A DNA stretch of 64,000 bases from the human T2T-CHM13v2.0 reference genome, Homo sapiens. Numbering within the stretch: position 1 is the stretch's first letter; the number at the start of each line of letters is the position of its first letter. Made by a program: the position numbers and the translations under genes. Under the pieces are notes generated by a model. It was not told the origin of the DNA and did not search any database. It saw nothing but the letters and a program-made list of their open reading frames with translations. Positions 1-64,000 of the stretch are shown piece after piece. Location: assembly GCF_009914755.1 (NCBI RefSeq), contig NC_060934.1. One strand, written 5' to 3'.

Positions 1-587
1 CCCTCCACTTCACTTCCTTCCTGGAATGGTGGATGCTGGGGACACATTTCCACTCAAAATTTTGGCTAACATTTCACAATAACGGGTCATTTTCAAAGTC
101 ACTGAGGAAATCAGTTCCCAGGTCTCTATGAAATGGTGGAAAAACTACTTGGATTCTGTGGCCAAAACAGCATTTTCTGTCAGAGAGGCGGCTGTTTGCT
201 CCATTTTCCTGAAGCCTCAGATTCGAGCCTCCTCCATCATGTTCTAGGGTCCTGCCCTCGCAGTGGGAAGGGGAGACAAGCACAGAGAGAGGTTCTGTCT
301 CTCCCGGCGTGTGCCTGTTGACAGGTGCTCAGAGACATTTATTCAGGCAGGAATGAGCGGACTCCTCATGTGAGTGCTGGGCCAGGGTTGGTTTCTCCAC
401 GCTCTGTGTTCCCCATGCTCCCCTTTGTGTTCGGTCCCCTCTGTGACCCACAGCATGCTAAATGGGCTTGAAGAACCGAATCTTTGCAGGTCACTTTTAT
501 TTCCTTATCTGTCAGTCACTGGGGGCAGATCACGTTCATGTCTGGAGGGGCAAATGCCTTTGACAGGAAGAAAAACAGTCATTCTAG

Positions 588-1121
<534 letters not shown>

Positions 1122-1348
1122 TGAATTACTTTGCCTTGTTTTGGGAAAGAAGAGATTGAGGAGGGGACTAATACATGAGTAAAAGAAAAGAAATGATATT
1201 TGTAAGTGAGCCGACTTTATCCATGGTGCTGTGAGTGAGGGCAGCTGCTGTGTGTCCCTGAGCGTGATTCCTTCCAGCCAGAGACGGACGAACAGCAGCC
1301 TCCACAGAGCAGAGGCAGACGCAGACCCAGCCGGAAAATATCAGTGTG

Positions 1349-1699
1349 GTTTCTCAGTTCACTTGGGCTGCTGTAACGAAGTCCTGCTGACTGGGTGGTT
1401 TCAGCATCAGAGATGTATTTCTCACAGTTCTGGAGGCAGGAGGTCTGTGGTCAGGCTGCCAGCATGGCTGGGTTCTGGGGAGGGCTCTTCTGGGTTGCAG
1501 GCGGCCACCTTCTTGCTGCATCCCCACAGGCGGGGAGAGAGCTCCCTGGGGCTCCTTTTATAAGGCGCTGTCCCATCCCTGAGGCCCCACCCTCATGACC
1601 TAATCACCTCCCAAAGACCCCACCATGTAACCCCATCACCTTAGGGGTTAGGTTTCAACATATGAATCTGGTGGGGACACAGACATTCAGCCCCTTGCA
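1349..1699 (-). mobile_element. MLT1A-type MaLR solo LTR
   Basis: Contains atttctcacagttctggagg, ccctcatgacctaatcacctcccaaag and tttcaacatatgaat...ggggacac; about 350 bp. Confidence 0.85.
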
Positions 1700-2984
1700 C
1701 CTGCTCCTGGGGCCGTGAAGTACTGTGGGAAGAGGGCAGCTTTGGGCCAGCATTCACATCTCGGCTTGTGTGCTGCTCAGCCATGTGACCCGGGGCTGGG
1801 CAGCCTGTCTGAGTCCTGGCCTCCTCGTCTGTCAACACTGGATGTGTGGTGCTCCCTGGCAGAGCTGTTGTTGGGACTGGAGAAGGGATGTGCGGAAATG
1901 GACTTAGTATGACGTTGGGATCCTACTGTGGACTTAACTTTGTGGGCACAGGTGGAGTTAGGGCAGAAGCCGCACTGATTCCCTGAAGTATAATGTGAGA
2001 CAGTCTCTCAGGGGTTCCTGCTGCCCAGTGAGCTCCCGTGCACTGTCCAGGCTGGGCCACCCAGCAGTCTGTGGGAGTGGGTACACACACACTCTGCCAA
2101 TCCAGGCCCCATCCCTAATTGCAGATGCCCTGAGCAGGCAAGTGTGGATGCAGGCTTGGTGCAAGCAATCCTTAGGACTAGAGCCACAGCGGCTCGCATG
2201 GCTCCTGGTGGCACTAGGGCCCAGAGTCTGGCTTGTGGAGGGCGAGGCCATCCTGTTGGGAAGAGGAGGCAGGTGGGGCTGCTTAATAGCAGTGCTCAGC
2301 GTATCCTTGGCACCTCCGGCAACTCTCAGTTCAAGAGACACCTACAGACCACAGCACAGCAGTGATGGTGCTGACAGCCTTCAGGGTCTACCGTGTGCTG
2401 TGTGCAGTGCAGACAGGCTTTGGCTCAAAAGCACCTGCTGTTCTTCTCTCTGCCTGCTGGTGCCCAGGGTTGAGGTGGGAAGGAAAAAATGGGGCATGGC
2501 CAGTGAGAAGAGCACAGACTCTTTGTCTGCAAATGCCACTTGTTGTCCCTGTGCCAGAGCACAGCTCTGTGGACCCTGAGGTTCTGTTGTCCTGAGTTCT
2601 CTGTCACAGTGGGGAGTTCATGGCAGCAGGGAGGCCAAGCCTACAACCTGTGACTAGCAGACCCCTGCTGCCACTGAGCCCCTTGGTCTGAACTAGCTGG
2701 CACCCTGGTATGAGCAGGGGCTCACAGCACCCACGAGGCTGCTGGGGGAGAAAAGCCATCAGGATTCCTCCCTGGTCTGGGACCTGGCACCTGGTTGGTA
2801 CCTGCTAAGTGTCCAGGTCTGTGTAGCTGAATGAATGACGGTGTGTGCCAGGGCACCCACTGGAAGTCCTCAGGCTGGGTTCTGTTCTCAGGCAGTTTCC
2901 ACCCACTAGAGCAGAAGCATTCTGTCCAGAGTCAGCATAGGGAGGTCGAAAGCTCCTTAGCTCTGTATTTAAGTGGGGCATCCG

Positions 2985-3121
2985 CCAGAATGTAGATTCC
3001 TGGGCTGGGGGATTCCACTGGCTGCCACGGATCAGAACTGGGGGTGCTGGGGCACTCTAGCATGGGGTTCTAAGCTGCACCTCAGGTGATTCTGTGCACA
3101 CTGGAGTTTGAGATTCCACTG
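2985..3121 (-). mobile_element. MER5A-like hAT-Charlie fossil
   Basis: End caggtgattctgtgcacactggagtttgagattccactg resembles the MER5A terminus. Confidence 0.55.
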
Positions 3122-3257
3122 CCTTGGAGACGCTGATGCTGGCTGGTCCAGTCTCTGCTTCAAGCTGAAGCTTGCAGAGATGCTAAGCTTGGTGTCATCA
3201 CAAGCAGGAATGGGCACTCCTGTGCCATGTGTGGGACGGAGGAGGCTGTAAGACTGT

Positions 3258-3432
3258 TGGTGGGATTCTTAAACTCACTAAGTATTGAAATCAAAGCTTT
3301 GGAGCTTTGAAACAATACAGATGGCTGGGCTCCACCCTGAAATTTGGAATTGGTTGACCTGGGAGGGGTCTGGGCCTGTGTTTCGTGAAAGCTTCCCCCA
3401 TGCTGTTATTGAGTGGTTAGCATTGAGAACTC
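3258..3432 (+). mobile_element. MER5B-like hAT-Charlie fossil
   Basis: ggagctttgaaacaatacagatggctgggctccaccctga...ttgagaac resembles the recalled MER5 consensus. Confidence 0.5.
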
Positions 3433-4242
3433 AAATGTCTCAAATGCCAGGTTTTTATTACCCATACTTGGGAAAGATGGCAGCAACTGGTGTGCAATTA
3501 TGAGTGTTCCCCAATATAACCAGGGTGCCCTCCTTTGGGGTGCTCAGCAGAACTGAGCTTCCCCAGCCCTTGAAGTTGATTTGGCCAGGAGACCAGCTCT
3601 GGCCATCGGGTTGGTAAAAGTGACGTCCAGGCCCCACGCCCACAGCTCCTGCTGCTCTGCTGACCACACTGGGTGTGCGGCGAGCGAGGAACACACTGCA
3701 CTGTTGGAAGCCGCTGTGCTTTCGAGCTTATTTGTCTCCACGTTGTTCCCTAGCCTCTCCTGACAGACATGTTGGGTCGGGTTTTATCAGAAAGTGTTAA
3801 AACTAACAAGAGTTCTGTATTATAAAATGCCTCCTTCATTACCTTAATAGAATAAGTGAACTAGGTTTTTCTTTTTTGAGCAAACACAGCTTTCTGAGTC
3901 CTCCAGTTTTGCTTTTAAGATGTCACTTGTTGAGGGATGAAGCCAGCCTTTTGGTGCAAAAATATTTTCTGTTGCCTTGTCAAGGTAATGCGCTGCGAAA
4001 TGTATTCAGTTCATGGAACTTGATTATTTAGTTTGTCCCTGGGAAATGAGTGTTATGTCAATGCAAAAAAATCCAAAATGATTGCAGCAAATGGGGGTAT
4101 TTTCTCACAGAGAAAAATGCCTCCAGAAAGTCAATTGATCCATTGATCCATGATGGATGGGCATGTTGGGCTCTATTCTCCTGAGTTTTACCGAGGGAAA
4201 TTTCAAGTTAGGGAGAAGGAAGAAAATACACCACTTACTTTA

Positions 4243-4550
4243 TTTTATTTTCTATTTTTTATTTTTTTGAGATGGAGTCTTGCTCTGTCACCCAGGCTGG
4301 AGTGCAGTGGCATGATCTCAGCTCACTGAAACCTCTGCTTCCTGGGTTCAAGTGATTCTCCTGCCTCAGCCTCCCCAGTAGCTAGGATTACAGGCATCTG
4401 CCACCATGCCAGGCTAATTTTTGTATTTTTAGTAGAGATGGGTTTTCACCATGTTGGCCAGGTTGGTCTCGAACTCCTGACCTCAAGTGATCCACCCGCC
4501 TCGGCCTCCCTGAGTGCTGGGATTACAGGTGTGAGCCACCGCACTTGGCC
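4243..4550 (-). mobile_element. AluS (Sz/Sx) SINE with target-site duplication (TSD)
   Basis: Full Alu. TSD ccacttacttta at 4231-4242 and 4551-4562. Confidence 0.97.
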
Positions 4551-7207
4551 CCACTTACTTTAAAATGCATTTTTTCCCTTCAGGGGAAAATTTAGCAGCT
4601 GTTATGATTTGCTGCTTTTTGTAAGAATTTTTTTTCAACTTCTAATGCATTAGACTTACCATAAGCTTCCTGCCAAGGTGAGAGCTTGCATTTAGTGAGT
4701 GATGAGCCTTACTTTATTTAATTATTAACTACAGTGATGGCTAGGCTGAGGGAAGGAAGTAGAGAATGTTAGGGTAATAGAAAAGAATTCAGAGTTCAGA
4801 TGTCCTGACATTTGCATTTTATAAAATTTCTATTCATGCTTCGGGGAGAAATAACTTTAAAATACTAGTGAGAGTAAGCAGCCCTTCCAAAAATTCAGTA
4901 TGTATTTTAAAGTTATTTTTCCTAGCTCTGTAGTGATACTTAGGTTTGAATAATTTATGACTCTTTTCTAAAAGTCAAAATTCACTTGACAAGGGCCAAT
5001 TCGATTTTTCTGAAATATTTTATATGAAATTAAAAGTCTTGTAGATACTAAAAACTTTGGAGAGTATCGGAAGAGAGAATGCTGGTAATGGCTCGCACTT
5101 TCTTCAGCGCCAGTTAGAGAAGGGTTTGGAATGTTCTCTCCTGTTCTGCAGGTGTGCTCCACATCCCCAGCCACTCAGGTCCCCAGAATGCGACAGGACC
5201 TGGAGGGCAGCGAGCTCGTCATCCTTGGTGTTTGAATGCCATCTATCTGTCCCAACCTGGTAGGCCACCTTCCTCCTGGGAAAACTGGAAAACCAAAGAA
5301 TTGCTTCTGATCAGATCCCTGGGAAGATGTTCACCAGGATGTAAAACTTGTCTAAAGAGGTGGGGGGTTCAGGCTGGCACTGTGGAGGCCGTGTTCATGC
5401 ATTCATCCCAGAAGCGGCTCCCCTGAGAGCAGGCTTGGGGTGTGGAGACTAGACCAGCATGGGGATGATCACGGCCCCTCCTGTCCTGCAAACCCCTGTC
5501 CTGCGACTTCTCCTCTTCTTCCTGGGACTGCACTTTCTAGGAGGAGGACATGGCATCCAGGATGCAGGAACAGCTGGTCAGGTGCTTGTCTTGGAGACAG
5601 GCTGGTGCCAAGGTGCAGTTGTAGGTTCTCTCGCTGGCTGGCATTCTGGGTGGGTGCCAGCCTGGCCCATGGGTACAAATTGGACTCTCTGGGCTGAGGA
5701 AGATGAAGGTGAAATCCTGCTTAGCTCCCAGGCCACTTTCGTGTTTAGACTGCCCTGAGCTGCCTGCTATTTTTGTGGCAGCTGTGGGCATTGCTAATAA
5801 ACACAGACTTGTACACCTGTGGGGTTAAAAGTAAGTTGACATAGCTTATGCATCAGTTTGGGCCCACGGGTCAGGAGCAGCCCTCAGTTTTCTCCATGAG
5901 TCAGGTGAGGAGAGAGTCCAAGGGTGAGGAGTAAATTCATTCCAATGGGAGGAGGAGTCAGCGTTCCCTCCAGGAAGCCACCAGGGCTCTCCTTCCTCCC
6001 CTCCATGAAAGAAGGAAGGGAAGGATCCAGAGGACAGAGTGGGGAGAAGGGAGGCAGGTGACATGGGAGGGACAGGAGGTGGGACAAAGAGAAGCAGGAC
6101 TTACTGGACCAAAGCCTTCTGATATCTCTTGGCATAGTCTGGGAGCTCAGCTCTGGGGACCGGGTGGCACCCAGGGCTGCAGGTCACCGTATCTGCAGTT
6201 CCCAAGTATCCGCTCCCTCCTCCTTGGAAGTTGGCTTCTTAGACACAAGGGAAGCACCTCAGAGACCCTCCTCCTATGAAATTGAGCCCTTGCCCTTGTG
6301 TCCTTGCGTGGCCTCAGAGCAAGGAGAGCAGCTCTTCCCACTGCACACAAGGGGAGGTGGGTGCCGCCACTTGCATTGGCCACCATCGTCCTAGTCACGT
6401 AGCAGTTTCCCTGAGTGTTGTTTAAAACAAAAGCCAACTTTTAGCCTGGAAGGCGGTGGAGAAGCACTGCTCTCTGACCATACTGGATGAAATCTCTTCT
6501 TAAAATAGTCTTCTAAGGGCCTACTGAAAATGAACAATTATAACAGGAATAAAGTGTGAAAAACGGCCCATTTTATTTTCTGGGTGCAAGTGGACTTCTT
6601 TTTTGTTGCTTTCTCTTAAACAGCTGCTTAATTGTGTTGGCGATCTTGCTTGGCTGCATTGGAGGATAAAAAACACACCAGCGTTTGCTTAAATCCAGAC
6701 TCCTACGCTGATTATTCTCATTTCTGATTTCAATGCAGCACGTCTTTTATTTGAACAGCAGCACCACGTTCTGTTCTTAGCTGAGGGCAGCACATAGCAG
6801 GTGATGGAATAACCCTGCCCGCCATGGTAGGAACAGAGGCACAGGAACTTGTAGCAATTCAAATGGCCGAGCTCTCTCGAACCTCCAAGTTTTACATGTG
6901 TACCCGGAATAACTATGGGTGTTTGTACAAGAACAAACATCAGGACTGGGGTATAATTTTCCCAAAGTAGTCACTCAAACTACCGTGGGTCAGAGATAGG
7001 AGAACAGGAAGCTCTCGTGGATGTCAACAAAATAAGGGAAGTTAAATGTATGCCGAATGCAAGTGGGTGTGCCAATGATGCGTCCTTGAAATCATCTCTC
7101 CTTGTGACCTGTTCCTTCTCTCTACCCCAGAGACAATGTGCCCAGATCATGGTGAATTTTAGATTCTTCCTGAAGGCGGGCTCCTAGGTTGTGGGGAGTT
7201 GGCTCTG

Positions 7208-7279
7208 CTGGTGGGGGAGGCCGGGGCTTGGCTGGTCAGGGAGGCCAGGACTTAGTTGGTGGGGGAGGCCGGGGCTCGG
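7208..7279. repeat. 24-bp G-rich tandem repeat, 3 copies
   Basis: ctggtgggggaggccggggcttgg / ctggtcagggaggccaggacttag / ttggtgggggaggccggggctcgg. Confidence 0.8.
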
Positions 7280-7732
7280 CTTGTCTCCTTGCTGGGTTCC
7301 CTGCGGCTGCAGGCTTCCCCCAGGAGGCAGTAATATATCACCACGCTATTGTCACAGGAGCTCGGGCAGCTGAAAAGTGGCCAAGGGACTCGGCCATCTG
7401 TATTTTCTATGGAAACATAATAGAATTCATTTTCCAATTGTTCATTGAGGTAAAAATGTTGAACTCAGTCTCCATGTATGACACTTCCAGGGCAATTGGA
7501 AACGGGGACGTTCGGGATGGCTGTGGGGGTTTCCTTGCTAATGCCATTTTGCACACTCACTGGTCTTACCCCCTCCTTGGTACCTGAGGCATTTCAGAGA
7601 TGTGCGAACCTGGAAGATGAGGAGCAGGTCTCTCCTGCACTGAAACGGGTTCCTGCTGGCACAGTGCGTCGCTCCTCTGCCCACAGGTTTATATTCAAGG
7701 CTGAAGAAGAGATAGCTGCCCAGCCTCAGGAG

Positions 7733-8213
7733 TGTTAGAAAGGAAAATGATTTGGGGCTGCTTTTCATGAAAAGGAAAGCCTTACCCAGGACTTCCCTAC
7801 CGCCACTATCTGCCTAAGTAATTTCTTCTTAACTCCTGTATCATTGCTCTCATCCATTACCCAAGAAGGAGGAAAAAGAGTCATGGGATGAGGGGGAGCC
7901 CACCAGGAAGTCCGCTGCTGGTGGTCGTCCATGGGAAGACAGCCCACAGGCATCTGCCACGTGACCGTGGCGGCCTTGCTGGCTGAGGAGGCACAGCGTG
8001 CCAGATGTTGTACAGGCTTTGCCTTTGCTCCCTGTCCTTCCTGCTGGCTCCCCCTCATCCTGTGACTCTTTTTCCTCCTTCTTGGGTAATGGATGAGAGC
8101 AATGATACAGGAGTTAAGAAGAAATTACTTAGGCAGATAGTGAGGGTAGGGAAGTCCTGGGTAAGGCTTTCCTTTTCATGAAAAGCAGCCCCAAATCATT
8201 TTCCTTTCTAACA
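7733..8213. repeat. Long inverted repeat: 168-bp arms (7733-7900 and 8046-8213) with a 145-bp spacer
   Basis: Base-by-base comparison gives 164/168 identity. The differences are two dinucleotides (left arm 7802-7803 and 7884-7885). Confidence 0.97.
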
Positions 8214-8975
8214 AAGAGCAGCGTGTAAAATCAAGCGGCAGCATAGACGCGGGCAGTTGTGCCAATCATGTTCAAAATGGCGGCTCCATCTTCCCTTCTG
8301 CCAGCCACCTGTACAGTAAGGAGCAGGCAAGATGGCGCTGGTCAAAGTAAGGAGCAGGCAAGATGGCGCTGGTCAAAGTAAGGAGCAGGCAAGATGGCGC
8401 TGGTCAAAGTAAGGAGCAGGCAAGATGGCGCTGGTCAAAGTAAGGAGCAGGCAAGATGGCGCTGGTCAAAGTAAGGAGCAGGCAAGATGGCGCTGGTCAA
8501 AGTAAGGAGCAGGCAAGATGGCGCTGGTCAAAGTAAGGAGCAGGCAAGATGGCGCTGGTCAAAGTAAGGAGCAGGCAAGATGGCGCTGGTCAAAGTAAGG
8601 AGCAGGCAAGATGGCGCTGGTCAAAGTAAGGAGCAGGCAAGATGGCGCTGGTCAAGGGGAAAGTTCATTTGTGTAATAAGATTAGGGTGGGGCGGGCAGC
8701 CTTCCCTGAGCGCTATGTAAACGTCAAGCCTGATCAAACCAATCTGTGAGCCCCACGTAAATCAGACACCACCTCCTCAAGCTGGACTAGAAAATCCAGC
8801 GCATCCACCTGCTGGCATTTTCCTCTGGGAAGTTCCCTCTCTCGCTCTCTCGAGAGAGCTGTTTTCCTTTCTCTTTTTCTTGCTCCTAAACTCCTCGTGT
8901 GTGTCCGTGTCCTAAATTTTCCTGGCACGAGAGGATGAACCCCAGGTGTTTACCCCAGACAAGGTAGCCATTTGG
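8103..8975 (+). mobile_element. ERV1 solo LTR, MER50-like, with an internal tandem expansion
   Basis: Starts tgatacaggagttaagaagaaattacttaggcagatag. Has a CCAAT box and a degenerate TATA, and ends taccccagacaaggtagccatttgg. Degenerate 4-bp TSD gcaa/gtaa. Confidence 0.85.
8315..8655. repeat. 31-bp minisatellite, 11 perfect copies, each with a YY1-type motif
   Basis: (agtaaggagcaggcaagatggcgctggtcaa)x11 = 341 bp, with no variant copy. Confidence 0.98.
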
Positions 8976-9340
8976 GTAACAGTCTGTCAAGTTTACCCCA
9001 AGGCCATGCAGTTTTGTTGTTGGCGGGATTTGCCTGTTTCTTTTGTAAAAATGTTGTTACAACTAAACCCAGATGAGTAAAGTGTGCCCATGGAACCCCT
9101 CAGTGGCATTTCTATAATTTGGAGTTTTAGCACAGTTAGAAAAGGCTCGTTCATATTAAAGTCTTTATTGCTCCAGTTTGAGGCTACTCAGAATGCACTT
9201 CCTCTCCCCACGTTCTGGCTCTTCCTCTCGACAGGTGCATATGTTCAAGTCTCCTAACCACACGTTACCACCCACTTCTCCCCTTATCACTCTAGAATCC
9301 GCGGTTTTTCAAAAATGCTTAACCATTTCCCAGTAAACTG

Positions 9341-9595
9341 GCGTAGGGGCTAAGAGACACCACTCTAAGGTCAGGCTCAGGCTTTGCAGGCTCACCTGCC
9401 CCTTCACGGCTGTGGCCCTGGCCTCTGTCAGGCTTTGCTTTGATTGGCCTCTGTGCTTTCGATTTCTTTCCTGGGAACTGAAGTTCTAACAATGGCCCAA
9501 CTCAAAGGCCAATCATGAGGATTAAGTGAAACAGCACATGTAAGTACTTAGACCAATGTTGAGCACACAGCGAGAACTTCATAAATCATCGACGT
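9341..9595 (+). mobile_element. MIR SINE
   Basis: gcctctgtgctttcgatttc...atgaggattaagtgaaacagcacatgtaagtacttag...gcacacagcgag. Confidence 0.7.
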
Positions 9596-9694
9596 TGTTA
9601 GGCAGGTCCAAAGTCCCAGTGATACATATTCTCTATTGTGTTTGAAAGCTCAAAAAATTGGAGACAAACCAAACAACAATCAAATAACTACCAG

Positions 9695-12600
9695 GTTTCT
9701 ACACCTGTTAATTTATGCTAGTTTGGACCAGCCCTCCCACTGAGAACACATGAAAAAGCTGGACAAAGAACTTAAAAAATCTGTTGGAAAGTATTAGAGA
9801 GTTATCAAGATGTAGGAAAGGAGAGGAGCATATAGAGGAGCCTGTTATTTGGGGTAGGTTTCACCCTAGAGATGTTTGCAGTTTTTGAAAACGATGGCCC
9901 AGAGGCTGAGAAGCAAAGCAAGTTCTCTGCAGGCACAGAGGACTAGGAAGACAGAACTTGAAGTAAAATTTTGATAACTAAAGGATGCACTTCGTAATCT
10001 CTAGGAGAAGCATAAAAAGAGTAGTAAAAGCATGTGCAACTGTCAAGCTGATAGAGATAGCAAATGGAAGAATAAAAAAAATCTAAAAGATGGCAAGAAA
10101 AGAGATAAAGGAGCATAGAAGAGTTAGGCAAGATAGAAAGTAAATAATAAGATTGTATGTTAACTTTCAAATACACCAGCAACCCTCACGCTTTGGTTTG
10201 GGACCTTAAAGATTTATAATTCAAGAAAAAAAAAAGAAATGGATAAACAAGAAATGGAGGCACCAATACAGACTAGCTTAAAATCACCTCAATCCGTGAC
10301 TGGATTAAGGTGATCAGGGATGACTTCTTCCCCTTGTTCCCCTAGTTTAGCTAACTAAAAGAAAAGATGAATACTTTCTGAAGGAAGATACACCACTCAA
10401 ATCCTCAAATTATCCCCACTGTTTTTCACATGAAAGTTTTCCATTTCATTAAAAGAAAACAGCTAGACATATGAGGAAACAAAGCATAACCAAAAATCAA
10501 AAGAACATAAGCAAACAAAACAGATCTACACAGTATCCAGAAGATAGGATTATTGACATGAAACTGTGGAGTTCTCTGACAAAAACTTTGTAATAGCAAT
10601 GCCTAATATATTTATGTAAATAAAAAGATCGAAGAAATTGACAAAGAATCGGAAACTATAAAAAACCCAAAATGCTAATTCTGTAACTGAAAAGTACAAT
10701 AATAGAAATTAACCATTCAGTAGCTGAGTTTAATGACAGATCAGATAAGTCAAAGGGAGAATCGGTAACCCTGAAGACATGTCAGAAGAACATATCCAAA
10801 CTTCAGTCACTGAGAGATAAATGGATTAAAAAATGAAAAACAGAAAAGTAATATTAGGATGAGTGATGTGAATTTTGTAAGAAGCAATGAATGAGTGCTG
10901 ATAATTCCTCATAGCCCAGCTGAGCACATAAAATTGGAGCTCAGAAGGCAAAAAGTGAGAAGAATAAAAGACATTAAATGACAAATTCAAGGAGTACTAT
11001 AAAACCTGGGGTAAATATTGAGAAAACTGCAGTAAGCAAATTATAGCAAAACAGCTGAAATCAAAGACAAAGAGAAATTCTTAAAAGGAGACAAAACAAC
11101 AAACAAACAAAAACAACCCACTTCTTACGTTCAGAGAAACAAGATTGATAGCTGACATTTTAACGAAAATGGTGAAACACAGGCAGCAACTAAAAAGATA
11201 GGTTTAAAGTGTTGAAGGAAAGTAACTACTTATCTAGAATTCTGCATGCTGTAACAATATTTTTCAAAAATGAAGACAAAGATTTTGAGACAAAGAAAAA
11301 TATCAGCACAGACAACAGTGATAGAAACAAACTATTATTATGCAGGCAGAATAATAATAATCCCAGATGGAAGTTGAGTGATACAGAGAGGAATTAAGAA
11401 CAAAGAGAATGGTAACTATGTGGGTATATTTAAAATAATATAATAATAATGTTTAATGGGTTTTAACAAGTATAGAGTCTTAAAATACATAATAGTATAC
11501 AAGTTGGAGGGTGGTTAATGGAGCTAATGTGTCCTAATTAGAAGGAAATAAATACACATATTAGGAAAAAGGCTAATAATTAATCATTAAGAAATCTACC
11601 TACAGAAGCAAATTAAACCCTAAGAAAGTAGAAGGATGGAAATAATTATAAGAGTATAAATTAAAGTAATAGAAAATAAATATACAATACAGAGATTTAA
11701 TGAAGCCAAAGTGGAATCTCTGAAAAGGGGCAAAGCCCTGCCTGGTACCACAAGAATTCAGGACTGCAAAGGGGTTAGTGCCACAGACCCTGCAGCCACC
11801 ACACGGATCACAGGTGACCAATCCCTGGGAGAAATTTCACAGAGATAAATTTGAACATTGGGATAAAATTATTAAATTCCTGGAAACAAATAGAAAAACA
11901 GACCCATGGGAAAATAAAAACTTTGAGTATTCTTTGCAGAATTAAATATGCCGAATTTATATTTTTATATACACACACACACCACACACACACACACGAT
12001 ACACTTCATTTTCAAAAGGTTTCAACAGCAGATCCTATCAAACTCTGATGGAAAAAATTATTCCAATCCACATGAGAGAACAAAAAAAGAAGCTACAGAT
12101 TCCAATTTCTTTCATAAGAGTCAAATAATGTGGAAGTGGAAATTTGACAAAGACAATACAAGAAAATAAAAATTGAGTTCGATGTCACTCACAAATGTAG
12201 ACTTTAAAATCCTCAGCAAAACATTAGCTAACCAAGTCTAGCAATGAATAAAATGATCATACATGATGTCCAACTCACATTTATTTTGGAATACAAGTTT
12301 GATTTAACATTTGAAAGTCAATCAGTGTAAGTCACCAAGGGACGAGAAGAAAAAAGACAACTCACGACATTTCAGTAGATGAGGGAAAAAGCCTTTGATA
12401 AAAACTCTTAGAAAATAAGGAAGTAAATATATAGAATTTAACCTGATGGTCACACAGAACGTCATATCAAATGGTGAAATATTCAAATATTTTCCCATAA
12501 AACTGGAAGCAAACAAGAATGTCCTTTTTTAAAAATACCATTTCCATTTAACATTATGTTAGAATTCATAGCCAGTGCAATAGCGAAAAATTAAAAAATA

Positions 12601-13735
12601 ACATTTATTATAGTTGCAAGAAATACAACTGATATTATTTGAATATCATTTGGAGTGTATACAAAATACTTCAAGGAATCTATAGGGAAATTATTAAATT
12701 TAAGATAGTGTGATGATTAATGTTGAGTGTCAACTTGATTGGATTGAAGGATGCCAAGTATTGTTCCTGGGTGTGTCTGTGAGCGTGTTGCCAGAGGAGA
12801 TTAACATTTGAGTCAGTGGACTGGGAGAGGCAGATCCACCCTCAATCTGGGTGGACACCATCTAATCAGCTGCCAGCGTGGCTGGAATAAAGCCGGCAGG
12901 AGAAGCTCGAAAGAACAGACTTGCTGAGTCTTCTGGGCTTCATCTTTCTCCCATGCTGGATGCTTCGTGCCCTTGAACATCAGACTCCAAGTTCTTCAGC
13001 TTTTGGAGTCTTTGACTCACACCAGTGATCTGTCAGAAGCTCTCAGGCCTTCGGCCACAGACTGAAGGTGCACTGTCGGCTTCCCCACTTTTGAGGTTTT
13101 GGGGCAAACTGGCCTCCTGGCTCTTCAGCTTGCAGACAGCCTGTTGTGGGACTTCACCTTGTGATCATGTGAGTCAATACTCCTTAATGAACTCCCCTTC
13201 ATATATACGTCCATCCTATTTGTCCTGTCCCTCTAGAGAACCTTGACTAATACAGATAGTGTTCAGTAAGGACACTGAATTCAATGTTGTTTTCCGGATA
13301 CTACCAACAACTATTAGAAAATAAAATGAAAAAATCTTTGCCATTTACAATAGTGTTAGATAGATGAAAGGAACAGAATGAAATCCAGGAGTAGACCCAC
13401 ACGTATGTGGACATTTGATTTTAATGGTGGAGCAGGTACAGATTTTTTTTTTCAACAAACAATGCTGAATCCTCTGAATATCCATGTGGGAAAAAGTCAG
13501 CCTTGCCTCACCACATAAACAAATGCCAGCCACACAGTGAGCTTCAACATGAAAGGCAAAAGGAAAAAATTAAAGTTCTATCCATCAAGGACAAGATTTG
13601 CAAGTTAGATTGTGCTGTAATTGAGAACTTCTGGTCATCAAAGGAGACCACTATGAGGGTAAAATGCAAGCCACAGAGGGAGAGAAGGTATTAGCGACAC
13701 AAATTGTGCACATATGGCTCACTGTGGAGAGTCTC
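9695..13735 (+). mobile_element. Old L1M LINE (decayed ORF1 and ORF2 fragments), interrupted by MLT2A2
   Basis: A-rich plus strand. Peptide LKESNYLSRILHAVTIFFKNE (11209) resembles the L1 ORF1 C-terminus. ORF2-like segments at 11560-12700 and 13260-13735. Confidence 0.8.
12709..13254 (+). mobile_element. MLT2A2-type (HERV-L) solo LTR, full length
   Basis: tgtgatgattaatgttgagtgtcaacttgattggattg...ctagagaaccttgactaataca; 546 bp. Perfect 5-bp TSD gatag at 12704-12708 and 13255-13259. Confidence 0.93.
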
Positions 13736-14475
13736 TATTGAAAGAGAGAGATGCTAAAATCTCAGTCCAGCTATGGTGATTGTTGCCATTTTTTTTTTTT
13801 TTTTTTTTGGTGTTCTGCTATCAAAATCCACCATGATCTATAGACAGGCTCAGATGCGACATCCCGAGTCTGCACCCTAGCTTTCCCTGTGCACCTTGCT
13901 AAGTTTGTGAGCAGGGCGCAGCTCCCTCGATTAGGTGCATGCAGACCCACCGCTGGAGTGGAGCTCTCCTAGGTGATGGTGGCGCCTCCTGGGACCTCCT
14001 CTGTCCCCCTTTCTTTGAACACCTTCAATGCAATGCATGAGGAATGAAACCGCTGTTTGTTTGTAGAGGTGAGATGCCCACGAGTTTCCCCAGATACCAG
14101 CCAGTTGTCATGCCAACCCTTGTCTTTTATGGGTGATTGAGCTAACCTTTGCCCTCAGTCCTTCAGCTTGGTGAGGGGCACTCAGCTCCATTTCTTTGCC
14201 CAATTACAGAGGACGTCCACATAAGTCTTACTGAGGATGCACCTGGCAGCGTGGTGGGTGCCCCCTGGCTTGGCAGAGGGCCTCGTGGGAGCCAGCCATC
14301 CATGTGAGATGGCGTGAGTGCTGTCACCCACATGTGCCTGCTTCAGAGGGTCTGTTTCTTGTTTTGAGAGCCCTTCTGGATCCCCACGGGTCTGACGTCC
14401 TATGGCATCCTGATGGTGTCTCTCAAACACACCTGGGCTGTGACCCCTTCAAGCTGGTCTTTGGCCCCAGCTCAG

Positions 14476-14649
14476 GTGCCAGATCCTGGAACTCTGTGAA
14501 GGTTTAAGATTGACGAGTGGAACCCCAGAGGGAACAATGAAGGAATTACCTGTGTCAAGCCCATGAACAGCTTGCCTGTCCCCTGTTTTGTGAGATCCAG
14601 AGATGGCATTCAAGAGGAGCACAAGTGCACGGAACAGATCCTCAAAAAG
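14476..14649 (+). ncRNA. Candidate non-coding exon (acceptor uncertain)
   Basis: Consensus donor AAG|GTAAGT at 14649/14650. Possible acceptors at 14470 or 14475. No convincing coding frame. Confidence 0.3.
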
Positions 14650-15002
14650 GTAAGTGAAGGCTCGGGCTCCGGGAGGAGGTGCCGCCTTAGCATTGGGCTC
14701 TGCGACTGGACTGGGAAGCACAGGCAGCAGCTTGTAAACCCTATTTGATGGCAGTGATGATTGGATTTGAATTCACATGAGTTGGGTTGGAAACATGCAA
14801 CCTAAAGCTTAAGAGGCAAATGGGACTTCATGAATTTAATGATGCTTCAGCTCTTCTGTTTTTTCCTGCTTTTGGTTTCATCAACCCCTCTCCACTGTCA
14901 CGTGAATGACTGTGCTGGTCACAAGTGCCCTTCAGAGCAGCTCCTGGAAGCCTGTTTGTGGGGAGGGTAACAGGTTCTAGGTAATTTCCATTTTTTCCTT
15001 AG

Positions 15003-15112
15003 GTCCTGTTATTCTTACAGGGTATCCCTGAAGGTGTCAAGCCTCAGTGCAAATCCCTCTCGTTTCTACGAAAAGCGTTCTGTAAACATGTGAAATACAT
15101 GTATTATTATAG
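15003..15112 (+). ncRNA. Candidate non-coding exon, 110 nt
   Basis: Strong acceptor tttccattttttccttag|G and donor TAG|GTAAGG. Confidence 0.35.
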
Positions 15113-17475
15113 GTAAGGTGATCTTGCATCTTATTCTATACTTAAAGTATGGTGCCAGTTACAGGGAAAACTCCCACATCAATCACTGAAAGGGAAGAAG
15201 GAAACAAAATGAATCCTGTTTTTTCTTTCCAGTGGAAGTCCCATTTCTTTGGTCCCTGCCTCTTCTCCCTTGCCAAGCCATCTCTCAAGTCATCAGAAAC
15301 TTCTGGATAAGAAGTGTCTGTGGCATCAAGTGAGCTGGGTCCCTCATCCTGGGGACCCCAGGTGTAGGATGCTGGCACAGGAGGCGATGCTGCCTATCCA
15401 TGGGCCTCATGCCTGCCCACCGGGCTCCATTTGCACACCTCTGCAGGTGTACCAGGTGCACCTGGCTCCCTGACAGAAAGACAGTGGTCCCCATAAACAG
15501 CAGAGTCGCAGGCACAGGGACTCGGCAAAGGGAAGAAGCTGAGAGCTTCAGAGAGGCAGGTGGGGATTTGCACCTGCTGGTCTGGAAGACTGATCTGGGG
15601 GCACAGCCTAGTCTGGGCTTCCTCTCCGTCACCTCCTGGGTGAGGGACTGGGCACAGGCTGGCTCAGACCCCATCCAGCTCTGACATTCTGGGGTTCTAC
15701 CTGCACAACATAGGTGTCTCTGTGGCCAGAATGTCTGCACTGGGCCCCAAAGTCAGCTGCCCATAGGTGTTCTCAAAAGGGGCTTTGAAATATCTCCCCA
15801 TGATCAGATGCTGGTAAGCACAGGGGAACTTGCATTGCAAGGAGCCTTTTTGTTTTCACTCAGTCCATCCCTAATGCTCACAAGCTTTCCTGAGCTCACA
15901 GTAGGTCAGCCCACCTTGAGTCAAAGATGACTCCATTTCCAGGTTGTCTGTGGATAGGATGTCCTGGCTAGGCTGACATGTGTGGCATGGCCTGTGGCAG
16001 AGCCCTTGCCTTCAGCATCATTTCCAGTAGTGGGAATGACTCCCCATCTTCTTCCCTATCTTCTCTGACATTCTATCACCTTATCTGAAAAAGAGTTATT
16101 AAGTTTCTACTAAGATTAATGTGCTAGAAGTTTGGAAAAATCCAGAACCACTGGTAGAAGTGAGGCCATCCTCTTAGGATGGTGACATCACTTATACTTG
16201 TCATCTTGAGCATTTATCAGTATTCACTTCTTCCTGACGGCCCAGAGCAGCAGGAAATAAAATGATTTTGTATATAATGTAGGTCAGTTTTATGAAATGT
16301 TAATTAAACCTCCATAAAGCTATTAAAAAATAAGCATCTGACAGGATTAAAACCAAACATATCAGTTTTGTCAATACAGATAAATGGGTTTAATTCATTG
16401 CATAAAAGAAAATGCTTTCCAATTCACTTCAGAAAGAAAGTCCCACATGTATGCTGTATGCGAGAGACTCATCTAGCGTAAAATTATTTGAGAATGATGG
16501 AAATAAAGAAATTTACAAAGATGTACTATACAATTGGAGACAGGAAAATCAGGGTAGCAATACTTGCTTCAGACCTAGTAGAGTTCCAAATGCAAAGATT
16601 TTGGAAATAACAAAGCATTTAGAAATAGACAAAAAAATTGCAAATAACAAAGGACACATTTTACTGCTGAAAGCCATAATTTATAACAAAGTGATAATAA
16701 TTATGAATATTTATTTACCAAATAACAAGTAACTTGAAAAGGCAGAATTTAGAAGAGATGCAAGGAATCCTAAATAGGACAGGAAGACTTTAAGACATCA
16801 CTCTCTGTACAAGACAGACAAAGGTACAAACAATAAATCAGAATATAGAAGACCTAAAAAATACAAGCCTCAAGGTAGATTTTTGTATGTATCGTATTCT
16901 ACACCCTGATAATTGTCAACGTGTATTTACATACAACACACATGAAACATTAATAAGGGCTGATCACATATTAGGTCACAAAGAAAACAGTAAGATTCAT
17001 GGAGTAAGAATTCTATAAACAACACTCTCTGATTAAAATGCAATACAAGTAGAAAATATTAACCAAAATTAAAATGGTCCTTTCATTAGAAAATTTAAAA
17101 TCCTATTACACTTGAATGAAAGAGGAATACAAACCAAAATTAAAGAATTCATAAACAATAGAATGAAAACACTGCATATTAGAATTTATAGTATATATTC
17201 AGAAAGAGGAAAACGTATAGCCTTAATTTTTTATAAACAAAAGTGAAAGAAAAGAAATGAGTTAATTTTCCTTTTCAAAGAGCTAGAAAAAAATCACCAA
17301 GCAAACCAAAAGACATCACTAGGAAGGAAACATTAAAATATTAAAGATAAAAACAAAAAATAAGCAAGCAGAGTCTAATGCTGTGGCTGTAGGTTTTTTC
17401 TTACTGCAAGGTCATTTAATATTAGGGAAACCATTAATACAGTGCAGTCTATGTTAATCTAAAAAGAAAACGCAT

Positions 17476-17797
<322 letters not shown>

Positions 17798-18491
17798 CTA
17801 CATGCTGAAAAAGTCTCTATCAAAATGCAACAACCAGTCCTGATGGAAATATTCATGAAAATAATAATTGGTGGATATTTTATCAACATGAAAATATACA
17901 TGTACAATGCTTCTACGACCAGTGTCTTACAAAATGGGGAAACATTTTTCAAAAGGATCAGGAACAAGTCAAAGATACATATCATCTCTACTGCTCTCCC
18001 ACGTCGGGCTGGAGGTGGAGGTACGATTGTTGCTCTTAAACACACACAAATATTTCAATCTTATGAGATGAAGGCAAATTGAAACTACACCGAAATGACA
18101 TTTCTCACTTAACTGATCTGCAAACATTTTTGAATAAATGTCTCCCACTCTGTTGGTGAGGCTGTGTAGGAACAGGCACACTCATACATTGCTGATGGGA
18201 ATGAGAATTGTTATAACCCCTTATGGAAGGGAACTTAGCAAGAGCTAGAAAAATGACATTTGCATTCTCCTTTTGGTTTATAAATTTTAATTCCAGAAAT
18301 TTACTCATTTTAGATGATGTCCTTCTATAAAATAAAAAAATCTAGTTTACAAAGTAATTATTGCAGCATTGTTTGTAATTACAAAACATTGAAACAACCT
18401 GAATGGCCATTCACAGGAGAGCAGCCGAACATCCCTGACACATCCAGCCCATGAAGTATTTCTCATGTGGCTTTAACAAGTAATGAGGAAG

Positions 18492-18806
18492 GGTAGGGCG
18501 TGGTGGCTCACACCTGTAATCCCAGCACTTTGGGAGGCTGAGTTGGGGAGATCACTTGAGGTCAGGAGTTTGAGACCAGCCTGGCCAACATGGTGAAACC
18601 CCATCTCTACTAAAAATGCAAAAATTTAGCCAGGTGTGGTGGGACGTGCCTGTAATCCCAGCTACCCAGGAAGCTGAGGCAGGAGAATCTCAGGAACCTG
18701 GGAGGTGGAGGCTGCAGTGAGCTGAGATTGCGCCACTGCACTCCAGCCTGGGCGACAGAGCAAGATTCTGTCTCAAACAAACAAACAAACAAACAAACAA
18801 AAAAAC
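18492..18806 (+). mobile_element. AluS SINE with TSD
   Basis: Full Alu with an (aaac)n tail. TSD taatgaggaag at 18481-18491 and 18807-18817. Confidence 0.96.
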
Positions 18807-19331
18807 TAATGAGGAAGACTTCTAGGAAGAATAAGGAGTGATTCATGAGGACATATTATTATGTAGAAAAAAGTAAGCAAAGTGCAGAAGAATGCAGTAT
18901 GCTATTTTTTTGTGTAAGAAAAAAGGGAACTAAAAATTTGCATCCATTTGTTCATTTATGAAAAAACAGAAAACCCAATTATTCACACGCAAAGAAGGAT
19001 AAACCAGAGACCCATACAATAAAATTGGTGCCGACTTGGGGTGGGTGGGATTGAGTCGAAAGAAAAAAAATAGAAAAAATGGGGGGTAGGTGGTGACACT
19101 TCTTGTCATCAGTCCTATTGTGCAGTCTGACTTCTGGAACCATGTCAATATTTTACTTACTCCAAAAAGAAAATCAATGAAATCAACAAGAATGGGTGTG
19201 TAAACAATCTACGATTGTTTACAAAAAGAAAATAAATGAAGTGACTTGTTTTCCAAAATGAGTAAGATGACCATACCGAAGTGGGGTGGGAGGCGGTGGA
19301 GAACTAACCCAAATAACCGCTGAACATAGAA

Positions 19332-19670
19332 CAATTGTCTCAGTGTTTATGGGTGATTGGTTCCAGGAGCCCTCACGGATACCAAAATCCATGGATGCTT
19401 GTGTCCCTTATGTTAAATGGCACAGAACTTGCATATAACCTATGCACATCCTCCCATATACTTTAAATAATCTCTAGATTATGTATAATCCATAATATAA
19501 GGTAAGTGCTATGTAAATGGCTGTTGTACTGTATTGTTTAGGGAATAATGACAACAAAGTATCTGTACATGTTCAATGCTAACACAATTATCCATTTTTT
19601 CCCAGATATTTTTGGTCTGTGGCTGGTTGAATCCGTGGATGTAGAATCCATGGATATGAAGGGCCGACTG
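19332..19670 (+). mobile_element. MER2 (TcMar-Tigger) non-autonomous DNA transposon
   Basis: gattggttccagga...ggataccaaaatccatggatgct...gggccgactg followed by ta; about 340 bp. Confidence 0.88.
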
Positions 19671-20134
19671 TATTTGGATTCTATGTCCTCAGGCTAAAGA
19701 TAAAAATAACTCTAAACAAACTTCCAGCTTTAGTTAAGGGGCTTTTTTTTTTTTTTTATCACAGAGGCATGGGTTAGCAATTCTGAAACTATTTTTTTTG
19801 TTAGGGACAAGCAAATCAGTAAACATGTTGTAGGAGATGGCAGCAGAAGGAGCTACGATTATGGAAAGAAGAGAGGATGAGAGGAACCCTGTGATACTGG
19901 ATAGCAATTGGAGAGATCAGGTGAAAGCCGAGATGATTTTTGGGTGGTGAAGCTGTTATCTGCCCTTTGCGATTTGTGGCTGATGTATTGCACAACGTTT
20001 TGCTGGATGACAGGGGAGGTGACCCGATCCTGATGCACATTTCAACAGGGTCAAGGCACTGGCTTGTGGTGTCCATGGCTTCGGCCACGTTGATAGCCAC
20101 TGAGTGTTTTTGTAAGGATGCAAATGTAGGAGGC

Positions 20135-20335
20135 GGCTCCCAGAGTTCAAGTCCTAGCTGCCCCCCTTGTTACTGCTGAGAACATTCACACTTCCGTGCC
20201 TTGGTTTTTCTGTTAGTCTTCTGGGTACCTACCTAGCAAATTGTGAGGATACATGATTTAACATGTGTGAAGCTCTTAGTGTGGTGTCTTAGTGTGGTGT
20301 CTGGCCCAGGGTGAAGTTCTTTATCCATTAGCTCT
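20135..20335 (+). mobile_element. MIR SINE
   Basis: gagttcaagtcctagct...gtacctacctagc...ttgtgaggatacatga...tgtgtgaagctcttag...gtctggc. Confidence 0.65.
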
Positions 20336-20935
20336 TCTTAGTGTTTTTACTTTTGTTGAAAATCTGTATGGCTTAATAATTCAATCACAAAAATAAGTGC
20401 TTGGGTTGCTTGGTGGGAAACTAGCCTTGGAACTGCTGGGGATACTTTGGGTTGGCTTTCCTTTACCCGCTGCTGCCTCTTGGAACTTAACTGGGCCCCT
20501 TTTTAGGATTCTAGGAAAACTCATCAGAGATGCTTGCAGAAGTCTGAAATCCCATCTGGACTTGATTGTCTTTTTGAAGGGCAAAACCCTATTTTTCTTG
20601 GAGGCGTCAATCTCTCAAAATGCTAGATGAGAAGCCTAGTAACAGTCTGAGACCCACACCTGGAAGCCAACAAGTGAATTATGGTGGTGTGTTCGGGTTG
20701 TATCCCAGAGATGGTGGTGGGCTAAGAAGGGTCAGTGGTGGCAGCCCACCTGGGGTGTGGAGAGTGAGGCTGGGTTTTGAGGTGTGGAGGAAACTGAGGA
20801 CCCGGCCACAGCACCCCGCGGTTGCTTTCTGCTGTTCACCTCGGCACAGAGCCTGCGGTCCTGGCTTAAGACACAGAAACACCCCACCCCGCTCTCCTGA
20901 CAAGCGCCACAGGCACATTAAAATAGCAGTAAATA

Positions 20936-21290
<355 letters not shown>

Positions 21291-21541
21291 TTAGGGAAAT
21301 ATCCCCACAGCCCACCACTCAGATCCAAGCACTGCCCGCATATTTGAATGTTTCCGTTTTTTTTTTCTACATAATGCTTTTTTACTTTTTCTTACAAAAA
21401 AATAACCAAACTGTTTTTTTGACTTAAAAACTTTAATTTCAAATGCAGGGATACAAGTGCAGGTTTATTACATAGGTAAACTTGTATTATGGGGATATGT
21501 TGTATAGATTATTTCATCATGCAGGTATTAAGCTCAGCACC

Positions 21542-22006
21542 TGTATTAGTCCCTTCTCACACTGCTATAAAGAACTACCTGAGACTGGGTAATTTATGAA
21601 GAAAAGAGGTTTAATTGACTCACTGTTCCACAGGCTGTACAGGAAGCACGGCTGGGAGGCCTCAGGAGACTTACAATCATGGGAGAAGGTGAAGGGAAGG
21701 CTGGGAAGCTTCAGGAGACTTACAATCATGGCAGAAGGTGAAGGGAAGCCTGGGAGGCCTCAGGAGACTTACAGTCATGGCAGACAGCAAAGGGAAACTG
21801 AGCACCTTCTTCACATGGCAGAGTGGGAGAGAGAGCAACCCACTTTTAAACAACCGGATCTCATGAGAACTCACTCACTGTCATGAGAACAGCAAGGGGG
21901 AAATCCATCTTATGATCTAAACACCTCCCACCAGGTCCCTCCCCTGACATTGGGAATTACAACTCAACATGAGATTTGGGTGGGGACACAGAGCCAAACT
22001 ATATCA
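21542..22006 (-). mobile_element. THE1D-type MaLR solo LTR with an internal 49-bp triplication (21650-21796)
   Basis: tgtattagtcc...gagccaaactatatca. Degenerate TSD gcacc/atacc. Confidence 0.9.
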
Positions 22007-22460
22007 ATACCCATTAGTTATTTTTCCTGATGATCTTCTTCCTCCTTCCACATTTCACCCTCCAAAAGGCCCCACTGTGTGTTTTTCCCCAATATGGGTC
22101 CGTGTGTTCTCATCATTTAGCTCCCACTTATAAGTGAGAACATGTGGTATTTGGTTTTCTGTTCCTGTGTTAGTTTGCTGAGGATAATGGCCTCCAGCTC
22201 CAACCATGTCCCTGCAAAAGACATGGTCTCATTCTTTTTATGGCTTCATAGTATTCCATGGTGTATATATACCACATTTTCTTAATCCAGTCTATCACTG
22301 AGGGGCATTTAGGTTGAATTCATGTCTTTGCTATTGTGAATAGTGCTGCAATGAACATATGCATGCATTTGTCTTTATGATAGAATGATTTATATTCCTT
22401 TGGTTATATACCCAGTAATGGGATTGCTGGGTTGAATGGTGTTTTTGTCTTTAGGTCTTT

Positions 22461-22778
22461 TTTGTTTTGTTTTGTTTTGTGTTTGTTTTTGTTTTTGAGG
22501 TGGAGTCTCGCTCTGTTTCCCAGGCTGGAGGGCAGTGGCGTGACCTCGATTCACTGCAACCTCCACCTCCCAGGCTCAAGTGATTCTCTTGCCTCAGCCT
22601 CCCGAGTACCTGAGATTACATGCATGTGCCACAATGCCCAACTAATTTTTGTATTTCTAGTAGATACAGGGTTTCACCATGTTGGCCAGGCTGGTATCGA
22701 ATGCCTGACTTCAAGTGATCTGCCTGCCTTGTCCTCCCAAAGTGCTGGGATTATAGGTATTCACCACTGCACCCTGAC
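22461..22778 (-). mobile_element. AluS SINE with TSD
   Basis: TSD tgtctttag(g/a)tcttt at 22446-22460 and 22779-22793. Confidence 0.95.
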
Positions 22779-25187
22779 TGTCTTTAGATCTTTGAGGAAT
22801 AACCACACTGTTTTCCACAATGGCCGAACTAATTTACACTCCCATCAACAGTGTATAAGCATTCCCTCCACAACCTCACGAGCATCTGAAAATATTCCTA
22901 TTATTATCTCATAGCATTTTATCATAAGCACTTTACAATGCTATTGAACAGTTTACAGGATGTTTATTTTAAAAATAATACTATTTTCACAAGCATCACT
23001 TTGACATCTTTATTGAGGTATAATTGATATATGTTAAACTCACATATTAAAAGTGTGCAATTTGATAAGTTTTGACACGTGTATGCACCTGTGAAGCCAT
23101 TACCACAATTGAGTGAATGACATTTCCCTCATTCTCAAAGCTCCCTCAGGCCCCTTTGAAATCCTCCCCACCATCTCCCCAGCCTCCTCTTGCTCCCCCA
23201 AAAAAACTTGCATACTCCGGGTCATTATATATTAATTTGTATTTTCTAGAGTGTCATACAAATGGAACTAGAGAGTACACACTCTTTTTTGTCTGGCTTT
23301 TTTACTCAGGATAATGATTTGGAGATTCATTCATGCTGCTGAGTGTATCTATAGTTAATTCCTTTTTGTTGCTGAGTAATATTCTATGGAATTGATTCAC
23401 CGTGGTTTATTTACTCACTCGGCAACTGAGGGACATCCAGCTTGTTTCCAGTTTTGGGCTATTGCAGATAAAGCAGCTATGAACATTTAGGTACAAGTAT
23501 TTATGAGGACATTTCCTGTAAAAAAAAAAAAAACCCACAGGAAATACCCTTATTTCTTATGAGAAATACCTATGAGTGGAATGACTGAATCCTATAATGG
23601 GTGATGTTTCACCTTCTAAGAAACTGCCAAACTGTTTTCCAAAATGGTTGCACCATCTTATGTTCTCATCAGCAGTGTAGGAGAGTTCCAAGCTCCCCAG
23701 AGCCTCTCCAGGGCTTGGCATGGTCAGTCTCAATTTTAGCCATCCAAGTAGGTGCAGAATGGTTCTCACTGTGGCTTTATATTTAATGTGGTCACATATT
23801 TAATGACTAATGATATTGAGCATGTTTTCATGTGCTAATTTGCCATCTGGAAATGTCCTGTGGTGAAGTATCTGTGTATCTTTTGCTCAGTTTTCCCCCT
23901 TACTTTTTTGTCATTGTTGAGTTTTGAGAGTTCTTTATATATTCTGGATATGAGTACTGGTTTTAGATGTATGCTTTGCAATGATTTTCTCCCAGCTGTG
24001 CCTTGTCTTTCATTTTCTTAACAGTGTCTATTGAAGAGCAGAAGTTTTAGATTTTGATGAGGTCCCACTTACTAATTTATTATTTTATAGATTGTGCTTA
24101 GATGGTCATATTAAAAATATTTGCCTAATCAAAGGTCACAAAGATTTTATGTTATGTTTTCTTTTGAAGTTTTATAATTTTAGGTTATATATTTAGGTCT
24201 ATTATCTAGTTTGAATTAATTTCTGTATATGATATAAGGCATGGTTGATTTTTTTTTGCATAGAGATAGGTAGTTGTTCTAGAAATATTTGTTGAAAAGA
24301 CTCATCATTTTCTACTTAATTGCTTTTGTATATTTGTCGAAACTCAGTTGTCCATATATATGTATTTCTGGAGTCTATTTTGTTCAACTGACCTGTCCTT
24401 ATGCCAGTATCACACTGTTTTGATTATTGTAGCTTCATAAGGTCTTGAAATCAGGTAGTGATAATCCTCCAATTTTGTTCTTTTCCTTAGCTCTTCTTGT
24501 TGTTCTAGGTTCTTTCCATTTCCATATGGATTTAAAAACCAGTTTGTCAATTTCTGCAAATAAGCCTATTGGGATTTTTTAAAAAATTATGTTGCATCTA
24601 TGAATCAATTGGGGGATGAGTGGTGGCTAACCATGTTGTTTTCTAACCCATATGATGAGGCACATCTCTTAATTTATTTGGGCATTTAAAAAATTTCTCT
24701 CAGAACTGTTTTGTGGTTTTCAGTGTGCAGATCTCTCACATCTTTTGTCAGATTTATGTCACATTTTTTATGCTATTGCAAATGTATTATTATTTTTGAA
24801 TTTCAATTTTCTGTTGTTTGTGGCTAGTGTATAGAAGTGCATTTGAATTTTTATGATTTTGTATCCAACAATCTTGTTAAACTCACGTTAGTTGTAGTAG
24901 CCTTTGTAGATTATAATATCTTTTCAATTAATAGAACCCTTTATCATTATGAAGTGTCCTTTATCTCTGGCAATAGAATCTGCTCTGAAATTTACTTCAT
25001 GCAATATTAGTGTAGCCACTCCATCTGTTTTGACTGATGCTAATGTGATACATCTTTTTTCACTCCTTTACTTTTAATTTATGTCTTTATATTTAAGTAT
25101 GTTTCTTCCCCTCATCTTCTAGTTGGATCTTGCTTTTTAAAATCCAATTTGTCAAAAGCTGCTTTTTGCTGTTTAGATTATATTTAC

Positions 25188-25543
25188 TATATTAGTTCAT
25201 TTTCACACTGCTATAGAGAACGGCCCAAGAGTGGGTAACTTATAAAGAAAAAAGGTTTAATTGACTCACAGTTCTGCATGGCTGGGGAGGCCTCAGGAAA
25301 CTTACAATCATGGTGGAAGTAGAAGGGGAAGCAAAGACCTTTTTCACATGGTGGGAGGAGACAGAAGTGCTAGCAGGTGAAATGCCAGATGCTTATAAAA
25401 CCATCAGATCTTGTGAGAACTCCCTCACTATCACGAGAACAGCATGGAGGAAACTGCCCCCATGATCCAATCATCTCCCTCAACATGTGGGAATTAAAAT
25501 TCAAGACGAGATTTGGGTAGGGACACAGAGCCAAACCATATCA
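25188..25543 (-). mobile_element. THE1C-like MaLR solo LTR
   Basis: ggtttaattgactcacagttctgcatggctggggaggcctcaggaaacttacaatcatgg...gagccaaaccatatca. Confidence 0.9.
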
Positions 25544-26047
25544 ATATATTTAATGTGTTTATTGATGTGGTTAGATTTAAGACTATCTTCTTGCTATTTG
25601 TATTGTCTGTCTTTTGTTCTCCTTTTTTCCCCATTTTGTTTGAATTGTGTGTTTTTTTAAGTTCCATCGTATACCTTTTGTTGGATCATTAACTGTAATG
25701 CTTTGTTTTGTTGTGTTAGTGGTTGCTTTAGGGTTTATAGTATATACTTCATTAATGAATCCCTGTCTTCAAGTGTTATTACACCACTTCACAGAGAGTG
25801 TAAGCACCTACAATTATATACTTCCATTTCTTCCTGCCTGCCTTTATGCTATTTTGCCATACATTTTATTGTTATACATGGTATAAACAGTTAAAACAGT
25901 TGTCTTTTAAAGAGATTTAAATAACAACAAACACATATACTTACTCTGGTAGTTACCATTTCCAGAGCTTTTTATTCTTTTCTGTGGATCTGTATTCGTC
26001 TGCTATCATTTTTCTTCTGCCTGAAGGACTTCTTTCAGAATTTCTAG

Positions 26048-27617
26048 ATTCGATGCTATCCCCAACAAGCTACCACTGACTTTCTTCACAGAATTGGAAA
26101 AAACTACTTTAAACTTCATATGGAAACAAAAAAGAGCCTGCATAGCCAAGACAATCCTGGGCAAGAAGAACAAAGCTGGAGGCATCACACTACCTGACTT
26201 CAAACTATACTACAATGCTTCAGTAACCAAAACATCATGGTACTGGTACCAAAACAGATATATAGACCAAAGGAACAGAACGCAGACCTCAGAAATAACA
26301 CCACACAGCTACAACCATCTGATCTGTGAGAAACCTGACACACACAAGTAAGAGGGAAAAGATTCCCTATTTAAAAAATGGTGTTGGGAAAACTGGCTAG
26401 CCATATGCAGAAAACTGAAACTGAACCCCTTCCTTACACCTGTTATGAAAATCAACTAAAGATGGATCAAAGACTTACACATAAGACCTAGGACCATAAA
26501 AATCCTAGAAGAAAACCTGGGCAATACCATTCAGGACATAGACATGGGCAAAGATTTCATATCTAAAACACCAAAAGCAATGGCTACAAAAGCCAAAGTT
26601 GACAAATGGGATCTAATTAAACCAAAGAGTTTCTGCACAGCAAAAGAAACTATCATCAGAGTGTACAGGCAACCTACAGAATGGGATAAAATTTTTGCAA
26701 CCTATCCATCTGACAAAGGGCTAATATCCAGAATCTACAAAGAACTTAAATAAATTTACAGGAAAAAAAAAACAATCCCATCAAAAAATGGGCAAAGGAT
26801 ATGAACAGACACTTGTCAAAAGAAGACATTTATGCAGCCAACAGACAGAAGAAAAAATGCTCATCATCACTGGTCATCAGAGAAATGCAAATCAAAACCA
26901 CAATGAGATACCATCTCACGCCAGTTAGAATGGCGATCATTAAAAAGTCAAGAAACAACAGATGCTGGAGAGGTTGTGGAAAAATACGAATGCTTTTACA
27001 CTGTTCATGGGAGTGTAAATTAGTTCAACCATTGTGGAAGACAGTGTGGTGATTCCTCAAGGATCTAGAACTGGAAATACCATTTGACCCAGCAATCCCA
27101 TTACTGGGTATATACCCAAAGGATTATAAATCATTCCATGATAAAGACACATTCACATGCATGTTTATTGTGGCACTATTCACAATAGCAAAGACTTGGA
27201 ACCAACCCACATGTCCATCAGTGATAGACTGGATTAAGAAAATGTGGCACATATACACCATGGAATACTATACAGCCATAAAAAGGATGAGTTCATGTCC
27301 TTTGCAGGGACATGGATGAAGCTGGAAATCATCATTCTCAGCAAACTATCACAAGGTCAGAAAACCAAACACCACACGTTCTCACTCATAAGTGGGAGTT
27401 GAACAATAAGAACACATGGACACAGGGAGGGGAACATCACACACTGGGGCCTGTTGGGAGGTGGGGGTCTAGGGGAGGGATAACATTAGGAGAAATACCT
27501 AATGTAGGTGACAGTTTTATGGGTGCAGCAAACCACCAGGGCACACGTATACCTATGTCACAAACCTGTACGTTCTGCACATGTAACCCAGAACTTAAAG
27601 TACAATTAAAAAAAAAA
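26048..27617 (+). mobile_element. 5'-truncated L1PA7/8-type LINE (ORF2 C-terminus, 3' UTR, poly-A)
   Basis: Broken ORF2 peptides ([34 protein letters not shown]). G-rich 3' UTR and poly-A. TSD aatttctag at 26039-26047 and 27618-27626. Confidence 0.95.
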
Positions 27618-28474
27618 AATTTCTAGTAGCGTGGCTCTGCTGACGATGATGAATTCTTTCTGCTTCTTTATGTCTAGAAACCTTTTATTTTGCCTTTGTT
27701 TTTGAGATTTTTTTCCAAGGCATAGAATTCTTGGTTGGTAGCTTTTTTATTTTCCCCTTTCTGCTTTTTCTAGATGTTGCTTTGCTGTCTTCCCTCTTGC
27801 ATTATTTTTGACAAGAAGTCATTATCCTTATATGCCTGATAAGTACCCTATGGTTGCTTTTAAAATCTTCTCTTTATCACTGGTTTTGAGTAATTTGATC
27901 ATCATGTGTCTTAGTGTAGTTTTCTTCATGTTCCTTTTGATTGTGGTTCAATAGTTCTTAAATTTGTAGGCTTATAGTTTTTGTCTAATTAGGAAAAATT
28001 TCAGCCATTATTTATTCACATTTTTTGCTGTTATCCTGCTCAATCTACTTAGGGGACTTCATATATTGGGCTGCTTTAAATTGCTTCACAGCTTGTTGAT
28101 CTTTTATTGATTTTTTTCTTTATTTATAATCAACATCATTTCTAATAGATACAAAATATTTCCTCTTATGTTTTCTAATTTGTTTAATTATTTACCTTTT
28201 AGTTGGGCATATAGTTCATTATAGTGTTTTATTTTTCTACTGTAAATATGGCTGGGAAAAACATTTTGGGAGGAATGTGTTCTGATTTTTCAAAAATATA
28301 AATTATCAGATAATTGGTTTTAAAATTCCCTTTACATACTCACAGATTATTTTATAAAGGTGTTTGCTTATTTACCTTTCCATGCAATGTATGAGAATGC
28401 CCATCTCACATAGCCATTACTAGCATTGAGGGCTTCAAAAATTATTTTATTTGAACATTATTTTCCTATGGGAA

Positions 28475-28500
28475 TGTGTGTGTGTGTGTGTGTGTGTGTG
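28475..28500. repeat. (TG)13 microsatellite
   Basis: Read directly from the sequence. Confidence 0.95.
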
Positions 28501-28736
28501 CACCTGTGCATACATGCTTGTGTATGAATGCATGTACATATTATCAGAATGAATAATTTTTTGCTTATTATATTTTTAAAAATGTAAGTTAAGCATGAAA
28601 AATGTAATGAAATACTTGAATAAGAGTAACATTTTATTGCCTCTTGTGTTCCAAATTTATTGATTTTTGACTTGCATTATTTGGCACATGTACCACTGTT
28701 TAAATGACACCTATGTGATACTGTTGTAGAATATAA

Positions 28737-29029
<293 letters not shown>

Positions 29030-29461
29030 AGAGTATAAACTTGTAATATTTTAGGTAAAACATTAGCAACCACTAAATTGACAATTCTACTTATTAAGCT
29101 ACCCTACACATAAGCAGCAGCACAGTTCACAGGCTACTGAAATATGAGGGACTTCTGTTTATCAGACCTCTGTCTGCCACTGCCACGTGGCACCAAGCTC
29201 ACATGCCATTTATAATCTTTGAATTGTGCTATTTTAACCAAAAATTGGACTTTTAAATTATAGCAAATTTAGACAAAAGGTGAGACTTCATTAATGTTTT
29301 ATTACGTTATTTTAAATTATTCAAATGTATGTAAAATGAAACAATCCTCTTATGTAAATTTTGTTTCTCTGTCAATATTTAATTCTCTAATTCCTGCTTC
29401 ATGCCTTATTTCAATGGGTAGAGCTTGTGAGTAAATATTGAATAATGGCAGTGATAGAAGG

Positions 29462-29821
29462 TGTCTCCATTTGGGCTCCTGTAACAGAATACCATAGGCT
29501 TGGAGGCTTATAAACAGCAGAAGTTTCTTTCTCACAGTTCTAGAGACTGAAAGTTCAAGATCAAGGTGTCTACAGATTCAATGTCTGCTGAGGACTTGCA
29601 TTCTGGTTCATAGATGGCCATCTTCTCACTGTGACCTCATGTGGTGGAAGGGGCAATAAATTTCTTCAGGGTCTCTTTTATAAGGGCATTAGCCCCATTC
29701 ATGAGGAATCCACCCTCATGACTTAATGACCCCCCAACGCCCCACCTCCGAATATCATCATCTTGAGGGTTAGGTTTCCATATTTAAATATTGGAGGGAC
29801 ACAAACATTTAGTCTGTAGCA
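29462..29821 (-). mobile_element. MLT1A0-type MaLR solo LTR
   Basis: 360 bp, tg...ca ends. Perfect TSD gaagg at 29457-29461 and 29822-29826. Confidence 0.9.
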
Positions 29822-30339
29822 GAAGGCCTCCTAATTTAGTTTCCAATTTTATTGAGAATGCCTGTAGTTTTTAGATATTGGGAATAGATCCTTGCTTTTC
29901 TGGACAGAAATATAATTTATATAACTTTATTGACTTGATACATTTATTAATAGGTTTTCTAGTGTTAAAGTGTCTACATTCCTGAGTAAACCTAGTTGGT
30001 TTTACAAGATCATTTGGTTACTACCCTGCTGATATTTTTTTTGCTAGTGTTTTCTAATGACATTTAGCTTTATTTTTAAATACGTTATTCCCCTTTTTCT
30101 TTGTTAGTTTTTGACAGTAGGGTTGTATTATCTTTCTCTAAGAAATCCAGCGGTCTCCCAGATTTTTCTATGCTGTGCATTAGCGTTTTTACATTTAAAA
30201 TTATCATTTCCTTGAAAGTTTGCAACCATTGAAGGCACCGTTAGTGCATTTTCTCCTTACTTCTTAGTTTTGGGCTTATTGGTGTATTCAAAATTTCATC
30301 TCTTTGATATGCTGTTGTTTAACAATTGTTCTCACTGAG

Positions 30340-30733
30340 GGGTTGGGCAAACTTCTCCACCCCACAAGCCATGGGCTTTGTTGTGAACCTTGCTTTGGCC
30401 ATTGGAATGGGAAGAATATTACATATGCCATGTCTACAGAGAGGCTTTGAACATACTTAGGACTTTTAGGTTCACTCTGTGCACATATATTCTTTCCAGG
30501 CGAGGAAAAGTTTCCAGGAAATTGTTACTATTTCAACCTGGAGCCTGGAAGGACAGATGCACAGAGAAGCTGTGAACCCAACCTCTACACCTTGAGCCAA
30601 CCCCAGCTGTATCTTGCCAAGGTCAGCCAACTACAAACCCATGAGAAAGAAACAAATGCTTGATATTGTGAGCCCCTGAAATTTTGTAATTATGTCATGT
30701 GCAGCACTAACACAGAAAAAGCTGATTAATGCA
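30340..30733 (+). mobile_element. Old MLT1 (I/J-like) LTR fragment
   Basis: ttgctttggccattggaatg...aaatgcttgatattgtgagcccctga...gcagcactaa...gctgattaatgca. Confidence 0.6.
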
Positions 30734-30780
30734 TATACCAAGATATTGCTGGCTGATAATTTCACTGAAATCAATTTATT

Positions 30781-30892
30781 TCCCTCCCCTCTTTTTCTTC
30801 TCCTTTCTTCCCTTTCTTCCTTCCTCCTTCCCTCTCTTCTTTCCTACTCTTCTCTCTTTCTTTTCACTTATTCCCTCTTACCTTTCCTTCCT
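30781..30892. repeat. Polypyrimidine (CT-rich) low-complexity tract
   Basis: About 110 nt that is almost purely C/T. Confidence 0.85.
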
Positions 30893-30899
30893 GGAAGCA

Positions 30900-32900
30900 T
30901 TTAAAGCTATGGATTGTTTAAAGTGATATTTTGATTTCTTTGTATTCTAAGTTGTTTGTTATGGTATTTCATTTTCTTTTCTCTTTATCGTAATAATTAT
31001 GAGGTTTTTTTCTCCAAGAGTTTACATTTTTTTGATGGCAGAAGCTTCATTATTAATGTTAAGCTTTAGTGTGTTGTGGTCAGAAAATGTAATCTCTATA
31101 TTTTTTCTTAAATTAAATTTTATTAAACTTTCTTTAGTCAAATTTTATTGAGGTTTTCTTTAGCACTTGAAGATGGTTAATTTTTGTAAATACTGCATGA
31201 CTTTTGGAAAGGCTTATGTGTAAGTTTCTTGTTCAAGTCTCTGACATGCTAGTTTTCCATTTACTCTCTCATGGAATAGGGAAGATGCATGGAGTCTCCC
31301 AGTTGAGGTGTGTTTCTGTCCATTTCAGCTAGACCTACAGCATGGTTTGCTTTTTAATTGCTAGGATATTTTCAGCACCACACGTTTGTATTGCTATACT
31401 GTAACTTTTATCAACATAAAATCATCCTCTTCATGCAGTGAGAAACTTCCTGACTGAAATTATTCTTTGTTCATAAGATTGTCATTTCTGCATTCATTTT
31501 CCCCATCTGTCTTACAGGTGCCTATCCATCTTTTTTATTTTAAACATTCTTTTTCATTTGTTTTAGGTATGTTGGTTGGAGTTTTTTTGTTTTTAATTTA
31601 TCTTTTAAATAATGCAACAGTTTACAATTACTCATTTCTATTCTATAACATGTTTGTCATTTGTATTTCTATTTGTATTTCTGTTCATTATGTCTGTTCT
31701 TTCTTGTTTTTTTTAAAAGATATGGACAGTATGTCTTATTTGCCTTGATTTCCTCAAATGATTTGTAAATTTAAAATTGTGCTAATTTAAAACTTTTTGT
31801 TTAACATAGTTTTATAATATGATTTCTTAATATACTTACTCGAAGGCACTAATAGAACTTATAATACCTTATATATAAAAGCCAAACATTGAGCACCTTT
31901 ACTTTTCCTGCTGCATTTGCCAAATTTCATTAATTTAACATGGATTATAATTTCTTAGAATATAACATTCCTTATTTAGCAAAGCCTCTTTGCATACATT
32001 TTTATAAAATAATTACAAAAACAATTACAAAGACATTAATTAATTTTGATATTTACCACTTGTTCTTTAATCTAATAACTCTCTCTTTTTACGTCCTTAA
32101 TTTTGATTTGTCTCTTGGTTGTCTACATGGCAGAGTCGTGTTTGTAGGTGAAGCACAGTTTCTGGGGGTTCTGCGTGTTCAGTGTGTTGCTCTGAGCCTC
32201 ACCTGAGAACGGCAGCCTGATCCTTGGAGCAGCATCAGCAGGTGTGGCGTCGGCAGGTGTGGTGTCCGCAGGTGCGGTGTCAGCAGTGCCACCTTCCCAC
32301 CCTCGCCAGCGCTGTGCTCACCCTGCTTTTGCTACTGTTCTGTTTTCTTCTTGGAGATACCCATTTTGTGAGTTTGAAAATCTGTGGTCAGTTTTTGTGT
32401 TCTGTCCTATTGTTTTGATTCCCCTTTTCTTATCCCAATTCTGGAATATTTTATCAGTTTCTTCCCCCACCCCCTCAATGATTTCTTTTTGCACCATGGA
32501 GCATGCTCTCAGCCGCATCCAGCGTGGACTTTCATTTGCCATTTTGGTTTTCCTTGCAGTTTCTTCATACTTGTACCTGTTCTGTCTGGTTTATTGTAAC
32601 ATGCTCTTGAATCTATGGGAAACCTGCAGTTGCTGTTCTATGACATATTCTACCTTCCTCTGTTGAAAACATAGTTCAGCAGACTTTTTCTTCCAGATGC
32701 CTAAGACATTATTCTCACACTTCCTGGCTACAGAATTTCACCCTGAGCCACATGTTAAATTTTTGTTTTGTTTTGTTTTTGTTTTTTCAAAGACAAAGGG
32801 ACTGACCCAGGCTCAGGCTAGAAAATCCCGGGGCTGCCAGTTGCTGCTGTGTAGCGTCTTTGACTCACAGGCGGCACTGGCAGGCCTGGTGCCCATGCCC
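30900..32900 (-). mobile_element. Very old L1ME-like fragments
   Basis: T-rich. Motifs such as gtgttgtggtcagaaaatgt and actttt atcaacataaaa resemble antisense L1. Confidence 0.5.
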
Positions 32901-33085
32901 GCTCCACCTCAGGACTCTCACAGACCGTGGCTTTCAAACTGGATCTGTAGCTCCATGGGGGTTCCAGAGGGCTTTTTAGGAACATACAGAAGCATTCTAA
33001 GCTAGAGGATCCTCACCATCCCATTCTACGTACAGCTGTGCCTGTTACGTAGTAGCTTGTACTTGAAACTTTGCTGAAAATGTTT

Positions 33086-33164
33086 GAGACCCACCGCTTC
33101 AGGAAACCCACTGCTTCAGGAAACCCACTGCTTCAGGAAACCCACTGCTTCAGGAAACACACTG
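33086..33164. repeat. 17-bp tandem repeat, about 4.6 copies
   Basis: (gaaacccactgcttcag)n. Confidence 0.92.
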
Positions 33165-33187
33165 AGACTCCTTAGGTGTGCCCATGT

Positions 33188-33459
33188 GGGGACATTGCCT
33201 TTTGCACAGTCAGCAGGATTGCAAGAGGGGACGTCACCCTCTGTACAGCCGGCAGAATTGCGAGAAAGGACACCGCCCTCTGCACAGTCAGCAGACTTGC
33301 AAGAGAGGACATCACCTTTTGCACAGCCGGCAGGATTGCAAGAGGGAACATCACCTTTTGCACAGTCAGCAGGGCTGCAACAGGGACATCACCCCCTGTA
33401 CAGCCGGCAGGGTTGCAAGAGGGGACATTGCCCTTTGCACAGCTGGCTGAATTGCAAAC
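33188..33459. repeat. 39-bp minisatellite, 7 diverged copies
   Basis: ggggacattgccttttgcacagtcagcaggattgcaaga-type units starting at 33188, 33227, 33266, 33305, 33344, 33383 and 33421. Confidence 0.92.
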
Positions 33460-36400
33460 CTCCTGCAACATGGACATGGGGGCCCCATGCAGCCATGCTT
33501 CTGATTTCACTCCATTCTCTCTGCCTGGCTCCCCGGTGAGCACAGCTCCATGGGCAGAGGCTCCCTTCAGCTGCTGGGGAGCGAAAGCGTGGACTCGGGG
33601 GTGAGAGGAGTTCAGAGGGGACGGGAGTGCTCTGACATGAGAATCCTAAGAGCCACCATTTCTTGACTGGCACGCTTTGCTGGTTTGTGTGTGATGGGAT
33701 TCTTGGCAGGGAAGCAGTGGCAGTGAGGGGCTCTTTTTGTTTTCCAGTGAAGGTGGCATGTCATGGACACTGATGTCACTCCTTCAGGTGTCCTTTGATC
33801 TTCTCCTTTTAAACAATACTTGAATCATAACTGAGGGTCATAATAGAAATGATGTCCTCATGTTAGTAGCCTCCCGGTTCCTACTCCAAGGCCTGGGTTC
33901 TTTTCACGAAATGCCTCCTTGGTTCTAGGGTAGATGCAGATTTTTTTCCCCATTTGTGTGTTTTTGTGGTTATTTAAAGGAAGTTAAGAAATATTCCAGT
34001 GCATTTGCTCAGATATCCTTCCCATGGATTTTTTAAAAATCAGGGTGAATTTTAGGTCATTTGAATGTTTTTAAGCATCTTGTGATATCTCTTGGGGATG
34101 GAGAATTCTTGGAGTGTGTGACCTCAGGCTGAGAGGTTGGCCATTCTCCGTGAGGCTGACCTGCAAGGTCACACACATGATGGGATGCCTGACCTGGGTC
34201 AGACCTGTGCTCGGCTCTAGAGGGACATGGACATGTGTGAGGACAATGGGGCCCCTCTGTGGGAGGTGACAGGTGCCACTCGGCACAGCCTGTCAGGAAT
34301 TCCCAAGACAGAGCATCTCCTCCTCCTGTGCAGTGTGGTCATGGAGGCTTTGGTGTCCTTTGCCCGTGGTGGTTGGAGGGAGTGGGCGGGGTGGTCAATA
34401 GGATGGGGAGTGACTCTGAGGATGTACACTAGGTGGAGGGAGTGGGGCTTTGGAGTGGCTGGACCAGGAGGTCCTGTGACCTGCCCAGGGGTATCTCCTG
34501 AGTGTGCCCTCCATGAAGCAACAGCAACACTTACTGGGCATAATTTGCTGCTCCCAGCACCCCTGGAGGCCAGTGCCATGCCCTCCTCACTTTTGGGATA
34601 AGGAAACTGAAGCTACCCAAAGCCACACAGCTGGTCAGCAGGGGGCTGAATGCAGATGAGGCATCCAGCTCCAGGCCCTGAGCTACTGAGGGCGTTACCG
34701 CAGCGGCTTAAGGAACGAGGGCTGGGCTGAGCAGCCGTTTCCATTACTGAAAATCAGGGAAACCGAGAGATCATGCACTGTTCTTCAAGCAAAATGATTA
34801 AAAACCACTTTTGATTTATTCATGGAAAGAGACACAATTTTGTTCTAAGTAGAGGCAATGGGGACTAGAGATTTTCTGTGTGGCCAAAATAACCTCATTT
34901 CTTCATCAAAATGTGTCTCTTCCATTCACTTCCAGACGTGATAATGTTATTACCACCCCTTTAATTTCTCTTACATTTGTCCTTTAAAAAAGGTTTCACT
35001 TTTATTCAGAGTAAAATGAGATGTGCATTTTATTTTGAGAAGCCAACCACCTAGGGTTTAAGCAAGTGCTTGGGAGTGAGGCAAACACTGGCACCTGGGC
35101 AATTATGCCCGCAGCAGAGAGCGCGCCGGCTTTCCTGCAGAAGGCATGATTGGAGAGGTGAGTTTTTACCTATAGTCTTTGCCGTGGTGGTGCGACGTTA
35201 TTACATCTTAGATGGGGCCCCCTGCTGTCTTTGATTAGAATTAGAAGACCATCTTATTTAAGAAGAGGTTGCCTTTTGCATCTTCTCTATGTTGAAATAA
35301 ACTCCAGCTTCTTTGTTGCATAAATGGGCTTTTACTTTGGAACCCATGTGGAAAAGCACTGGACTTTTCCTGGAGAATATTTGGGATATCAGCTTTGTGA
35401 GGCCGCTCGCTGAGCTGGACTGTGGAAAAATGCATAGTGTGAAATGTTATGTCAAGGCTTGCTTTAAATAATTACTGCTATCAAGGCCAAATGGGATTTC
35501 ACCTGAATTAATTAAAGCTACAGGGTCAACACTAGATGCGCTGAAATTATTATTTTCTCACCTTTACCATTCTCTATGGGCATGGAGAGACTCCAATTAG
35601 AGCCTCAGTGAATGGAGGGATTTGTGTCTGTTAAAATTAAGATTGCACAGAACTGGACAAAACATCTGTTAAATTGTGATTAGCCAAATTTCCCAAATTT
35701 CACTTGGACTGGTGCTAAAAGGACACATTTGCCAAATAATGATCAGGACAGATGCTCCAATTACATGATCATATTTGCAAAAACAGTTTATGTAAAGTCA
35801 GGATGTCGTTAGACAAAATGAAAACTAAGTGACACGTGGCCCCGTTTCTCACCGTAGTGAGCGGCAGAAGATTGCTGTAACTTGCCTGGGTCCCTAGAAA
35901 GCATGTTGTATTTTCTGTTCTGAAAACAATATTTTCATTGACCATCGTGGTTTTGATCGAAATCTCCTCAAGAAATTACTACAGACCTGACTGGCATTGT
36001 GAAATAAATGCACAGAAACAAACAGAAATCTCATAACGTTTGAACTATGGGCTCAGCATCCAAGTCTCATGAAATGGGCATCAAGGGAGGCTAATAGCTC
36101 ATGTCAGTGATGCATAACGCCAAATTGCATTTTAACTCAAAACGTTAGCGTGTGCTGGGGCCAACCTACCTGCAGACATTGGAGCTTCCTTCAGTGACAC
36201 CTTCCAGGGGTCTCAGAAAGGAGGTATTTCAGTGGGGTGGTTGATTTGATGCCATTTGTTTCTCAACCCCACCATCACCACAGTGGGAGTGGGAGGCGGT
36301 CGTGAGAGGCTGTGCATGGTCTCAGGCTCAGGGACCCACTCCAGCACTCAGAAGAGGCCCTGGAGCTGCTCCCCTAGGCCTTGGGAGCGTTGATCTCTGT

Positions 36401-37027
36401 CTCCGCCCTGGGACTGAGAATGCACCCCTGTCACCCAGGGTTGTTCAGCGTTGAAAGGACCCCGAGGGAGGATCTCCTGCAGTTGTGCGGGGTCATGGTG
36501 GATCCTTTTGTGGGAAAATGTAAACCACCTGGAAAAGACAAATGTGCTACCAAATTGACTGCAGAGAAGTGTCTCAGCCTGTCTCCATGACAGGTGTGAC
36601 GCTCAGCCACTGTCTCCTGCCACCTGTCAATTTTGCCACAGTCATGGGCGGTTCTGGCAGAGGAAGAAGAGGCCCCCACTGCTGGCCCTGAGACCCACTC
36701 TCTTTCCCCAGTGCCCACGTGCCTGCCATCACTAAACACTGCAGCTCCTTTCTGGGAGACTTCTTCTCCTTGGTAATGCCAATCGGCTCTTGTGACCTGT
36801 TCTCATGGTCATCTTCTAATGGGCTGGAAAAATGGATCCATATGTCCCAACACCTGCCATCCCAGCTTACAGCACTGTGGGGCGATAGTCGCATCTGTTA
36901 TTCTATCAGGAGTATTAAACAGTGCTGTTTCAGGAGGACAGAGTCCTGGAAGCAAAGGGGAACTGGTATAGTAATTGTGACTGGGGAAGAACAGGAAGGC
37001 TTCCTGGAAGAAGTGCCACCTGAGGCT

Positions 37028-37147
37028 GTTTTTGTTGTTTTGTTGTTGTTGTTTTAGAGATGGAGTCTTGTTCTGTTGCCCAGGCTGGAGGCTGGAGTGC
37101 AGTGGCGCAATCTTGGCTCGCTGCAGCCTGAGGCTGGGCTTAAGGGA
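37028..37147 (-). mobile_element. Partial Alu (FLAM/AluJ-like)
   Basis: (ttg)n tail followed by gagatggagtcttgttctgttgccaggctggag...gctgcagcct. Confidence 0.8.
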
Positions 37148-37677
37148 CATCAAGTCCTTCTGCAGCCTTTACCCACACCCCGTTCAAGATGCATCAGAGT
37201 TGTGGTTTTCCTTCCCTCGGCGATATCAGAATTAGATTCTGGCTCACGTTTGATTTTTTAAAAAATAATTTATGCTAAACCAATTTCAAGGGATATGTTT
37301 TAATTAAAGGCATTTGACTACTTTTCAGAAAATGAGAATTAAAGTAAATGTTCAATCCTGAGCTCAGTTGGCTAAGCTAGCCAATTCGGTTTCATGCACT
37401 GTTTCCACAAAGTGCTTAAATTATGATTTAGCTTTACTTGGTGGGCTTTAGGGCTTCTGTGTTAATAAGAATGAAGTCTCGGCTGCGTTTGGAGGTAATT
37501 AGATGGAGAGAAATTACCCGGGCTGTTTTGGCATTGGCCAGATATTTTGAATATGTGTTAAACAATGATAACTTCATCTTAATTTCTGCATTAAGTTAAC
37601 AGGTGATTAATATTATGGATATAAGATTTTGCTTAGTGAAAGAGCGTGGCAACGAGAATTTAGGAAATTCTGAGTCA

Positions 37678-37720
37678 GGAAGGCAGGAAGGAAGGAAGGA
37701 GGAAGGAAGGAAGGAAGGAA
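37678..37720. repeat. (GGAA)n-like purine tract
   Basis: Read directly from the sequence. Confidence 0.85.
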
Positions 37721-38570
37721 CCCAGAAGAACTGCATTGTAGGAGGTTTCTTCCAGGTTGTGGTGGCCTCTGAGGTGCTTGTAAAGTGTTAATCCTTATTT
37801 TGTCCCTGATTTCAGAAGCTTCCTTGACATCTGTGCCTGGGGTTCTGAGAAGCATTCTCATGGGGGCTCCTTCCATTCCATTTGCCCCACCCCAGCCAGA
37901 ATGAGTGCCCTGCCCCTCTCCTCCACTCCACGTTTGCCCCAACACCACCAAATCACTGTAACCCACCTGCCCCAAATTCCCAACTTTGTTATTCCACTCA
38001 TAGCTCCTACACAAATTAAATCGTACTGCTCTGCTCTATTCGGGGGATTCCCTGGGTCATGAGTCTGTGGGAATACCAGGGGGGACTTCATTTTGCGGCA
38101 GCAAAGTGATAAGGAATGACTCCGCCCACTGTGGAATGAGAATTAAACGTGATTATGAAAGACTGGTATGAACATCAGTATGCACACATGTGACCTCGAT
38201 GCACAAATGATTCTGGAATTTGTTTTGCTGCCTCCTGATGGAGGAAGGGTGGACTGTGCAGCCCGTCCTGCGTCATGGAAAGCCCTGCCCAGGCCCATCA
38301 TACATCCTGGGCTCTGGGTACCCTTGTTTTGCAGCAGGGTCCCTGCCCCCGCCCCGCATGCCTTATGCAATTCTGAGTGGGAGGAGAGCTACATTGGAGT
38401 GGGACTTCACACCGATTGCTGAGAATTTCACAATTTCTTTGCCTGCAGGATTTCGTATTTAAAGACGGAGAGTTAATCAAAGATCGATTTGTAGATCTGC
38501 CTCCTGGCTGGGCGGATCTCCACCAGGCTGGAAGTTCGTCTGTGGAAAGCCTAACCTGCCTGTTCTCATT

Positions 38571-38903
38571 TGCTATGGTCTAATGCTTATGTGTCTCCAA
38601 AATTCATGTATTGAAATCCTAATACCCAAAGTGATAGTATTAGTAGGTGGAAAGTGAATTAAGTCAGGATGGCAGACTAATCCGTAGGATTAGTGCCCTT
38701 ATAAAATAGGCACAAGGGAGCCCCACTGTGTGAGGACACACCATCAGTCCTAGGAGCCAGGAAGAGGGACTCCCAGGACCCTGAATCTGCCAACACCTGG
38801 GTTTTGGACTTCCCAGCCTAGAGAACTGTGAGAAATAAATTTCTGTTGTTTATAAGCCACCCAGTCTATGGTATTTTGTTGATAACCTGAACAGACTAAG
38901 ATA
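38571..38903 (+). mobile_element. MLT1A-type MaLR solo LTR
   Basis: tgctatggtct...agaactgtgagaaataaatttctgttgtttataagccacccagtctatggtattttg...gactaagata. TSD tcatt/ccatt. Confidence 0.88.
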
Positions 38904-38924
38904 CCATTTTCATAGGAATGATGT

Positions 38925-40165
38925 TTAGAAATGGGGAAAGGATCATCTCATTAGTAAATGGTGCAGGAAAAACTTGATATCTACATGCAAAAGAATGAAG
39001 TCAAACCCTTATCCTACACGAAATACAAAAATCAAATAAAAATGGACCAAAGATGTAAACATAAAACCTGAATGGTCAAGCTTTTAGAGGAAAAAATAGA
39101 GGAGAGGCTCCTTGACATTAGTTTTGGTAATGATATTTCAGATTCACAAAAAAATCAGGCAACAAAAGCAAAAATAAATAGGTGGGACTGTGTCAAATTT
39201 AGAACTTCTGTATGGCAAAGGAAACCATCACCGGTGGAAAGGCAGCCTATGAATTAGGAGAAAATATTCGCAAACTGTATATCTGGTAAAGGGCTAATAG
39301 CTAAAATATAGGTAACTCCTTAGCAAAGAACATACAACTCCATAGAAAACAAAACCAAAACAACAACAAACCAGACAAACAAATAAACTGATTCAAAAAT
39401 GGGCAAAATACTTCAATAGACATAGTGCTGGTGAGGATGTGGAAGAAAGGGAACCTTTGTATATTACTGGTGGAGTCTACATTTGTAGCTATTACAGAAA
39501 TCAGTGTGGGGGCTCCTGAAGAAACTACAATGGGATCTGCTCCATGATGCAGCAGCTCCACTTTTGGGTACATATCCCAGGGAAATAAAATCAGTATGTC
39601 GAAATATATCTGCACTTCCAAGTTCACTGAAGCACGATTCATAATAGTCAAGACAGATAGGGAATCCACCTCCGTGTTCATTGACAGAGGGATAGATAAA
39701 AATGATGGTATATACATATAATGAAATATTGGTACCCTTAGAAAAAAGGAGATCCTGCTATTGGTGACAATATGGATGGACCTGGAGGACATTATACTAA
39801 AGCAAATAAACCAGGCACAGGAAGAAAAATGCTGCAGAATCTCATTTATGGGCGGAATCTTAAAAAAAAAAAAGCTGACTGCATAGAAGCAGAGAGTGGA
39901 GTGGTTGGGGGTCCGGGGGAATGGCAGAGGAAATTCATGGAAGGTGAGAAGTCTAGAGTCTAATGTGCAGCCTGAGGACTGTAGCTAATAACACGGTATT
40001 GCAGACTGGAAATTTGCTGAAAGAGTAGATTTCAGGTGCTCTTACTCCAAAGAAAAAAAAAAAGGTAACTGTGGAAGGTGATGAATATGTTAATTTTCCT
40101 GACTGTAGTAGTCATTTACTCTGTATGTATAAGAGAACATCGTTATATACCTTAAATACACAAAG
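38925..40165 (+). mobile_element. L1MA8/9-like LINE 3' portion
   Basis: ORF2 end (ggaaaggatcatctc...atctacatgcaaaagaatgaag) and 3' UTR (gaaatttgctgaaagagtagattt). Confidence 0.82.
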
Positions 40166-40984
40166 TACATACATGGATGAATGAATAACATGTAAAAGTC
40201 ACTGATGTGAGATCAGCACCCCCTTTGGCCTGCGCCGACCCCTGCTCCCACAGTGCAGTGTGCATCTGCCTTCCCCGGGAAACTCTACCTCCCTGGAGAC
40301 AGGCTTGTCTAGTTTGCTCCCCGCTGGCTCTGGGCCTCAGCCCCTCCCCTGACACATGGCAGTCTTCCTGTAGAAACTATTCCATAAGGACCAGCCATCC
40401 TTGTACCCCTGCCACCCAGGCCCCCAGACCCTTTCCAGGCTGCAGAGGGCACGGGCAGTCCTCCGGCCAGAGGGGCTCGGTCCACAGACGTACGGCCACC
40501 GATGGAGAAGATGGGGAGGTCTGTGGAAGTGAGGACATGAGAACCTCGTCTCATGCCTGCTGGAAGATGGAACCCTTGGAAGTCCCCCCGCCCCACCCCT
40601 TTCCTCCTTGTATGAAAGGAAGGATCTACGTCAAGTTCCAAGGCTCACCAGGCTGGCTCCACTTCTGTGAAAACGTGTCCTCCTGCGACAGGGACATCCT
40701 CAGTGTCCTGGGTCTGCCTCCCTGTTGTGTACTCAGCCTGCCCGTTTTCTCCAGTTCCTCGCGCTTCCAGGACAGCTGCGCCTACACCTTTAGGCGGGGC
40801 CCTGCCAGGAGCGAGTGTCCCCACTGGCTGCTTTGTGCCAAGATGTGGTGTTGATGCCAGCCTGGCCTGATCAACTCATCGGTGCTTGAGAGCGGAGCCA
40901 GGACAAGACCCCCTGGTCATGGGTCACTGGCAAATTCTGACATCTGCAGAAAGCCTGGCATTGTGCTTTGGAGCCTCAGGGGCC

Positions 40985-41483
40985 AATTAGTCATCATCCT
41001 CCAGAGAAACAGAAACCATACCATGGACAGGAGGCGGGATAGAGGAACTGGTGACAGGTAAGAGGAGATGTGTTGGGGAGCTGGCTCACAGGATGATGGA
41101 GTCTGAGAGGTCCTGCACTCTGCCATCTGCAAGCCCGAGAGCCAGGGAAGCCAGTAGGTAATTAGGGCTGAGAAGCGAGGCCGGGTCCTGAGGGAGCCCA
41201 GGACACACCTCTCCTTCTGGGACAGGCCAGGGCACTGCGCGGTGTGGTGGGTCTGAGGTCTCTAGGAGAAAGAGCCCTTCCTGCACATTTCATTCTCTCC
41301 AGGACTTGAGGATTGGTTGAGGCCACACACTTTGGTGAGAGTGTATCTTTCTTACTCAGTCCACAATTCAAATCGGCATCTCTTCCAGAAGTGCCCTCAC
41401 AGACGCACCCAGAAATAACATTTTACCAGCTGTCCAGGCATCCTTCAGCCCAGTCCAATTGACACCTACAGTTCACCCTCACA
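40985..41483 (-). mobile_element. MLT2B-type (ERVL) solo LTR
   Basis: ctccagagaaacagaa...ctgccatctgcaagc...ccctcacagacgcacccagaaataa...ttgacacc...tcaca. Confidence 0.8.
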
Positions 41484-42867
41484 GGCAACATAGGGGCTCT
41501 GCTGTGGGCTGGGGAGGTGGAGGGTGAGGAGCTCGTTCCCCAGGTGACTTGGAGCCAGGAGGGTGCTCACGTGAGGGGACAGGGGACGGGCAGTTTGGAG
41601 AAGTCACATCTTGGCCTCGTGCTCAAGACACATGAGTAGGAGCTCGGGCTTTTGCAAAGTCACGTCGGTTTCCTACACTGCGTTCCCATCACCCTGTCAC
41701 CATCCCAAAAGACCCACGTGAGCTGTGCTGATTTGCATTTTGAGACATGGCCGGATCTGCAAGGTCAGAGACCAGAGGGTCAACTATGGACACCTCTTGT
41801 GGCAAAGCAACAGACAGGCCACGTCACTTTAGCTTTCACCTTTCTGTGTTTCAGATGAGGAGAAGAAAACGTTAGGCTCCTTTCGGTTAAAAAATAAGCA
41901 ACAAACAAAAACCTTGCATCTAGCCTGGCAGCCTGGTTAGCCTGTGCTCCTGCTCCTGTCCACAGGGCTCCCGGGCGGCTTCCACACTAGGGGCCATGTT
42001 GCTTCAAGAGTCCTGATGGTCAACGCCTTCTCCCTCCACTAAATTACCCGCAGACGTGGAGCAGAGTTTGCTGCCAATTAATTCATAAAATGAAATATTT
42101 TGTATGCAAATCTAATTTCTTAGCTGTCAGCTTGTATTTGCCAATGTGGCAAGATTTTATTTGTTTCTATTATAAAACCAAATCCCTAAAACTCTAAGTT
42201 CTTAATATTTTGGAATTTCAATTATCCACCGTGATTGTATCTCTATTTATGGTCGCATTTGCATGCAGTGAGAGCTGGCGGTAAACAAAAGTGACGTTTG
42301 AAGTGGGAAGAGCTGTTTGAACCTCCAGCGAGAGCTTGATACTGTTATTTGCCCGAGAAAAGTCATTTTCCGTAAGTGAGGCAGAGGAGGGTCGGTTAGA
42401 ATGCAAAGGCACCTTGAGAGCCTGGTTGTAAGTGTGGGCAAAAGCCCTGCTGGGATAGTGACCTTGGGTTGGGTCGTGGTGTTCTGAGAGTGCTTGAAGA
42501 CCACACACGGCCCCCAGGGATGGCCGCATTTGTCAGCCCTAAAAGGTGGTACTTGCCAGATCCCAGGGCTAATCAGTGTCTCACCAGATCTTTCAAGTGG
42601 TGACATTTGTATTATTGTGGTTTAGAAAACACTTGCTGTCTTAGCGTGCAATGAACTAAAGTGGGGAGGTCTATGCTGCTGTAAACAAAGGGTTTGCACT
42701 GCCTCCGTTTAAAGCAAACCAAGAATGAATATTTTAAATCCTCCCTGTTCAGCATACAGCCACCGAGTGAGTGCTTACTTGCTGCCTGCTTCATTCACTC
42801 CACCAACATTTGTTGAGCACTGCTTTGGGGGCTGAGGGTCTGGGAAGAGCACTGCAGCCCCCTAGAG

Positions 42868-43389
42868 CAGAGGTCCCCAACCTTTTTGGCACCAGGGACC
42901 AGTTTTGTGGAAGACAGTTTTTCCATGGATCGGGGGAGGGAATGGCTTCAGGATGATTTAAGTGCATGATATGTATTGTGCACTTTATTTCTATTATTAT
43001 TACATTGTAATATATAATAAAATAATTATATACAACTCACCATAATGTAGAATCAGTGGGAGCCCTGAGCTTGTTTTCCTGCAATTAGACGGTCCCACCT
43101 GGGGGTGATGGGAGACAGTGACAGATCATTAGGCATGAGATTCTCATGAGCATGCAACCTAGATCCCTCGCATGCACAGTTCACAATAAGGTTTGTGCTC
43201 CTGTGAAAATCTAATGCTGCCGCTGATCTGATGGGAGGCGGAGCTCAGGCAGTAACACGAGCGATGAGCAATGGGGAGTGGCTGTAAATACAGATGAAGC
43301 CTGCTTCCCTTGCTGGGCTACCGCTTACCTCCTGCTGGGCAGCCTGGTTCCTAAACACCAGTCTGTGGCCTGGGGGTTAGGGAACCCTG
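42868..43389 (+). mobile_element. MER1A hAT-Charlie DNA transposon, full length, inserted in an L2 remnant
   Basis: Terminal inverted repeats cagaggtccccaac / gttagggaaccctg. Perfect 8-bp TSD ccctagag at 42860-42867 and 43390-43397. Confidence 0.93.
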
Positions 43390-45346
43390 CCCTAGAGGAG
43401 CCCACACTTTAGTGGATGTGGCCATGCAGACCCTCATCTCGTCCTCATGTCCCATGTGGGCTGGGGTGAGGGTCTGTCATGTAAGCAGGGGCAGGTGGCC
43501 AGTGCTGGGGTGGAGACAGCTGCTATTCTATCTACAGACTGGGTGAGGAGGCTTTGAGGATAAGGTGATTTTAGAGCATATATTTGACAGATGTTTGCAC
43601 ATTTTAACTGTTGCAGTTTAAGTCCATTAAATGCACTTATCCAAATCAAATGCACTTATGGCAAAGCTATAAGAACAATCAGATATTGTTTCCAGAAGGA
43701 TTGAGCATGTCTTCATAGTATATAGCCTTCATTCCTTCATGTTCCCTCATCAGGACATACACGCAGGGCCAGCTCCTCTCATCTGGGAAATGAAGGTGAG
43801 GGCTCACAGTGGGATTAGCACAGGCTGTCAGTGATGAGGGTGGGAGGCTTCCCCGAGCACTGGACCTCAGTGGAGAACAGTTGTCCCAAGGCCAGACCCA
43901 GTGTCAGCAGGTGGAGCTGCAGGGGTCCCCCCAGGCCAGTCTCCCCACCCCCACCATTCCCCAGGCCATGAGCAGCAGCACTGTCTAAGGTGAGTCAAGG
44001 GTCCTTACCAGGATGACACAGCTGGAAGGTGAGGGAAGGGGCAGGGAAGGGCCATGGAGGTGTCCTGTGGGACCCAGGGGAGGAGAGCCCCTGGGCCAGT
44101 GGTGGGCACATCTGTCTCTGGGCCTCCCTCCAGGGGATGCAGGCTGGGATAATAGCAGGGGCTAGGGCCTTGAGAGTTGGCGAGGGATATCAGTCAAACA
44201 AGCTTCCAACCTAGAAGGCGCTGTCTCCCTACATATGAAATTGAGGAGCCCGGCCAGTTTGAAACATTGCTGCATACCCCATGAATATGTGCAATTATTA
44301 TTTGTCAATTCAAAAAATAAAAATGTGGGTGCATCTAAGCATTTCTGTGTCTTATGGGAGACACTAAAATTAGATTCATCTGAAGCCAGTTCCAAAACTC
44401 TTCTTTGTGATACCCCCGTTTCATTCTTGAGAAACAACAGCAAAGCCAACTAACCATCATTTCTCCAGCTTTCTTCAACTTCCTACCTCTGCCAGGGCCA
44501 TGTCATTCCTTCAGCCCGCGACGTTGCCCACACGCAGCCCCCAGCCCCTGCTGCTCTCATATGGTGAGCCGCGACACCCGACTGGAAAGGAGGAGAGAGC
44601 TCAGCAGAAGACAGAGGGCTCACAGGCAGGTGCACGGGGATGGGTACAGCACCCTGGCCTGGGCGGGTGGCTGTGATGAGACAGTGGAAGGCTGGGGTTG
44701 AGGCTTGAGAGGGGAAACCGAGTCCAGGTGAGGATGAGATTCGCCAATGTGTGGCTCTGGGAAGGACTCATCAGGGTAGAGTGGAGGAATGGATTTTCAT
44801 GATTTGCCCTTAGAAGTCCATGCCACGAAGGCCGAATTCTCCCAGTGCAGGACAAGCGTTGCCAGCAGTGATGGAAGAGTCCCTGCCTTCCACTGTCAAG
44901 AGGGAGTGAATGGAGGAGGAGTGGGAGAGAGAAAGAAAGCAGAGGCGGGAATACATGGATGAGCAGTGAAGTCTTGGATGGGCAGGTGTGTAAACGCAGA
45001 GTCTCCGAGGAGACCAGCCTAATTGATGGAGGAGTGAGGCAGCTGCTACTGAGCTCACAGGGTTCACATGCTCACCCTCTGCATCAGGGCTATTTTGATC
45101 ACGTTCAGAGGCCCCTTTTATTTTAGGAGGTAGAGTGTATGTAGCGCTCATCACCTCCATTTGATGGTTGTGGAGATGCGTAGATGGGCAAACAATTTGC
45201 TAGAGGTTTCTCAGCTCACAAGTAGGAGGGGCAGGATTCCAATCCTGTTCCTGGCTCTTTATTCCTGTGCCAGAGAAACGTGAGAGCAGGAAGACCTGGC
45301 CCCTTCTCAGGTGAGGCCAGGGGAGGATGGCCAGTCCCACATCCTG

Positions 45347-45553
45347 TTGCCTGAGTCCCTGGGACCAGTGGTGATAGGAGTAATATCCTATCACCTGGAA
45401 CAGTAGGAACCTGTGGGGTGACAGAGAGGCCCCGCCTAGCACTTACTTTGCCTGAGTCCCCTGGACCAGTGGTGATAGGAGTAATATAAAGTCCTGGAGC
45501 AGTAGGAACCTGTGGGGGTGAGAGAGACCTCCCACCTTGCACTTGCCTTTTGC
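45347..45553. repeat. About 101-bp tandem duplication, 2 copies
   Basis: ttgcctgagtccc...accagtggtgataggagtaatat...cagtaggaacctgtgggg starts at both 45347 and 45448. Confidence 0.9.
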
Positions 45554-46162
45554 CCCGGCACAGGCCTGCGTTTTACATGCTTTCCGACATGAAGGGAAAC
45601 ATGGTGGGGTCCACTGCGGATGACCGAGAGCACACAGAAAATTCACTCTTCCTCAGGCACTAGCCTCAACATTTGCTCCCCTTTTCAGATAATGATGGTC
45701 CTCTTTGCTTGGCTTATAGCGGTAGCTATTTGGGGGATTAGGGATAAACCAGACTTAGATCATATTAGCCCATCTTTCTCCCAGAGAACTCCTTAACAGG
45801 TAATCTGGGATGCAGAATGCAGTGTCAGTAGTTTAGCTTGTAGGTTGCTTCTTCCTCTCGTCCCTAATTTTCCCATTGGTGGCAGCTCAGCTGGCGTGCA
45901 CTTTCCCAGAAAAGCGTGAATTGGGAGCATAATGTGATTCCATGGCTGCCTTCTAATACAACTCTTGCGGTAACCCCAGGGGAAAGGTGAGTGGGGAATG
46001 GGCAGCATCATGGGGGCTGCATCCTTCCTGCCAGGGGAGCAGGTGATTGTGAATACAGGATTTGGGAAAGGTGCAGGGTCCTCTCCCCAGGGCCAGCGCT
46101 CTGCACCGCGTCGGGCCTCCCACCACTCACCCACTGAGTCTGACCATCCGGGGCAGGATGAG

Positions 46163-46593
46163 TGCTGTGGTTTGAATATCTGTGCCTTCAAAAACTCACG
46201 TTGAAACTTAATTCCCAACGTGGCAGTGTTGAGAGGTGGGGCTTTAAAAAGGTGACTGGGTCTCACGAAGGATTAATTCAATCGTGGTTAATGGATTATT
46301 GGATTAACGGATTGATGGATTAATGGGTTATCATGGGAGTGGGGCTGGTGGATTTATAGGAAGCAGAATAGAGACTTGAGCCAGCACGTGAGCACACTCA
46401 GGCCCTGGCTGTGTGATGCCCTGGGCCACCTCAGGACTCTGCAGAGTCCTCACCAGCGAAAAGGCACACACCAGATGTGGCCCTTGACTTTGAACTTCTC
46501 AGCCTCATAACTGTCAGAAATTCATTTTGTTTTCTTTTTAAATAACCCAGTTTCAGGCATCCTATTATAAGCAATAGACAACAGACTAAGACA
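46163..46593 (+). mobile_element. MSTC-like MaLR solo LTR
   Basis: tgctgtggtttgaat...(ggattaat)-rich segment...gactaagaca. TSD atgag/gtgag. Confidence 0.85.
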
Positions 46594-47084
46594 GTGAGCA
46601 CGGACAGAACTCATGGTTAGCTTCTGGGGTGCTGGTGGCACCCCAGATCCCTGGCAGCATATGTGGCAGGAGGGACAGTTTCTCCTCCAGAAGTCCCTGG
46701 GGGTTGGAACAAGGGAGGGATGGGTGTCCCAGCTTTGGGCTCGTGGTCTGTTTGAAAGACTTTGATTTTCTCTGACTGAGCTCCCGTGAGCTCAGGATGG
46801 CTTCTCCAGAAGATTCTGTCTGACTCCGAGGGGTGGAGGAATCTGGGAAAACCAGCTCCTCTTTCCCTAGAGACCCTGCACAGACGTGACCTCCTGGCTC
46901 TTGCTTGTACCCCCTCCTCCTCCAGATGCTGTCTCCGCCTCCCTCTGAGCAGGAGACGATAACCCTGGATGGCATGTTGGGCATTGTCTGGAGGGACAGG
47001 AGAGAGGAGGTGGGGACCAGGGTGAGTCTTTGAGCCTGTGGAATAAGTGGGGTGGCAGATGGTGTTTTAGAGCAAATGGGAACC

Positions 47085-47835
47085 TCAGCTGTTCAAACAG
47101 ATAAACCACAAACAAAGCCTCAGTGGCCTCACCCAATATAAGCTGACTTCTCACTCGTGTCCCTGCGCCATGTGAGTTGGGGGCCGGGGGAGGGCTCTGC
47201 TCCATGCAATCATTTAGTGCCTCAGGGGTCGTTCATCTTAGAGGTCATCTGGCATACTTCACTGGTGAGTGGGGCTGTTGACTTCTCACTCGTGTCCCTG
47301 CTCCACGTAAGTTGGGGGGCGGGGGAGGGCTCTGCTCCACGCAGTCATTTAGTGCCTCAGGGGTCATTCATCTTAGAGGTCATCTGGCATACTTCACTGG
47401 TGAGTGGGGCTGTTGACTTCTCACTCGTGTCCCTGCTCCAAGTAAGTTGGGGGGCGGGGGAGGGCTCTGCTCCACACAGTCATTTAGTGCCTCAGGGGTC
47501 GTTCATCTTAGAGGTCATCTGGCATACTTCACTGGTGAGTGGGGCTGTTGACTTCTCACTCGTGTCACTGCTCCATGTGAGTTGGGGGACAGGGGAGGGC
47601 TCTGCTCCACGCAGTCATTTAGTGCCTCAGGGGTCGTTCATCTTAGAGGTCATCTGGCATACTTCACTGGCGAGTGGGGCTGGAAGAGGGCGAGGGACCT
47701 CTCGGAGGGAAATGTGGGTAAAACCTGGGATTGGAGGCTCACTGTGGTCCACATTTGACAGGCCAGAGCACAGCTGCACACCCCGCCTCGTTCCAGGCAG
47801 GGTCTCAAGGATGGAGAGAGCACAGGTGTGGTGGC
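47085..47835 (-). mobile_element. Old MLT1J/K-like LTR remnant hosting the 135-bp repeat
   Basis: aaacaaagcctcagtggcctcacccaa...ttctcactc...agggctctgctcca..gcagtcatt resembles the recalled MLT1J/K consensus. Confidence 0.45.
47144..47682. repeat. 135-bp VNTR, 4 near-identical copies
   Basis: Units start at 47144, 47279, 47414 and 47549. Confidence 0.97.
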
Positions 47836-50380
47836 TCATGTTTTCTTCTAGAATTTAGGCTCATTGTTGGCAAAGAGAAGAGCTCTCAGGGCAAGCAGTC
47901 CTGGAATGAAGAAGACAGAGTCCATGGCTGCTTCCACCTGGCTGCACATCCTGCCAGCCTGAGCAGAGCCGGAGGAAGGAGGAGAAAGACCAAGCACGTC
48001 CCGGAAGAGCAATCTTTTTACGCTATTAATGGAATGTTCTGTACCATGTTCTTTTTCTGTATTTGTTTTGTTATTTGAAATTTTCTTTAGTAATTTGCCA
48101 GGCTTGGTATAGTTCTCTGTTTCACTGTTTTTCCTCTGTGCATAGATTACATGTTTTCAGTAGCATCTGCTCTGAATTTTAATTACGATGCTTTGCTCAA
48201 AGGGGCCCTCACAAAGCAGCCCAAGTCCTCAGTGGTCCGGAGCCACATTTATGGCACAGACAGAGGGCTGTGGAGTGTCAGGAGACCTGGAACCAGACAA
48301 AGGAAACATGAGCCAGCAACGGTCCCCTTGCTCACCCGCCTCTTTTTAAGATGCCTCTGCAGCAAGGGACTGCCATGCATAAAATTACTTTTTGGTGTTT
48401 GTTTTTTTTTGCCAATAATTGTCCTTTGGTTCTTCAAGGCAACATCACAAAGCCTCAGTAGCTTTTAAAGTAGCAATTGTGGGATTTGTAGCTGGGCTAA
48501 ATGGAAAATGCAATTCTGTGTTCAGTTATTTCAAATTGCAAAAATAAGCTTATGGGATGTCATAAAAATTGGGCTGTTATTACTTATTAGCCTACGAAGG
48601 CTTTCCAGAATCCACTGGAATTGACATGCACGGATTCCCGGAGGTTTGCTGTGCTGTCCTCAGTGGAGGTTGTGAAGCCTCGAGGGTCCTCTTGGGTCAA
48701 ATGAGTCAGGCCGGTCCTGAGTGTGCCCCAGGGCCTAAGGGCGGGCCAGTCCTCTGGCTGGACAGCATGGGCAGAGCCTTCGGCTGTCATGGAGCACATT
48801 CCTGAAACCCAGAGTGTATCTCTGCTCCTTTGTCATCTGAAATTAGTACCATGGTTACATTTTATTTCAGAAGCAAAACTATGGATTGTAAACTATAATT
48901 ACGTGGTAATTATTTGGCTGCTGCTGTAAGTGAGTGGGGTGCTGAGAGAAAGTGGAAAACAGCTCCTTGGAGCCTTTGGGGCCAGGCCAACGCTGAGCAT
49001 CTGGGCTTCCAGGAGGGAGGCCTCGGCTCTGCCAGCAGATGCCCTTTGGGCGTGTCCTGGAGGGGCAGGAGCAGGCCACGCAGCTCTTGGGAGCCTGGGC
49101 GCTGTGTCTGCTAGGTGTGTGGCCACCTCCTGGCCCTATGGCCTGCAGAAGGCATTGGTGTTTGCCCCCAGGGGCTGGGATGGTACCTGAGTCATTGGTA
49201 TAGCCCTGGCCCAGAGCAGGTGTTAGGGAATATTTGTCAAACTGCATTTGAGTTCTGCAGAGCCCTTCTTAGCCAGGTCCTCTGACTGCCCCCTGCAGCT
49301 CTCCACTGTGGTCTCTCCACCCCTCTGGGCTTGGATCCCCGCCTGTCCATAACCACCATCCCCTACCACCTTGCCTAGGACATTCCCAAGAATGCTCTGG
49401 AATTTGGGGGATGCCACGTTATTTCCTTCTTGGCCTTTGCAGCTCTAAATGTGCCTGAGATTTCAGGTGTGCATTTGATTAGGAAGGCCTGAGCCTCTGC
49501 CCGCCGAGTGTCCTGCCTCCTCTTCGGAAATTCTTCCTCTGGGGATCTTGCCTCATTACCTGAGGACTCCACTCTCTCTTTGGCCCAGAGGAGGGTGCTG
49601 CTCTCTCTGCAAATGCCAGGCACCAGGGGAGGCTTGCGAGTGACAACCCCCTTGCTTCACAGCGAGCGCTTTATAGGCTCAGTAAGTGGGTTTCGACATG
49701 TATCTCCCCAGCGCTGCCTCCTTAAGATATGAGGAAATGAGGCAGGGGGGATTTCGGTTGTTTTATGCCTGGCAGCCGGGGGATGCTTGAGGAATTCATT
49801 GGTCTTTGGACACCGCGGCAGGGAACAAGGCTGGCTCTCAGGCTTGCCGGGCTGCAACCTCCTGGAGGGGGTGTGATTTATCCTGTGGGCGGCATCCTCC
49901 TGGTAGCTCTGAGTGGGGTCCCTCCCTGGAGTCCTTTCATGTGGGGTGGGCAAGAGCAGGTGGTGTTCGCACTGGCATGGGGCCATCTTGGACTAGGTGA
50001 GCAACCTGTGAGGAGTGCAGGCACATCAATGCGACAGACCAGGCTGCTGGGCACTGACCTGCCCTGTGGTGGTCCAGCCATCAGCCTCCTCTGTGCTCAG
50101 GTGCAGGGCCCACCCCTACCTGCTGGACGCCGGCTCATGCAGCTGGGGCTTTTCCAGAAGGAGTCCAAGCTCAGAGGATAGCGGCTGCTGGGAGTGGATG
50201 CCCCGTGAGAATATATTCTTCTCCAGGTCATTTTCTTCTCCATGGCCCTGACACGAGTCCTCAGGACTCACCCCACAAGAGTCCCGGATGGACACTGGCA
50301 CAGGGCACAGGGTAGCGGCTTCTGGAAAAAGAGTGGCTCTTTGTTCGGATAGCCCGGCTCCCTTAACAGTGATAGTCACA

Positions 50381-51495
50381 CTGGGGTCCCTGTTCTTGGG
50401 GTGCATGTGCTCCTGGGGTCTCCATTCTCAGGGTCTGTGTGCTCCTGAGGTCCCCGTTCTTGGGGTGCATGTGCCCCTGAGGCCTGCATTCTTGGAGTGC
50501 GTGTTCTTCTGGGGTCCCCATTCTCAGAGTGCGTGTCCTCCTGGGGTCCCTGTTCTTGGGGTGCATGTCCTCCTTAGGTCCCCATTCTCAGGGTGCACAT
50601 CTTCCTGGGGTCCCCATTCTCAGAGCGTATGTCCTCCTGGGGCCCCCATTCTCAGGGCGTGTATGCTCCTAGGGTCTCCATTTTCAGGGTGTGTGTGCTC
50701 CTGGGGTCCCTATTCTCAGGGTGCATGTCCTCCTGGGACCCCATTCTCAGGGTGTGCATCTTCCTGGGGTCCCCATTCTCGGGATACCTGTCCTCCTGGG
50801 GTCCCCATTCTTATGGTGCATGTGCTCTTGGGGTCCCTGTTCTTGGGGTTTGTGTGCTCCTAGGGTCACCATTCTTGGGGTCTGTGTCCTGAGGTTCCTG
50901 TTCTTGGGGTGCATGTGCTCCTGGGGTCTCATTCTTGGAGTGTGTGTCCTCCTGGGGCCCCCATTCTCAGGGCGTGTATGCTCCTAGGGTCTCCATTTTC
51001 AGGGTGTGTGTGCTCCTGGGGTCCCCATTCTCAGGGTGCATGTCCTCCTGGGGCCCCCATTCTCAGGATGCATGTCCTCCTGGGATCCCCCTTCTTGGGG
51101 TTCCTGTGCTCCTGGGGTCCCTGTTCTCGGAGTCTGTGAGTTTCTGGGGACCATGTGTTTGTGAGGTTCCTGTTCTCAGGATCTGTGAGTTTCTGGGGTC
51201 TGTGTGCTCCTGGGGTCCCTGTTCTCAGGGTCTGTGTGCTGCTGGGGCCCCTGTGCTCCTGAGGTTGCTGTTCTCAAGGTCTGTGTGTTTCTGGGGTCTA
51301 TATGCTGCTGGGGTCTCTGTGCCCCTGGAGTTCCTGTTCTTAGCATCTGTATGCTCCTGGGGTCCTTGTTCTGGAGGCCTGTGTTCTTGGGGTCCCTGTT
51401 TTCGGGGTCTGTGTGTTTCTGGGGTCTGTGTGCTCCTGGAGTCTATGGGCTGCTGATTTTCATTTGCTTCTGGGGGGTCATGCACTCCTGGGGTC
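50381..51495. repeat. Degenerate 32-bp minisatellite, roughly 35 unit lengths
   Basis: ctggggtccc(ca/tg)ttct(ca/tg)gggtgcatgt(g/c)ctc units that decay into half-units at the 3' end. Confidence 0.92.
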
Positions 51496-51997
51496 ATGCT
51501 GACTTTGCAGGTGAGCGTCTATACATATACATTACTTTAAAGAAATCGATGTCTATGCCTTCCACATCCTCAATTTCTCGTTAACCTGACCAGCCTGGGA
51601 GCTGCAGGTACCCCTCTGTGCTTGCTCATCTCCTGCCTTGTACAGTACAGGCAGACCTGGGCAGGACCTCCACCACCCTGGATTTTACCCCAGTGCACAC
51701 ACACCCAGGTTATGAAGACCAGCACCTGGTCAGGGGCAATATGAGATAGCACTGACCACTTTGTGAAAACAAATGCTCCTAAAGACTGGGCTGGAGTCCT
51801 TTGTGAAAATCCAATGGTTCAAGACAAAGACCTAGTCCTAGTCTAGCAGTTGAGCTAATAAATAAGCTCCATTCACTATCATTGAATGATAGCTGGATAT
51901 GTGGTTTTAAGCATGAACCTTGAAAGAAGTTCAAAATATTTAGTGATAGAACAAAACTCCATTCTGACTTATACATTTTGGTGAACAAGTTTTCTCA

Positions 51998-52361
<364 letters not shown>

Positions 52362-52486
52362 TTAGATCCATTTGATGCATTTAAGTTTGATGTAACAGTT
52401 TCATTTTAAAATGTTACTATTTATAATATGCCACAATTTATATCCTAGTCCACTACTTCAACCTAATAATAAATACCTTCAGACAT

Positions 52487-52827
52487 TGTCTTAGTCTGTT
52501 TTGTGCTGCTGTAACAGAATACCTGAGACTGGTCATTTATAATGAACAGAAGTGTATTGGCTCACACAGTTCTGGAAGTTGGAAAGTCTCATTTTAAGGT
52601 GCTGGTATCTGGCAGGGGTCTTCTTGCTGTCACCCCATGGCAGAAGGTCAGAAGGTGAGAGAGAATGAGAGGGGGTTGAACTCACCCTTTTATAACAGTA
52701 CCAACTTCAGATGAGGGTGGAGCCCTCCTGGCCTCATCACTTCTCAAAGGTATCACTTCTTAATATTGTTACTGGCAATTAAATTTCAACTTGAGTTTTG
52801 AAGGGGACAAACATTTAAACCACAGCA
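52487..52827 (-). mobile_element. MSTB/MSTD-like MaLR solo LTR
   Basis: tgtcttagtctgttttgtgctgctgtaacagaatacctgagactgg...ggggacaaacatttaaaccacagca. Confidence 0.85.
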
Positions 52828-53004
52828 GAGGTCACCTGCGAGTTCTAAGAGGCATATGAGCAAAGGGGCGATGATGTCCTATGGAGTCTACTCATTTCAG
52901 CCAGACTGAGAGGAGGAGAAGGCTGAAGGTTAGGATCTGAGTGCTGGATTGAATGCATGCTTTCCAAAAGTGCCATGGCAGCTTGATGTAATTGTTTTAA
53001 AATT

Positions 53005-53540
53005 TTTCATTTGTAACAAACTTTTAAATTTTAGAATAGTTTTAGATTTACAGAAGGGTGGTAAAGATATAGAGCTTCAGCGTACTTCACAGCCAGCTTC
53101 CCCTCTTATAAAAATCGTACAGCTCTATGCCTTTGTCACAACTAATGCACTGATAGGGATGCATTCTTATTAATTAAAGTCCCCATTTTATTCCTCTCTC
53201 CCTGGTGTTTACCTAATGGCCCTTTTTTGTCCCAGGATCCCACCCAGGATCCTGCATTTTACTTGGTCATACTGTCTCCTTAGTCTCCTCCTGACTGTGA
53301 CAGTTTTTCAGACTCTCCATGCTTTTTATGACCTTGCTTGTTTGAGGAGTGCTCGCCAGATATTTTCCAAGATTTCTATCGATTGACATTGGTCTGATGT
53401 TTTCCTCATAATTAGACTGGGGTTATAAGTTTTGGGGAGGAAGCCCACAGAGGTAAAGTTTCATTCTTATCACACCCTATCAAGGCTTATGCTCCACCTT
53501 CTTGGTGAGGGGCAGGTGTGATGTAACTTTATGTGTTGCA
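53005..53540 (-). mobile_element. L1MC-type 3' UTR fragment
   Basis: ttttagaatagttttagatttacagaa...cccaggatcccacccaggat...gtctccttagtctcc...gtgacagttt. Confidence 0.8.
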
Positions 53541-53576
53541 TTTTTAGATTTGAGTTGGTTGGTCCTTGAACAGGTC

Positions 53577-53895
53577 TGTGTGTGTGTGTGTGTAGTTAGT
53601 GTGAATTGCATGCATATATGTGTTTTATATGTTTGTGTTTTAAGTGTGTGTTGTGTATATGTTTGCATGTGTGTATGTGCATGTTTGTGTGTCTGTTGTG
53701 TGTTGTATGTATGCATGTGCTGTGTGTTGTGTGTATTGCATGCATGTTGTGTGCATGTGTGTTGTGTGTCTCTGTTGCATAGTGTATAGGTATGTTGTAT
53801 GTGTTTATGCATGTGTTGTAAGTATGCATTTTGTGTGTTGTGTGTATGTTGTATTTGTGTGTTGTATGTTGTGTGAATGTGTAGTGTGTGTATGT

Positions 53896-53931
<36 letters not shown>
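53577..53931. repeat. Compound TG-rich microsatellite
   Basis: About 350 bp of degenerate (TG)n/(TGTA)n, ending in a pure (TG)n run. Confidence 0.93.
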
Positions 53932-53934
<3 letters not shown>

Positions 53935-55854
53935 CTCACTGGGAGAGAGTGAGGAAGGCGACACATTGGATTAACTCTCAGGGTTCCAGCTTCTATAAGA
54001 CCCATTAAGCTTAACATTTTTATGAAAAGGAAATTCATTGGAAGAGAAATCAGAAAATGGGAATTTGTTGCTCTGAGATCAAAAGACCAAGGGGATGAGA
54101 AGTAAACAGACCCAGTCTTGAGTCTCCAGTCCCTGCTTCCTCCCTGGACACCCTCTCCCCTCTCCCCCGTTTCCCTCCCCAACAGCTGTGCAGCTGGTCA
54201 CACTCTGGGGAGCTGCACCCTGCACTGGCTCCTCCCTGCCTCTGCATTTGGGGATCCCGTTGTGTCAGCTGGCTGGCTCTGGAATAGGGGCTCCAGTGTG
54301 GTTCTTGGGGGCCCATTTTCCTCTCTTGGTTTTCATTCCCACCCCTGAGCTCGCTGCATTCTGGACCTTGTGCCCCAGTACCACGGGGCCTAAGCACCAG
54401 ACGTGGACCTGCTGCTGGGCTCTGCACTCCTGTGCCCAGGCACACTCTCCTCCTCACCCTGCTGTGGCCACCTCATGCCCACCAGGCTCTAGCCCTCTAC
54501 CTCCCTGGACCATGAGGTCCCGACTGCTCAAGAGCCTGGCTTGCTCCGGTGCTCTGTGGTCCTGACTGCAGCCTGGGCTGCACCCCTGTGTTGCAGACGT
54601 CTATGCCTTGTGTGGAGCTGTGGACACAGACATGCAGAGGGCCCGTGTGCCCACTCTCACCACCCCCTCAGCCTTCATCATTTCCACAGTGGAAACTCCA
54701 TCTCCTCCAAATAGCATGTCTTGAAGTCATTAAGTAATAACGGCTCTCGCCTGTTGCATTTTGAGTGAGATGCTGCTTCCAAGCTGCCTTCCGGACAGGA
54801 CAGTGCCGACATAGGCTGTGTTCCTGGGTGATCCTTCATTGTGGGCCTCTGCACTCAGAGGGCAGCCAGCTGCCCAGGGTTAACTGGGAGGCCAGCCCTG
54901 TGACAGTGAGGCTTGGGCCCCTTGGAGGCAGGTCTCTGAGAGGAAGCATTGTGGGGGTTTCCCGAGAGCCCAGGCTGTCTATGTGGTGTTTTCCTTGGGC
55001 TTGGTGAAGGCATTTAGTAACATGTACCCTGCAATGCCTGGGCGGAGGAGCTTCCTGAAAACCTGAATAAAATGACCTATTTATCGTGAGCATTTGTTTG
55101 GCACCATGAGTAATGTCCCCTAAGCCACCGTGTGGCTCTCCCTGCGGCTGATGGATGTGCAGAACTGCTTGTCCTGCATGGCTGTGCCCATCAATCTACC
55201 TCGGCTCAGAGGAAGAGTGACTTCCAATATAGTGGAGAGGGGTCAAGTGGGAAGCTGCTGGTAACTTTCCCATTAAAATTGTTATAAATTTTTGCCCAGA
55301 GTATTTCAGGAATCCGCTTGGGAAACAACTTTGACTTGAGCTTCCATTTGTGTGTGTGTGTGTGTGTGTGTGCACGCACAAAGAACTACTTCTTCCCGAC
55401 CAAGTACAAAGCAAAACAGTTTTCATCAAACATCCCCGAGCCCTCATAGCTAAGAGGGTTTTGAATTTTGAACGAGGCATCTCATTCTACAAATGTCTTT
55501 CTGGATGACCTTCAGAGGAATTTATAGTGCCTCCAGCTCAGTCTCCATAATTCACATCCAAGTCTTGTTGACACGGTGTCACTCTCCTTTGCAACCAGCC
55601 CTTTTCCTTGCTGGAGCTCCACGTCATCCTGGCAGGGCCAACGTCTGCAACCAGAGGAGGTGGGACCACAGCTTCCAAGCTGACCACATCAAAAGCATTG
55701 GCTGGCTTAGAAATAAAAATTCTAGCAGGCTTGTTAAGAATCAGTTCTTTGTGGCTGTGTTTCCTATTATTTATAGTATTTTCTCCATATGTGGGGTGCG
55801 TCATGTACACCTGGTGCTGGCATGTTTGAGATTTGTGGTAGGAAAGAAGCCTCC

Positions 55855-55976
55855 CAGGAGAATGGCGTGAACCCCCGGGGGCGGAGCCTGCAGTGAGCCG
55901 AGATCGCGCCACTGCACTCCAGCCTGGTCGATAGCGAGACTCCGTCTCAAAAAAAAAAAAAGAAAAAAAAGAAAAG
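55855..55976 (+). mobile_element. 5'-truncated young AluY (AluYe-like)
   Basis: aatggcgtgaacccccgggggcggagcctgcagtgagccgagatcgcgcc...agcgagactccgtctc plus poly-A. CpGs are retained. Degenerate TSD gaagcc(t/a)cc. Confidence 0.9.
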
Positions 55977-56689
55977 AAACGAAGCCACCAACCAACCCAG
56001 CCACCTGGAGGCCAGGGGTGGGTAATGGCTTGGGCGCCTGGAGGCAGGTCTCTGAGAGGAAGCACTGGGGCAGTTGTCCAAGAGCGCAGGCTGTCTACAG
56101 GGTGCTTTCCGTGGGCTTGTTGAAGGCACTTAGCAACACAGAAATAAGGTCAGTTAACAAACCTTGTTTTTGATGCTGCCTTCATGATAAATGATTCTCA
56201 TTCTTCTAGCTTATCCTGTTTTGTATTTGTGTTTTATTTGTCTTGTAGCCTAAACACTATTTGAAAAACCCCCAAATCTGTGACCCCTCCCTACCAGCTC
56301 CACTAGAGAGTTCCATGGCCGTCACACAGGTCGGTACCCGTGCAGGGGCTCTGGGGTGGGTACAGTGTCTCTGCTCCTTCCAGGTTACTTCCAGAAACAG
56401 GCGCTTCCTCGTGAACAGCTGGAACTGTTCTCCAGTGCTGCAGGAAAATGGCTCGCAGTATTTTATGGTTATTAACCTCCTGTTATTAAGTTCTCAATAC
56501 GGTGGTGCAGCCCGGGCTGTGATTTCTTACTTGTGAATATTAAGTGTTGTTCTTATTGAGAACATAACTTTCCTTTTATGAACAGGATGAAGTCTCACGT
56601 CTTGAGCAGCTGGGGTGAGAGTGGCATTCGGGGGCCTCTGCATGACGGCATGACTGGTGACATATGGAGGGGTGGGGGCCTCTAGGAGG

Positions 56690-57050
56690 CCGGCCATCCA
56701 CAGGGCTGCCGGGGCTCCCTTGAGGTGGATGCGGTGAGGCGCGAACGGAGCGGGTAGAAATGAGACGGCGCAATGGCGGAAAGCAAAGCAGAAATGGCGT
56801 GAGAGCCACATGTGCGGGGCCGGGGAAGTGGAGGCTGGCTGCTCCTCACGGGCACTCGGGTGAGGCTCTCTCCACCTCGCGCAGGGGCTACCCGCTCGCC
56901 GTGCTGAGCCCTTCCAGCTCTGCCACGCGCAGGAAGCCGGTGCGGTGACGGCAGCGCACGCTCCCAGGCACCTGCCTTTGCCCACGCCGGGGAGGCGCTT
57001 CCTGTGAGTCAGGACTCGGGGATCGTGTGGGGGTGAACTGCCTGCGAATG
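56690..57050. promoter_or_regulatory. Small CpG island, candidate enhancer or promoter
   Basis: About 33 CpGs counted in about 360 bp of non-repeat sequence. ETS cores, AP-1 tgagtca at 57005-57011, and YY1-like aatggcg. Confidence 0.6.
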
Positions 57051-57149
57051 CTCCTGGGCAGGAGAGCCACTCCCAGTCCTCACCCAAAGGTGACTTCTGG
57101 GAAGCATGTTTTTCTGTTTAGACAACGTAAAAGCTATTCCCGTTAGCAT

Positions 57150-57150
<1 letters not shown>

Positions 57151-57183
<33 letters not shown>

Positions 57184-57464
57184 AGACGGAGCCTCACTCT
57201 ATCACCCAGGCTGGCGTGCAGTGGCATGATCTCGTCTTACTGCAACCTCCACCTCCTGGGTTCAAGCGATTCTCCTGCCTCACCTCTCGAGTAGCTGGGA
57301 TTCCAGGCACGCACCACGATGCCCGGCTAATTTTTTGTATTTTTAGTAGAGATGGGGTTTCACCATGATGGCCAAGCTGGTTTTGAACTCCTGACCTCAA
57401 GTGATCTGCCTGTCTCTGCCTCCCAAAGTGCTGAGATTACAGGCATGAGCCACCGCGCCCAGCC
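57151..57464 (-). mobile_element. AluS SINE with TSD
   Basis: T30 tail. TSD cc(c/t)gttagcatt. Confidence 0.96.
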
Positions 57465-57634
57465 CCTGTTAGCATTTCTTTGTTGGTTAACAGAAGGACT
57501 TCTTGCATTTCTTAGTTGCTAAGCTGTAAATCTTAGAATTCCCACACAAAACCTGAGACTTCTCCATTGCTCTGTGAACACAGGCAGCAAAAGCTTCAGG
57601 GGAAATTGGACAAGGTGTGAATCCTATGAGGTGG

Positions 57635-57751
57635 GAGGCAGCGCAGGGGCCAGTGCAACACAGAACACACACGGCCCGTCCCCGAGGACGAGGAAAGAGG
57701 TAGCGTAGGGCCAGTGCAACACAGAACACGCACGGCCCGTCCCCGAGGATG
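57635..57751. repeat. About 61-bp tandem duplication
   Basis: gggccagtgcaacacagaacac(a/g)cacggcccgtccccgagga occurs twice. Confidence 0.9.
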
Positions 57752-58013
57752 GCCAGGAGCACGGTCTGCCCCGGGCTGCAGGTTCTTCCTCCGGGATGAG
57801 TCTGGGAAACCACTGTCATGGAGCCTGGGATGGTTTGCTCGGCTGTGGGATCCCAAACACGTTGGGATGCGTTGTAATCTTACTCTGACCTGGATGAATA
57901 CGTCAAAGAGAGAGAAAGACTCTGCTGTTCCCTGGTCATTCTAATGAGTGTTCTTCAAAATTGAATAACCCAATCAAAGAGATATCACTGTAGAAACGGA
58001 TTGATGGAGTGAT

Positions 58014-58150
58014 CCATGTATTCATTCATCCACCAAGTGTTCAGAGTGTCTCCTACATGTCAGACGCTCTGCTCACACAAGGATGATGAGATGAGCGAGA
58101 CAAGCGTGGTCCCTGCCAGAATCAAACCTCACCTGGCTGGGGAAGACAAG
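58014..58150 (-). mobile_element. L2 LINE 3' fragment
   Basis: ttcattcatccaccaagtgttcagagtgtctcctacatgtcagac...gtggtccctgcc. Confidence 0.65.
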
Positions 58151-59024
58151 CTCATCTGATACTCATGTGGGTCATAATTTAATTAGAGTAGGTTTGACAG
58201 AGGAAAATGCCGTGAAGATCTAAGGGGGAACTGGGGACATCTTTCTGAGTTATTTAAACATGGAAAACCCAACAGCTGGTGCCCATCTCTGGAGGAGCAG
58301 GTTGGGCAGGCCCCAAACACCTGAGAGCAGGCTGGGTCCAGGATGCTGAGGACAGCTTTGACCTGCTCCTTGTGCACAGTGGCTGGGAGGAATGTGCTGC
58401 CAGGATCCGAGTTGGGATGGGCGATGGTTTTTCCCTGGACATTGTCGCTGGAACGTTGCATCTTGCATGCTTGCAAACACTTTGCGTAGGGATCTCCCAA
58501 GTGAGTGGCCCATCAAGTTTTGCTGAGTTTTCAATCAAACTAATTAGCAGAGGCGGCTCTTCTAGATAATGCACATCATCACCCCATGGACATTGAACAT
58601 GTGTCCCTGGAGGGTACGAAGTGCTTAGGAAATAACATCAAGTCCAAGCTGTTCTCCCAAAATAAATACAGACTGATTGCCACCTGCTTCAAAATCACAG
58701 TTGATAAAGCCCAAGTCAAGAAGGCATTTATTTCCATACTGATTTCTTTTGGAGAATAATTTAGGAAGGTTCTCCTCCTATAACCCTTTACGAAAATGAG
58801 ATTCTGGATTTGTTAGACGATGTAATAGGAAAGTGTTGCTGGTCCCAACAGCCCAGATGCCAGTGAATGAACAGTAGGAAGGTTCTGGGGCTGAGGGCTG
58901 GGGATCTCGCTCACTGGATGGAGAGGCCCAAGGTTGGTGGATGAGAAGGTGGCGCTCGGGCTCTAAGCTCCTCTCCCAAAGTGACTGGGAAGCCCACTGC
59001 TCTTCCTGAGAAGAAACACTTTAA

Positions 59025-59333
<309 letters not shown>

Positions 59334-60610
59334 TAAATCATACTTCTAATCAACATAGGAACCGTATTTTTACTTTAGACAATAGCGTGGCCCCAGGGTC
59401 TTTTTAAAAGCTGGAAACGATATTGAGATCATTGCCTGCAATTCTCTCCTTTTCACACCAGAGTGAACTGAGCAATTAGGAGAGTAAAGCTTGCGAGTGG
59501 TTGAGAAGCTGCAATTCAGGCCCAGCCAGCTTTTCTCTCCGGCTGTGCTCAAATGTTTTGTCACTTCCTTCAAAAAAACCCTTTCTTTTTTTTCTTTTTA
59601 AGTGAGGCTTAATCTAAATTTTATGCAAGGAAAAGCAGAGTGGCTTGAGGCCCGGATCTGGGGTGCCTCTAAGGAAGTCCCCACGCCAGGCCAGGCTTCC
59701 CCATGTCAAGGTCCCTGCAGTGCCTGAAGCTGTTTGTCACTGCCTGGGTCTGAACAGGCACCAGGAGCACAGGTGTGTGTCAGGCCTCAGTGGCTGTCTT
59801 ATTAGCTGACCTAGAGAGAGAGAGGTTTCCAGAATGCTGCTACCTCGGAGAGGCACCGAGAGGCGTGAGTGGATGGAAATGTCTGTGTTTGTCATTGTCA
59901 CCTGGAGAAGGCTGTGTCCAGACACAGAGGTGGTGGTGCAGGCCCTGGGACACGCAGCTGGTCCTGGCTGCACCCCCAGCAGGCCACCTGCTCCATGTCT
60001 TCGGTGACACACCTGTGAGGGCTCAGTCCAGGCAGGAGGACCCCTTGTTCACAGGTGTCTCCACTTCACCTCCAGGGGCCTGCACCTGTGCCTAATTTGA
60101 ATGAGTTTCCATGGTGGGCAGGGGACCCCTATGTTTGTGTAATAGGACCTTTCTCTGAATTTCTTACGTTAAAAAAGCTCTTAAAAAGACAAATCTCTCC
60201 ACGAGACTCCATCAGTGGTAGAGGGACCAGAAACCTAATAGCTATTAACCCTTGCTTTAAAATACTCTGCAGTGGACACAGAGGAAGCAGACCTCCTGTG
60301 AGAATTCATTTATAAACAGCTTCTGAAAATACGGTTCTTTTTGCTTCCTTAATAGCATGGTGCCTCTGCAGGGCTCGGCTGCTTTTGTGGGAGCTGAAGT
60401 AGGTGTGCTGTGTGGTGTGGCACAGCTGTGGGGTCTCCCAAGCTTCCCTGCGGAGGCAGACTGTTACCTCTATAAATGACATGCTCTTCTCGGGTAAATA
60501 TGTGGTAGAAAAATGAGGTAGATTTTCAACTCTGTTGTGTGCTCCTTGGGCCATTCCAGTTCAGTAATATATTTTAAGTGTGAACATTGGTTATACAAGT
60601 TGGAGTTATC

Positions 60611-61033
60611 TCGTCACACCCAACTAAATCAGAGTTCAGAGACTGGGGGATAAAAGGTGCTCTGGGCACAAGCTGTTGTCCAGGGAGGACGTTGTAAGGC
60701 AGCTGCCAAAATGACCTGCTCCCACCGGAAGAACAGTATCACCCAGGAGCTGCTGAGATAAATTGGCCTGGCTCTAAGGCCAGTTCTACCTGTTGCCATC
60801 ACTCACCAATCAGAGCTTTCCAGCTCCCCCAAACCTTGCTAGTGCCAATGAGTTTTCTTTCTAAACAATAGGTAATATTTCCCTTTAAATAAAGCCTCCA
60901 ACCTTCTCTTTGTTCTTTGGACATACTGAAGTTCACCCTGGTCTGTGTGTAGGACCTGGATAGCACTTCTATTTTCTGAAATAAAACACCTTGTTTAGAG
61001 ATCCATCTCTATCATTTCATTTGGTTTTGACTT
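60611..61033 (+). mobile_element. ERV1 LTR, MER67-like, possibly followed by internal sequence
   Basis: cactcaccaatcagagctt...ctagtgccaatga...aaccttctctttgttctttggacatactgaag...aataaaac...ttttgac. Confidence 0.7.
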
Positions 61034-61550
61034 GGACGGTGAGCCGAAATGGTACCTGTGAGTAGACTTACACACCACCGTGAGCAGGGAGTCAAAATGC
61101 ACACCTGGCTCCGGGGTCCAGAAATGCTCCTCACTTCTTATTTCAAGTGAACAAACTTCACAGGAGTGTGGCTGTCAACTGCTGATCCGTGAGCCCAACT
61201 GACTGGACTCATTGGGACTGGGGTGTCAGATGAGCTGCTGGCAGAGCTGCTTGTAAAAGCCTCTAAGACGGGGTGAGTGTTGAAGTTGCCCGTCCATCAT
61301 CCATCCATCGAACTTTCATCAAGTGCTTTTATGCCCACAGTTTGTGCCTCGTGAGTGCAAGACGCTACGGAATTAGACGCAGGGGTGATAACGAGTTAGT
61401 AATCAGTTAATTCTCCTAAAAATTCTACTTGCACTTGAAGGTAGAAATCATGACCTCTTTCTCCTTTTAGGACTAAAATCACACACTTTAAGCATATGAC
61501 CTGACCACCTACTCTCCGTCCCTTTACTCATGGTGGGTTCCCTGCAGATG

Positions 61551-62773
61551 CACTAGTGTTTCTTCCTGGTGTCCTGGGAGTCTCACTAGCATTTCCTCCT
61601 GGTGTCCTGGGATTCTCACTAGCATTTCTTCCTGGTGTCCTGGGATTCTCACTAGTGTTTCTTCCTGTTGTCCTGGGATTCTCACTAGCATTTCTTCCTG
61701 GTGTCCTGGGATTCTCACTAGCATTTCTTCCTGGTGTCCTGGGATTCTCACTAGCATTTCTTCCTGGTCTCCTGGGATTCTCACTAGTGTTTCTTCCTGG
61801 TGTCCTGGGATTCTCACTAGTGTTTCTTCCTGGTGTCCTGGGATTCTCACTAGCATTTCTTCCTGGTGTCCTGGGATTCTCACTAATGTTTCTTCCTGGT
61901 GTCCTGGGATTCTCACTAGTGTTTCTTCCTGGTGTCCTGGGATTCTCACTAGTGTTTCTTCCTGGTGTCCTGGGATTCTCACTAATGTTTCTTCCTGGTG
62001 TCCTGGGATTCTCACTAGTGTTTCTTCCTGGTCTCCTGGGATTCTCACTAGTGTTTCTTCCTGGTGTCCTGGGATTCTCACTAGCATTTCTTCCTGGTGT
62101 CCTGGGATTCTCACTAGCGTTTCTTCCTGGTGTCCTGGGATTCTCACTAGTGTTTCTTCCTGGTCTCCTGGGATTCTCACTAGTGTTTCTTCCTGGTCTC
62201 CTGGGATTCCCACTAGTGTTTCTTCCTGGTCTCCTGGGATTCTCACTAGTGTTTCTTCCTGGTCTCCTGGGATTCTCACTAGTGTTTCTTCCTGGTCTCC
62301 TGGGATTCTCACTAGTGTTTCTTCCTGGTCTCCTGGGATTCTCACTAGTGTTTCTTCCTGTTGTCCTGGGATTCTCACTAGTGTTTCTTCCTGTTGTCCT
62401 GGGATTCTCACTAGTGTTTCTTCCTGGTCTCCTGGGATTCTCACTAGTGTTTCTTCCTGGTCTCCTGGGATTCTCACTAGTGTTTCTTCCTGGTCTCCTG
62501 GGATTCTCACTAGTGTTTCTTCCTGTTGTCCTGGGATTCTCACTAGTGTTTCTTCCTGGTCTCCTGGGATTCCCACTAGTGTTTCTTCCTGTTGTCCTGG
62601 GATTCTCACTAGTGTTTCTTCCTGGTCTCCTGGGATTCCCACTAGTGTTTCTTCCTGGTGTCCTGGGATTCTCACTAGTGTTTCTTCCTGGTCTCCTGGG
62701 ATTCTCACTAGTGTTTCTTCCTGTTGTCCTGGGATTCTCACTAGTGTTTCTTCCTGGTGTCCTGGAATTCTCA
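61551..62773. repeat. 33-bp VNTR, 37 copies
   Basis: (ctcactagtgtttcttcctggtgtcctgggatt)n with a few recurring single-site variants. Confidence 0.98.
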
Positions 62774-64000
62774 GGGCAGACACTGGCCAAAACTTGTTTC
62801 TGGACCTTTCATCACACTCCAGGGCTGTCGCTGATGGAGCTGGCAAAAACCTACCCTCCCTAAACATCAGTTCTCGTTATTGTGTTTTGCATGTTCAGCT
62901 TATTCCCATCCTAGACACGTGCTGTTTCTCTCTTGCTGCTTAATTTTGGAGGAGGCTATGTGAAGACTTCCAAGAGGATTTTAAATCTTAGCTCTTCCTG
63001 TTCTCATCCTGCAAGTCACAGGGTGTTAAATATCAGGGCTGTAAGTTTCGGAGGCTAATCCCACAAAGACTGACCTCCTTCAGTAAGGACTCAGTTGGCT
63101 GAGGCAGCACTCACCCATCCTCATGCCACTGGCTCCGCTCCTTCTTTCTCAGCTCAGAGAACGCTGGGTCTTCTTTCCAGCCCTGTCCCTGGTGCACAGC
63201 CTGAGCTGTGTGCTGTCACTATGCCATGTCACTGCCAGGCTGAAGATCAGCTTCCTTCTTCGGCTCTGCAGCCTCCTACCTTCATGGACAGGGGACAGCT
63301 CTCACGTTGCTCTGGTTTGTATTTTCCCTTTGGCTTTCTCATTGTTAGATTTGAGGGACGTAGCTTATGCTGGTTTTCACAGAAAATGTGAAACTGATGA
63401 GGGCCCATGAAGTCAGCTTAAGGAAAATCTTCAGTTCCTGAGCATTGAATTTTCCTTGACTGAAGGGAGCTATATTTGAACCTACAAGGACCTCAGGTGC
63501 CTGGGACCTGCAGGCTTGCGGGATCCCTTGAACTCAGGACCATGGTCCCTGGAATCCAAGCCCCACGTGGGTTCCCTTGAGCCCAGGCATCTGGTGTGCC
63601 TTCAAGGCCTCTGCCTTCTGTCTCAGGGCAGACACACAGGAGTGCTTGAGCTGTTTAAACTCCAAACTACAGAGACGGGCACTTGCATGTTTATTTCAAG
63701 TGGACAAACTCCAGAGTCTGAATGCCCACAACATGGTTTCACATCCAGATGATCTTCTTACCCCTCAAATTGGAGCCTGTGTGTTCTTCTGGAATCTTGT
63801 GATCCAAGTCACAATGGAAGAGCCTGACATTGTTCCGGTGGCATCTTCAGCATTGCCATGTTTTGGTTATGGGGCCTGAAATAACAGCTTCTGTGCACTG
63901 TTTTATTCTTCCACTAGGAAGACAGGTGACGTGATGCCAGTAAGAAATAGATCTAGTTTTACCTTTGAGGTTTTGTGCTCCCTCTTCTTATTAGCTCAGT

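What the first reader, a model, noticed from the sequence alone, without database searches (positions are those of the whole stretch)
7733..8213. Near-perfect 168-bp inverted duplication spanning an LTR insertion junction
Seen: arms 7733-7900 and 8046-8213 match at 164/168 positions around a 145-bp spacer. The copied segment holds 111 bp of the LTR 5' end plus 57 bp of non-LTR flank, so it is a local copy made after the LTR inserted, not a second insertion. One difference is TG versus CA, as expected if an ancestral CpG decayed separately in each arm. In plus-strand RNA those two positions become G-U pairs, leaving a 168-bp stem with a single 2x2 loop. Weak similarity (caggaag) continues into the spacer and may mark a seed quasi-palindrome. 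Established: long, closely spaced, highly identical inverted repeats are unstable and rare in mammalian genomes. Inference: it arose by fold-back template switching or is maintained by arm-to-arm conversion, and the spacer could be a small polymorphic inversion.
Basis: partly seen in the sequence, partly recalled or inferred. Interest (0 to 1): 0.75.

Follow-up and report, generated by a model that had tools for sequence, protein, structure and literature searches.

The report
Inverted local copy of LTR junction
A 168-base stretch spanning the edge of an ancient retroviral LTR was later copied backwards 145 bases upstream, giving a real but probably neutral hairpin-forming repeat of a known mutational kind.

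Summary
Arms 7733-7900 and 8046-8213 pair at 164 of 168 positions around a 145-bp spacer. Twenty-eight other genomic copies fix the LTR 5' end at 8103. Each arm therefore holds 111 bp of LTR plus 57 bp of single-copy host flank.

The LTR (8103-8975, + strand) is a solo LTR of the LTR9 group (HUERS-P3, class I/ERV1). It is named through the MIR4428 host LTR, called LTR9A1 in print, and through a tRNA-Pro-like primer site in two proviral relatives. The subfamily is unresolved. I estimate the insertion at roughly 25-50 My.

The copy is much younger. Had it dated from insertion, about 19 arm differences would be expected; 4 are seen. A single fold-back or template-switch event (type 1-4-3-2) fits best. 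A short quasi-palindrome (8 of 9) sits at the inner junction (null 0.7%) and the outer junction has no microhomology.

The four differences form two adjacent pairs. At least one pair is a tandem change in the copied arm, so arm divergence is a weak clock (0 to about 15 My).

No transcription, conversion or spacer inversion could be tested here. This is a new member of a known kind, of modest interest.

The parts
7733..7900 (-). Left arm: the inverted copy. 7733-7843 is the reverse complement of LTR positions 1-111. 7844-7900 is the reverse complement of the 57-bp host flank, including the flank-side target-site copy.
7901..8045 (.). Spacer: 145 bp, single-copy, GC 62%, 6 CpG. Its two ends (about 7902-7910 and 8037-8045) form a short quasi-palindrome, 8 of 9 after a 1-nt shift.
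8046..8213 (+). Right arm: the source. 8046-8102 is host flank and 8103-8213 is LTR positions 1-111.
8103..8975 (+). Solo LTR of the LTR9 group (HUERS-P3, ERV1), 873 bp including the expanded 31-bp array. Other copies are 576-620 bp, and the LTR9A1 example is 729 bp. The 5' end is sharp. The 3' end is placed by alignment to other copies, and its last bases depart from their shared ending.
8099..8102 (.). Left target-site copy (4 bp). It matches 3 of 4 bases with 8976-8979.
8976..8979 (.). Right target-site copy (4 bp).
8315..8655 (+). 31-bp unit x 11.0, 100% identical, inside the LTR. This is a locus-specific expansion and is not part of the inverted repeat.

Best explanation
A class I endogenous retrovirus of the LTR9 / HUERS-P3 group integrated here on the + strand in an anthropoid ancestor and later collapsed to a solo LTR (8103-8975). 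Much later, one DNA replication or repair accident copied 168 bp backwards. The copied piece was 57 bp of host flank plus the first 111 bp of the LTR, and it landed 145 bp upstream. The most likely route starts with a free 3' end at the left edge of what is now the spacer. That end folded back on a short quasi-palindrome at the two spacer ends and primed synthesis on the complementary strand through the flank into the LTR. After 168 nt it was rejoined to the left side without microhomology. In the four-point template-switch notation this is a 1-4-3-2 event with points at about 7732, 7901, 8046 and 8213. The result is a neutral, hairpin-capable inverted repeat with no shown function. Shown here: the structure, the LTR boundary, the post-insertion origin, and that the copy is far younger than the insertion (or has been homogenised). 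Inferred: the fold-back route, the age and the neutrality.
For: The LTR start at 8103 is fixed by other copies. The flank and spacer are single-copy, so the left arm can only come from this locus, and no other place in the genome holds flank plus LTR together. Both arms share 4 rare states in the 111 LTR columns, each shared with a different single copy or with none. This LTR's own rare-state divergence is 28 of 490 judged columns, or 5.7%. Two arms of that age would differ at about 19 of 168 columns, but 4 are seen (Poisson P about 4e-5, my arithmetic). The inner junction holds an 8-of-9 quasi-palindrome with an empirical null of 0.7%. The outer junction shows no extension of pairing. In print, the four-point model's type 1-4-3-2 creates an inverted repeat and makes up 31% of human-chimp events (PMC5453318, passages). 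The longest human pattern reported is 318 bp (bioRxiv 10.1101/2021.11.26.470150, passages). Fold-back priming at breaks is described in PMC11724301 and PMC10622511 (abstract starts in search listings only). Family naming: Rfam mir-4428 hits the LTR. The only hit over the cut-off in the genome is the annotated MIR4428. Its host LTR aligns along the window's LTR at 72-86% and is named LTR9A1, ERV1, in PMC10379226 Table 2 (passage). LTR9 subfamilies are paired with HUERS-P3/P3B in PMC5753468 (table passage) and PMC4724089 (passages). The primer site after the LTR in 2 of 2 relatives with internal sequence scores best against tRNA-Pro among 49 tRNA families.
Against: No outgroup or second human genome was available, so the ancestral empty state, the spacer's ancestral orientation and the age are all inferred. 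The quasi-palindrome needs a 1-nt shift and has one mismatch, so it is suggestive rather than decisive. At 168 nt the copy is far longer than typical short template switches (tens of bp) and longer than fold-back insertions at yeast breaks (mostly 5-34 bp, PMC11724301 abstract start). The lack of microhomology at the outer junction is not what a pure replication-slippage return would predict. The 4 shared 'private' states could have been carried by the integrating element rather than acquired afterwards. The subfamily is not resolved. The named LTR9A1 example is only 72-86% identical, while unnamed copies reach 86-90% in the 5' part.
Confidence: 0.7

Rival explanations
1. The duplication is old, close to the LTR's own age, and the arms are kept alike by arm-to-arm gene conversion or by repeated template switching between them.
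For: Arms at 97.6% identity sit inside an LTR whose own rare-state divergence is 5.7%. Template switching between short inverted repeats is said to homogenise arms and invert spacers (PMC8604942, abstract start in the listing).
Against: It needs an added process where a single late event suffices. Arms of 168 bp are short for recombination (recalled, not from a call). Nothing in one genome separates this from a late copy. The one polarised difference is a tandem change in the copy that was not erased.
Confidence: 0.12
2. A small inversion with one staggered break produced the structure. The segment spacer-plus-168-bp was flipped and the staggered 168 bp was filled in on both sides. On this reading the spacer is now inverted relative to its ancestral orientation.
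For: The final arrangement (copy, spacer, source) is exactly what this model yields, and it needs no microhomology at the outer junction. Four-point types with an inverted spacer make up 23% of events in PMC5453318 (passage).
Against: It does not predict the quasi-palindrome at the two spacer ends. The spacer and the left flank have no other copies in the genome that could show the ancestral orientation, so this could not be tested.
Confidence: 0.1
3. The hairpin is a working RNA element, a long double-stranded RNA or small-RNA precursor kept by selection. It might act on transcripts carrying LTR9 ends.
For: A 168-bp stem forms on either strand. Template switches are reported to create RNA hairpins and new miRNAs (PMC8794818 and PMC10710096, abstract starts in the listing). 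An antisense mir-4428-like hairpin lies 64 bp to the right.
Against: There is no annotated gene in the window, and the nearest gene ends 35.6 kb away. No annotated element overlaps the repeat. No Rfam match falls in the arms. The LTR's own sense transcription would start downstream of the right arm and run away from it (inference from LTR layout). No expression data were available.
Confidence: 0.03
4. The left arm is an assembly artefact, for example from a fold-back chimeric read.
For: None from the sequence.
Against: An artefactual fold-back would be a perfect palindrome around a point. Here the arms differ at 4 columns, a 145-bp unique spacer lies between them, and the left arm joins unique sequence at 7732.
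Confidence: 0.02
5. The left arm is a second, truncated insertion of the same LTR family in the opposite orientation.
For: 7733-7843 matches other LTR copies at 80-94%.
Against: The 57 bp next to it repeat the host flank of the first LTR at 55 of 57, and that flank exists nowhere else in the genome. The LTR part shares 4 rare states with the neighbouring LTR.
Confidence: 0.01

Closest known systems
Short-range template-switch mutations, four-point model type 1-4-3-2 (Loytynoja and Goldman 2017, PMC5453318)
   Same: A nearby stretch is re-copied in reverse complement. This creates an inverted repeat around an uninverted spacer, can create hairpins, and may start from an existing near-palindrome.
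   Different: The copy here is 168 nt. Events in that work are mostly tens of bases, and the longest pattern in a later human survey is 318 bp (bioRxiv 10.1101/2021.11.26.470150). Here the ancestral allele is inferred, not observed.
Fold-back (snap-back) templated inverted insertions at double-strand breaks (PMC11724301 and PMC4912351, abstract starts only)
   Same: A 3' end folds on a short inverted match, copies its own strand, and is then joined. This fits the quasi-palindrome at the inner junction and the blunt outer junction.
   Different: Reported insertions are mostly 5-34 bp in yeast. 168 nt would be an unusually long tract.
Large fold-back inverted duplications of human chromosomes (PMC3907307) and fold-back inversions in yeast and cancers (PMC10622511), search listings only
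   Same: They show inverted duplication with a short single-copy spacer at the turn, primed at short inverted matches.
   Different: Those are kilobase- to megabase-scale, go through dicentric chromosomes and come with terminal deletions. This one is a 168-bp insertion with both flanks intact.
LTR9-group solo LTRs of HUERS-P3 / HUERS-P3B (ERV1) (PMC5753468, PMC4724089, PMC3597737)
   Same: There is end-to-end homology to an LTR named LTR9A1 in print, 4-bp target-site copies, and a tRNA-Pro-like primer site in proviral relatives. The group is old.
   Different: This copy carries an 11-unit 31-bp array seen in 0 of 27 other copies and an inverted copy of its own 5' junction. Its subfamily is not resolved.
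Closely spaced inverted Alu pairs and fragile palindromes (PMC10164571 passages; PMC3215922 listing)
   Same: They have inverted arms of a few hundred bp that can fold in single-stranded DNA or RNA.
   Different: Those arise from two insertions and are usually 75-90% alike. In the 264-kb control all other pairs were below 93%. Fragility falls steeply with spacer length, and here the spacer is 145 bp.

Membership tests
LTR9-group LTR (HUERS-P3 / P3B, ERV1) | Homology along the LTR to a copy named in print | tested here: met
   The host LTR of the annotated MIR4428 is named ERV1 LTR9A1 in PMC10379226 Table 2. It aligns to 8103-8336, 8625-8796 and 8837-8962 at 72-75% and to the left arm at 86%.
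LTR9-group LTR (HUERS-P3 / P3B, ERV1) | Sharp LTR ends (TG...CA) with a 4-bp target-site duplication | tested here: inconclusive
   The 5' TG at 8103 is sharp. The last bases of this copy depart from the ending shared by 13 other copies. The target-site copies match 3 of 4. Among 13 other copies with both ends found, 8 have a perfect 4-bp duplication and 5 match 3 of 4. The other 14 of 27 lacked a usable end.
LTR9-group LTR (HUERS-P3 / P3B, ERV1) | Primer-binding site for tRNA-Pro in proviral members | tested here: met
   This was tested on relatives only, because this copy is a solo LTR. In 2 of 2 copies with internal sequence after the LTR (L004, L012), the three tRNA-Pro families score 10 and 12. 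The next best is 8 and the median is 5, among 49 tRNA families.
LTR9-group LTR (HUERS-P3 / P3B, ERV1) | Class I (gamma-like) pol in the internal region | not tested
   Left out by choice. The LTR, print and the primer site sufficed, and I listed no frames over proviral relatives.
LTR9-group LTR (HUERS-P3 / P3B, ERV1) | Subfamily (LTR9, 9A1, 9B, 9C, 9D) | not testable with these tools
   No repeat library is on hand, and the repeat table in /data carries no names and does not mask this LTR.
Template-switch mutation, type 1-4-3-2 | A stretch equals the reverse complement of nearby sequence on the same chromosome | tested here: met
   164 of 168 positions, with the source 145 bp away.
Template-switch mutation, type 1-4-3-2 | An ancestral allele without the copy, with the spacer in today's orientation | not testable with these tools
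   No other primate or human genome is available. The flank and spacer are single-copy.
Template-switch mutation, type 1-4-3-2 | Short range and short copied tract | tested here: inconclusive
   All four points lie within 481 bp, but the 168-nt tract is in the upper tail. The longest reported pattern is 318 bp, and the longest in complex sequence from variant data is 90 bp (bioRxiv 10.1101/2021.11.26.470150, passages).
Fold-back priming at a break | A short inverted match at the turning point | tested here: inconclusive
   8 of 9 after a 1-nt shift. The same statistic is reached at 0.7% of about 200,000 random placements in the window.
Fragile palindrome (near-zero spacer, AT-rich type) | Arms abutting or nearly so, AT-rich | tested here: not met
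   The spacer is 145 bp and the arms are 44-45% GC.
Palindrome maintained by arm-to-arm conversion | Arms stay alike within species while diverging between species | not testable with these tools
   This needs orthologues.
Hairpin RNA / miRNA gene | Transcription and processing of the stem | not testable with these tools
   No expression data are available. There is no Rfam match in the arms and no annotated gene in the window.

The most novel reading that the evidence does not exclude
The inverted copy is very young, possibly human-specific or still polymorphic, because its only differences are two tandem-base scars left by error-prone copying. On this reading it belongs to one episode of local replication instability that also blew a single 31-bp LTR unit up to 11 perfect copies about 100 bp away. 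The locus would then be a rare natural record of a long (168-nt) fold-back synthesis tract with its error signature. Its 168-bp stem, which carries LTR9 sequence, could feed small RNAs if an antisense transcript crosses it.
Probability: 0.12. Interest if true: 0.55.

Novelty: new member of a known kind. Interest (0 to 1): 0.3.

Why it matters
The locus is a clean, datable example of a long local template switch. Because the copy spans an LTR insertion junction, the order of events (insertion first, copy later) is certain, and the LTR family supplies an outgroup for part of the copy. That outgroup shows a tandem substitution on the copied arm. This bears on how error-prone such synthesis is, and on how far arm divergence can be trusted as a clock for small palindromes. 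It also shows that repeat annotation would list a 111-bp antisense 'LTR fragment' here that is not an insertion. Beyond that it is an ordinary neutral rearrangement in a gene desert.

Tried and rejected
Second LTR insertion: rejected.

Provirus: rejected. There is no second LTR in the 64-kb window, and no similarity of 8976-9600 to the internal sequence present in relatives.

Older repeat under the spacer or left flank, which could have given the spacer's ancestral orientation: none was found. Both are single-copy at this tool's sensitivity, and ancient diverged repeats would be missed.

Bacterial-type promoter and terminator scan: not meaningful for human DNA, so not used.

The repeat table in /data does not mask 7733-8975 and carries no family names, so it could not name the LTR.

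Rarity control: I planned 100 random 10-kb pieces and obtained only 20, so the control is 264 kb and weak.

Print searches for this locus or for LTR9 with inverted duplications: none of the 10 top-listed papers holds the word LTR9. One search matched 4,163 papers and one search matched 200, of which only 10 each were listed. This is therefore no proof of absence.

Recalled and not from any call: the minimal length for efficient mammalian recombination, and the link between Pol zeta and tandem substitutions. For the latter I saw only the abstract starts of PMC4158752 and PMC3039667 in the listing.

Full report
**1. Observation**

The repeat finder gives arms 7733-7900 and 8046-8213, 168 nt, 98% complementary, 145 nt apart. 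It is the second-longest inverted pair in the whole window and by far the most identical; the others are 75-91%.

A script finds 4 mismatched columns of 168, in two adjacent pairs: 7802-7803 against 8143-8144, and 7884-7885 against 8061-8062. At the second pair the + strand reads TG in both arms, which is TG versus CA in arm register. In + strand RNA these two positions become G-U pairs and only the first pair opens a 2x2 loop. The fold shows exactly that (-384.6 kcal/mol, z = -34.4, 0 of 100 shuffles as good). The - strand RNA folds at -381.9 kcal/mol and single-stranded DNA at -235.6 kcal/mol.

Pairing continues weakly inward. After a 1-nt shift, 8 of the next 9 positions pair, and BLAST extends the self-match to 7844-7910 against 8037-8102 at 94%. 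Outward there is no further pairing.

**2. What the arms are made of**

A search of the window's own genome with 7600-9100 returned 123 matches, with 40 of 1,542 first-look candidates scored.

Re-alignment against 28 saved records (24 distinct loci plus 4 second records of the same copies) gave these bounds:
- Homology to the right side begins at 8100-8105 in most copies, and at 8109-8119 in 5 truncated ones.
- It ends at 8961-8981 where the 3' part is complete.
- Homology to the left arm runs from 7732-7743 to 7827-7846.

Most copies begin with the same LTR start at the position aligned to 8103. The 20 bases before it differ between loci, except in four copies preceded by a shared purine-rich internal sequence.

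So 8103 is the LTR's first base.

The flank and spacer (7901-8102) and the left unique sequence (7000-7732) match nothing else in the genome. No other locus holds flank and LTR together. The left arm can therefore only have been copied from this locus after the LTR was in place.

**3. The element**

There is no second LTR in the window. Nothing after about 8975 resembles the internal sequence present in relatives. This is a solo LTR on the + strand, 8103-8975.

Other copies end in a shared short ending and are 576-620 bp long. Of 27 distinct other copies, 13 had both ends found; 8 of those have a perfect 4-bp target-site duplication and 5 match 3 of 4. In the window the last bases of the LTR depart from that ending, and the 4-bp copies (8099-8102 and 8976-8979) match 3 of 4.

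The extra length comes from a 31-bp unit repeated 11.0 times with 100% identity at 8315-8655. Other copies carry about one unit, and 0 of 27 have a period-31 array.

**4. Family**

An Rfam scan of 6500-10000 found a mir-4428-like hairpin on the - strand at 8277-8345 (54.5 bits, cut-off 90). In the whole genome the only hit above the cut-off is chr1:236882525-236882597, which is the annotated MIR4428.

Print places that miRNA as follows:
- PMC10379226 Table 2 (passage read) puts it in an ERV1 LTR named LTR9A1.
- PMC10136691 (table passage) lists it as LTR/ERV1.
- PMC4233971 (passage) says mir-4428 derives from LTRs.

The LTR around MIR4428 aligns along the window's LTR at 72-75% and to the left arm at 86%. 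Unnamed copies reach 86-90% in the 5' part and 74-83% in the 3' part. The window's LTR therefore belongs to the LTR9 group but probably to a subfamily other than LTR9A1. No repeat library was available to decide.

The Repbase review (PMC5753468, table passage) pairs LTR9A1/9B/9C/9D with HUERS-P3 and LTR9 with HUERS-P3B. PMC4724089 (passages) lists HUERSP3/LTR9 among class I groups.

As an independent check, the 30 bases after the LTR in the 2 of 2 relatives that keep internal sequence there (L004, L012) score best against all three tRNA-Pro families among 49 host tRNA families. The scores are 10 and 12, with the next best at 8 and the median at 5. That fits the 'P' in the name. I did not look at any retroviral gene.

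**5. Ages**

*The LTR.* The window's base is rare (held by 20% or fewer of the other copies, which largely agree among themselves) in 9 of 208 judged columns of the 5' part and 19 of 282 of the 3' part. That is 28 of 490, or 5.7%. The mean distance to other copies is 10% (5' part, 21 copies) and 19% (3' part, 19 copies).

PMC4724089 equates 0-1% LTR-LTR divergence with the last 2.5 My. On that scale these figures give roughly 25-50 My. The same paper calls HUERSP one of the oldest groups, with LTR divergence of 18-32% (passages). PMC3597737 (passages) describes an LTR9B/HUERS-P3b insertion shared by New World and Old World primates. I therefore place the insertion in an anthropoid ancestor. 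The uncertainty is wide, because my strict column rule undercounts.

*The copy.* If it dated from the insertion, the arms should differ at about 2 x 5.7% x 168 = 19 columns. Four are seen (Poisson P about 4e-5, my arithmetic). The copy is therefore much younger or has been homogenised. Taken at face value, 2.4% is about 6 My on the same scale.

**6. Why the clock is weak**

Four independent differences would fall into two adjacent pairs with P = 4.5e-4.

For the pair inside the LTR part, the family gives polarity. The right arm holds the state of 20 of 20 and 19 of 20 other copies, so the left, copied arm carries a tandem two-base change.

For the pair in the flank part there is no outgroup. 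It may instead be a second tandem change in the copy.

Multinucleotide changes are put at about 2% of human polymorphisms (PMC4158752, abstract start in the listing). It is therefore notable that the only non-CpG difference is tandem. If both pairs are scars of error-prone synthesis at birth, there is no post-copy divergence at all. The copy could then be anywhere from polymorphic to about 15 My old.

**7. Mechanism**

The layout is: left unique sequence, reverse copy, spacer, source. This is what the four-point template-switch model calls type 1-4-3-2. That type creates an inverted repeat and makes up 31% of human-chimp events (PMC5453318, passages).

The two spacer ends form a short quasi-palindrome just inside the arms. 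This is what a fold-back of a free 3' end needs in order to prime. The same statistic is reached at 0.7% of about 200,000 random placements in the window. That is suggestive only, and a 1-nt shift is needed. The outer junction shows no pairing or microhomology, which fits end joining better than an annealed return.

I therefore favour a break or stalled end at the left edge of the spacer, fold-back priming, about 168 nt of synthesis through the flank into the LTR, and a blunt rejoin.

The tract is long. Yeast fold-back insertions at breaks are mostly 5-34 bp (PMC11724301, abstract start). The longest human template-switch pattern reported is 318 bp, and the longest in complex sequence from variant data is 90 bp (bioRxiv 10.1101/2021.11.26.470150, passages).

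A small inversion with one staggered break gives the same layout with the spacer flipped. Without an outgroup I cannot exclude it.

**8. Stability and function**

Passages of PMC10164571 state that going from a 12-bp to a 100-bp spacer lowers inverted-repeat recombination 300-fold, and from 12 to 200 bp lowers rearrangement about 20-fold. They also state that such repeats still interact in long single-stranded DNA. With a 145-bp spacer this repeat should be only mildly hazardous.

Short inverted duplicates are very common: 4.3 million in human under loose criteria (PMC5398296, sections 6 and 12). Long, near-identical ones are not. In 264 kb scanned with one script, this is the only pair at or above 95% identity with arms of at least 60 nt within 3 kb. 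The next best is 117 nt at 92.3%.

Nothing points to a function:
- There is no gene in the window.
- The nearest gene, a lncRNA, ends 35.6 kb upstream.
- No annotated element overlaps the repeat.
- No Rfam match falls in the arms.
- Sense transcription from the LTR would start downstream of the right arm and run away from it (inference from LTR layout).

**9. Verdict**

The finding is a real, well-described structure. Its origin as a post-insertion local inverted copy is secure. The fold-back or template-switch route is the best-supported mechanism. Conversion, spacer inversion and any RNA role remain untested.

It is a new member of a known kind of mutation. What makes it tidy is that the LTR junction gives the order of events and a partial outgroup.

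Noticed in passing
window 8315-8655: A 31-bp unit is repeated 11.0 times with 100% identity inside the solo LTR, about 100 bp right of the right arm. Other copies of the family carry about one unit, and 0 of 27 have a period-31 array. It may be a young, possibly variable minisatellite. Any link to the neighbouring inverted copy is unknown.
   Followed up: partly
window 8277-8345, - strand: An Rfam mir-4428-like hairpin lies here, antisense to the LTR (54.5 bits, below the cut-off of 90). The true MIR4428 on chr1 lies in a related LTR. At least 59 further sub-threshold hits genome-wide show that the hairpin is a family feature.
   Followed up: yes
window 61419-62700, 50327-51248, 47144-47817: Three further minisatellite arrays (units of 33, 32 and 135 bp; 37 or more, 16 and 4 copies) lie in the same 64-kb window. 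The region is rich in tandem arrays.
   Followed up: no
window 7207-7281: A GC-rich 24-bp unit is repeated 3.1 times at 74% match, about 450 bp left of the left arm.
   Followed up: no
window 22056-22444 and 27075-27463: This is the longest inverted pair in the window: 389 nt at 84%, 4.6 kb apart. It is probably two insertions of one interspersed repeat. I did not examine it.
   Followed up: no
L004 (chr16:4271130-4272373) and L012 (chr3:197426696-197427943): These relatives of the LTR keep a short internal stretch between two LTR pieces, with a tRNA-Pro-like primer site after the upstream LTR and a purine-rich tract before the downstream one. They are heavily shortened proviral remnants. I used only the primer site.
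   Followed up: partly
window 7901-8045: The single-copy spacer is GC-rich (62%) and keeps 6 CpG in 145 bp (observed/expected 0.43), while the arms keep 1 and 0.
   Followed up: no

What the first reader, a model, noticed from the sequence alone, without database searches (positions are those of the whole stretch)
8315..8655. Eleven perfect tandem copies of a YY1-site segment inside a MER50-type LTR
Seen: (agtaaggagcaggcaagatggcgctggtcaa)x11 with no variants, even at the CpG in each unit, inside an otherwise old and diverged LTR. Each unit contains CAAGATGGCG, and a further aaaatggcggc lies at about 8275-8284. The 31-bp period is about three helical turns, so the sites are roughly in phase. 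Established: AANATGGCG is the YY1/ZFP42 core, YY1 binding can be blocked by CpG methylation, and tandem YY1 arrays occur at imprinting control regions such as Peg3. Inference: this is a very recent, probably polymorphic expansion that makes a methylation-sensitive YY1 cluster whose strength depends on copy number.
Basis: partly seen in the sequence, partly recalled or inferred. Interest (0 to 1): 0.7.

Follow-up and report, generated by a model that had tools for sequence, protein, structure and literature searches.

The report
Young YY1-motif minisatellite in old LTR
A 31-base piece of an ancient retroviral LTR has recently been copied eleven times in a row, stacking predicted YY1 binding sites in a gene-poor region; this is a known kind of repeat and its regulatory effect is untested.

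Summary
The array is real. Window 8315-8655 holds 11.0 copies of a 31-bp unit with 100% identity. Each unit carries AAGATGGCG, and a twelfth AANATGGCG site lies at 8274-8282. That makes 12 sites in the window against 0.71 expected by chance.

The host LTR (about 8103-8973) is not MER50. It gives no hit to two MER50 copies located from print. It does match the LTR that print calls LTR9, the shared DSCR4/DSCR8 promoter. Proviral relatives carry a tRNA-Pro primer site, which fits the HUERS-P3 group.

The unit is a native part of this family. It is single-copy in 26 of 26 fetched relatives and at 57 other genome places. The array is therefore a local, post-insertion amplification. The LTR is roughly 25-70 Myr old. 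The array's purity points to a few Myr at most, unless the units are being homogenised.

A 168-bp inverted duplication that is 98% identical lies beside the array.

YY1 binding, methylation state and copy-number variation could not be tested here. Most likely this is a TE-derived minisatellite, a known kind. A regulatory role remains speculative.

The parts
8103..8973 (+). LTR of LTR9 type (HUERS-P3 group, ERV1). It stands alone, with no primer binding site and no internal sequence after it. It is 871 bp as it stands and about 561 bp without the ten extra units.
   Evidence: Matches to other copies start at window 8100-8105 and end at 8968-8973. The LTR matches the DSCR4/DSCR8 promoter LTR that print calls LTR9. 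There is no tRNA-Pro site after it: 237 of 500 shuffles score as well. Window 8974-10400 shows no multi-copy ERV homology.
8315..8655 (+). Minisatellite of 11.0 perfect copies of a 31-bp U3 segment. Each copy holds one AAGATGGCG core, at 8329-8337 and every 31 bp up to 8639-8647.
   Evidence: The unit is single-copy in 26 of 26 fetched relatives and at 57 other genome places.
8274..8284 (+). Second YY1-type motif (AAAATGGCGGC), native to the family, 45 bp upstream of the first array core.
   Evidence: ATGGCG is kept at this position in 11 of 27 compared copies.
8656..8973 (+). Rest of U3, then R and U5 of the LTR. By alignment to the DSCR4/DSCR8 LTR, the sense start site falls at about 8816 and the antisense start site at about 8715.
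   Evidence: (mapping of the RefSeq gene ends onto the window).
8046..8213 (+). Right arm of a young inverted duplication: 57 bp of flank plus the first 111 bp of the LTR.
   Evidence: 168-nt arms, 98% complementary, 145 nt apart; 164 of 168 identical.
7733..7900 (-). Left arm: the inverted copy of 8046-8213.
7901..8045 (.). 145-bp spacer between the two arms.

Best explanation
This is a locus-specific, post-insertion tandem amplification (a minisatellite) of a 31-bp stretch of the U3 region of an old, stand-alone LTR of LTR9 type (HUERS-P3 group, ERV1). It is not MER50. The stretch natively carries a YY1-type motif, so the amplification turned two ancestral motifs into a cluster of twelve. 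Shown here: the array, its purity, its uniqueness in the genome, the single-copy state in relatives, the family assignment and the ages. Inferred: the array grew by replication slippage or unequal exchange in a minisatellite-rich region 3.3 Mb from the chromosome end. It is probably length-variable among people and is most likely neutral. YY1 or its paralogues could occupy it wherever it is unmethylated.
For: Array. Unit native and single-copy elsewhere: one search finds 57 other places, none adjacent to another. One search finds the unit in 26 of 26 fetched relatives, with a second-best match of at most 10 of 31 (the DSCR4/DSCR8 copy L006 was set aside because its unit was misplaced). Family: one search is a local blastn with word size 7 and E up to 0.01. 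It matches the window's 5' piece to the DSCR4/DSCR8 LTR at 86.5% over 148 bp and 76% over 80 bp, and the 3' piece at 70% over 348 bp. The same search gives no hit to the two MER50 anchor regions. One search gives the print name LTR9 for that promoter. One search shows at least 8 of that LTR's best loci also hold the window's unit. One search finds a tRNA-Pro primer site after the 5' LTRs of provirus-like relatives: 15 of 18 and 16 of 18 letters, with 0 of 500 shuffles as good. One search gives the HUERS-P3 and HUERS-P3B pairing with LTR9 types in print. Age: one search gives three LTR pairs at K2P 0.121-0.140. One search gives the window's 5'-piece terminal branch as 0.052, against a mean of 0.062 for 20 copies. 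converts these to about 23-70 Myr. One search reports an LTR9B insertion shared by New World and Old World monkeys. Young array: 0 differences in 341 bp including 11 CpGs, although only 4 of 26 relatives still keep that CpG. Unstable locus: the inverted duplication is 164 of 168 identical. The window also holds several other minisatellites. Known kind: 7,276 of 31,472 human mini/satellites derive from transposable elements (PMC3389668).
Against: No population or ape data could be consulted, so recency rests on purity alone. Homogenisation by unequal exchange could hide an older origin. How the array started is unexplained. There is no microhomology at either junction and no partial terminal unit, which the slipped-mispairing model described in PMC3389668 would predict. 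Each unit forms only a weak hairpin (z -3.2), and no PRDM9-type 13-mer lies within 12 kb. No 4-bp target-site duplication was seen. This LTR also keeps more CpGs than any of 23 relatives. Its two pieces have 24.7 and 31.4 CpG per kb, against a mean of 13.7 and a maximum of 24.2. That could mean protection from germline methylation and so argues against plain neutrality. The family name rests on one print anchor, and the subfamily is unresolved.
Confidence: 0.75

Rival explanations
1. One reading: the array is a working, methylation-sensitive YY1 (or ZFP42/YY2) binding platform whose strength scales with copy number and which affects chromatin or expression nearby.
For: The motif is good: the core is 9 of 9, and 10 of 11 letters match the printed Peg3 motif. 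The site density, 11 sites in 341 bp, is higher than print gives for Xist (7 in 500 bp) and Peg3 (12 in 2 kb). The CpG is kept in all units, and this LTR is CpG-richer than 23 of 23 relatives. The array lies in U3, upstream of the start sites used in the DSCR4/DSCR8 LTR9. In print, LTR9 types act as promoters and are bound by OCT4.
Against: No binding, methylation or expression data could be consulted. The nearest annotated gene ends 36 kb away, and the nearest protein-coding genes lie about 320 kb and 579 kb away. No RefSeq enhancer or silencer overlaps the array. The array's CpG observed/expected ratio is 0.52, below the usual island threshold. The array is too young to show conservation. 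The LTR's own core-promoter and polyadenylation-signal segments are not intact when compared with three proviral relatives. In the passages read, no paper links YY1 to LTR9 specifically.
Confidence: 0.2
2. The repeats were already present in the virus's U3 at integration, as with the enhancer repeats of some retroviruses and LTR12.
For: U3 tandem repeats that spread by transposition are described for LTR12 (PMC3389668).
Against: The unit is single-copy in 26 of 26 fetched relatives and at 57 other places. The units are identical although the LTR has diverged by about 5% or more since insertion.
Confidence: 0.02
3. The array is an assembly artefact.
For: None was found. Perfect repeats are a classic source of length errors.
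Against: A 341-bp array is far shorter than the long reads behind T2T-CHM13 (established knowledge, not tested here). The flanks are unique.
Confidence: 0.02

Closest known systems
Minisatellites derived from transposable elements (Ahmed and Liang 2012, PMC3389668)
   Same: A stretch of a transposable element is amplified head to tail at one locus after insertion, with unit identity of at least 95%. Print counts 7,276 such arrays, 23% of human mini/satellites.
   Different: This array has 11 copies at 100% identity, sits inside an LTR tens of Myr old, and its unit carries a YY1-type motif. I could not see their supplementary list, so I cannot say whether this locus is in it.
Tandem YY1-site clusters of the Peg3 and Xist differentially methylated regions (PMC4196374, PMC2761279)
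   Same: There are many YY1 motifs in one orientation within a tandem repeat, and the CpG lies inside the motif. The motif matches 10 of 11 letters.
   Different: Per print, those clusters are conserved across mammals, lie in CpG islands at promoters of imprinted genes, and have demonstrated YY1 binding. This array is young and intergenic, is not a CpG island (o/e 0.52), and is untested.
LTR9 bidirectional promoter of DSCR4/DSCR8 (Dunn 2006, as cited in PMC11007075)
   Same: It belongs to the same LTR group. The amplified segment corresponds to U3 upstream of both start sites.
   Different: The chr21 copy is 822 bp and carries an extra segment of about 180 bp. No tandem array of the unit was found in the chr21 copy. 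The window copy has no annotated transcript.
U3 tandem repeats of LTR12/ERV9
   Same: These are also variable numbers of short repeats in the U3 of an ERV1 LTR.
   Different: Per print, those repeats were in the source element and spread with it. Here the array is unique to one locus.
DXZ4 macrosatellite bound by YY1 and CTCF (PMC3287207; search listing and start of abstract only)
   Same: It is a tandem array with one YY1 site per unit, and binding goes with hypomethylation.
   Different: DXZ4 has 3-kb units in 12-100 copies, is X-linked, and has a chromatin role that has been shown.

Membership tests
   Print places MER50 copies 12 kb upstream of MFSD2A and 4.5 kb upstream of TNFAIP2. Within the stretches I fetched, the only non-Alu repeat shared by the two regions lies 12.9-13.4 kb and 4.5-5.0 kb upstream. 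It belongs to a family with 1,626 first-look candidates. The window LTR and two relatives give no hit to either region, although the same search finds the LTR9 anchor. Caveat: MER50B and MER50C were not tested.
LTR9 group (HUERS-P3 / HUERS-P3B, ERV1) | Sequence similarity to a copy that print names as LTR9 | tested here: met
   The window LTR matches the DSCR4/DSCR8 promoter LTR at 86.5%, 76% and 70% over 148, 80 and 348 bp, and print names that LTR. At least 8 loci are shared.
LTR9 group (HUERS-P3 / HUERS-P3B, ERV1) | Proviral members primed by tRNA-Pro (the 'P' in HUERS-P; that reading of the name is recalled) | tested here: met
   After the 5' LTRs of provirus-like pairs, 15 of 18 and 16 of 18 letters match the site derived from a host tRNA-Pro gene, with 0 of 500 shuffles as good. 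A third copy keeps only the first 8 letters.
LTR9 group (HUERS-P3 / HUERS-P3B, ERV1) | Assignment to a subfamily (LTR9, 9A1, 9B, 9C, 9D) by a repeat library | not testable with these tools
   No Dfam or Repbase library is available here. Short and long subtypes are visible, differing by 50-70 bp, but they cannot be named.
Solo LTR | No internal sequence or primer site next to it | tested here: met
Solo LTR | Short target-site duplication on both sides | tested here: not met
   GCAA lies before the LTR and TTTG or GGGT after it. This is weak evidence, given the element's age and an uncertainty of about 3 bp in its ends.
Minisatellite / VNTR | Head-to-tail copies of a 10-100 bp unit | tested here: met
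Minisatellite / VNTR | Copy number varies among individuals | not testable with these tools
YY1 binding-site cluster of the Peg3/Xist kind | Multiple strong YY1 motifs in a short interval | tested here: met
   There are 12 core matches in 374 bp, and 10 of 11 letters match the printed Peg3 motif.
YY1 binding-site cluster of the Peg3/Xist kind | YY1 occupancy and allele- or tissue-specific methylation | not testable with these tools
   No occupancy or methylation data are available here.
CpG island | At least 200 bp, GC at least 50%, CpG observed/expected at least 0.6 (criteria recalled) | tested here: not met
   The array has GC 0.55 and o/e 0.52. The whole LTR has GC 0.51 and o/e 0.46.

The most novel reading that the evidence does not exclude
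The array is a human-lineage, copy-number-variable docking platform for YY1 or ZFP42. The host LTR has escaped germline methylation, which would explain why it keeps more CpGs than any relative compared. On this reading the array works as a methylation-dependent chromatin anchor or as a variably methylated region in the 10q26.3 gene desert. It would be a newborn, small-scale analogue of the Peg3 or DXZ4 arrays, caught at the moment of birth.
Probability: 0.08. Interest if true: 0.55.

Novelty: new member of a known kind. Interest (0 to 1): 0.3.

Why it matters
If the array varies in length and is bound, it would be a clean natural dosage series (1 to 11 or more sites) for a methylation-sensitive architectural factor. 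It would also show how an old LTR can gain a new dense motif cluster long after insertion. As it stands, the finding is mainly a correction: the LTR is LTR9, not MER50. It is also a well-documented example of a young TE-derived minisatellite lying next to a young inverted duplication. Together these mark a locally unstable spot near the end of chromosome 10.

Tried and rejected
MER50 label. I tested it against two copies located from print and rejected it.

Other anchor regions. The SAMMSON 5' end (LTR1A2 in print) and my guessed AIM2 upstream region gave no hit. The guess was meant for MER41, which I recalled, and the AIM2 start site is uncertain, so that test is weak. The PRL 5' end (MER39, recalled) gave only one 90-bp hit at E 0.006 from a relative.

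Primer-site remnant after the window's LTR. It looked possible by eye. I rejected it because 237 of 500 shuffles score as well.

Internal ERV sequence downstream. None was found.

Coding potential. No ORF over 46 aa overlaps the array.

RNA families. None was found in 7000-10000.

Structure-driven instability. Each unit forms only a weak hairpin.

PRDM9-type 13-mer near the array. The nearest is more than 12 kb away.

Literature. No paper holds a 14-letter part of the unit. LTR9 with YY1 gave 7 papers. I read passages in 4 of them, and none links YY1 specifically to LTR9. LTR9 with VNTR gave 8 papers, of which I saw the listing only, and none is evidently about such an array. MER50 with YY1 gave 6 papers with no link between the two.

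Unseen supplements. Three may bear on the claims: Ito 2017 S16 Fig (LTR9 orthologues and bound factors), Ahmed and Liang Supplementary Table 3 (their list of TE-derived arrays), and the Yu 2023 supplement (exact MER50 coordinates).

Dating caveats. The 20 comparison copies were the best hits to the window, so the distances are biased low. The 3' part of the LTR is far more heterogeneous among copies (K2P 0.31) than within LTR pairs (0.14). I therefore did not use it to date the window copy.

Dropped row. In one search the unit was misplaced on an Alu-like stretch of L006, so I dropped that row from the unit counts (26 of 27 used).

Full report
OBSERVATION. The window reads as eleven head-to-tail copies of AGTAAGGAGCAGGCAAGATGGCGCTGGTCAA at 8315-8655. 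Tandem Repeats Finder gives period 31, 11.0 copies, 100% matches, no indels and score 682. No other array of five or more copies among the window's 41 TRF rows is as pure. The bases on either side do not continue the unit, so the array is exactly 11.0 units with no partial end unit. AANATGGCG occurs 12 times in the 64-kb window. Eleven are in the array and one is at 8274-8282, all on the + strand. Chance expectation is 0.71, and 0 of 100 shuffles reach 12. In the whole reference the exact unit occurs only at these 11 places. Another 57 places match with 1-3 mismatches, none next to another, and the backwards control gives 0. Matches in closed regions are not shown, so this count is a lower bound.

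THE HOST ELEMENT. Searches with the flanks show that homology to many other loci starts at window 8100-8105 and ends at 8968-8973, with 1,172-1,324 first-look candidates. I place the LTR at 8103-8973. Relatives are 561-582 bp long, so ten of the eleven units are extra. Downstream, window 8974-10400 has only ten short matches elsewhere, and the first begins at window 9716. Nothing after the LTR resembles a primer binding site: 237 of 500 shuffles score as well. I saw no 4-bp target-site duplication. The element is therefore a stand-alone LTR.

FAMILY. Print places MER50 copies 12 kb upstream of MFSD2A and 4.5 kb upstream of TNFAIP2 (Yu 2023, PMC10250217, passages). I fetched both regions. Their only shared non-Alu repeat lies 12.9-13.4 kb and 4.5-5.0 kb upstream and belongs to a family with 1,626 first-look candidates. 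The window LTR and two of its relatives give no blastn hit to either region.

The same search does match the LTR that spans the shared DSCR4/DSCR8 promoter on chr21 (fetched). The matches are 86.5% over 148 bp, 76% over 80 bp and 70% over 348 bp. A review states that DSCR4 and DSCR8 share an LTR9 (ERV1) bidirectional promoter (PMC11007075, passages, citing Dunn 2006, which I did not see). Searched against the genome, that chr21 LTR finds at least 8 loci that also hold the window's unit.

Three provirus-like LTR pairs of the family lie 7.4-10 kb apart. Behind their 5' LTRs is a site matching the 3' end of a host tRNA-Pro gene: 15 of 18 and 16 of 18 letters, with 0 of 500 shuffles as good. The third pair keeps only the first 8 letters. 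Repbase's table pairs HUERS-P3 with LTR9A1, 9B, 9C and 9D, and HUERS-P3B with LTR9 (PMC5753468, passages). I therefore file the LTR in the LTR9 group. The subfamily cannot be named without a repeat library. I did not use inner genes.

AGE. In three LTR pairs the two LTRs differ by K2P 0.140, 0.122 and 0.121. That corresponds to 26-70 Myr at 2.3 to 1.0 x 10^-9 per site per year (the rates are recalled standard values). For the window copy I compared the two pieces separately with 20 fetched copies. The 5' piece (8103-8345) differs from them by 10.5% on average, and its terminal branch by the three-point method is 0.052, against a mean of 0.062 for the copies. That gives about 23-52 Myr. The 3' piece is much more heterogeneous among copies (K2P 0.31) than within LTR pairs (0.14). 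This reflects differences between source elements, so I did not use it for dating. The copies were chosen as best hits, which biases the distances low. In print, one HUERS-P3b/LTR9B insertion in TRIM5 is shared by New World and Old World monkeys (PMC3597737, passages). That fits an anthropoid-age family.

THE ARRAY IS LOCAL AND YOUNG. The unit is a native part of the family's U3 and is single-copy in 26 of 26 fetched relatives, with a second-best match of at most 10 of 31 (L006 row dropped). Only 4 of those 26 still have the intact core with its CpG. Here all eleven units have it. With 319 non-CpG and 22 CpG positions, the median wait to a first substitution is 3.3 Myr if the CpGs are methylated and 5.5 Myr if not. 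The 95% bounds are 14 and 24 Myr (the rates are recalled). The array's units therefore most likely share an ancestor within the last few Myr, far later than the insertion. Ongoing homogenisation would mask an older origin. All units carry G at unit position 13. That letter appears in 0 of 26 fetched relatives and in 6 of the 57 other places, so it cannot be dated firmly.

NEIGHBOURHOOD. Directly upstream lies an inverted duplication. Its arms are 7733-7900 and 8046-8213, 168 nt each, 164 of 168 identical and 145 nt apart. The right arm is 57 bp of flank plus the first 111 bp of the LTR. Other LTR copies match the left arm in reverse. Four differences in two clusters suggest roughly 3-12 Myr. 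Two young rearrangements within 600 bp suggest a locally unstable spot. The window also holds other minisatellites, for example 33 bp x 37 copies at 61551-62773 and 32 bp x 23.5 copies at 50381-51128. It lies 3.3 Mb from the end of chr10. Minisatellites are known to be enriched towards chromosome ends (recalled).

HOW IT MIGHT WORK. By alignment to the DSCR4/DSCR8 LTR, the LTR-sense start site corresponds to about window 8816 and the antisense one to about 8715. The array therefore sits in U3, upstream of both. The reverse complement of the unit core, AGCGCCATCTT, matches 10 of 11 letters of the Peg3 YY1 motif GGCGCCATCTT (PMC4196374, passages). That paper describes about 10 such sites within tandem repeats in 2.5 kb. 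PMC2761279 gives 7 sites in 500 bp for Xist and 12 in 2 kb for Peg3 (passages). I saw the methylation sensitivity of YY1 binding only as the title of Kim 2003 in reference lists.

The cluster here, 11 sites in 341 bp, is denser than either. At 10.5 bp per turn, neighbouring sites are 17 degrees apart and the outermost sites about 171 degrees apart. This LTR keeps more CpGs than any of 23 relatives: 24.7 and 31.4 per kb in its two pieces, against a mean of 13.7 and a maximum of 24.2. It also has a higher GC content. That would fit either low germline methylation or GC-biased repair in a recombination-rich region. I cannot tell which.

Several points weigh against a regulatory role. The array is not a CpG island (o/e 0.52). 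No annotated gene lies within 36 kb and no protein-coding gene within about 320 kb. No RefSeq enhancer or silencer overlaps the array, and the nearest is at window 1736-2236. The LTR's own core-promoter and polyadenylation-signal segments are not intact when compared with three proviral relatives, with one substitution-type and one deletion-type difference. The array encodes nothing: its longest ORF is 46 aa, and there is no Rfam match.

VERDICT. The object is a young minisatellite born inside an old LTR9-type LTR. This kind accounts for 23% of human mini/satellites in print (PMC3389668, passages). It happens to multiply a YY1-type motif. Interest is modest unless copy-number, occupancy and methylation data show that the array is variable and bound.

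Noticed in passing
window 7733-7900 and 8046-8213 (spacer 7901-8045): A young inverted duplication with 168-nt arms, 164 of 168 identical and 145 nt apart. It copies 57 bp of flank plus the first 111 bp of the LTR in reverse. The four differences fall in two adjacent pairs.
   Followed up: partly
window 8103-8345 and 8656-8973, compared with L011-L033: This LTR copy keeps more CpGs (24.7 and 31.4 per kb) and has higher GC (0.48-0.50) than any of 23 relatives, whose CpG mean is 13.7 per kb, maximum 24.2, with GC 0.43-0.47. Low germline methylation or GC-biased repair could each explain this.
   Followed up: partly
L003-L005 and L011-L033 (LTR9-type copies): Among copies, the 3' part of the LTR is far more diverged (K2P 0.31) than the 5' part (0.12). 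Within provirus LTR pairs the two parts differ much less (0.14 against 0.09-0.13). There are also short and long subtypes differing by 50-70 bp in the 5' part. The family looks like a mosaic of subfamilies.
   Followed up: partly
L006:787-1608 (chr21, DSCR4/DSCR8 promoter LTR): This print-named LTR9 is 822 bp long. Positions 219-397 in LTR sense form an extra segment that most relatives lack, and part of it looks Alu-like. Both RefSeq gene ends fall inside the LTR.
   Followed up: partly
window 61551-62773, 50381-51455, 47144-47682, 33188-33457: Several other minisatellites share the window: 33 bp x 37.1 copies at 95%, 32 bp x 23.5 copies at 76% with overlapping 17/49/98-bp periods, 135 bp x 4.0 copies at 95%, and 39/78 bp x 6.9 copies.
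   Followed up: no
window 8656-8973, compared with L003, L004 and L005 (alignment A2): Compared with three proviral LTRs, the window copy's TATA-like and polyadenylation-signal segments are not intact, with one substitution-type and one deletion-type difference. The LTR's own promoter is therefore probably decayed.
   Followed up: no
window 7207-7281: A GC-rich 24-bp repeat of 3.1 copies at 74% identity sits in a stretch of GC 0.60, about 1 kb upstream of the LTR.
   Followed up: no
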